A stretch of DNA of 45,933 nt, filler included, from Catajapyx aquilonaris (Eukaryota), in assembly GCA_000934665.2 (NCBI GenBank). It is 2 parts of 2 records of this genome, joined end to end, with 100 filler letters (N's around TTAATTAATTAA, not from the genome) between each part and the next. Parts side by side here need not be neighbours in the genome. Positions count along the whole stretch, not along the records: positions 1 to 22,934 come from JYFJ02005797.1; 1 more part is not named here. The stretch is one strand, 5' to 3'. Positions within the stretch are counted from its first letter, which is position 1; each line of letters begins with the position of its first letter. Positions 1-45,933 of this stretch are shown here, one piece after another. A program made the translations under genes and the position numbers. The notes beneath the pieces are model-generated. The model did not search any database and was not told the origin of the DNA. It saw only the letters and a program-made list of their open reading frames with translations.

Positions 1-79
1 TACCACGGTCGGTCACTGGGGGGGAGGGGGGGGGTCAAAAAGTGGCCAAAAATCGGTCACGTGGTATATGGACGGCCCC
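1..79. mobile_element. Right end of a PIF/Harbinger-like non-autonomous element (truncated by window edge)
   Basis: Terminal motif ...cacgtggtatatggacggcccc followed by TAA resembles the common insect GGGGCCGTCCATA..ACGTG MITE end with a 3-bp TAA-type target site. The other end is outside the window. Confidence 0.4.
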
Positions 80-814
80 TAACTGGCCGACAGGGTGTGA
101 GGTTAGGACGGCCCAAAGGCCAACAGCAATCGTCAAAAGAGCATGGCTATGCCACACCGGTCGGGAAACACAAAGTTAGGCCGCATTCCTTATCTACATG
201 CATTGATTCAAATGTTTCGGTGGGGCATTGAGAGTAAGAAAATAAAAATATTATTGGAAAAATGTTGCAAATCATGTGTTAAAGTTCCTCTGCCTTTTGC
301 AGCAATATAAAGTGGGTCTACCTGCGATGGTGCGCTGCAAACACGACCTCGAGGTGTTCTGAAATTTTGGTAAGGGCATGTTTTATTATTTCCACCGGGC
401 GGCATCACCTGGACATCACGTGGGCATGGCATCACCTTGGGTCACCAATGACATGACCGTTTGTCGCACCGGAACCCGCGTTGCAGGAGGAGTAAGAAGG
501 AAATCAGTCTTGGCGCATTCAAATCTGCCGCGCAAAGACATAATAATAATTATGTTTTATGTTATGGTCAATATGCTGCCCATAATAGCGGGCTAAATGG
601 TTGCTGTTAAAATTATAAGTATATGCAACGCGCGCCATCGCAAACCCCGCATTTTGTCCTTTTTTATTTGCAGCCACCTGGCGGCATTTGCCGAAGCTCT
701 TGGATTCGGCATCGGCTCGCCAACCTATGTGGATAAGGAAATTATGCGGCGCGCAGTGGGGCAAATAATTAAATTCACGGCCAAAAATTCAGAAATATTT
801 ATATAAAGGTTTTC

Positions 815-1225
815 AATGGCGCTGATTTCAGATCCGATGTCAAAAATTCAGAATTCAAAATGGCGGATCCTATATGGCGGACATCATATGCAATAAATGG
901 TCATATCAGCGTCAAAATTAGCATAATGGCGTTTCAGAGGGCGCTGATTTCAAATCCGATGTAAAAAAAAAAAAAAAAATCAAAATTCAAAATGGCGGAC
1001 ATCATATGCGAGAAATGGTCAGCGTCAAAATTAGCATCTGGGCGTTTCGGAGGGCGCTGATTTTAGATCCCATGTCAAAAATTCAAAAATCAAAATGGCG
1101 GACATCGTATGCAAGAAATGGTCACATCAGCGTCAAAATTAGCACATGGGCGTTTCAGAGGGCGCTTATTTCAGATCATATCTCAAACAACGAAAATTCA
1201 AAATGGCGAATCCAAAATGACGGAC
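815..1225. repeat. Tandem repeat, ~110-120 bp unit, ~4 copies (probable transposon-internal repeat)
   Basis: Recurrent blocks ggcgctgatttcagatccgatgtcaaaaattca...aaaatggcggacatcatatgc...cagcgtcaaaattagca...ggcgtttcagag. Confidence 0.85.
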
Positions 1226-1714
1226 AGTGCCTTTCTCAAATGTCCCGATTGTAATGAAAATTGTCAAGGGTTTATTCGAACGTTTTCATTTCAAATACAG
1301 TGCTAAAAGGAGAAATTAAAGACGGAATACGGCAGACGATCTCTGAAAAAGTTAATATGACGGAAAATTTTCATAAGGAAGAGATAATAGACATAACATT
1401 TTTGAGTGCCCACCCGTTCAACAATAATGTATTATATGTGGTTTGTAAATTCTACAATTACACTATAAGCAACAAGGTTTTGGGCACATGAACAATTCGG
1501 AGCTGATTGTGAATATGAAGTCAGAATTTTAATATCGGCACCCATTTTCTTGTAACAAGCGTATACCTTGTTTTCTAGAATAAACAATCATGTTAGTTAC
1601 ATTGTGAGAGCCAGATGATTCAGTGGATATGAACTTACAGCACACCCTGTAGATTGATTTCCCCGTCCACAGACCGTCATCATTAGGCCTACATTGCATT
1701 ACCCTCAGGACACG

Positions 1715-2030
1715 CGCAAAATCCGACCTGGCGAAAATAATTTCCAAAGCGGCCCCTGGGCCGCCCCCAAAACACAGTTCGCCCTTGGTCACACTCGACA
1801 CCATTGAAACTCATTGCAGCGAAAAATCCGACCTGGAGCAACACACTTACATAGCGACCCCCGGGCCGCCTGCAAACCACAGTTCGCCCTTGGTCACAGT
1901 CGACACCATTGAAACGCATTGCAGCGAAAAATCCGACCTGGAGAAATACACTTACATAGCGGCCCCGGGGCCGCCCCCGGGCCGCCCGCAAACCACAGTT
2001 CACCCCTGGTCACACTCGACACCATTGCAA
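1715..2030. repeat. Tandem repeat, ~106-bp unit, ~3 copies
   Basis: Repeated aaaatccgacctgg...ccccgggccgcc...acagttcgcccttggtcacactcgacaccattg. The overlapping ORFs only mirror the repeat. Confidence 0.85.
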
Positions 2031-2514
2031 TTCATTGCATTTGTGTGAGGACACGGCGGAAAATCCTACCTGGGGCTGGGGCAACGCACTTACAAAGCTG
2101 CCTAAGAATACTAACAAGTAAAGGTCAGGTCACTCATTTTTATCGCCTGAATTTGGGAAAAAAAAAACTCGGGCTGTGGGGGCTTGCAATTGAAAAGAAA
2201 ACCTGGCCCTCAACAGGTTAAAAAAAGAGGGATTAAAATATTCACAAAGGCCTCAGCGTAGAACATAGGTATCATTACAACTTAAATGAAGGTGTTTGAG
2301 AAATTATACAAGACCATTCTAGTAGGTAACGGTAAACCCCCGAAATGAGGATTGGTTCTCTTTTGCTTAATGCGTAAACCCCTACATGAGGGCTGGTTCT
2401 CATTTGTTTAATGTAACATGTCTGAAAGTCATATTACTAACCATGTCAATAGACAAAAGTCTATTGTCTATTGTAAACACCATACAGTATTCCATAATAT
2501 CCTGCATTGCTGTA

Positions 2515-3121
2515 CAGTAAAACTTCTATAAGTCGAACTTTGCTAAGTTGAAGTTCTCTGTAAGTCGAAGAAAATTATGACCTTGGTTGGTCGCAATGAA
2601 AAATAATGGGAAATAAACTTCCCTAACTTGAATGTCTATTACTCAAAGTTCTCCATAACTCGAAGTCCAGGCAGGGCCTTACGATGGGATATCAATGCAT
2701 TTTCAGTCTCTCTGTCGAAGTTCATGTTGGGGAGTATGGAAAATTTTCTCATTTCCCAGCCGAAGGGTCGAGAGTAGGCCACATGTACAGAAAGGCTCAA
2801 TTTCCTGATCTCTGTCTACCAGACATACCGAAAGAAGTGTTTGACTTGATTGTGACAACTGAATCCTTGAATCTAAGAGTAGGCAAATGTCCATAACAGT
2901 TTTTTTGTTTTTTTTTACAACAAAACAACGAGGAACATAAGTGTGATAGTGACAGTAATTGTTATTTTTAAGTTTTGAACACCTTTTCTCACTGGATATA
3001 AAGGTAGGCTTCCTTATAGAGTTATGTGCTCAAAAAAAAGCCAAACTTCTCTAACTCGAATCTTCTATAACTGGAAGTTTTTCCCGGTCCCATGGAGATT
3101 TGACTTATAAAAGTTTTACTA
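2515..3121. mobile_element. pogo/Tigger-like MITE
   Basis: TA|cagtaaaacttctataagtcgaa at 2515 pairs with ttgacttataaaagttttacta ending at 3121. Subterminal taagtcgaa/taactcgaa repeats are present. Confidence 0.75.
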
Positions 3122-3917
3122 TGTTTCTACGATTATGTTCATATAGGTCAAACGGTCTACGATCTGCAAAAAGGAACCAAGCCCGTACTACCGGTATGTT
3201 GAATGTGTGTTGGTTCCTTGTTGCAGTACGCGTTATAGTCAACCACAGCGCACAGTGCGGCAGAATCTGAAAAAGCTGGCCAAGAACGAAAAATGTGAAC
3301 TTTCTTTGCGATAATAAAGGAGGATCTTATCACAATCGAAAATGTCCAACCTATCAGACTGCCTAATATTTTCCACGTGGGTTCCTTTGTTATGCCACAA
3401 TAACATGTCAAACATGGCAGATTTTACGCTTCCTGTATCACAGGCAAAAGTAGTACCAAATAATATTTCATTGATACCGAAATGTGCGATAGGGAATGTA
3501 AAGAAACATATGTGACAACATTATGTATTGTGTGCTCTTTCTGTCCAATATTATGACATTTTTAAATCTTCCATTATAAAGGCATAAAAAATTCAGAAGA
3601 TAGCAATAATTTAAAATTGACATTTTCCCACCAAGTTAGGCCTGCAGTCCTTTCACCGCCTCTCTCCGCGACTTTTTGGTCAGTGGGTGATAGCCAATGT
3701 TACGATTGAGCTTGCTCAGGCAAAAAGTATTGCACATATTTGCACATAAGGAAAAACGACGTATCTTGGCTCTTGGCTACGATTACAGATCTGCCTCCAA
3801 AAAAGATGACAAAAGATCTGCGGATCAATTGTGACCTGGGAAGTGCATGAATTCTCGAAATTGCCATTCAAGGAGCACATTTTGATAGAATGTGCATGTG
3901 AATGAGTCATTGGAAGA

Positions 3918-4371
3918 CAGTTGCGTAACAACTAGGGGGGGGCAGGGTGTACATTGCCCCCTCCTAAAATTACGAAAGGGGCGCCGAAGGCGCCTGTCGA
4001 GGGCGCCTGATCAGGGCCGGCGCGACACGCACGGGGCGCTAAAAGCGGGAAAATACCACTGGGCTTCATGGGGATGATGAAGGGCCCGGAAAAAGGAGCG
4101 TTAAAAGCGGGAATTAAGCGTTATATCGAGGTTTTACTGTAAAAGGATTCCACTGTACTTTGTCAGTTACATTCAGTCATTCACCTATAAGCTTGTGTGT
4201 TGTGTAACCTTGAACAACCAAATTTTCGCCTGCGGCGTATTGGCACTCTTTTCTCATTCCGCCTGTTACAAGTTGGACATATTGCCTTTTGTGAAGTTCT
4301 AAAAATTCATTAGAGTATAAGCTCGGGGGGGGGGGGGGGGGGGGNAACTGAAATACATTGTTACGCCCCTG
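3918..4371. mobile_element. hAT-like MITE with perfect 8-bp TSD
   Basis: TIRs cagttgcgtaac / gttacgcccctg. Flanking direct repeat TTGGAAGA at 3910-3917 and 4372-4379. Confidence 0.85.
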
Positions 4372-4408
4372 TTGGAAGAACATGACGGCAGTGAATCCAA
4401 TACAAAAT

Positions 4409-4545
4409 AAATGTGTCCTCTACATAAAATGACCGAAAATTGTTATTTTAAAAATGGTGGTTTGCTCCACGCTATATATCTTACAGTGAACGGTCACCAT
4501 TTCAAAAATAACATTTTTCCGTCGTTTCATGTAGAGGACACATTC
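4409..4545. repeat. Inverted repeat (~50-bp arms), probably a MITE remnant
   Basis: aatgtgtcctctacataaaatgaccgaaaattgttattttaaaaatggtg pairs with caccatttcaaaaataacatttttccgtcgtttcatgtagaggacacatt. Confidence 0.75.
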
Positions 4546-5039
4546 GTTTTGAATAACTTCCTAGACCAAATAAAATTGACTTGGAATGATTTGGGTTGTA
4601 TGTTTTATTAAGGCTCTCTCTATATACAGGGTGGACGGAAAGTTTCGGACCCCCCCCCAGGTTTTTTAACCCTACTTTTCACAGTGTCTTTTAACATCTT
4701 TTAAAAGTCCACAAGCAGTTCTAATGTACACTATCTTTTGAAGCATAATCTCGAGAACATCTGAGCACCTTCGCTCTCGCAATTCCATTAATAACTTCGC
4801 CTCTGTGACTCATCTAAACATCCTATCTGTTTTGCGTTTATTTTGCTTGTTGCCTTGGAGGACCCCTGGTCATATTCTGCGTCAGATAAGGTTTTTATGA
4901 CCCTTTTCCATGAGTTCCCCTTCATGCAAATGTTGTGAACTCACTCCTGACCTTATTTTTCGCATTGGTCCATAACCTGGTCCAATAAAAATTTGAAAAG
5001 AAATGCATGAAATGGCGGACCCGGATGCATTACTTTCGA

Positions 5040-5187
5040 ATTGGTACCATGACATTTGTCTCCATTTTTACTTTCAAATAATTTTTTGGTGGGAAAGGAC
5101 AGTAAACAGTCCTACCTTTCGTTCACGTCCTTTCGCACCAAAAAATTATTTCAAAGTAAAAATGGAGACAAATGTGATGGTACCAAT
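5040..5187. repeat. Inverted repeat (~60-bp arms)
   Basis: ttggtaccatgacatttgtctccatttttactttcaaataattttttggtgggaaaggac pairs with gtcctttcgcaccaaaaaattatttcaaagtaaaaatggagacaaatgtgatggtaccaa. Confidence 0.85.
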
Positions 5188-5640
5188 GTGAGAAAGCATG
5201 AAATTTGGGATGAATGTCCTTGAGACCATACTCTTCAAATCCAGATATGGTGTCATGCTCGTTTTTGCCCTGGAGGCCCGTAATTGTGGGTTGGCTACCC
5301 TTCACCTGGTGAAAAGTCTTTTTCTGAGTGAACTATGCTTCTCAGGCGGATATATGCCTAACAAAGGTTGCAGGAGCATGTATGCTACAGAAAGTATAGG
5401 GTACCTTTTCCGTGTACATTCTGTATTTTCAGAGCTACAGCGACTTGAACCGAGACCTGCACGCTGGCGACAGGGTCCCCGGCATGGTTTCTTTACGAAC
5501 ATTGTATTTTGCGATAAAAGTATGAAACTTGGTACACTTGTTCTTTGGACACTTCTGAGCCTATCTGACATGGGGCCATGATGGGTGACCCCGCCGGGGT
5601 TTTCCTTCACCTGGTTGCCAGATCTAACAGGCGCAACATA

Positions 5641-5812
5641 CCTCTCTACATAGTCTATATTAATAGGGAGCTTCCATTCAGTGATCAAGATGTGGACCAG
5701 TGGATGTGGAGCAGTGGACCCACTTCCAAACATGTTCACGAGTGTCCAAAGACAAATTGTGGCAAGTTTAATGACTTTATGACTGAATACAAGCTCCTTA
5801 TTCATATAGAGG
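5641..5812. mobile_element. Small MITE inserted in the left foldback arm, TA TSD
   Basis: The opposite arm gives the empty site ggcgcaacaTAcagttc. Here TA is duplicated around cctctctac...atatagagg, with subterminal inverted aatagggagctt/aagctccttatt. Confidence 0.75.
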
Positions 5813-6377
5813 TACAGTTCACTCAAGAAGTCCGGCGACAAAAGGCGTGGCCAAGTTCCCCCCACCCCGTCTCCCCCTTCTCGTTTCTCTTTGTGGTCAT
5901 CACCTTTCACTTTTCTCTCCACCAATGGGCAAGAACTAGCCTGTCCTGGCACATTGCTTCCCCCACCACACGCCCAAAATCATATGTATAAAAAATGTGG
6001 GCACTCTCTTCTGTCCAGGCCTTCTTTTGTCGCCGGACTTCTTGAGTGAACTGTATGTTGCGCCTGTTAGATCTGGCAACCACATGAAAGAAAACCCTGG
6101 CGGGGTCACCCATCATGGCCCCACGTCCAGATATGCTCAGAAGTGTCCAAAGAACAAGTGTACCGAGTTTCATACTTTTATCACAAAATGCAAAGTTCAA
6201 ACCCTTAGCACTTGGACTAATAGCAATGTTCGTAAAGAAACCATGCCGGGGGCCCCGTTGCCAGCGTGCAGGCCTCGGTTCAAGTTGCTGTAGATCCGAA
6301 AATGCAGAATGTATGTGGAAAAGGTACCCTACACTTTCTGTAGCATACATGCTCCTCTACAGCCTTTGTTAGGCATT

Positions 6378-6810
6378 CAGGGTTTGGAAATTTAACCTAC
6401 AGTCGCTTTGGGAAATGATAGATGGTTCTAGGCGATCACTTGGGAGTATATGCAACATGGGTCTCCGACACATAGTTACTGAGATAATGTGATAATGTGT
6501 GTGAGGACGAATATCCTGGCACGTATGTGTCCCGCCACGGGCCCTTACCCTTTTCATTTAAATTTAAGGTGTTACCATGCAATTTAATTTTAATTTACTA
6601 TCCTGTTAGGTGTAGCAGGGAATGTCCTAGGCGATGTAAGTGTCGTAAGCAGTATCCGAAACCTATAAGCTGGGATAACAAACTTTTTATTTAATGCTAA
6701 TTATCTCGGTAACTGTGCGTTAGAGACCCATGTTGCATCTACTCAAAGTGATCACTTAGAACCCCTCTATAATTTCCCAAAGCGACGGTAGATTATATTT
6801 CCAAACCCTG
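6378..6810. mobile_element. Tc1/mariner-type MITE inserted in the right foldback arm
   Basis: TIRs cagggtttggaaat / atttccaaaccctg. The opposite arm gives the empty site gttaggcatatatccgcctg. Confidence 0.8.
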
Positions 6811-7364
6811 TATATCCGCCTGAGAAGCATAGTTCACTCAGAAAAATACTTTCCACTCCCTGAAGGGTAGCCCACCCACAAATACGGGCCTCCAGGCCAA
6901 ATAAACGAGCGTGGTGCTTGAAGAGTATGGCCTCAGGGACATTTGCACCAAATTTCATGATTTTATCACAAGTGCACGGTTGAGTCTCTTTTTTCGTCCC
7001 TTAAGGTCCTGACTAACGGTTTTGAATGTTGATCAAAAGTAATTATTTACTCAGTAACTTTTGAACAAAAATATCTCCACTCATGTAGGACCACATGACA
7101 ATGCCTATTTTGGAATACATCATAATTGAGCAGTCAACAATAACAAAAAATCCTGCAATCATGTGGCCTTCATTTCACATTAAAATTAGGCTCACTACAC
7201 TAGTTGTCTTCCATAGCCAAGTTGTAGGCCTACTACTTTTACACAGAATGCAGTTGGTTATGCAATGGCCTCTAAGAGGAGTTTTTTTTTTTGGAAAGCA
7301 ATATAAAATGCTACTGCAAAATAATATGTTGAACACTACTACATAGATGAAAAACATCACTTAC

Positions 7365-10300
7365 CATTGCTGACGCTAGTGTACACAAAGTCAGGAGCAT
7401 GAGCCAAAGGGTCCTCATTCCTCTCCTTTCGCAGTCGGGCAATCTCCTGGCAGGCTTTCTCAAACTCATCATTTAGTCCCTCCTGCAACATTGCCAGTTA
7501 CATGAACATCTCTTCAGTGTATTACTTTTTTCATCAACTTGACATATCTTACCTGCACCATGATGTGTGCCAGGTCCTTCATTGTGCAGGCCAGATGGCG
7601 AATGATCCTGTCCTCAGGATCTTTTGATGGATTATATTCCAGGGCATTGCTGCATATTAGATCAATGTCCTTCAGAAAATCACGTGGACACAGATATTGG
7701 TGTTGGTCCACCTTGCTCATCATTGTCTCTAAATCCATTGGCTGGCTGATTATATCCAAGTAATCAGGAACATCCTCCACATTGACTGGTCTCGTAAAGC
7801 AATAGAATCTAGGAGGAAAGTAAGTTTTAAATTGTGCTTCAATCTGGCTATAACACTGAACTCACTTGCGATTGCATGACAGCTTGTTAAGGGTGTCACG
7901 GAGAAACATCCTCAGCTGCCTTAATGTCACCTCTTCAATTTGATGCAATGCTTCTAGATCATCTTGGCTCAGTGGTTGGGATAGCTCAGCTGGTGCAAGT
8001 GGAAGTTTTTCTAGAACTACCCTACCTGTGGAACAAGCACTGAATTACATCGGTATGTAAAATCATGGGAGCCAAAATGTACCTGACGATTTGGATGAAG
8101 GTGGAAGAACAGACTTGCGCAAAAATAATGGTTCAAAATACTCATGGCGGTCAAGCTCTGATGGGTCTTGCATTGTGAACACCTCTTCTCGAAACAGTGA
8201 GAACTCATTACGGATCTACAAGAAAATGTGTGAAGTAGCAGAAATGCAAGAACTGATATACAACTTCATCTTACCTCCTCAGGAAGGCTTTTATACGGGA
8301 CATTTGCAGTGGCAAGAAACAATATTGGAGCTGATGGGTCCTGCTCATTCATGAGTGACAAAAATGTTGCCCGTATTACGTCTGATGTCACTTTCCACCA
8401 CTGATCCAAGTGGGAGAGGTAGAGGACACATGGAGCAGAATGAAGAGATTCCTTCAGCACCTATATGAGTTACACATAAATATAAATAAATTAAAACATG
8501 TATATAAATATAACATTTTTTTAAAATGCTTAGAACTCATAAAATTTCACACTGCAGAGCTCTGAAATTGGAACAGTACCTGAGCACAGGCTTCTTCGGG
8601 CGATCTGGATGGATTTGAGAAGAGTGCGGGAAGATCAAGGCGATGGATTGGAAGGTGGTCAAGCTGATGCAATAGAGCAGGGGCAAGATGAGTACTGTGT
8701 CCCTGCATTCGGTTCCCAGTCAGAAGAAGTCGTGGACGATGTACTGTATTGCATGATAACCTGAAGACAGATGCAGTGGTGACAAAAGAAACTGGCTTGA
8801 CTATCATAACTCTTACCTTTGTCCAGGCTTGCAAAAGCCATGTGGAAACACCTCCTTCAAATGTGCCAACAGCGTGTCAAAAAAACTGTGCAGAAGGTGG
8901 TGCATATCATCTGATAATTTTCTGCCTGGGCTGGGGGATGCCCGATGACCTGATGGAACAATGTTTGCCATTGCCCGAAGAAAGTCGCCTCGAGTGACCT
9001 GTCAAGCCCGTAAATGGTCACTCTCATCCAAGAAAATAATCTTAATGACTTACTGTCATGGAAGATAGGTCCAAAAGCAACTTTTCTTTGGACTTGTAGA
9101 TCTGTGGAAAGCGGCGGCGTAATGCACTCAGACCAGCTTCAGTACAGAGAGACTTAAGGTCTGCCCCACAGTATCCTGCTGTCTTCTCAGAAAGTTCCTT
9201 AATAAGGTCCGGAGAAACCTTGGGTTCCCATGTATTGGTGTTTATTTGCAGGATCTCTTGACGTGCCTGCAACAATAATTAAATTTTAGTATTTTACTAT
9301 ATACTTAATTATAATTAATTTAATTGGGTGATAGGTGTACCCCTAGGGGTTTTCAGCCAGACCTTTATTTTAACGTTGGTACAACTTTGGGAATCCTATT
9401 ATTGAAGCGCCCGGGCCCACGGGCAGGATGACAGGAGGGGATGTGCAAGTGCAGTGCTTTGTCTGAAATGTGGTCGTTTTGTGAGCTCCCCCGGGTGGAT
9501 TAGTCTAAGGAAATTCCACCCGACACGAAGTCAGAGACGACTCATGAACTCTGCATGAGATGAAGGGGGTGTCCCCAGGTTGGGATCGAACCCGGGATCT
9601 TAACATCCGTGGGTGCATACGTTACCGCAGCACCACTCAGCCTCCCCAATTTTACTAAACTTAGTTGCATATGCGCAACAATTGGGCATCAACACTGCTT
9701 CAGACCAGATATTACCAGATGGGAGGTAAGGACTGGCTTCAGGATTCAAAAGGACTGACACACATGCAGCAGTGACTTCCACAAAAAATATCACAGGTGT
9801 AGGATGTAGGCACAGCTTCATGCAACATATTATGGCAGCCACCTATTTCTGGCAGAGCTGGAATACTTTCCCACCCCCTGGCACACACAACATATAGCCT
9901 GGAAAAGTTGCCTAGTTTTTGCACATAGCTAACGTATCCCATCAAAAAAAAATTAATGTTAAAAACCTCAGCAGTGGTCACATTAGACGGCCAAAGGATG
10001 GCCCTGTGGCCTAGTGGTTATGCCACTGGCCAGCCAACAGGGATGCCTGCAGTGCAAATGATGTCCCCAATACAAGCTTAAAATATAGGGAAAAGAAATA
10101 TCAAGATACCAAATTGTAACAATCCATAAGATAACAAATGTCTGGTTGCACTCCAGTAACATGCAGCAACACAGTGCAAAATCTTGGAATGCATGCCCAG
10201 GTCTGGTACATTTATTGCCCAAGTTGTGACTTCTGTTAGTCCTCATTATATACTTGTTACTGGTTGAAATCCTAATGTTTGTCCTTGCTACATTTAGACA

Positions 10301-13300
10301 TGTACTGGGGAAAGGTAGGTAATGGCTGCTAGATGATCTCAAGTTCCAACTCAGATTGCATACAGAGAGTTTCTGAATTCAGCCGACAAACTTCTAGGGG
10401 TAATAGAGGGGATCAAGACAAACATTTCATATAGGAACCCCGTGTCCAGAAACAAGTCTGAGTTCCTTGTCTATTGACCCCCTCTAGATGGCGTTTCCGG
10501 ACACGGGTTCCTATATGAAATGTGTTTGTCTTGGTCCCCTCTATTACCCCTTGAAGTTTGTCGGCTGAATTCAGAAACTCCCTGTATATAATTTAATAAC
10601 AATTATGATCCAAGCCTCCATTGTCACCTACACATTATACATCGCTCTATGTTTACACATCCCTCACATGAAAGTGACTCACATGGATTATGGTGCTTAA
10701 AAATCTATGTCAAAAGCTACTAACTTACCTCCACTGTTGGTAGAGAAAAGTACAACTCTCTATCAAATCGACCTGGTCTTCGAAGTGCTGGATCAATTGC
10801 ATCAAGTCTGTTGGTTGCAGCAATTACAATCACTTCTCCTCTTGAATTCAAGCCATCCATTAATGCCAATAGGGTTGTCACAATGCTTGCATGGATCTGA
10901 TCTTGTCTGGATGAACGCACTGGTGCAAGGCCATCAATCTCATCAAAAAAAATGATGGATGGTCTCAGAGCATATGCCTATAGCAGAGAAAAAGTTCAGC
11001 ACATTGGTTGGAATTCCATTACAATTCTTTACAAACCTGATCAAATAGGTGCTTAAGTTGACGTTCTGACTCCCCAACCCACTTGCTCAGAACATCAGCA
11101 CCTTTCTGCATGAAAAAAGCTACTTTGCGCTCCTTGTTGCTGCATTCATTAGCCAATGCTCTGGCTACTAGGGTCTTTCCTGTACCTATTTCACAATTTA
11201 CAAGATTTTTAAAATGTTTGCAGCACCCAAAACTACATGGCAAAACTTGTAGCAATTTTACCTGGTGGTCCATACATAATGACTCCCTTTGGCGGTTCAC
11301 AATTCAGCTTCTGAAAAACTTCAGGGTACACCAGAGGGAATATTATCATCTCCTTCAGCTTCTGAATGTGATGCTTAAGACCTCCTATTTTTTCAAAGTT
11401 GACTTCTCGATCAATGGACACTGGCTCCACATCTGTCAATCGTAACCCAACTTTGGTGATCCGTTGGATTTCATCATGACTCATATTCATCGGAAGGCAC
11501 CTTTTAAAAAAAAAATGCGAATATATTATGTTTAGAATGAGAACATTATCTGAAACAAAGAATTTCACTAACTGATTCAAGGCCTTGGTGGCACTCTTGT
11601 TCGGCACATCATCATCTGAGGAATTGTCAAAGCCACCTGAGTTCCGGTTGTGACGTCGGCATTTCCCTCGAAGAGTGTTCCTCTTCGTTAAGGGGAGTTG
11701 GCATCCATCTTGATACAATGACCGAGTGCGTACACGTGTCTTTGCTGCAGCTGAGCATCAGGATAAAAACAATATAAGGATTATGAAGACATGATGTGCA
11801 TAGATAAAGATGCTTACCAATGGGGACCTGATATCTCTCAACAACTGGCTTCACTTTGCGAAGGCTGTACTTGCGCTCACATGACCGTGAACTCTCACTG
11901 GAGTCATCCATGTCCATTACTTCCTCGTGCTCTACATCCTCACTTCCAATACTGCTAGCAGCATCTATTAATATACCATTTTCATCAGTTATACTGGCGA
12001 AAGAATGTTACCATTCTGCATATTAACCTCACCTCACCTACACACAGATGTCCCCACCCAAAAAGAGACATGTTCTCCACCAAACACCTTTGCCTCTCAA
12101 TTTAACACATCTTTCACAAGCTGCATTTGCGCATGGATTTACCACATCTTCCCCCCTAAAACACAGCCAGGGCTGGTCCAATAAGTACTGACACCTGTGG
12201 AACAATCCCAGGGCAAAACCACCAAAGAAAAAAAATTGACCAAAGATTGGTGGCTTGGCTCTCAATTTTGCAGGGAAGGAAATGCACATAGGGTGGGTTG
12301 GCTTTCCCACAGATGTGAACGGCCTGATCAAAGATAGTAACCACTGTTGTGGAGAGGGACACAATGTCATAGGTAACCATGTTGGGCCATGGTCATCAAG
12401 CTCAATGATCAAGTCAATGGGGTGAGAGAAAAGGCATCAGAAGGTGTTGGGAAAGGACCCAAGATGAAACTGGACATTTGGGTGCATGAAAGATGTGCTC
12501 CTATTGTTGGTGAAATCCACTAAGCCCAAAAATCCAGTTTCAAGACTATTGAAGGCAAAGATTTGACTGTGCTCTTGTTTACATGCTAGTGAAGGCAGAA
12601 ACCTATCTTTCTGTCTCAATATGAATCTTTAATACTAAATGGACTTCACCAGGATACACAGCAGAAAAAAATGCCACTCAGTGGTGGAAATAACTCAAAA
12701 CTGCCAAAATTGGACTTGGTGGATTTTCACTTGTATGCAGATGATGTAATGTGACTCCCAAAAATGCCAGCATTTTCAAAACTCTCATATTCTGATATCT
12801 CCCGCTTTCCCTGTGTTTAATTTGCATTCATGCAACAGGCCCTCAAACAAATCCTTGGCATTCTCTCCAAAATATTAATTACAATTACAGGCTACCTAAA
12901 ACAAACTGACCACTACCATTTTTCTGAAGACTCGCACCACTGGCACTCCTTGTCCTCACTCCAAACTCCTCTTCCATGAGTGACTGCCGTGGACTCTTCA
13001 CTCGGTTATACAGTTCAACATAGCTTTCCTGTAAATTTCAAATATAATTATAACAGTGTAAGCCAAGTCTGCTTCAACCAAGAAACCATAACAATGTACA
13101 TTTTCTCCTCCGTTCATTCTTGTCCTCAAATAATAGGTGGGCTCATTCTGATCTTGAGACCTTGGACCATCATTTTCCTTTCGGTATCTTCCCATTTGTT
13201 CTTTTACCCTGTGTGTGGGATATTCTTCACCTAGTGTTGGATAGCCTTTTAGGTGTTGAGAATCTAGTATCCAGGAGGTGTTGAAGTTGTCATATATGAG

Positions 13301-13329
13301 TTTCCTCTGCCGGGTGCTTCGTCGTACCC
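7365..13329 (-). CDS. ATAD2: ATAD2-like AAA+ ATPase/bromodomain protein; multi-exon, start and C-terminal exons not identified
   Basis: Spliced exons give: N-terminal RRSTRQRKLIY; Walker A GPPG|TGKT split by an intron; LSKWVGESERQL; Walker B IIFFDEID; ATNRLDAIDPALRRPGRFDRE; GYCGADLKSLCTEA; degenerate second AAA RPRLLLTG..GHSTHLAPALLH; TLRQLRMFLRD; bromodomain EDVPDYLDIISQPMDL..CSNALEYNP; post-bromodomain EFEKACQEI. GT-AG boundaries were in phase in the exons I checked. Confidence 0.93.
9306..9647 (-). mobile_element. tRNA-derived SINE in an ATAD2 intron
   Basis: Minus-strand head ggggaggctgagTGGTGCTGCGG (A box-like)...GGTTCGATCCC (B box, 9582-9592). A non-tRNA body and an AT-rich simple-repeat tail follow. 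Confidence 0.7.
10363..10584. mobile_element. Tc1/mariner-type MITE, ~90-bp TIRs, TA TSD
   Basis: TA|cagagagtttctgaattcagccgacaaactt... pairs with ...aagtttgtcggctgaattcagaaactccctg|TA. Confidence 0.85.
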
Positions 13330-13664
13330 CTGAAAGCAATTCTACAAATAAGAGTGTGTTCCAAGTATTGGAATCCTTTTAGTTATCAGGAATTTCACCC
13401 AAAGCCCTTATTTTTGTGTAGCTTGTTGCACCTCAATCAAGGTTTCCAATGATATAGCTGCTGATGTATTTGACCACACCTGGGAATAATTTGGCACCTT
13501 GGTCAGGGAGTGAAAAGCTACGCAAAATTAACAACTTCAGGCAAAATTTGCAATAACTAAAAGGACCCCAATAGTTGCAACACTGCATATATTATCACAG
13601 AATTCTCAATCCAATAAAAAGATTAAGGTTTTATTAAGTAATTTGCTACAACAGCTGCAATATA

Positions 13665-14040
13665 CGTTGTGTGTCTAAAAAGTTTGACGAACGCTACAAT
13701 AAAAGCAACAAAACAGAATGTACATAGGAATTACCTTGATTGGCATTCAGAGTGCTCCACATCAGACACAACACACTTTTGAAAATATTTGTCAAGCTTC
13801 TGAAAACATTAGAAAAATATATTTTGGGAACCCCCTCCAGATCTGTTGTCACACTGGCATGGAAGATCTGGAGAGGGTTCCAAATATAAATTTGTCTCTT
13901 TTCAAAAGCTTTACGAACATTGTCAAAAGTGTGTTGTGTCTGATGGAGAGTACTTTGAAGACCAATACAGGTAATTCCTATGTACCTTCTGTTTTGTTGC
14001 CTTTATTGTAGCATTCACCAAACTTCTCAGACGCACCACA
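13665..14040. mobile_element. Palindromic MITE built from two mariner 3' ends
   Basis: ~180-bp inverted arms around a ~19-bp loop. The right arm translates to FQKLYEHCQKCVVSDGEYFEDQ, resembling the mariner transposase C-terminus. Confidence 0.8.
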
Positions 14041-14119
14041 AGCAGTGGCCTGATGTGGAGACGAGAGAGGGGACATGTTGCTCACCATTTGTTTACATTT
14101 TTATATGCATATTTACATG

Positions 14120-14773
14120 GAGTGCGTTTACTTGGGACTAAAAATCGGCCTGGCCCAGGCGCCCTAAGCAAGGCCTGTCTGTGCAAAGCTTGCTCCCCCT
14201 TTTGCCACAGCTACATGGGAGTGACTCCCTTGCTGGAAAGGTAGCTCACTCAGAAGCAAGACTTCCCTCCCGGGGTGTCCCCTCAGCCTATCAGCGCCAT
14301 CACATTATGCAGACCACCCAACCCAAAAGGCTTCGGCTGAGCCAGCCCCTTGACACATCCAGCCTAGCCCTGTGTTAACAGTTGTGTAATATTAAGTCTC
14401 CGCCATGCGGAGAATTTGGCTCTGGCGCGTCCCCACAGCCATCTATTTGGGGGGTCAGTTTGAATTGGCCTTCTTCGGAACCAACCAAAACTGTCCTTAC
14501 CTCGGAGGGAGTTTGCAGACTAGGATTTGGGTGGCTGGCAGAGGTAGATAGCTGTGGGGGCGGGTAAGCGCCAAATTCCCCACATGGCAGAGACTTTTAT
14601 ATTAAACTACCGTATCGTATGTATCAGGGGGCTGGGCTGAGACCAATGCCAGCTCTGACCGGCTCAGCTAAAGCCAGTCCAATGTAGGCCCAGCGGCTAC
14701 ATGGGAGTAAACTGGTTCACCTAGCACAGGTGGCCGTAACCAGGACGATTCTTAGTCCCATGTAGACAAACTC
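14120..14773. mobile_element. PIF/Harbinger-like MITE (3-bp TSD ATG) with an internal inverted-repeat element at ~14387-14603
   Basis: gagtgcgtttacttgggactaaaaatcggcctgg pairs with ccaggacgattcttagtcccatgtagacaaactc. Inner pair is aagtctccgccatgcggagaatttggc / gccaaattccccacatggcagagactt. Confidence 0.65.
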
Positions 14774-14910
14774 ATGGATGTATGTGTAGAGTGTGTTTGT
14801 TCTTGTCATTATATTCCTTATCATCAAACTCATCATAGCCTATGTGTGTACCTGACCAGTCACCAAAGGTTTGTGATGTCTAGTCAAAAGAGATGGCAAG
14901 GTGTCGTGTA

Positions 14911-16415
14911 CAGTGCTGGACACAATAGCATATAACAAGTGTAAACAACGACTTTGGCGTTACCTGGCAACTGGTCGTGTTCGGACATCGTCATGTGGAG
15001 AGTGCTTAGCGTTCTTTCTGTCGTTGCCACTGTTTACAGGTAGCGATTGATGCTGGGACGAAGGGTGTGTGCATGCTTACCAATGCATGGCATCGGAATA
15101 AGCGGGCTGAGGGGGATATTATTTTGAGAAGGCGATTCGTTATTATCACACTATTGTCACTTTCCAGTATTAGTCAGGATGCATGGAGTTACTGAATGAT
15201 CGGGAAGGAGTCCGGTACATGCTCTTGTCTGCCAATTTAATGTAAGGTCCACATTGAATGTCATCCACTCCCAATCAAGTCCAGTGTAACGGATGAAAGG
15301 GGAGTAGTGGGTGGGTGAGAGTGTGTGAAAGAGGGTGGGTTGGTTGGGTAAGAGGCACATTTTCGTTCTGAATTACTGTCAGAGTCGTTTAGCCGTTTCA
15401 TAAGAAACGTTTCCAGGGCACTCCACGGAGTATGTGGCCGTCCTGGAGGAGTGTATGCTGCCATCAGTTCGGACCCTCTACCCCGAGGAGGACATGCCCA
15501 CAATACACCTCGTTCAGGACAACAGCTCCGTCCACACCTCACGAGAGACAACCGCCTGGCTGGACAAGCACACAGAAATCGACCGCATACCCTGGCCTGC
15601 GAAGTCACCGGACCTCAACTGCATTGAAAACATCTGGGGCCTGATGGTGCGGCAGTGGAGGCCGGGACAGGAGAGGTCCAGGGAGGCTTTGCGACGACAT
15701 GTCCACCAGGTTTGGGAGTCTCTCAGGAGGCGCCCAGAAGTCTACCAGAACATCGTGGCAAGTGTGCCGCGGCGACTGGATGCGGTCATCAGCGGCGGGG
15801 GTCATCCGACCCGCTACTGAAGATGACCGAGATGACGCACCTCTCTTCACACTATTTTCGGGTTGGACCCACCAGGGGCTTGAACAGAGTCGCCTCCACG
15901 TGGTGTGCCCTGGAAACGTTTCTTATGAAACGGCTAAACGACTCTGACAGTAATTCAGAACGAAAATGTGCCTCTTACCCAACCAACCCACCCTCTTTCA
16001 CACACTCTCACCCACCCACTACTCCCCTTTCATCCGTTACACTGGACTTGATTGGGAGTGGATGACATTCAATGTGGACCTTACATTAAATTGGCAGACA
16101 AGGGCATGTACCGGACTCCTTCCCGATCATTCAGTAACTCCATGCATCCTGACTAATACTGGAAAGTGACAATAGTGTGATAATAACGAATCACCTTCTC
16201 AAAATAATATCCCCCTCAGCGCGCTTATTCCGATGCCATGCATTGGTAAGCATGCACACACCCTTCGTCCCAGCATCAATCGCTACCTGTAAACAGTGGC
16301 AACGACAGAAAGAACGCTAAGCACTCTCCACATGACGATGTCCGAACACGACCAGTTGCCAGGTAACGCCAAAGTCGTTGTTTACACTTGTTATATGCTA
16401 TTGTGTCCAGCACTG
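14911..16415 (+). mobile_element. Internally deleted Tc1-like element with ~517-bp near-identical TIRs and TA TSD
   Basis: TA|cagtgctggacacaatagc...gctattgtgtccagcactg|TA. Arms ~14911-15427 and ~15899-16415 differ at only a few positions. The centre is a transposase fragment. Confidence 0.95.
15431..15820 (+). pseudogene. C-terminal fragment of a Tc1-family transposase (second D to E spacing = 35)
   Basis: HLVQDNSSVHTS...WPAKSPDLNCIENIWG...SVPRRLDAVISGGGHPTRY*. The DNA-binding domain and the first catalytic Asp are absent. Confidence 0.93.
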
Positions 16416-17932
16416 TACAGAAGGAGGCCGTGCTGGAGGCCCGAGCACATGGCTACGGTCAGGAGCAACACGGGGACGATGACGACGGAAGGTAGGGCCT
16501 GGCAAGGTGCTCCGTTGGGACGGGGCGTCCTCCTTCCACCTCCCCAACCAGGTCTATTACCACCACTCGGAATCTCCGGGGCTCCACCGCTGTTGCAGTT
16601 GTCTCCATCACAAAAGCACAGATTTGCTGGATTCATCAGCGTAGGAGGACTGGCAGGAATCAGCTGGCAATTCCTCAACATGTCGTCCACCTCTGACGCT
16701 GGCGCATACGCGCAAGTGAAGACAGAGTAACCCGAGTTGTCTGGGGAGAAAGAATAAACCATTATGAACATATCCGTTTTTACGTATGGGGAAATAAATC
16801 GGGGCACTTATTGCCCATAAAATCGCGGCGAGTTCGCCCTCATTGTGGTGCACTGGCAGAATAACACACCAAATCATTCGTACATAAGGCGTATTCGGCA
16901 ATTCAGGAATCTGACTTCCTGGGCTGTTTGGATGTTCGGCAAATCAGGTGCCACGCCCCCCTGAAGTAAGTGCGCATGCGCCCTACCTGACTTCCCAAGC
17001 TCAGGAACTTAGTGTACTCCTGACCTGACTTACTTGCTGAGAAACAATTAACAAACAAATTATTGTTATGGATGCAGCAGTGTTGCCAATGCAAAATGCC
17101 CAAAAACCCCGCGAGAGGACCTGAAAATACCCGATTTTACCCGCATTTTCATTTTACCCGCACCATTACCCGCAAGCGTCCGAAATACGGCACCGAAATA
17201 CCCGAACATTGGCATATCACTGGGATGCAGCACAGGCGGGTAGGGGGGTCTCTCAGTTCGGCCGTTCGGCAATAATCTTCTGAGGGGCAGGGCTAACAAC
17301 TCAGATATCACGTGACGCATCTCAGAATAATCTGAATTGCCGAATACGCCTATAATGTACGGAAAATGAGCGAACGATCTGACGACTTCACCATGGAAAT
17401 ACCATCACAGGACAATATTGGAGTAAACAGTGTCAACAAAAGGCAACAATGGAAGAAACTATGACGTCAGATCGTTCTCTCGTTTTCCGTATGCATTAGT
17501 TCGCCAAACAAAATTATATAGTCTTTTATTGCAGGCACTACTTTACCTGGGCCGGATTGGGACACGCAGTACCAATTACAATCCGTATAGTCACATTGGG
17601 GAAGGATGGCTGCTTCCTTCTTTGTCAACTCCATGCAATCCACTCCGGATCCACTCTTTTCCCATGTGCGCCCTTACAAGCCGGACCAACAGCGTCTCCA
17701 TTTCCCGCACTGCATATACGAAAGTAGCACTCACGACCGGTGGCTGCAGACAATAGGGATCGTTGTTGAGTGTTATCACATAAGCACGGAACCAGTGTGC
17801 ATAATAATAATAATATGGCTCACCCGGCGTGGCCATCAGTATGGCGACGAGGACGAGGACGATGAAGAGGCTGCTGCCGCCTCCACCAACCCAGCAAGCA
17901 GCAGCTGGCCCGCCGCTGGTGCTGGAAGCCAT
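16416..17932 (-). pseudogene. Ly6/uPAR three-finger (quiver/sleepless-like) GPI-anchored protein gene, frameshifted
   Basis: Exon 1 17932-17824 encodes a signal-like peptide (MASSTSGG..LFIVLVLVAILMATP). Exon 2 17743-17547 encodes ATGRECYFRIC...CDYTDCNWYC. Exon 3 16740-16416 encodes FTC...LCFCDGDNCNS plus a hydrophobic tail. Phase-1 GT-AG introns. An 11-bp insertion in exon 2 breaks the frame and the last codon is hit by the Tc1 element. Confidence 0.75.
16887..17351. mobile_element. PIF/Harbinger-like MITE in intron 2 of the Ly6-like gene
   Basis: Perfect 20-bp TIRs aggcgtattcggcaattcag / ctgaattgccgaatacgcct with 3-bp TSD ATA. The paralogous intron near 21600 lacks it. Confidence 0.85.
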
Positions 17933-18299
17933 CCTGGCCACTGATGAGCCCCGCTCTTTTGGAGTAGCTAGATTAAACAACCGGTTTGTCCGCAAAACTG
18001 AATCGAACTGATGAGCAGTGTGCCATGCCATAATAATCAACATCAACAAATAATAAATGTTGCATGGTTATACCATGTCTCCATAGCACCTCCAGCATAG
18101 TAGGCTAATGCAATGCACGAGTATTGTTGATTAAACTTATTAATGACGTTCCAAAGATTATAGTTACGTCTTTCACTAACTCCCTGTTCCCAAAACAAAA
18201 ATATTGATAGAGTTATAAACACCATAAAGAAGGAGCACAGAAAAAGACGCATTTTACACCTGGTCACCAGGGTGATGTTACAACAAATAAAAGTCAACA

Positions 18300-18880
18300 A
18301 TGTGCTTGTTTTTGATGTGCCACCCAGAGTATGTTTGCATGGCAATAAAAATAAGGAGAGCGACGTCAAGCGACGTGTTAAGAAATGTCAAAGGAAAGGA
18401 CAATTTGCTCGTGTCAGCCGCGATAGAAATCAAATTCACCAAGTTGAGGAGACACCGACTTCTTAGGTGCAGTTGCAGACTCTGCACATGATTGCACGGA
18501 TTGGCACGTGGCACTTCGAGTCCACAAGTCACTTCTTGTCCGTTTCAAGATTGACACTGATGGGGCCGACGAAGCCATCACGGTTCTATACCAGAGAGTT
18601 GCTACAGGGAGCATTTCAAAAATCTTCCGCTTCTTGCTATATACGTGGAAACATCTTTGCGGACCTGACCGTCGAGGAACACTTCCAATCCCGGATGTAC
18701 AGACTTTTCTCCTAGGCATTCCAGGAGTACGTGGTATGCCACTTAGACGATGTCCTGGTTTGGGGGACGTCACACAGGATGATCACAAAGTTGCGACAGG
18801 TGCTTAACCGTTTTCGTGAAGAATAAGGGTTGCCGTTAAATAAGGACGAGTGTCTTTTCAACGCCAATAGCTGGCGGCTG
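18300..18880 (+). mobile_element. Degenerate Ty3/Gypsy retrotransposon fragment (gag knuckle, protease, RT remnants)
   Basis: Across frameshifts: KKCQRKGQFARV (decayed zinc knuckle), VRFKIDTDGAD (DTGA protease motif), LLGIPGV..CHLDDVLVWG (RT YxDD-like motif) and KLRQVLNRFREE*GLPLNKDECLF. Confidence 0.8.
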
Positions 18881-19188
18881 ATTCTAATAACAAAATCTGG
18901 AAAAAAATCGTCCTTGTTCACAGAGAGACTGTATACTTCGGGAATACTTTTCGTGCACGAGTACAATGATAATGAGTGATAGTATATATAGTGTTTCCAA
19001 GCCCTTCCCGGCGAAATATTCAAGGACAGCAGTTGGTATGTAATCAGATGAGATTGATTAACATTACTCGTGATAATCCCATGCGTAAGTTTAAATTATA
19101 TAAAAATATATTTTTAAGAACCTTTTTAAGAACACGCTTTATATTTCCAAGTGCATTAAAAAGTAGAAAATAATTTCTTCCTCAATCT

Positions 19189-20619
19189 TCAGCTTTCTCT
19201 TCCAGTCTTGCACTTTCCGGAGTCCAGTAACAGGTCAAAGGCACCTGAGAAGAATATTGTACGGTATATTAAATCATAGGCCTATGCTAGTTTCATAACA
19301 TACACATACTACACATGATGGTTTGAAATGGAGTTGCAAAAATATACACCTGTGCCCATTCTCGGCAGCTGTCCCAGCATGATAATGTTTTCAGATACTC
19401 CTCTCATTGTATCCTGCTCAGCATGGGCAGCTGTATCCATCAGGTCGTCAACTTTTTCTTCAAAGGAACACCTCATAAGAGGCCCATAAGTGTCCTGGCG
19501 ATTGCTGACCATCAAGTGACCCTTTGCAGTCATCACGTCACACAGCAAGGTCAAGTGACGATAGTTCACGTAAAGGCCATAGAAGTTAAGAACCACGTTA
19601 ATCTCCTTCTCAATTGACTTACGCACAGCCTCTATACCCAAAACCTGTATAGTGAGATAGGCATAATTAGTGGACTGTAACTATACAATTGCAGTACAAA
19701 TCACTTACGGTGAAAATTTCACAAATGTCATTGGAGTACGTCCTAACGGGATCGACGTCCCTATCGCTCAACACCTTCCTAAGGCTGGTCCCGTCTGTCT
19801 CCAGCAGCCATTCGGGTATGGCTTCGTACTCTCCTGCGTCAGTCACAATGATGCGTTGCTTTGAGTCCGTCTGGCCCAAGTGCATATATACCTTGCTGAT
19901 ACCCTCAATGCCCTGCACAAGATTTATCATTAGCCGACTATTCACTCTGATAAAATAAGTTTATGCTTAAAAATGTGAGAGCTGACCTGTAATGTCATGT
20001 CTGAGAGCAGGCTGGCTTCAATTCTGCTCAGGATCATGTACTCCTTCCTCTCATCCTGCTCTTCTTCATCCTGGAACTTACTCTCATCAGAGTTCATGAT
20101 TCGAATACGCAGAACAAGTTTTTCTGCATTGCAGTCATTGAAGATGCAGTTCAAATAGTCGCCAAACCCAGCGCTAATCTTCCCCGCAATCTGCTCCGTG
20201 GTTAATTTCTTGTCTGAAAATCGCGATAATGGATTGCCACTCCTAATATCCACCAATAACAAGGTACAAGAAGTTTTGAAAGAGCTCGTGCTATTGTGTA
20301 CACTAATTATTGCAACCTTCAACAATGCGTGACTTTTCACAATTTTGTCGATTTATCACTGATGATTGTAGTGATCAGCAAAGAGAGCTATCATTGTCTC
20401 TCTGGAATAAAATTGACAGGTGTCGGTAAATACTGTAGCAAGAGGACACTACTAACCTGTCATGCTCTTTCTGTCCAGTTCTATGCGAAGTAGCCATGGA
20501 GAGATGCAAGTTGGATCAAAGTGATGGTTCTCATAGTAGACATTCACAAACTCCTGGTCCTCTGGCACCACTGTGTTTTGTGGGTCAGGGTCATAGTGTA
20601 TAGCAGTCTTTGCAGCAAC
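19189..20619 (-). other. RPB1: Partial, divergent duplicate of RNA polymerase II largest subunit (jaw to region H only; 5 exons, 314 open codons, no CTD); pseudogene or neogene
   Basis: Exons 20619-20457, 20213-19987, 19912-19709, 19644-19350 and 19244-19189 total 945 nt and splice in frame. Peptides: [111 protein letters not shown]. Confidence 0.92.
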
Positions 20620-21209
20620 CTAAATAAGAAACGCAAAACTCATAATGTTCATAATCAAACGATTTTCGTAAAAGCTGATCTGCTCCTGATATGACCACGT
20701 CAAGGGCAGCATGGCCACATTAAGTACCGGTATTATATTTTTATTTGTCTCAATTGCGAACAGTAATTTGTTTTAACAATCTCAATTTTGTCTTGTGCTC
20801 TTCTCTTGAATCATTTCAAATGTTGTTTTTTTTGAAAGAAATTGTAATGGCAATTTTGCAAACAGCTTAATTTTTAATTACATATTCATTGAATTTAATG
20901 ACATATTCATTGACCTGATTTTCCCCAACATATCGTATTCCTTCAATAACTTTCATCGCATGAAAAGAATAATACAAGCGCTGTCCCATGACGCTGAAAA
21001 TAATGATTTATTTGGATAATTATGCAAGTTTTAGCTTTTAACCAACACCTACAGGTGTATATAGCATGTTTGTTATAATAGGATTTATGATGTGGTATAC
21101 ATCATCAAGTTTTAGCGAGAGGTCACTTTCAAAACATTTTGTGGTTGATGGTTCCACTAGCTGTAGACTAGAGGAACCGGGCATTTCCTCAGACGCAGCA
21201 CTGCACTAG

Positions 21210-21472
21210 CTAGTACAGAAGGAGGCCGTGCTGGAGGCCCAAGCAGGTCAGGATGAGCACGGGGACGACGAAGGTGCTCCGTTGGGGGGAAGAGGTGGCC
21301 CGACCAGCGCCAGGACCATCAGTGGGACGTTCCGGGGCGTAACCGCTGTTGCAAGATTCTTCATCGCAAGCGCATAAATTTCGGGCCATGTCTGGGGCAG
21401 GAAGCACAGCGCAATACTTGAATGCGTTGTACACATTCCGTGGCGCATTCATGCAAGTGAACGCAGCCCCAC
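21210..21472 (-). pseudogene. Terminal exon of a second Ly6/quiver-like paralog; upstream exons not found
   Basis: Acceptor tttctccctatag, then GAAFTCMNAP..YCAVLPAP..NLCACDEESCNSG..VVPVLILTCLGLQHGLLLY*. The GLQHGLLLY end is identical to the 16416 copy. Intron similarity extends to ~21760, and a minus-strand AATAAA lies near 21010. Confidence 0.7.
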
Positions 21473-22605
21473 CTATAGGGAGAAAGAAACCATTATAAAC
21501 AGAGTCGTTTTTACTCACGGGCAAACTGGGAGCACTTGCCAAAAGCGGCAAATTTTGGGGGGTCTCGTGGTATATAGTGGAGCATGCCCTCACACCCTGT
21601 ACCACAGTGTGGAAAACGAAACAACGACGGTCCCACGTCATCATTTTGTTCTCGTGCAACAATATAGGAGTAAGCAATATGTTCTTTTTGTTGACAATGT
21701 TTACTAGTGTTGTCGTGTGACGATGGCGTCAGATCGCCGTTTCGTTTTCCGCAGTTTAGTCCCCCTTGGGCCAAAGAAGCAACACCATAAAATCGAACAC
21801 CAACAGGCAGAACAATGCCTTCGCATTGCCAACTGAATGTTTGAAAAGGATCTCCATGTGCGGCGACCCCAATGTTTCGAACAACTGTTCGCCCCAAGGT
21901 TCGCCCTCATTGGCAAACCCAAAGAGTTTTCTGCTGTAATAGAGAGACAGACCACTCGGGGGGAAAATAATGCGAGGCAGGCAGCAATATGACCCAAGTA
22001 AATAAAGAAGGCGGACGCCTGATTGTTATCCCAGTTGTCATTATTGGTTGTTGTCCCAGTTGCAGCTGTCGGAACAACAATATAAAATGACCCAAGATGC
22101 CTCAGCCTGCGGCTAATGGAAAAGGATAGGGAGCGGTCTCTCTACTACTAGCATCAAGAGCTCTTGCTAGCATGGATGCATGGCGTACTTTGCTCGGGTT
22201 ATGAAATACTTTTCCATTAGGAGTAACTCATTGATTTGGTAGTTATACCTTTGCAATAATTATGGCTATTCAATGTTGGCATACCTGTAACATGGAGCAT
22301 ATTGCTGAAGTCCAAACAACACACTGCGGATGTCAGGTTGTAAGAAAATACACAATACACCTTAAAAATCCAGCAAAAGTATGTAATGAAAAATTGAAGG
22401 TTGTGCAGTAAATGTAGAATAGAATTGAAAGACCGGCATCTCTCTCAGTCATTCCCCAACCCCAAAATGGCCAATCTGGCCAGGGTGACTGTGCCAGCTG
22501 GCAGTTGTGGGGTCACTGGAGAACTCAAGGCCCACCACCACGTCAAGGTGGAGATACCATCGATTAGTCATTTGGATTTTTAAAAAAATGAGTGTCAATG
22601 AAGTG

Positions 22606-22934
22606 CAGGGGCGTACCTAGGGGGTGGCGAAATTGGCCCCCGCCAAGGGCGCAACCCGATGGGGGGCGCCGAAGGCGCCCCCTTCCGAAGAGGCGCCCCT
22701 TCCGAAGAGGCGCCCCCTTCCGAAGAGGCGCCCCCTTCCGAAGAGGCGCCCCCTTCCGAAGAGGCGCCCCCTTCCGAAGAGGCGCCCCCTTCCGAAGAGG
22801 CGCCCCCTTCCGAAGAGGCGCCCCCTTCCGAAGAGGCCCCCCTTCCGAAGAGGCGCCCCCTTCCGAAGATTCGGTACCAGCCCCCGGACACTCCCCATAT
22901 TATCAGCTCTTATCGCCTACCGGGGCGTATTTCG
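22606..22934. mobile_element. hAT-like element left end carrying an 18-bp GC-rich minisatellite; truncated by the gap
   Basis: Starts caggggcgtacc, like the caggggcgtaac end of the 3918 element, and shares gggcgccgaaggcgcc with it. Confidence 0.55.
22678..22869. repeat. Minisatellite (cccttccgaagaggcgcc)n, ~10-11 copies
   Basis: Direct head-to-tail 18-bp units without spacers. Confidence 0.95.
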
Positions 22935-23034
22935 NNNNNNNNNNNNNNNNNNNNNNNNNNNNNNNNNNNNNNNNNNNNTTAATTAATTAANNNNNNNNNN
23001 NNNNNNNNNNNNNNNNNNNNNNNNNNNNNNNNNN
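22935..23034. other. Artificial 100-bp assembly gap with a six-frame stop linker
   Basis: 44 N + TTAATTAATTAA + 44 N. Confidence 0.95.
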
Positions 23035-24185
23035 GCCACGCACACATTTCTGTTGTCACTAGCTAGGACATGTTAAATGTTACACAGATGCACGGACATG
23101 CACTCTGAATGAACCCAACCTTGAAGCATTTCAGGAGCAAATGACCAGCCAGAGGTATTGAATGAAAGATAGAGTTGTGGAGATGTTTTTCTGAATGAAC
23201 AATAGTCCCATTCAGGTGCAGATAAGTTTGTTGACTAATGGGTTAATTTTAGCCTAGTTCAGTGCTCTCCATATATTTATTTCGTGCATTAATCATCCTG
23301 CTGGGGCATGTGTGTTACACGTCAGGCAAGCCTTTACATTTACTATTTGAAGGTTAAATTGAGCATTCTCAATGGTGATGTCACATGCCGAAAGATCTGG
23401 TCTCCCTGACCATGTCCACTTAGGCTTGTAAGTTTCTGCACTAGTCTTCAAAGGTTTAAAATGTAACATGATAAAATGTCAGCTACTTTGACATGTAAAC
23501 AAGCACAAAAAAATTTTGGTGAATATTTCAACTCAAAAAAACCTTGAGGTTCTCCCCATCAAAATTTTAATGTAGGTATAATATTTGTTTCATACTTGTG
23601 TCAAAGTGCATGAGAGCAGAGATGGGAAATATGATGCTCCCCCCCCCCCCCCTTCCCATGCCAAAGGCCAAGACCATGACNACCATGACCTTGAATAAAT
23701 AATTAAAATTTTTAATCACCTGCTCAGTTGCCAGATTCACTGTTAGCTACTCCCCCTATTTTGTCTTCTGGAGTAAGCTTGCAGGTGCCAATTGTCATAA
23801 TGTCAGTGCAAGTGTAATCACTAACAGTAAAACCAATTCAGGACATTGCCAAAATTCAGTATGATATTTTATTGAAAATTAAGTTTAATTGTGTTCACAA
23901 AGTTACCTGAGCATAAGAAAGTTTCGTAGATACTCTGGCAGGTAACTTGTATTACACCTTCGTTCCTTGCTATGATTAGCCCTGTCGTGAAAGAAATCAT
24001 TTGTGACTGTGCAGTTGTAATTTCCTGACAGTAATTAAGTAATTACACTATTTACACCTTGATCAATGAAGAGAGAGTGAATAATTATAAATAGGTTTCC
24101 AGACACAAATATCTTACACCCTGTAATTTTGATTTTGAATAACTGGGGATGGTGAATCTGATTGCTTTTCCTTTTGGTGTGACAG

Positions 24186-27100
24186 GCGAGGCAAAGAATC
24201 TACCTCCGAGAGGCGGCCATGTCTCAGTGGGCCTCCGAGACACATACTGCGCCTTGTCCCTGGACAGGGAAGAGATATTCCGGACCAGCACAGTGGAACG
24301 CAGCCTCAGCCCTTTCTTTGGGGAGGAATTCCGCTTTGAGGTTCCCCGGACCTTCCGCTTCCTCTCCCTATACGTGTACGACAGTGACAGGCCCATGAAG
24401 CAGGACAAGGTCATTGGGAAGGTAGCAGTGAAGCGAGAAGACCTACATCAATATGATGGGAAGGACCATTGGTTCCCACTCATGCCTGTTGATGCTGACA
24501 GCGAAGTGCAGGTCAGTTCAAGTACCGCAGCTGTCATGTTCATCGTGGCAGGTGCAAGGCCATAGCACAATTTATTATTTTCATAAATACGGAGTGAAAG
24601 ATTACCTCGTCAGAATATAATTGTGAATCATGCGTTTCTAAAATTATTTAACTTATTCAAATTGAGTTTGGGAATTTCCAGGGTAAAGCCCATATAGAGC
24701 TGAAGATGGAGACTTACTTAAAGAGCAGCAGCGATGGCAGTCCTCACAGCAGGGTCATTGTCAGGTGAGGTTGTCAAGTCCACATATCATTCTGAGCAGG
24801 TAACTTATGCGCTATTGTTTGCAGGGTGATTGACTGCAGTGATCTGACTGTTGTGAATGGTGCTTGTGACCCTTTCGCCACAGTGTCACTCTGGTATTCT
24901 ACAACCAAACAGGAATGCAAGAGGACGAAAGTGAGGAAAAAGACTACTTCCCCGAGATTCGACGAGGTCTTCACATTTGAGGTAAACTGTTGCTGTTTCT
25001 GATTCAATGAACCGATTAACTGACCAGTGCTTTTTGTGTTGCCAGCTTCCCAGCAAAGGCCAGAACCACGACCGAGAGAATCTCTACCGCATACAAGGGT
25101 CCAAGTTAGGGCTGCTGGAAGTTAGGGTTGCACTTTGGCATGACTCACCTGGGATGTTTGGGAATGTCTTTCTTGGCGAAGTTAGGATTCCTTTCAAAGG
25201 GATGGATCTTAGCAGAGGACACAATGCATGGTATTATTGCTTTGAAGTTTGTTTTGTTAACCTTACTGTACAATTAGTCATCAATTTTACTTGATAGAAA
25301 TGTAACCAAATGGTATGAAGATTGCTCTATATAAATTATAACTTTAATTGATGCATTGTGAGGATTCAGCCTAAAATGTCATAATTTATTACGTTATCCG
25401 CATTTGTTTTTCTATGTTCTAGGTACTTTCTCCAGCCTAGAGAAGGTGTTAAATTAACCCGCCCAGACTTAGGTTCCTTGCGCTTAAAGATTCATTACAC
25501 TTCGGACCATGTGTTTTGTAGTCAAGTGTATGATGCCTTGCGAAAATTGATGCTTCATAGTATATCTGTGGAGGTAAGTAATGCAGCCGTACTTGAATGA
25601 TGGAATGAGTGTACCCACTACCAAGCGTGTTTCCTTTCAGCCCATAACCTCAAGTGCAGCTTACATATTGTGGGAGATTGTATCCAACAAATGCGATGCA
25701 GTGCCACCTCTTGCCAAGATATTCTTATACCACAAGCAGATTGTGCCACTTATCAAGGCATTGGCTAAATGGGAAATCTCAAAAGTCACGTAAGTCAACA
25801 AAGCGCAAGTGTATTTCTTGGGGATGGACAGCTAACATTCCTGTTTTACTTGCAGGGATACAAACACGATCTTCCGGGGAAATACTCTTGCGTCCAAGAT
25901 GATGGATGAGTTTATGAAGCTGGTGGGGCTGCACTATTTACGCAGTACCCTGAAGCCTGTCCTTGAGCAGATCATTCGTGAGAAGAAGCCATGTGAGGTG
26001 GACCCCTCCAGGCTTAAGGACAGGGCCAGCTTAGAAGCCAACTCAGCCAACCTGGCAGACTACCTGGAGAGAACCCTCTCTGCCATTACAAACTCAGCCC
26101 TCAACTGCCCACGACTCATGTGCCAAACGTTCCATGCCCTCAAGGAGCTTGCTTCCATTTACTTCCCTGATGCCAGGGAAGTTAGGTACTCGGTCATATC
26201 GGGGTTCATCTTCCTCAGGTTTTTTGCCCCTGCCATACTTGGTCCAAAGCTGTTCGACATCACAACAGAGCAAATTGTGAGTTGGTTTTGGTATTTTTTT
26301 TTTAAATGTCGTTATAGCTGGGAACGGGTGCATGTTCCATTTTTTTGGCAAACGACTTGTAACTAACCCTAACCTAAACTGCAATGTTTGGAATGCTTCA
26401 AGCACTGCAGTGATTGCACAACCCTTGCTGTTACTGTTCATGAATGTGTAGACAAAATGATTGTCGTTTTAAAGATATGTAGAATTCTCTTAATGGGTTT
26501 ACCTGCCACAGTTTCATTCATTTTTAGTCAAATGATGTTTTTACGTTCATAGGATTCTCAAACTCACCGAACTTTGACTTTAATATCCAAAACTATCCAA
26601 AGTCTGGGGAATTTGGTGAGCTCTCGAATGCCACATCACATATGTAAAGAAGAGTATATGGGAAGCGTGCATGCTGATTTCTTCACACCAGAGAGGATGC
26701 AAGCTGTCAGAGATGTGAGTCACTTTTGGTTTAGCTGCATGCAATACATGTTTATACCCTTTTTTTTGTACTCTTGCAGTTCTTGGAAATCATTTCATCT
26801 ACCTCTACGCCTGGTCATGAAATTCATGACACACCTGTTCTTCTGAAGGAGGGGTAAGTTTAATTATGTCTGGATGCATATTGTAAGATGTGATGTTGAC
26901 AATTTCTCTTACGCATATCTTTGGGATTTCAAGCAGTAAGTGTAAACATTGGGCAAAGTTTCAGTGAAATGTCAATTAATGTACGTAATTTTTTCCAAGG
27001 ATGATGATCAAACGAGCACAAGGAAGGAAAAGATTTGGGATCAAGAATTTCAAGAGGCGCTACTTCCGCCTCACCACTCAAGATCTAAGTTACAGCAAGA

Positions 27101-28180
27101 GCAAAGGTAAGTGCCATTGTTCTTTTAGGATGAACATTTATTCATGAGCATCATTTTGTGAAAACTTGCTTTGCAGGAGATCTGTGCCTCTGTAGGATTC
27201 CGTTAGACCAGATTCTGGCTGTGGAAAGGGTTCAAGAAGACTCTTTCAAGATGCACAATATGTTCCAAGTAGTACAACCTCAGAGGACCCTATATATTCA
27301 GGTAATGATGATTCAACCTTCCTTTAATAGTGCATCATTAGCCCATCATTTATTTCCTATCTTTACCCGGAATGTCTTACATGTGTAATGCACTGTGGTA
27401 TGTCATTGGTTAATTTATGCCTCCACAGGCAAACAACTGTGTGGAAGGAAAAGAATGGATGGACATCCTTACAAAGATATGTGAAGCCAATTTTAATCGC
27501 TTGAGGCAATACCATCCAGGAGCTTATCTAAATGGACATTGGTTGTGGTGAGTAGTGTCACAACTTCTGAAGCCTTCAGTACATTGCCATTACTTAAAAA
27601 CCACTTGCTCCTCAGCTGCAAAGCAGCGTACGAGAGCGCACCCGGTTGTTGTGAAGTGTCAGCGAAAGTTGACTCCAACCTGACCCTCCACATAGACAGT
27701 GACAGAGAGATTGAGCGAATACATTCCCTGTTCTGGAAGCACATGCCGCAGCTACAAGTTCTCATAGGTAATTGAAGCAACTAACTGGAAGTGTGTTTTG
27801 TTGATGCATGTTGTTACCCGTCCCATTGTTTTCCAGACAAGTGCGAATGCCAGGCAGTGTACATGGGAGAGCAAGTAAACTGTGGTCCATCCAGCTTCAT
27901 TGAGGACACCCAGTCCTGCTTTAAAACACTCACTGCCATTCAAAGCAGCGTAGCCAACCTTGAGAAAGAGCACAGGAGTCACATGAGGAGCATAGCTCGG
28001 GAGACTCAGTATGGGAGCAAGTGAGTAGCAAGTGTACTGAGAAACAGTCGCCAATACTAAACCTACACTTCTCTCTTTAGGCAAGCACCAATAGGTGACG
28101 ACAACTACCTCTTGTTGGCCGCCAGAGCTGGAAAGTATGATGGGAGGAAAACGTTTCTGAATTCCAGCAACAGCAACTGA
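24186..28180 (+). CDS. RASA3: GAP1-family Ras GTPase-activating protein (C2-C2-RasGAP-PH-BTK); ~15 exons visible, first coding exon missing
   Basis: C2[31 protein letters not shown]2[18 protein letters not shown]; Ras[20 protein letters not shown] and [43 protein letters not shown] motif [15 protein letters not shown]-terminal [16 protein letters not shown] at 28178-28180. Confidence 0.93.
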
Positions 28181-30224
28181 CGGCAAGACATGTTGTCTGA
28201 GCTGGTTTTAATTGCAGGACCAAAGAGGTAGTTTTCTGAAGTTTTCTGAATGGTCATCTGGCTTTCATGCAGTCGTGGCTATAAGTGGGACCAGTTAAGT
28301 GGCATTCCTCGGTCCGGTTTGTTTTCTTAGGTTTGTGAGAGTTTAGTTGAAAACTGTAATGTTGCAAAGCTATGGAAAGAGATCAGTTCATCAAGGTCAC
28401 CTTTCATGTAGGCAAGCAGATTTTTCTGTTTATATCCTGTAGCTAGAAGGTTACAAAGTTGGCTTACTCATTTTTTAATCTTTTAGTTTTACTTCTTAAG
28501 GTAGTTGTGACTGAATCCAAGTCTTCCCAGTGACGTTGCAATTCTGTGACCTTATCCAAGTATTACGGTGAAGTTGACATGATAATGCAAGTTACATCAA
28601 AACGTGCACTTCAGATTTTGTGTTCACAACTATGGTAACGTGTATAAAAAAGAGGAGCAGGGTGTTGCTCCTGATTGGAAGGTAATTCCTGTTAGTGCTT
28701 AACAGTGCAGGCCGAGTTAAATGATGCTGTGGGAGAGGCACTTTAAAAATATATGCCCAAAGAAATATTGAAGTGGTTATTATCTTAAGAGTCACTCAAA
28801 AATGATGGCAAAACGTGGGTTTGCAGATTGGCAAGTTGTCTGCCGCTAGAAAGGCTTCTGAGTGCATCTAAGATTGAGGTCGTAGTGAACGTATGGTGCT
28901 GACCCTCCTTTTGTAAGTTTATTGTTGGAAGTTTTAACTTGGTTTTTCTTTTGATCTGTTGTCTTCCAATCCAACCTCTCATGTTTCCTCAAAGGAATAA
29001 TGTATTTTTTTAGCATTGGTAGTGTCTGTAAATTGGTAATTTCTCCTACTTGTAATTTTTTTTTCTCGGTTTTCTCAAGGCCTTTTCAAAGGTTAACAAT
29101 TAAGTTTAATTCAACAATTTAACTCCTGTTAACAAATTAAAATTTTGTTATGATCGATAGGAAGTGAAACTATGTTGTACTGTTCAAAGAAGAAGGGTCT
29201 GCTGGGTTTCCTGTGTTACATGCACATTCCTCTTGTGCAGTCAAACAGCAGCAGGTGTTATTCAGGTTAACAATTTTTAAGTTTAGGTTACTGGTTATTA
29301 AAATCAAATTTGTGGCTATACTCAACTTTTTTTAACAGATGTTGCATTTGAACACATTCAAGTACCAAGTGATATTTAACTTTTCGTTCAAAAATCACAA
29401 GATTTTGGTAAAGTGCCATAGTCTTTTTGCATACTATTCGTAATCAGTTAAAATTTTGTTTTCTGCTGGGCGGTAACTAAAAAAAAAAGTATGGTGGTAA
29501 ATTTGATCATCTGTTGTGTTATTAAAATGCCTTGAGATGAAAGCCCTAGCTGCCATTTTCTAGGGTGACGTGAACACATTTGAAAATGTTTTCCTATTGT
29601 GAATCAAACTGTCCCAAATGAATCCCAGCTTGACAGGTTTTGGCTCACTTGTTTTGTAAACAAATTTTTTGTAAGATGTCGCATCAAGAATTTCATAATA
29701 AAAGATATTAGCATCCTAAAAAAATTAAAAGCCGTTTCATTTGAATCTGCAAGCTGAAAAAGTATACTACTAATCAAGACCAGCAGAAAATGTTGGAGTA
29801 CAGTTGGGTAAGTTGGGGTAAGTGCGTAAATGTGGCAAGTACGGGATTGCTTCTAATATATAGCACAAGGTGGCAGGAGCTATCGAAAGTCACATAAACA
29901 TTCACAGCGATCTTTTCCCACTTCTAAAAGTAGCATGATCTTTCATCACATTGATAAAAAATTGCTGCCAAGCTCAAGCTGGTGTTTTACCCTTTCCGGC
30001 GAGTATGTAGACTATCTTTTGCAGATGAGTGAAGCTGTAAGGGAATTGCAATGTGAGACCAAGGTGCAGCACCTGACCTGCACCTTGCTAAAACAAAGCC
30101 AAACTCTGAAATGATTTGTTCAATAACTATAAGGCAGTTCAATCATTTCAATTGAGGCTGCATTCCAAACAATCCTTCAGGCATATTAGCCATCAAGCAG
30201 ATTGGCTCTAGATGCTGTGCAATG

Positions 30225-31513
30225 TGAGGGTGGTTCCATAATTGATCTACCTGAGTATGAATGAGTAGAGATGCATGCCTGAACTTGCGCAGACAGCTGC
30301 ATACACGTCTTGGGGTGATTCATATCAAATCACAGCTCAGTGGGTTGTTTTAGCTGTGAGGGGCAGGATGTCAGGTGAGAGTACTTCCTTCTCAGCGAAA
30401 AAAGTGTAGGATTTTGACCATCGCTCTGTGATCAAGTTCTCACAAAAGAGCAGAAGACACCTACGGAGAGCCACGTAAGATTGTGGTAGCAGTCTATGGT
30501 GATGGTGCATCTTCACCCTACAAGGTCAAGTTTTGGAGTAAGTAGTTGAAATGGGTCCAGGAGTCCATTGAAGATGACCCCCACACAGGCCAGCCCAAGG
30601 GCCAGCTGGTGAGTGCATCCTCTGAGGAAATGTGCAGAAAAGTGGAGGACCTGATTATGATGGACTGTCGAGGGAAGATTACCGGAATTTCCCCCATGAG
30701 TTTGGCATTGCAGCAAACACCGAATTTGGAGAATCATCCATGAACATTGGGGATGTCCTAAGTCAGTTCTCGGTGGGTGCCAAGAATGCTCATGCCAATG
30801 CAAAAAGCATGCCGCCACGAGTGCAGTAAGGAAAATGTGAAGCTCCTTGGAGATGTTCATGGGTTTTTCTCTGGACTAGTGACAGGTGATGAAACATGGG
30901 TCCATCACTATGACCCTGAGTCCAAGCAGTAGAAGCACAAGGGTTCTGCCACCCTGAAGAAGTTTTGGGTGCAGCGCGTGGCAAGGAAGATCCTGGCGAT
31001 GCCCAGTGTTCTGGGACAAGGAGGGACTACTGCTCCTGGAATTCCTGCCATACAAGACTACCAAGACTGGCAAGACCTATGCTGCAACTATGTGGTCTCT
31101 ACGACAGGAAATTAAGGAGAAACTTTGCAGAAAGCTGTCATCAGGCATCCTGCTTCTCCAAGACATTCACAATCATGTTGCACAAATCACAAGCCACAAT
31201 TGCAGAATGTAGCTTCCAACAACTGAATCATGCACCTTACAGCCCAGACCTGGCCCCAGTGACTTCTTCCTGTTTCGTCACCTCAAGAAATTCCTCCATG
31301 GCCAGTGGTTTCCTAGCAATGAAGAACTCCAGGCAGCTGTGACAGGGTGCATTTTTTCAAGGCAAAACATTTTTTTCTGATGGGTTAAGGGCACTTGAAG
31401 AAAACTGGAAGAAGTGTGTGGAGGTCAACAAGGGTCACATTGAAAAGTGATCAGCAAGATTTCAGGTAATGCATTTTCATACTCATCTCAGGTAGATAAA
31501 TTATTATCGAACC
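30225..31513 (+). mobile_element. Near full-length but degenerate mariner element
   Basis: Frameshifted transposase: HRSVIKF..ESIEDDPHTGQP..LVTGDETWVHHYDPESK..VFWDKEGLLL..HAPYSPDLAPSDFFLF..WKKCVEV. Decayed TIRs (tctacctgag / ctcaggtaga); ~1.3 kb long. Confidence 0.9.
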
Positions 31514-31880
31514 GTAGGAGTGTCTCTGCAGACTGCCAATATTCAATTCAATTAAATACAATAATTTTGCTCTCCGTAATTAAACCTCAAATTCATAAAT
31601 TAGTGTTGTGGTCTTAGAAGAGGCCCTACCTGAAGTGATTTTAAGGGTTACTTACTCCCCTGTAAAGCACAAGTCCAGGTACCTGAGGTGACAATTGTGT
31701 GAAACACCATCTTCACCAATATAATGCATTCATTTTGTAGGCATACTTGCAATTTAAGCATCAACCTACTTATCACCATTAATTAAAACGAAGTAAATGA
31801 ACAACCTCTGCACACCAGATCTTGCATGTTTCTGATGCCAATGTGCTCTAAAAAGCTGCAGAGTGGTACACTTGCATGAA

Positions 31881-32898
31881 CAGTGAAACCTGCCCATTAC
31901 GAACCATGGGTATAGCGGAAACCTATCCATCCATAGAAATTTTTCTGGGAATGGGCGTATGCATAGGGCATGCAATGTGTTTTTTGACAAATATTACAGA
32001 ACCTGCCCAATGCGGAAACAGAAGGGATATTTGTCTCCCTTCGGAGAAAATCTATTTTCTTAACGGAAATCAAAAGGTTCACATTATCTCCAGCAAGTAA
32101 CAAAAATAGAAACTACAGCCGCGTTCACTCTCGGCCCTCCCAGGAGGCCTCTTGAGCAACCCTTTCTGGACCATCCGACACCTTACTCATTCCTGCATCT
32201 CATAATTGCTGGAAGTGCTACTGGCCCATTGCCTTGAAGATAAAAGGTGAGGAAAGGGGACTATTTTTGGTCAGAAAATGGAGACGCTTGCAGGAGGGCC
32301 ACGAAGATTGTGACTCGTGATTCGTAGATGCTCTGCCTTCAAGTTTAGTTCACTGTTCAGTCAAGTTTAAAAATTTCGGGGAAGAGGAAGGGGTTGATAC
32401 ATGCTCAACGTATTGCCCATGTCTGGGCCCATAGTCCAATACAGCAGGCAAAATTAATAGCCCAAAAACTTGGTGGGTCAATATTTAGTGCTTCAAATGT
32501 GTGGCTGGAAAGTTTCTGCAACAAGCACAGAATTTCTGGAAAACAGTGTTGTGATGCAAGTGTCATGAATCTCGAAGTAGAAAATTGGAAGGTGGGAAGC
32601 ATTTGTTCGGAGTATTCCAAGGATATTTTCAACTGCAACGAAAGTGGTTTTTTCAGATGTACTGTACGCCAGGCAAAACAGACTATTCCACAAAAAGTCT
32701 ACTTTATGGTCTGATTTTGCACCATATTCAGGTAAGGTGGTTATTTTTGCTCTCCCATTTCCCACTCTTTCTCATCTGCAAAAAATAACAGTAACGTCCT
32801 TGATCTGAATATTATATAGTGGAAACCTTGGTGGAAACCTATCCACTATGGGAAATTTTTGGGGTCCTGTGCGATTCCGCAATACACAGGTTTCACTG
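31881..32898 (+). mobile_element. pogo/Tigger relic with a CENP-B-like transposase fragment
   Basis: TIRs cagtgaaacctg / caggtttcactg|TA. Internal peptide AKLIAQKLG..FSASNVWLESFCNKHRI..DIFNCNESGFF matches the Tigger HTH and first catalytic motif. Confidence 0.8.
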
Positions 32899-33355
32899 TA
32901 ATAATAATTTAAGCTAGGAAAAGTAGGGAATGGTAGAAGTGAAAGGCAAGAATGTTGTTCTTTGACAATAAAATGTTATTTCTTCCAAATCTCTCAACCT
33001 GGAGCTGCACACAGGAATCTAAACTTTAAAAAAAAACTTCAAAAGAATCCATTTTTTTCCACTTGTCAGCTTCCATTCTTTCCGTAATACCAAATTCTAC
33101 AGATAAAAATGTTGAAATGCATATTTACATCAGGATGTATGCAAGTGTTACACACATCACTACAAACTGATACTTTTTGTATTTTGGGTGGGAAAGAAAA
33201 AAAAAATCTGATTTTTTTTTGCACCTTGGAGGACTTGGCCCTATAGGAAGATTCCTAAAAAAGGTTGCGTGCTTTGAAGGTGGAGAAGTATTTCGTTAGC
33301 TCCTGCTCGTCCTTCTCTTCAGGTGTCACCAAGATATAAAAACAAAAGTAGCACA

Positions 33356-36209
33356 TCAGAGTTTCCTCAAGTCCAACACAAACACCTGCAAATTAGAAAT
33401 TTTAATTAGAGTGCGGAAAATTTGATTACTGAACACCTTTCCCACGTATCTGAATCAACTGGACTACCACACTGACAACTAGTACACATTTTCCATTAGT
33501 TTTTACAGCATAATTGCAAAAGTGGGAACTAATACTACCACATGTAGGATTTCTGATTGTTTCTCTTCTTGCAAAATGCAAACTGCCCGAAGCTAACTAT
33601 TTATTTCCTATGTAACTTTATTTTCTCTAGCAAGCTCCTTTGCCAAGATATTTTGCCATGGTCCAGTCATTCAAGCACGTTGGCAACATTATCCCTTTCT
33701 TCAGGTACTTACACTTCCATCTGAAGCACTTGCACCAACTTTGTCTCCACGGGAGTTCCAACACACTTCAAAAATACCACCAGTTCCTTTGTAGCTATGC
33801 ACCAGTTGTCCACTCTAGAAATTTCAACATGGTTAGTCACAATGCCTTTCCATTTAGTTTGAATTTTCTACCTGTGTGGACCAAATGTGAACGCATTTGT
33901 CGAAACTTCCAGACGCAAGGAATTTGCCATCGGGAGAAAAAGCCACGCTGTAAACAGGCTCTGTGTGCTTGGTAAGAGTGTGAATGCAAGCACCTCGTTC
34001 GACATCCCATAAGCGGACAGTTGAATCAAATGATGCACTGGAATATTGACAGAAAATGTAAAATATCTTGAGGGAAGTATGGCTCAGCAATACTGATAGG
34101 GGAACATGTTTTACCTGGCTAGAATCAAATTCATGTTCGAATTCTGAGTCCCTGGACCAGTTGGACTCCACTTGATGGTGTATATTTCCTTGCTGTGAGC
34201 CTGCAGGTCATGTACGCAGGTGTCTTGTTTCATGGACCAGATCTTCAGGGTCATGTCATCTGAACAGGAAGCAAGCAGATTCCCTTGAGGGTCCCACTTG
34301 ATGGCATTCACTTCATTCTGAAACATTTCAAGAGGAGTTTCAATTGATGTAAGTTGCAAAAATTCGCAGGTTAATTACCGTGTGCCCTTGGAAGGATTTC
34401 ATAGGCTTCTCAGTCCCAAGCTTGCATACATGGATGCACTGATCAGTACTGCATGAAGCAAAACTGGTGTTAGTCTGCCAGTCTACATCCAGTGCCGGAG
34501 CCGAGTGGAAGGCAAACTGCTGGGTGCATTGGCCTGAAGCAGCATCCCAAATGATGGTGGTCTTATCCACGCCTGCACTCAGTATGTAATTTCCTCTCTT
34601 GTTCCACTTGAGAGCAAAAATGGGACCTTTGTGCTGGCCTAATGTACTGGCCAGGCGGCCCTCGGTTGTCCAAATCCGGGCATATCCGTCATACGAACCA
34701 GTTGCTAGCAACGACCCATCGCACTGAAACAATAATGATATCAAAACTGCAACACTTACTCCCAAGTCATAAAACATACATTCCAGTCCAGTGATGTGAC
34801 ATCTTTGTTGCTTGGCACTTCGGTCCCACCCTTTTGGATACAATGTCGAAGGACCAGCTGGTTTGGAGGGGCGGAGTTGTCATTGATATTCCATATCCTA
34901 GCAGTACTATCGCCAGATCCAGAGGCAAGGAGATCAGTGGTTGGGTTCCAAGCACAGATGAATACTTCAGATTCATGGCCTCTGAGGACAGTGGCTTTGC
35001 TTGGGGGTATCTCAATGCTTCCGTCCACCTCCATGTTCTCGTTTGTGTTCGATGATGCTAAGATTATATTCGAATGAGGATTTGCCCTGAATTGAACCCA
35101 ACCAAGTGACATACCTTCTTCGCCATTTGTATCCTGTGGTTCTGTCTTGACAATCTGCGGCTTCTGCTGGTTTTGCTGCTGTCGACTTGCAACCACGTCT
35201 GGCATCACAGCATCAATCAAGGATAGGCTTTCGATCATGCGTTCTGATCCATCCTAAAAAATGTTTAAAAGCTCATTTAGTTTGCTCGTCCTGGAACTGC
35301 AGCTTCTTCTAAAACACTACCTCTCCAATACTGATTTCAGCTTCAGTGTACTGTAGTCCCTTCTGGATGATGCTGAGAAGAGCTGCCGGTGGCACCAATG
35401 CTCCATTTATATTAGACTGGGAGATATGGGATTCTATACCGAAAGTATAGGCAGAGTGCTGAAAACCTGAAGAAAAATACAAACGGTCAACAAAAGAGTT
35501 TATCTATTACAATTTTTGTAATTCAGGGTGGTGCCCTGTCCAAGTCCACAACACAAGAAAGGCCTAGCACAAAAAAATATTCTGACATTGCAAAAAATTT
35601 CATAATTGACAGAACATTCTGGTGTTGTGAAATTGCAAGAAAAAGCATGAAATTGTGGTGTGTGACAACTAATTTCCCCACTCAGTTTACATGTGACTGA
35701 CATTTGCAACGTTTTCCTGGGCCTCACACGGAATCCCTTCCTGCTCGCAATAGATTCAATTGAATATTAAAATGATTCCACTATAAATGCGTAAGGGACT
35801 GCATAATAATACGGTTCCGAGTAATGCCAAATTTGACTTTCAAATCATGTTGTGGACCAATCCACTTACGTAAGACTGTCAAGCGAGATTCAAGCAAACA
35901 TTGTCAACAGCTTCTACTGTATTTTCTGTCATGCAACACAGCCTTTGTAATTGCAATACAAATGGTTAAATATTGCTTCGGACTTGCACCCGTGATTACA
36001 CTGTACATCGGATTTTATCTCATATCCATAATGCAACTCCCATATTGGAGTTAACTTAGCATCATCATGTGCATCAAGTTGTCAACTGGTCTGCATCTTT
36101 CATGAACACACAAGGCTACACTTGGCTGTCACCCGCAACCGATCCACAAACCTGACTCCTGCAGGTACCGGTACACCAGGAAGTTGACCTCGTCGCTTGA
36201 GAAGCTCAT
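33356..36209 (-). CDS. ebi: F-box-like/WD40 corepressor TBL1X/TBL1XR1 orthologue (Ebi), complete, 9 coding exons
   Basis: ATG at 36209: [32 protein letters not shown] (LisH), [27 protein letters not shown], further WD40 repeats ([37 protein letters not shown]), ending VFVLDLRKL* (TGA 33358-33356). Confidence 0.97.
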
Positions 36210-36499
36210 GGCTGACCCTGCCTCTCTCCAGGGCTGCTACACAACCTGGAAACCGGACGAAAGGAACTGTCTTTAGCACCACAACAACAATCCTTTCCTC
36301 ACCTCCTCACCTCAGAAGACCAGTGGCACCAAAGTGTCTCCGTCTGTGGCAGGCGCATATGAAAACGCAGTGTCCTAAAATCACTCCCGCGACCACGCCG
36401 AGTCCATCATCGCCTTTGGATCATCAGTGCTCCCGTATATTTTTTTCCCCCCCTGTCCCGAGTCCTAGACACACGGTAGAGAGGTTCAGTGTTTTGCCC

Positions 36500-37300
36500 C
36501 CCCTCCTCCTCTCCCGACACTTCTTCCCGCAGTTCCCTCCGGGATAGGGATGGGCAACCGATCACGTCGCGTCTAGTCTAGTCGCAGCTACATCACACAC
36601 ACCTCACAGTGCATCACCGCACTGGACATGACCTCATTACATATGAAACCATCTAATTATTTCAATTACATTATGACACTTGTTCATAATTGGCTGGATA
36701 TGTCGTCGCTTTTGAAATACAATGAATGGTAAGCGCTATTGTCGCTGTTATTTGCAATCGCGTTTTTGTGCGTCCGTGACCAGGAAAATGCGACCACTGT
36801 GATTTCCAAAACGCCCGCTGCAAGTCGCTGCTACTTTCGCGGCGTCCTTTGGCCGGCGGGGTCTTTAATTGACCCGAAACCCGCCTTCTCGTCTACTCCA
36901 AATGGCCACCCAGCACCCAGCACTTTATGTCCGAACCGGAATGACCCGTACCGCATATTCGGCGACCCTAAATGACCTTAAAATCACTCAAAACCTGGGT
37001 GTGTACTGTGCTGCCCCTTGGCGTCCAACTGCCACCCAAGGAAACACACTCTTATATGCTAATCGTAGCTTTAATAAGGTCGCGTCGCCGGAAGTGGGAG
37101 TGGTAATTACTCATTAGAACCACCAATTAATTAACCACCAGTTGGTGTTGGCATGTCGTCTAAAATCGGTTTGCGAATAAAACTGGGTGTTTGGTCCACA
37201 AGCGTCGTTTCGTGTGGTAGAGAGGCGGGGCAAATAACCTTTAACAAAGGAAGGCCGGTTCCGGTGGCCATTTTGTATTCGGAGCTTGGGGGTTCGGGAG
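36500..37300. promoter_or_regulatory. CpG-rich bidirectional promoter between ebi and the RGG gene
   Basis: Lies between divergently oriented genes and is locally CpG-rich. ETS-like CCGGAAGT at 37088-37095 and YY1/Pho-like GCCATTTT at 37267-37274. A putative ATG-less first exon ends at the donor CAG|gtgagg (37450/37451). Confidence 0.6.
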
Positions 37301-37946
37301 GGAAGAGGAGAAGAGACAAGCTGCGGAGGCCGGCTTCGGATTGAACTGGTGCTTCTCAAACCCCCTGGCCCGTCTTTGCTGGTGGAAGGATCTGGTGACG
37401 GGCGAATAGGCAGGGCTGATTGCAGGGTGATTGGCGAGGAAGGAGCTCAGGTGAGGCGGGGTTGGTATTGCGTCGTTAGGAGGGGGCTTGTTATCTGGTT
37501 GATGTTGTTCCGTGCGCCGTTTGTTGGAGGTAAACTGTGGAGTCATGGCTGATGGGTTGACTTTTTCTACTGAAAGTGTGTCGTTTTAATCAGGAGCGTT
37601 ATTTCTGAACAGGTTGAGTAGACCTTGACCTGCTCAAGGACATTGTATTTGAAGCTGCTTACTTCATGTTGCTCATCTTTGTGACATGCGCTGTATACTA
37701 ATGCGAACTGAGTAGGTGCATTGTTATGTGTTATCCAAAGTAGAATCACTCTAAGGATAGCGATTAGGGCAGGGACGATTGTCATTTTTGCCCCTCATTT
37801 CGTGCCTTGGCAACCTTTACAGATACACTTATGCAACCTTGCCTTACCCCACCAACTATAATTATGGTACATTCTTTGCATATGATAAAAATATAGTGAG
37901 GTGGTGGGTGAACGATGCTGAACGAGACTTTTCAGCGCTATCTTTA

Positions 37947-38189
37947 CAGGGTGTTCCGAGCTTATTAGTCAATATTAGACCATTTAGTTATAGGAAATTT
38001 TGCTTGAAGCTGTTATTTTTGTGTAGCTTGCTGCATATCCCTAACCAGGTGCCATATTCTGTAGAAACTTCTATTTTTAAGTACCTGGAAATAATGGAGG
38101 GCCTGGTCCAGGCCACAGCTACACAAAAATAACTATTTTGGCCAATATTAGTGATAACCGAAAACGGCCAATGAACTTGGAACACCCTG
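37947..38189. mobile_element. Tc1/mariner-type MITE, TA TSD
   Basis: TA|cagggtgttcc ... ggaacaccctg|TA. Confidence 0.8.
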
Positions 38190-38543
38190 TATATTTGATA
38201 CCAATAATGTACATGTATTCAATTACCTAACACACGTTACATGTTTCCACGTTCCTCATACTCTTCTACCTAGTCATATTGCATCCTCAGGCTATGTGCT
38301 CTGGGGTCGTTGACACTTGTACAGAAATATTTTCTCAAGATTGCTCTGGAACAGTCCTATCTCCCATTTGTTTGCTTCATGACCCAATAGCCATATAGGA
38401 AGGGTCTGAAATGTATATTCTTGCTGCCGGGTAAGATAAGAATGAGTCTCGGGATGTGTTTTAATACCAGAGGGAGTGATTTGGTTTTGCAAGGGGCAAC
38501 TAGACTCATTTCGACTGCCAGTTTGTTGGGGTAGTGTCTGTAA

Positions 38544-38646
38544 CAAGGGGTTATTCACTAAGGGTAGTTCGTGTCCACTACCAAGGTAGTCCAAGGGCAG
38601 TCCAAGTAGTCCGTGTGTGCAAAAAATGTAAATGAATAACCCCTTG
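38544..38646. repeat. Tiny TIR element remnant
   Basis: 14-bp perfect inverted pair caaggggttattca / tgaataaccccttg, with internal ccaag..agt repeats. Confidence 0.55.
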
Positions 38647-39081
38647 GTCTGTATAGTGCTTTGAGAAGACTCAAGAGTGCATATTAGTGGGTATTTTCCA
38701 GAAATTAAAGGTCACGACAGGTGACCACATTCTCTGAAAGTGCCTGTTTCAGAATTGAGCTCACAGTTACATTGGTGGAAATTTCGAGGACACTTGCCTG
38801 ACTGAACTCACCTTTTAGGAGATTTGAGAAAAATTTTAACTGTGCTCTAAACTTTGCTAGAAATATGGCTTGTGGTGGAATAACACAATGTAGGTGAAAA
38901 GCCCTTTCAGTGGCATGTGTGACTCACACTTGAAAGTGAGGCAAAACGAGCATGATAAAATGAGTGTTGAAAGATTTTTACTGATACATCAGGTATCAGT
39001 TCAGCTCTGAAACGTGCTGTATGGTGTAATATTATTTAGGGCCAGGAATCAGGAAAATTGAACTATTTGACAATTTCAGAT

Positions 39082-42000
39082 ATGGACGGTGAAACTCCAG
39101 TAGCTGTGGCAACGAACGGGGGACCTGCGCCGACAAACGGGGGACCTGCGCCGACGAACGGGGGACCTGCGCCGACGAATGGGGGACCTGTGCCGACGAA
39201 TGGAGGCCCTGTGCCGCCACCTCCTGTAGTAATTGGTGGTGGAGGTGGAGGAGACTCACTCCCTGGACGGGGCAGAGGAGGAGGTGGAGAAGGGGGCTTT
39301 CGAGGAGGCCCTGGTAGAGGAGGCCCACCTGGAATGAGGTGAGAGTGTGATATTGAAGCTTTGATAATTGCCAGAAGAACTGTCCTAAGCTTAATTTGTG
39401 TTTATTGTGCAGGGGTCGTGGTGGGCCCCCCATGCGTGGCGGTATGGGCATGGGCATGGGCATGGGCATGCGAGGAGGGCCTGGAGGACGAGGAGGACCC
39501 ATGCGTGGAGGGATGGGGTCCAGAGGACGGGGAGGAGGACCTCCGATGAGGTTAGTATATTTCCCTCCCCTGTACTTGTGCCTGTGTAGGCAATGCTGAA
39601 TGTTTGGTGGCAGAGAGATGCCCTGGTCTCAAATACTCTCATAACTTACCTATTTGGATATGACACAATTATTAAAAGGGCTGTCATGTGATGGTCATTT
39701 TAGAATGTTCCAGACATCACAGAGCATTGACTTGTCAGGATATTAACCACGTCCTTGTTTTGATTGTCAGCATTTTGACCTCTTGCCAGTTCATCCAAGT
39801 GCTACTGATAACACTGATAGGTATGCTTACTAATCTCTCTTTACAGGCAAGATGATGGTTATAATTCGTTTCCTCGAGGCGGGATGTCTCGTGGAGGTGG
39901 ACCCATGGGAAGGGGTAACATGAGGGGTGGGCCCGGAATGCGTGGAGGCATGCGCGGAGGCATGCGCGGAGGCATGCGTGGAGGGCCACCCATGAGAGGT
40001 AAGATGTGTGAAGGAATTGGATGGAAGTGTTGGAATTACTGCTCTCATTAGTTTATAATTAATACCAAAGGAAATGTCTCCCTACCACATACAAATGTTA
40101 TGCCACAACTGATGTCAAAATTGTGCGAAGAGACGCAAGTGATATTAAATGTTGTGTTTTATTCGGAGGGAAAATCAGCACCAATTGGCTGCTGCAGACA
40201 TTTCCCTCCTGATATAATGGTATGGCATTATGGGCGCCAATTTTTTTGTTTATTGATCATGAAAATGTGTGAGAATAATGTAAGAGTAAATGTTCATGCA
40301 CAGTTTTGTAGTGCAGTATTTATCAAGGTTCTCTAAGTAGTCTTCCATACCTGAAAGTGTCTTCTGATCTCTTGGAGATTCAAGTTATAGGAGTGGTACT
40401 GCATTAGTTGCTGTTTTTCTGACTGCACTACATTCTGCTTCTGGAAGGTATGCGAGGAGGCATGGATCGTGGCCGAGGTGGAATGGACCGCGGAAGGGGT
40501 GGCATGGACCGCGGAAGAGGTGGGATGGATCGTGGCAGGGGAGGAATGGATCGTGGCAGGGGAGGAATGGATCGCGGCAGAGGAGGAATGGATCGCGGCA
40601 GAGGAGGAATGGATAGAGGCAGAGGAGGAATGGACCGAGGCAGAGGGGGAATGGATAGAGGCAGAGGGGGAATGGACCGTGGAAGGGGTGGGATGGATCG
40701 TGGCAGGGGTGGGATGGACCGAGGAAGGGGTGGGATGGACCGAGGAAGGGGTGGGATGGATAGGGGCAGGGGAGGAATGGACCGTGGTGGCATGATGAAG
40801 AGGAGCTATGGCGACATGCATGGTGGTATGCCACCAATGAAGCGAAGCCGGTTTGATGATCCCCAGCAGGGTGGAGGCCCTGGGTTTGGGGGCATGCCAA
40901 GGTACCCCAATGCAGGTGGGGCTGGAAGTGATGGTGTTGGGGGCTATTCCTCCAGGCCCAACTTCGGAGGGCAAAACTATTACGACAAACCAAGTTAGTA
41001 TTGTTAACCATATGGAGATAGTTCCTAGGCCCTTTGTCAAATGTGAGCATTTATTTTCAGATGAGGACAATTACGGCGGAGGCTATGCCAATGCAGGGTA
41101 CAACAGCGGGGCTTCTGGTTACCCACCTGCTGTCAATTCTTATGGTAAGCACGAACAATCATTTACTTTCAAACTGGCACTGAGCTGGTCATTGGGGGTG
41201 CAAAATATTCCAATCATGTTCCATAATATCTCCATTGTAATTCCCATTCACAATAAGCCAGTACTTAATATCATGGAATACTTTGCAATTTCTAGATCAA
41301 TGAAATTTATTACTTTTCAATATTCCAAGGCATAATATACAGCTCTCATGCATTCTAGAATGAGCTGGGAGTTTTCCACATTTTTTACTGGGTGTTATCC
41401 ATGGTGATGCATTCCATGGGGTGGGAGGCTGGAGATATTTTAACAGGGTTTTGGCTACCACAGTTTGTTATGATTGCATTGTTATATGGTTATTTTTGTT
41501 TCAGGTTCAAACTACGGAGGTCCAGCTGATTGCAGAGACAATGGCGACTTTACCAAGGATAATGGTAAGTGGGGCAGAGCAGGGGAATTTTGGGAGTGAA
41601 AGAGGTCCTGAAGGATATTCAACTGTGGCTTGAGGGCCACATGCGATCTATTGTGAATCTCATTCCCTAAAGCTGAAGTGTGCAAAGACATTTTTTCCAA
41701 GATTCATATTTGGAATGTGCACAAGCACGAGAAGCACATGATATGTGCAATCTGGCAGTTTCAAGTTTTGCATTTTGACCCTTCCTTAGAAGGAAAGTGT
41801 TTTCATCTTTGAGAAAGATTGTAACATGGCACTTTTGTCGCATGACATGTTCATTCAAGAAGTAGCACTTTATATCCTGGGCAAGAGCCCTGAAATAAAA
41901 TATGAAAACCACTGTGAGAAATTTCTGCAGGAATTCTGTAAAATTGCATCCAAGGGTGACAGTTGTATGGCAGCACTGGGGAAATATCTGGGACCATGCA

Positions 42001-42381
42001 AGAGACATTCAGAGGGTATAGGTAACAAGCATAATAATGTTGGTATTTTGATTAGAATTGAAACTGACATTACAACCAACTGCAGTGGCAACGTTTCATT
42101 CACAATCATAGATGCTTGATATTGGGGAATGACCCAAGAAGTCACTGGGCTTGGGGAAAACTGCAGTTGGTTTTTGGAGCAGAAGGGATCCTTTCTATCC
42201 ATCAGAGGATAACTAATAAGCATTCACAAGCAACTCTTTTCTCGATGTACCCATTGCAGGTGGCGGTGGCTATTATCAGAAATATGGCAGCAGTGGCTAT
42301 GAAGGAATGGGTGATGGGGCAGGGGGAAGGGGGCCGGGGCCCCGGTGGGGTGCTCAGTCAGTACCATCGCACTTCTATTGA
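39082..42381 (+). CDS. Uncharacterised ~452-aa low-complexity RGG/GAR protein (probable disordered RNA-binding protein)
   Basis: Exons 39082-39338, 39413-39550, 39847-39998, 40448-40993, 41061-41144, 41505-41564 and 42260-42381 total 1359 nt and join in phase via GT-AG sites. Content: (TNGGPA/VP)x5, MRGG repeats, (GGMDRGR)x15 + GGMDRGG, and a G/Y/N/S-rich tail ending RWGAQSVPSHFY*. Confidence 0.82.
40456..40791 (+). repeat. Coding 21-bp tandem repeat, 16 units
   Basis: Each unit encodes GGMDRGR (the last GGMDRGG), and the codons vary between units. Confidence 0.95.
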
Positions 42382-45350
42382 GAAAGAGGAAACAAAGAAA
42401 GGCAGGAGCCCCAGCAAAAGAAAGTCCAAAACATATGTGCGCTCTGACAATGAACGCAATCTCATGGGATTGATTTTTAGTACATCCTGGAATGCTTCAT
42501 TTTCTTTGATTTCTGGAATTGTGGTGGCCGTAGGAAAGGTGGCTTGAACGAGATAAAAATGTGTGTGTAGAGGTGCTTACTTGCATCCAAGGACAAGTAT
42601 TATGTTTGACTACTTCCAATGACAACCACCTGAGACTGCAAAGATAAGACTTGGCGTGAGTTTTGTTGCTTCCGACACTTTTTAGAACAAAATACCCTTG
42701 ATGGACCTGAAGATTCTACAAAGGTGGAGACAAATTTAAGTGGGCAAAATGATAAAGACTTCGTATTTAATTGAGTTTTGCCACCTGTTAGCATGTGTTA
42801 GAAGGCAATTGTGTACTGTGCAGCTACCACTTATTGATGTCACAGATATTTTGAAACATTTGCATTGTGTATAGTGGGAGGAGTTTTCTCACTCTGTGCA
42901 ACGTGGTGAATATTGTTTCAGGCATACCTATCATTGATGTGTTAGGAGCAAGTGTTGCCATTAAATTAAGATATTAGGCTACTTGCAACTGAGATTGTAA
43001 GAGCAGAAGTTTAATGTTCACAAAAGCTAGGTAGCTTTGAGATTTTTCTCGTATATGCCTGAATAGTCCATTATCATGTTTGTAAACTTACTTTAATTAT
43101 TTGGACCATATATGTACACTCACATTACATATAGTAAGCAGATTACATTTATGTGTTTTATGTCACCGCACTTTATTTAATACCAAGATACCAATAAAAA
43201 TGCAAAATTTACTACATTTGTATCAGAAAGTTATCCTCTTATGACCTCGTGAATAAATACTGAACAAAAGTGAAAAATGCACTCAAGACGTGATGCTGCA
43301 GTAACATTTCTTAAAATGAGTCTAAAAGTGATTTGGTGGATTAGGACTACTTCATGAGGAGACTGTGGTGTATAATTAAAACACATCTTTTTGTCATTAG
43401 CCATAACACACAGTGAAATGCAGTGCTTCCAGTTTGGTTAGACCAACCATATGAACTGTGGTTTCCTTTTGCCCTGGTGACATCGAAAGAGCTAGTACTA
43501 TACCAGCTTGTGGGGTACTGAAACTGCAAAGCAATGCTGTGTTGAGGCCTTTGGTATGTGTGCCATAAGGAAGTTCTGCCTGTGAGAATTGAGATTGTTG
43601 TTACTCCATTTTGTTGCACAGATACAGGCAGCACCTGACTTACGTAAGTGGATTGTTCCACAACATTATACATGGTCAAATATTGCATAACTTGGATTTT
43701 CACTGTCATATTTAATTGATGCCCTTGACAGTGAGAAGGGATTCTCAGTGAGGTCCTTAAGCAGAGCGTAAATGTCTCGTGTAAACTAAGGATATCCGAC
43801 AGTCTCAGCGGGCAGGTTTAAGTTGCCATGCACTGCAATTTAAGGTGTTTTCCTGACTTGGTGGCACTTTACCAGTAAATTTTGATATATCCATACATTT
43901 TTTGGGCATGCCAGAAATTTTTTGCACAAGTCAGGGTTACTTAAGTCGCGGTTTGCCTGTATGTGGAGGTTTTCTGCGCTGTGCAGCAAGGTAGCATCAT
44001 AACACTGTTGGCTGTGTAGGCAATCTCAGTGTTAACTGGGGTAACAATCTTGACATGCTAAGATGTAAAGTGGCCTTTAATGTAGCCACTGGCAGCTGAG
44101 TTGGTGACAAGTAAATTTGGAGTAAAGTGGAACATGTAATTTAAAATAATATGACGAGGCGTTTGCAAAGTCCTGTTTGGTAATTGGCCAGTAAACCAAC
44201 AAAATCAAATCGTTGAAAGGAAGAAGGAAGGGAGGTAAGTTGCGACACTCATGCTAGATTCCAATTGCTGTAGATGAGTGAATATTAATATTTTATAGAG
44301 AAACTTCTGAGTGAGGAATGTTTCCTCAAGTGTTCAATATTGTGCATAATTATTGTCAGGAAGTCACCAAAGGAGAATGTGGCAACTGTTTCAACCTGGA
44401 AAAAAATTAAATCCAGCATCGCTATATTTTGTAACGAATTGCAGAACTAGCGCAGCTGTCATTTGGTTGTATCTCTGTAACTTGTGACATGGAATGAACA
44501 AGATTTGATTGCAATAGTGTGTTAATGGAAGACCTTGGGTTACATAATATTGGTTTAGATATTCCATGTTTAAATGCTACATGTCATTTCTGAAATATTT
44601 TTGGAAGAAATTTTTCAACATTATTTGCTGCACATGATACACTCCTATGTAGAAAGAAATTTGTTAGTCACACAACCATTTCAAAGCTGGTTGAATTATG
44701 TGAAATAGCAGTTGGTTACATTTATATGAAGGAAACCAGTTCAATAATGGAGGAAGGGATCATCATAAGTACATGTTGAGATATGTGGTATTTACGCATG
44801 TATGCGTCATGTAGAGGGAAAATTTATCTAGGAGGCGACACTTGTGCTTCTCCATTAATTTCCACCACTGTATGCTAGCATGTTAATTCTTCTCCAATGC
44901 CAAAGTGATATTTGGACTGATGTAATACAATGTTGCAGTCAGGTGGGGAAATTTTCTGCTCTAATGTGCCCCTGACAATACTATTGTGCTGCAAGTCATG
45001 GATTCTGCACACTAAGGACATGGAAGTTGTGCTTTGAGAAACAGTAAACATTCAATGAAAGTTGAAAGTATTGATACCTTTTATGAAGCTGTGTCTAGTT
45101 CCCATGGAGATAAAAATGAGCAGTGAGAAAGTGTAATGGTATGATTGATAACTGGACAATTTAAAGGAAGAAGTCTTGTGTGTACAGTTTTGATTCTGCC
45201 ACACATTTTTGGATTCCCTGGGTGATTAAAGTGGGCCTGTGCCTCAATATTTGGGAATCTAGTTGCCTTTCATGTGGGTAAAGCAGGAGAATGAGGACAT
45301 CTGGGAGTTCTGTTTTCGCTTTATAAATTTCTGATATGTGTGATTGTTAA

Positions 45351-45873
45351 CCCTTTGACGGCGGGGTTTTTTTGGGCCGTTTTTTTTTTGTTTCTTGAAA
45401 AAATTTGTAGTAGTCTGAATGATATTAATGGAAAACAATTTGCGCCAATATTTATCATTTTAACTCGTGCTGGTCCTTTTGGATGTAAAATGTCGAAAAT
45501 ATTCATGTACAGGGTGTTCCGGGAAAAAAGTTACAGTGCAGTTAACTTTAAACTTAAATTAATTTGAATTTTTAAAGTCACTATAAAATTGTGTACTATG
45601 GTTACATAGTAATACTGAGACACTGTACTGTTAGAAATCCTTAAAGAGTCCAGACTTATGGGACACCCTGTTCTGCCATCGCAGGAGGGGGTATTTTTTA
45701 GTTAACGCTGGGAGGCGGAAAAACTGATTAGCATAACGCCACGGTAGTTGAGCCCCTTCCACGAGGTGGTAGGAGCAGTTTGAGCTTCAAACGGTGCCAT
45801 TTCTGCCTAAACTCGAGCGCGCCTAGTTTACAAACTGGCATATCATCATATGATGATCGTAGGCCTCAAAGGG
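45351..45873. mobile_element. piggyBac-like non-autonomous element, TTAA TSD
   Basis: TTAA|ccctttgacggc ... gcctcaaaggg|TTAA, with subterminal palindrome atcatcatatgatgat at 45842-45857. Confidence 0.8.
45510..45670. mobile_element. Tc1/mariner-type MITE remnant nested in the piggyBac-like element
   Basis: TA|cagggtgttcc ... gggacaccctg, the same terminus type as the 37947 element. Confidence 0.6.
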
Positions 45874-45933
45874 TTAAACACTGAATTTTTGGTAGTAAGG
45901 TGCGAGGATTTTCATTCTTTATGGAAAACACCA

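Follow-up and report, generated by a model that had tools for sequence, protein, structure and literature searches.

A second, expressed piece of RPB1 in an animal genome raises the question of whether it is a working part of the transcription machinery or a decaying duplicate of one of its genes. RPB1 is the largest subunit of RNA polymerase II, and its gene is normally strictly single-copy and very slowly evolving. The window analysed here, a stretch of 45,933 nucleotides from Catajapyx aquilonaris, carries on its minus strand an RPB1-like copy that a sequence-only reading had described as a frame-preserved but catalytically dead mini-paralog that may be translated. We thus focus on three aspects of this copy: what part of RPB1 it retains, how it is transcribed and where it came from, and whether its open frame speaks to function. 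Our preferred answer is that it is probably a gene fragment, a transcribed and unprocessed pseudogene of young to middle age, and not a working polymerase module.

What the copy retains of RPB1

The gene model proposed earlier, including the stop before its first exon and its final residues, is reproduced in full on the minus strand. Exon 1 (20457..20619) holds 54 codons plus 1 nt, in which the match to Rpb1 domain 7 (jaw) begins; exon 2 (19987..20213) covers the remainder of that match, with the acidic loop; exon 3 (19709..19912), of 68 codons, belongs to domain 5, as does exon 4 (19350..19644), which includes region H; and exon 5 (19189..19244) ends with a TGA stop at 19191-19189. Joined, the five exons give 945 nt, that is, 314 open codons and the TGA, with GRES* as the last residues. 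An AG precedes every exon and a GT follows exons 1-4, so that all 8 splice dinucleotides of the four GT-AG introns are intact. We found no disabling mutation, whether stop, frameshift or lost splice site, in the 314 codons and 8 splice dinucleotides; the only features that tend that way are the want of a start codon and an earlier TGA in a second version of the copy, both described below. The triplet before exon 1 is TAG, an in-frame stop that includes the acceptor AG.

Exon by exon, Pfam assigns exons 1 and 2 to RNA_pol_Rpb1_7 (E 6.7e-19 and 4.8e-18) and exon 4 to RNA_pol_Rpb1_5 (E 2.2e-13); exon 3 also matches Rpb1_5 (E 5.2e-06), with 26.5 bits, which is under the 28.5-bit cut-off when this exon is taken alone. 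Arthropod RPB1 residues ~1160-1480 align along the whole length of the five exons with 75-78% identity. When three full-length arthropod RPB1 proteins were compared with the window by tblastn, only residues about 1160-1485 gave matches, which agrees with the earlier claim that there are neither upstream RPB1 exons nor a linker or CTD. No N-terminal, active-site or CTD exon was found by this search in the 45.9-kb window, including the 25 kb upstream of exon 1, which hold no RPB1 match at all, and self-comparison found no second RPB1 piece or duplicate of the copy within the window. Of the Rpb1 domain set 1-7, only Rpb1_7 and the end of Rpb1_5 are matched by Pfam, and the catalytic region is absent from the window; the description of the locus as a CTD-less RPB1 fragment without the active site is thus correct. 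One weak tblastn match at 21552-21623 (E 8.6) was considered as a further RPB1 exon and rejected as noise, as its translation is unlike RPB1.

As for the heptad repeats of the CTD (PF05001), the Pfam scan of the window, which covered 165 stop-to-stop ORFs of at least 75 aa, gave no match at E<0.001, and the frame of the copy itself stops at 19189. Weak matches to CTD-like low-complexity sequence do occur at 40436-40777 (E 0.005), upstream on the copy's strand. The surrounding region, 40336-41070, has long open frames in several phases on both strands and consists of G-skewed low-complexity sequence with no Pfam family.

Transcription and origin of the copy

A search of public runs for the sequence of the copy listed one run, referred to here as X1, which contains 0.35 of the words and whose kind is not on record; no run recorded as RNA was among the results. 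Its contigs (Logan; 85,611 records, 31.8 million letters) were compared with window positions 16200-22934. The joints at 19241/19347 (cut +3), 19642/19707 (cut +2) and 20213/20457 coincide exactly with introns 4, 3 and 1, and the joint ends read CT..AC, as they should for GT..AG introns of the minus strand. At 19915, a 17-letter overhang is present in two contigs; its reverse complement, read by eye, equals the end of exon 2, and this indicates that intron 2 is removed as well. The bin 20250-20474, which is nearly all intron 1, has a depth of 3.87, of which ~3.1 comes from 18 exon bases at depth 38.9. Intron-skipping contigs and almost no cover of intron 1 are what lead us to read X1 as RNA. 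A check for spliced RNA, suggested together with the original gene model, is thus positive, with ~99%-identical contigs that skip introns 1, 3 and 4 and cross intron 2. The copy yields RNA that is spliced at the sites it inherited, as seen in one run from one study in which the RNA kind is inferred.

Two contigs in particular bear on the origin of the copy. The first, X1 record 4 (599 nt), has two listed exon pieces, of 296 and 209 nt, each 2 letters off the window. It lacks 3 nt at 19375, differs at 19200, and extends into the copy's unique 3' flank, where the untranslated stretch 19162..19188 (minus strand) is covered by this 99%-identical spliced contig. Its joint side measures 80 letters and the 19200 difference lies 39 letters from the contig end. 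Record 4 therefore represents this locus, either as another allele or as a near-identical copy. The second, X1 record 3 (1988 nt), differs from the copy by 17/203 mismatches in exon 3 and 31/298 in exon 4 and by 15 gap letters, so that the two are ~89-92% identical; 12 of the 15 gap letters, at 19486-19495, correspond to the deletion in the AITRHG stretch described below. Past 19200 record 3 becomes unlike the window, and its first 30 loose letters translate, by our own reading, to GIEIPVNLGAG, which resembles the linkers of canonical RPB1 proteins such as GIEIPMNIGAG. We read record 3 as the mRNA of the parent gene. Word depth is 23.5-28.9 for the copy's contigs and 39.8 for the RPB1-like contig, although contig depth cannot rank genes.

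If record 3 is indeed the parent mRNA, it follows that the copy ends at a duplication breakpoint in the middle of an exon (19199..19201 on the minus strand, where the match to the RPB1-like contig ends) and that its last three codons and stop are foreign flank. The RPB1 homology of the copy ends at ~19200, in mid-exon on the 3' side, the introns are retained, and a separate RPB1-like mRNA contig is present in X1; together these are features of a partial duplicate. The earlier statement that the product ends in GRES* right after region H therefore holds for the position of the end, but this end is not a trimmed RPB1 terminus; it is read-through into unrelated flank past ~19200. The identity of 89-92% at the nucleotide level to the RPB1-like mRNA contig indicates that the copy is not very old.

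The same data bear on the possibility that assembly produced the copy, either as an artefact or as a fragment of the genuine RPB1 gene. In favour of this, there are two 44-N gaps 2.3 kb upstream (22935-23034). Against it, the deletion specific to the copy, its breakpoint and its unique 3' flank are all found in X1 contigs, and the RPB1-like sequence that we take for the parent mRNA forms a contig of its own; the copy also has other genes to either side. An artefact is hardly credible on this evidence, since X1 independently reproduces the junction of RPB1-derived sequence with the unique 3' flank, and the locus passes as genuine, as the sequence-only reading had assumed.

The gaps themselves adjoin a GC-rich tandem array at 22660-22910, with ~11-13 copies of an 18-nt unit (CCCCCTTCCGAAGAGGCG), which is the likely cause of these N-run assembly gaps. 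Beyond them, on the plus strand, lies a C2 + RasGAP gene (24143-26363; Pfam), followed by mariner and Tc5-type remnants (~31-32.7 kb; Pfam) and a WD40-repeat gene on the minus strand (33857-35253; Pfam). On the other side, Pfam identifies a minus-strand gene with AAA, AAA-lid and bromodomain (ATAD2-like) at 7517-11303. A small cysteine-rich gene shares the strand of the copy, and its last exon (21211-21855, minus strand) reaches its end at 21211, which puts it 0.6 kb upstream of exon 1. A paralogous last exon occupies 16412-16720, also on the minus strand, with the RPB1 copy between the two. These two exons share a C-x-C-D-x-x-x-C-N-S-G motif and a hydrophobic tail ending in GLQHGLLLY, and the gene appears to encode a GPI-anchored protein of the Ly6/uPAR type. 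Neither these exons nor a downstream ORF at 18715-19095 has a Pfam match up to E 1. With unrelated genes on both sides, the RPB1 copy thus sits in a spacer. It might also lie antisense in an intron of the RasGAP gene.

Several mobile elements are found nearby. A 1.5-kb element (14907-16419) lies directly against the second cysteine-rich exon. It contains a DDE_3 transposase remnant (15404-15817; Pfam), and its inverted ends, of 521 nt, are 99% complementary. Two smaller elements, at 16887-17351 and 17358-17491, have perfect 20-nt and 93% 27-nt inverted ends and are represented by several variant X1 contigs; they are probably expressed or multicopy MITE-like repeats. We considered capture of the RPB1 copy by a transposon and set it aside, as none of the nearby inverted-end elements, nor the 18-nt array, brackets the copy.

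Alternatively, a second RPB1 gene, longer than the copy and perhaps full-length, may once have existed and been broken up by a later rearrangement, with the copy as one of its remaining pieces. The position of the copy's end, at the very start of what would be the linker and CTD, fits such a history. However, the same-strand small gene 0.6 kb upstream of exon 1, the lack of any RPB1 match in the 25 kb upstream, and homology that stops in mid-exon, as a duplication breakpoint would have it, make a broken second gene improbable.

In the mechanism that we favour, a part of the RPB1 3' body (five exons and their introns, ~residues 1160-1480) would have been duplicated at the DNA level and the duplicate inserted in the spacer downstream of the small cysteine-rich gene. 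The 3' breakpoint would fall inside the exon just before the linker and CTD, so that the frame reads three codons of foreign DNA and then stops. The amino-acid sequence would now be drifting without RPB1-type constraint, and the open frame may be partly a matter of luck at modest divergence and partly the reason that the copy was noticed at all.

The open frame and the question of constraint

Function had been suspected from the open frame, on the argument that in so highly diverged a copy it is unexpected. This argument is not supported, as the copy is only ~10% away from the RPB1-like mRNA, and under neutrality it would be stop-free by chance in 3-26% of cases. When neutral substitution was simulated on the copy's own coding sequence (5000 trials per divergence), the probability of no stop was 0.26, 0.14, 0.059 and 0.029 at neutral divergences of 0.04, 0.06, 0.09 and 0.12, respectively. 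Indels leave some room for selection on the frame. By estimate rather than computation, neutral decay would keep all 2-3 indel events in frame only a few percent of the time, and this is the strongest point in favour of such selection. For the copy's branch, omega can be bracketed only roughly, at 0.27-1.3, from mismatch counts in exons 3 and 4. The calculation uses 107.7 synonymous and 390.3 non-synonymous sites, assumes an unchanged parent protein, and takes minimal non-synonymous counts of 16 (residues that no canonical sequence has) and 34 (departures from the consensus). As this range includes values below 1, some constraint is possible.

A more direct view of constraint comes from the comparison with canonical RPB1. 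Among 120 listed proteins, 96 cover the copy end to end; after P0003 (a nematode protein, 54%) was dropped and identical regions were collapsed, 68 distinct sequences remained. The copy departs from their consensus at 63 of 312 aligned positions, as compared with a median of 16 (range 10-51) for the canonical sequences. At 23 of the 182 invariant columns the copy has a residue that none of the 68 sequences shows, as compared with 18 of the 130 variable columns (Fisher p=0.87; odds ratio 0.90). The replacements appear blind to what RPB1 conserves. This equal rate at invariant and variable columns favours a loss of purifying selection, and it also counts against a folded subunit decoy, which would avoid changes at core positions.

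Relative to both the 68-sequence consensus and PDB 9mu7_A, exon 4 has lost five residues from an otherwise invariant stretch, HLMAITRHGINRQDT (the AITRHG region). Over the region H / switch 1 stretch HLMAITRHGINRQDTG, invariant in RPB1, this same loss leaves the copy five residues shorter, with one extra residue. There is a net 12-nt deletion at about 19486-19495, with a matching gap against the RPB1-like mRNA contig. By the same comparison, exon 4 has one extra residue in DTYGPLM and one in ENIIMLGQ. The AITRHG loss and the DTYGPLM insertion are thus confirmed as first described. The extra ENIIMLGQ codon (about 19373-19375) is present in the window but absent from both X1 RNA contigs, which makes it specific to the window's allele. 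As to a further loss of one residue claimed for the acidic jaw loop, a length difference is seen, but it cannot be polarised, as this stretch varies in length among the canonical sequences too.

Differences between the window and the X1 versions of the copy extend beyond this codon. Among the differences listed (5 of the 7 for X1 record 5), non-synonymous changes fall at codons 74 (Y/D), 82 (C/G), 115 (I/F), 143 (G/P), 244 (V/A) and 312 (R/stop), in each case window/X1, together with the one codon indel in ENIIMLGQ and synonymous changes at codons 81 and 239; the exon 2 codons concerned, again among those listed, are 74, 81, 82 and 115. In the X1 allele, codon 312 (19200-19198) is TGA, a stop earlier than the window's at 19191-19189. 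At codons 74, 115, 143 and 244 and at the codon indel, X1 and not the window has the consensus state; that is, the X1 version is canonical at four of the five listed non-synonymous differences within the RPB1-homologous part, and at the indel. The window's version would appear, from this comparison of sequences, to be the more decayed one, and the position of the stop seems not to be fixed. This asymmetry may stem from greater decay of one allele, from the presence of a second copy, or from conversion by the parent gene.

For the frame to be translated, a start codon is needed. The first in-frame ATG (20461..20463, minus strand) would give a product of 262 aa; this ATG does exist, as originally noted, but four out-of-frame ATGs precede it in exon 1, one of them in CCATGG context. 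With the in-frame TAG before exon 1 and these four earlier ATGs, the copy would appear to lack a start of its own in a usable context, and translation of the RPB1 frame is unlikely unless an upstream exon supplies the start. X1 contig cover is absent at 20700-21599 and 17550-18224; an upstream coding exon with an in-frame start is possible, with the 5' end of the transcript outside the contig cover.

Counterparts of the copy were sought in a collection of 5.8 billion proteins. None more than 82% identical to exon 4 was found among 120 of 1830 matches to longer proteins, nor among 120 of 243 matches of similar length, and ordinary insect and springtail RPB1s reach the same best identity of 82% to this exon among the matches listed. 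The collection may lack close relatives of this organism.

Taken on its merits, the proposal that the copy is translated, from an upstream exon or by leaky scanning, into a 262-314-residue non-catalytic jaw/cleft fragment, which could serve as a decoy for subunits or assembly factors or form the 3' part of a chimeric protein, can draw on several of these observations. The frame is open over 314 codons with every indel in frame, the RNA in X1 is spliced, the omega range reaches below 1, and long blocks such as MRGVSENII and an 11-residue block are the same as in canonical RPB1. Set against these, invariant columns receive novel residues as often as variable ones do (p=0.87), an invariant core stretch has lost five residues, and four out-of-frame ATGs lie ahead of the in-frame one. 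Furthermore, the stop and five other codons differ between ~99%-alike versions (among the differences listed), with the window mostly in the non-consensus state, and no counterpart appears among the matches listed from the 5.8-billion-protein collection. On balance we regard translation in any of these forms as unlikely. The more specific idea of a CTD-less RPB1 jaw/cleft module without an active site, made as protein from an upstream-exon start and titrating shared polymerase subunits or assembly chaperones, is decidedly improbable. Alternatively, the transcript might act as RNA, for instance as a regulator or sponge of the parent mRNA, with the open frame irrelevant. The transcript is spliced and ~90% identical to the RPB1-like mRNA contig, as such a role would have it, but nothing points to it specifically: no Rfam family is found in the window, and there is no conservation outside this genome among the matches listed. 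A function of this kind is highly improbable.

Meaning and comparison with known systems

The evidence thus points to the ordinary case, a partial duplicate that has yet to acquire a disabling mutation. As an instance, an expressed RPB1 fragment is nevertheless unusual, and it could in principle interfere with polymerase assembly. The copy would also provide a dated snapshot of how a pseudogene of an essential gene decays early on. For practical work, a 90%-identical expressed paralogous fragment calls for caution in annotation, RPB1-based phylogenetics and primer design in this lineage. In the accessible portions of the literature on RPB1 paralogs and on partial duplication, we found no published description of a partial expressed RPB1 copy, and the reports on paralogs there are not about animals.

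Three kinds of known system offer a comparison. First of all, with canonical RPB1 (POLR2A / RpII215) the copy shares alignment over its full length, also to the chains 9mu7_A and 5flm_A, and the Rpb1_7 and Rpb1_5 matches. Canonical RPB1, on the other hand, has domains 1-4 and 6, the active site, the bridge helix, the linker and the CTD, all of which are absent from the window's copy. Second, specialised full-length paralogs of RPB1 exist in plants, namely NRPD1 and NRPE1 of Pol IV and Pol V. An RPB1 paralog in a ciliate is likewise mentioned in one report (PMC5312943). What these full-length paralogs have in common with the copy is a duplication of the gene for the largest subunit of Pol II; unlike the copy, which is only a 314-codon fragment of the C-terminal body, they retain the catalytic body and show conservation between species. 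Finally, partial (structurally incomplete) gene duplicates are said to have been catalogued in C. elegans by Katju and Lynch, and it is such partial duplicates and unprocessed pseudogenes that the copy resembles most in kind, with its introns kept, truncation in mid-exon, a frame that runs into the flank, transcription in a foreign context and apparently relaxed constraint. It differs from unprocessed pseudogenes in that it is so far free of disabling mutations and its splice sites are intact.
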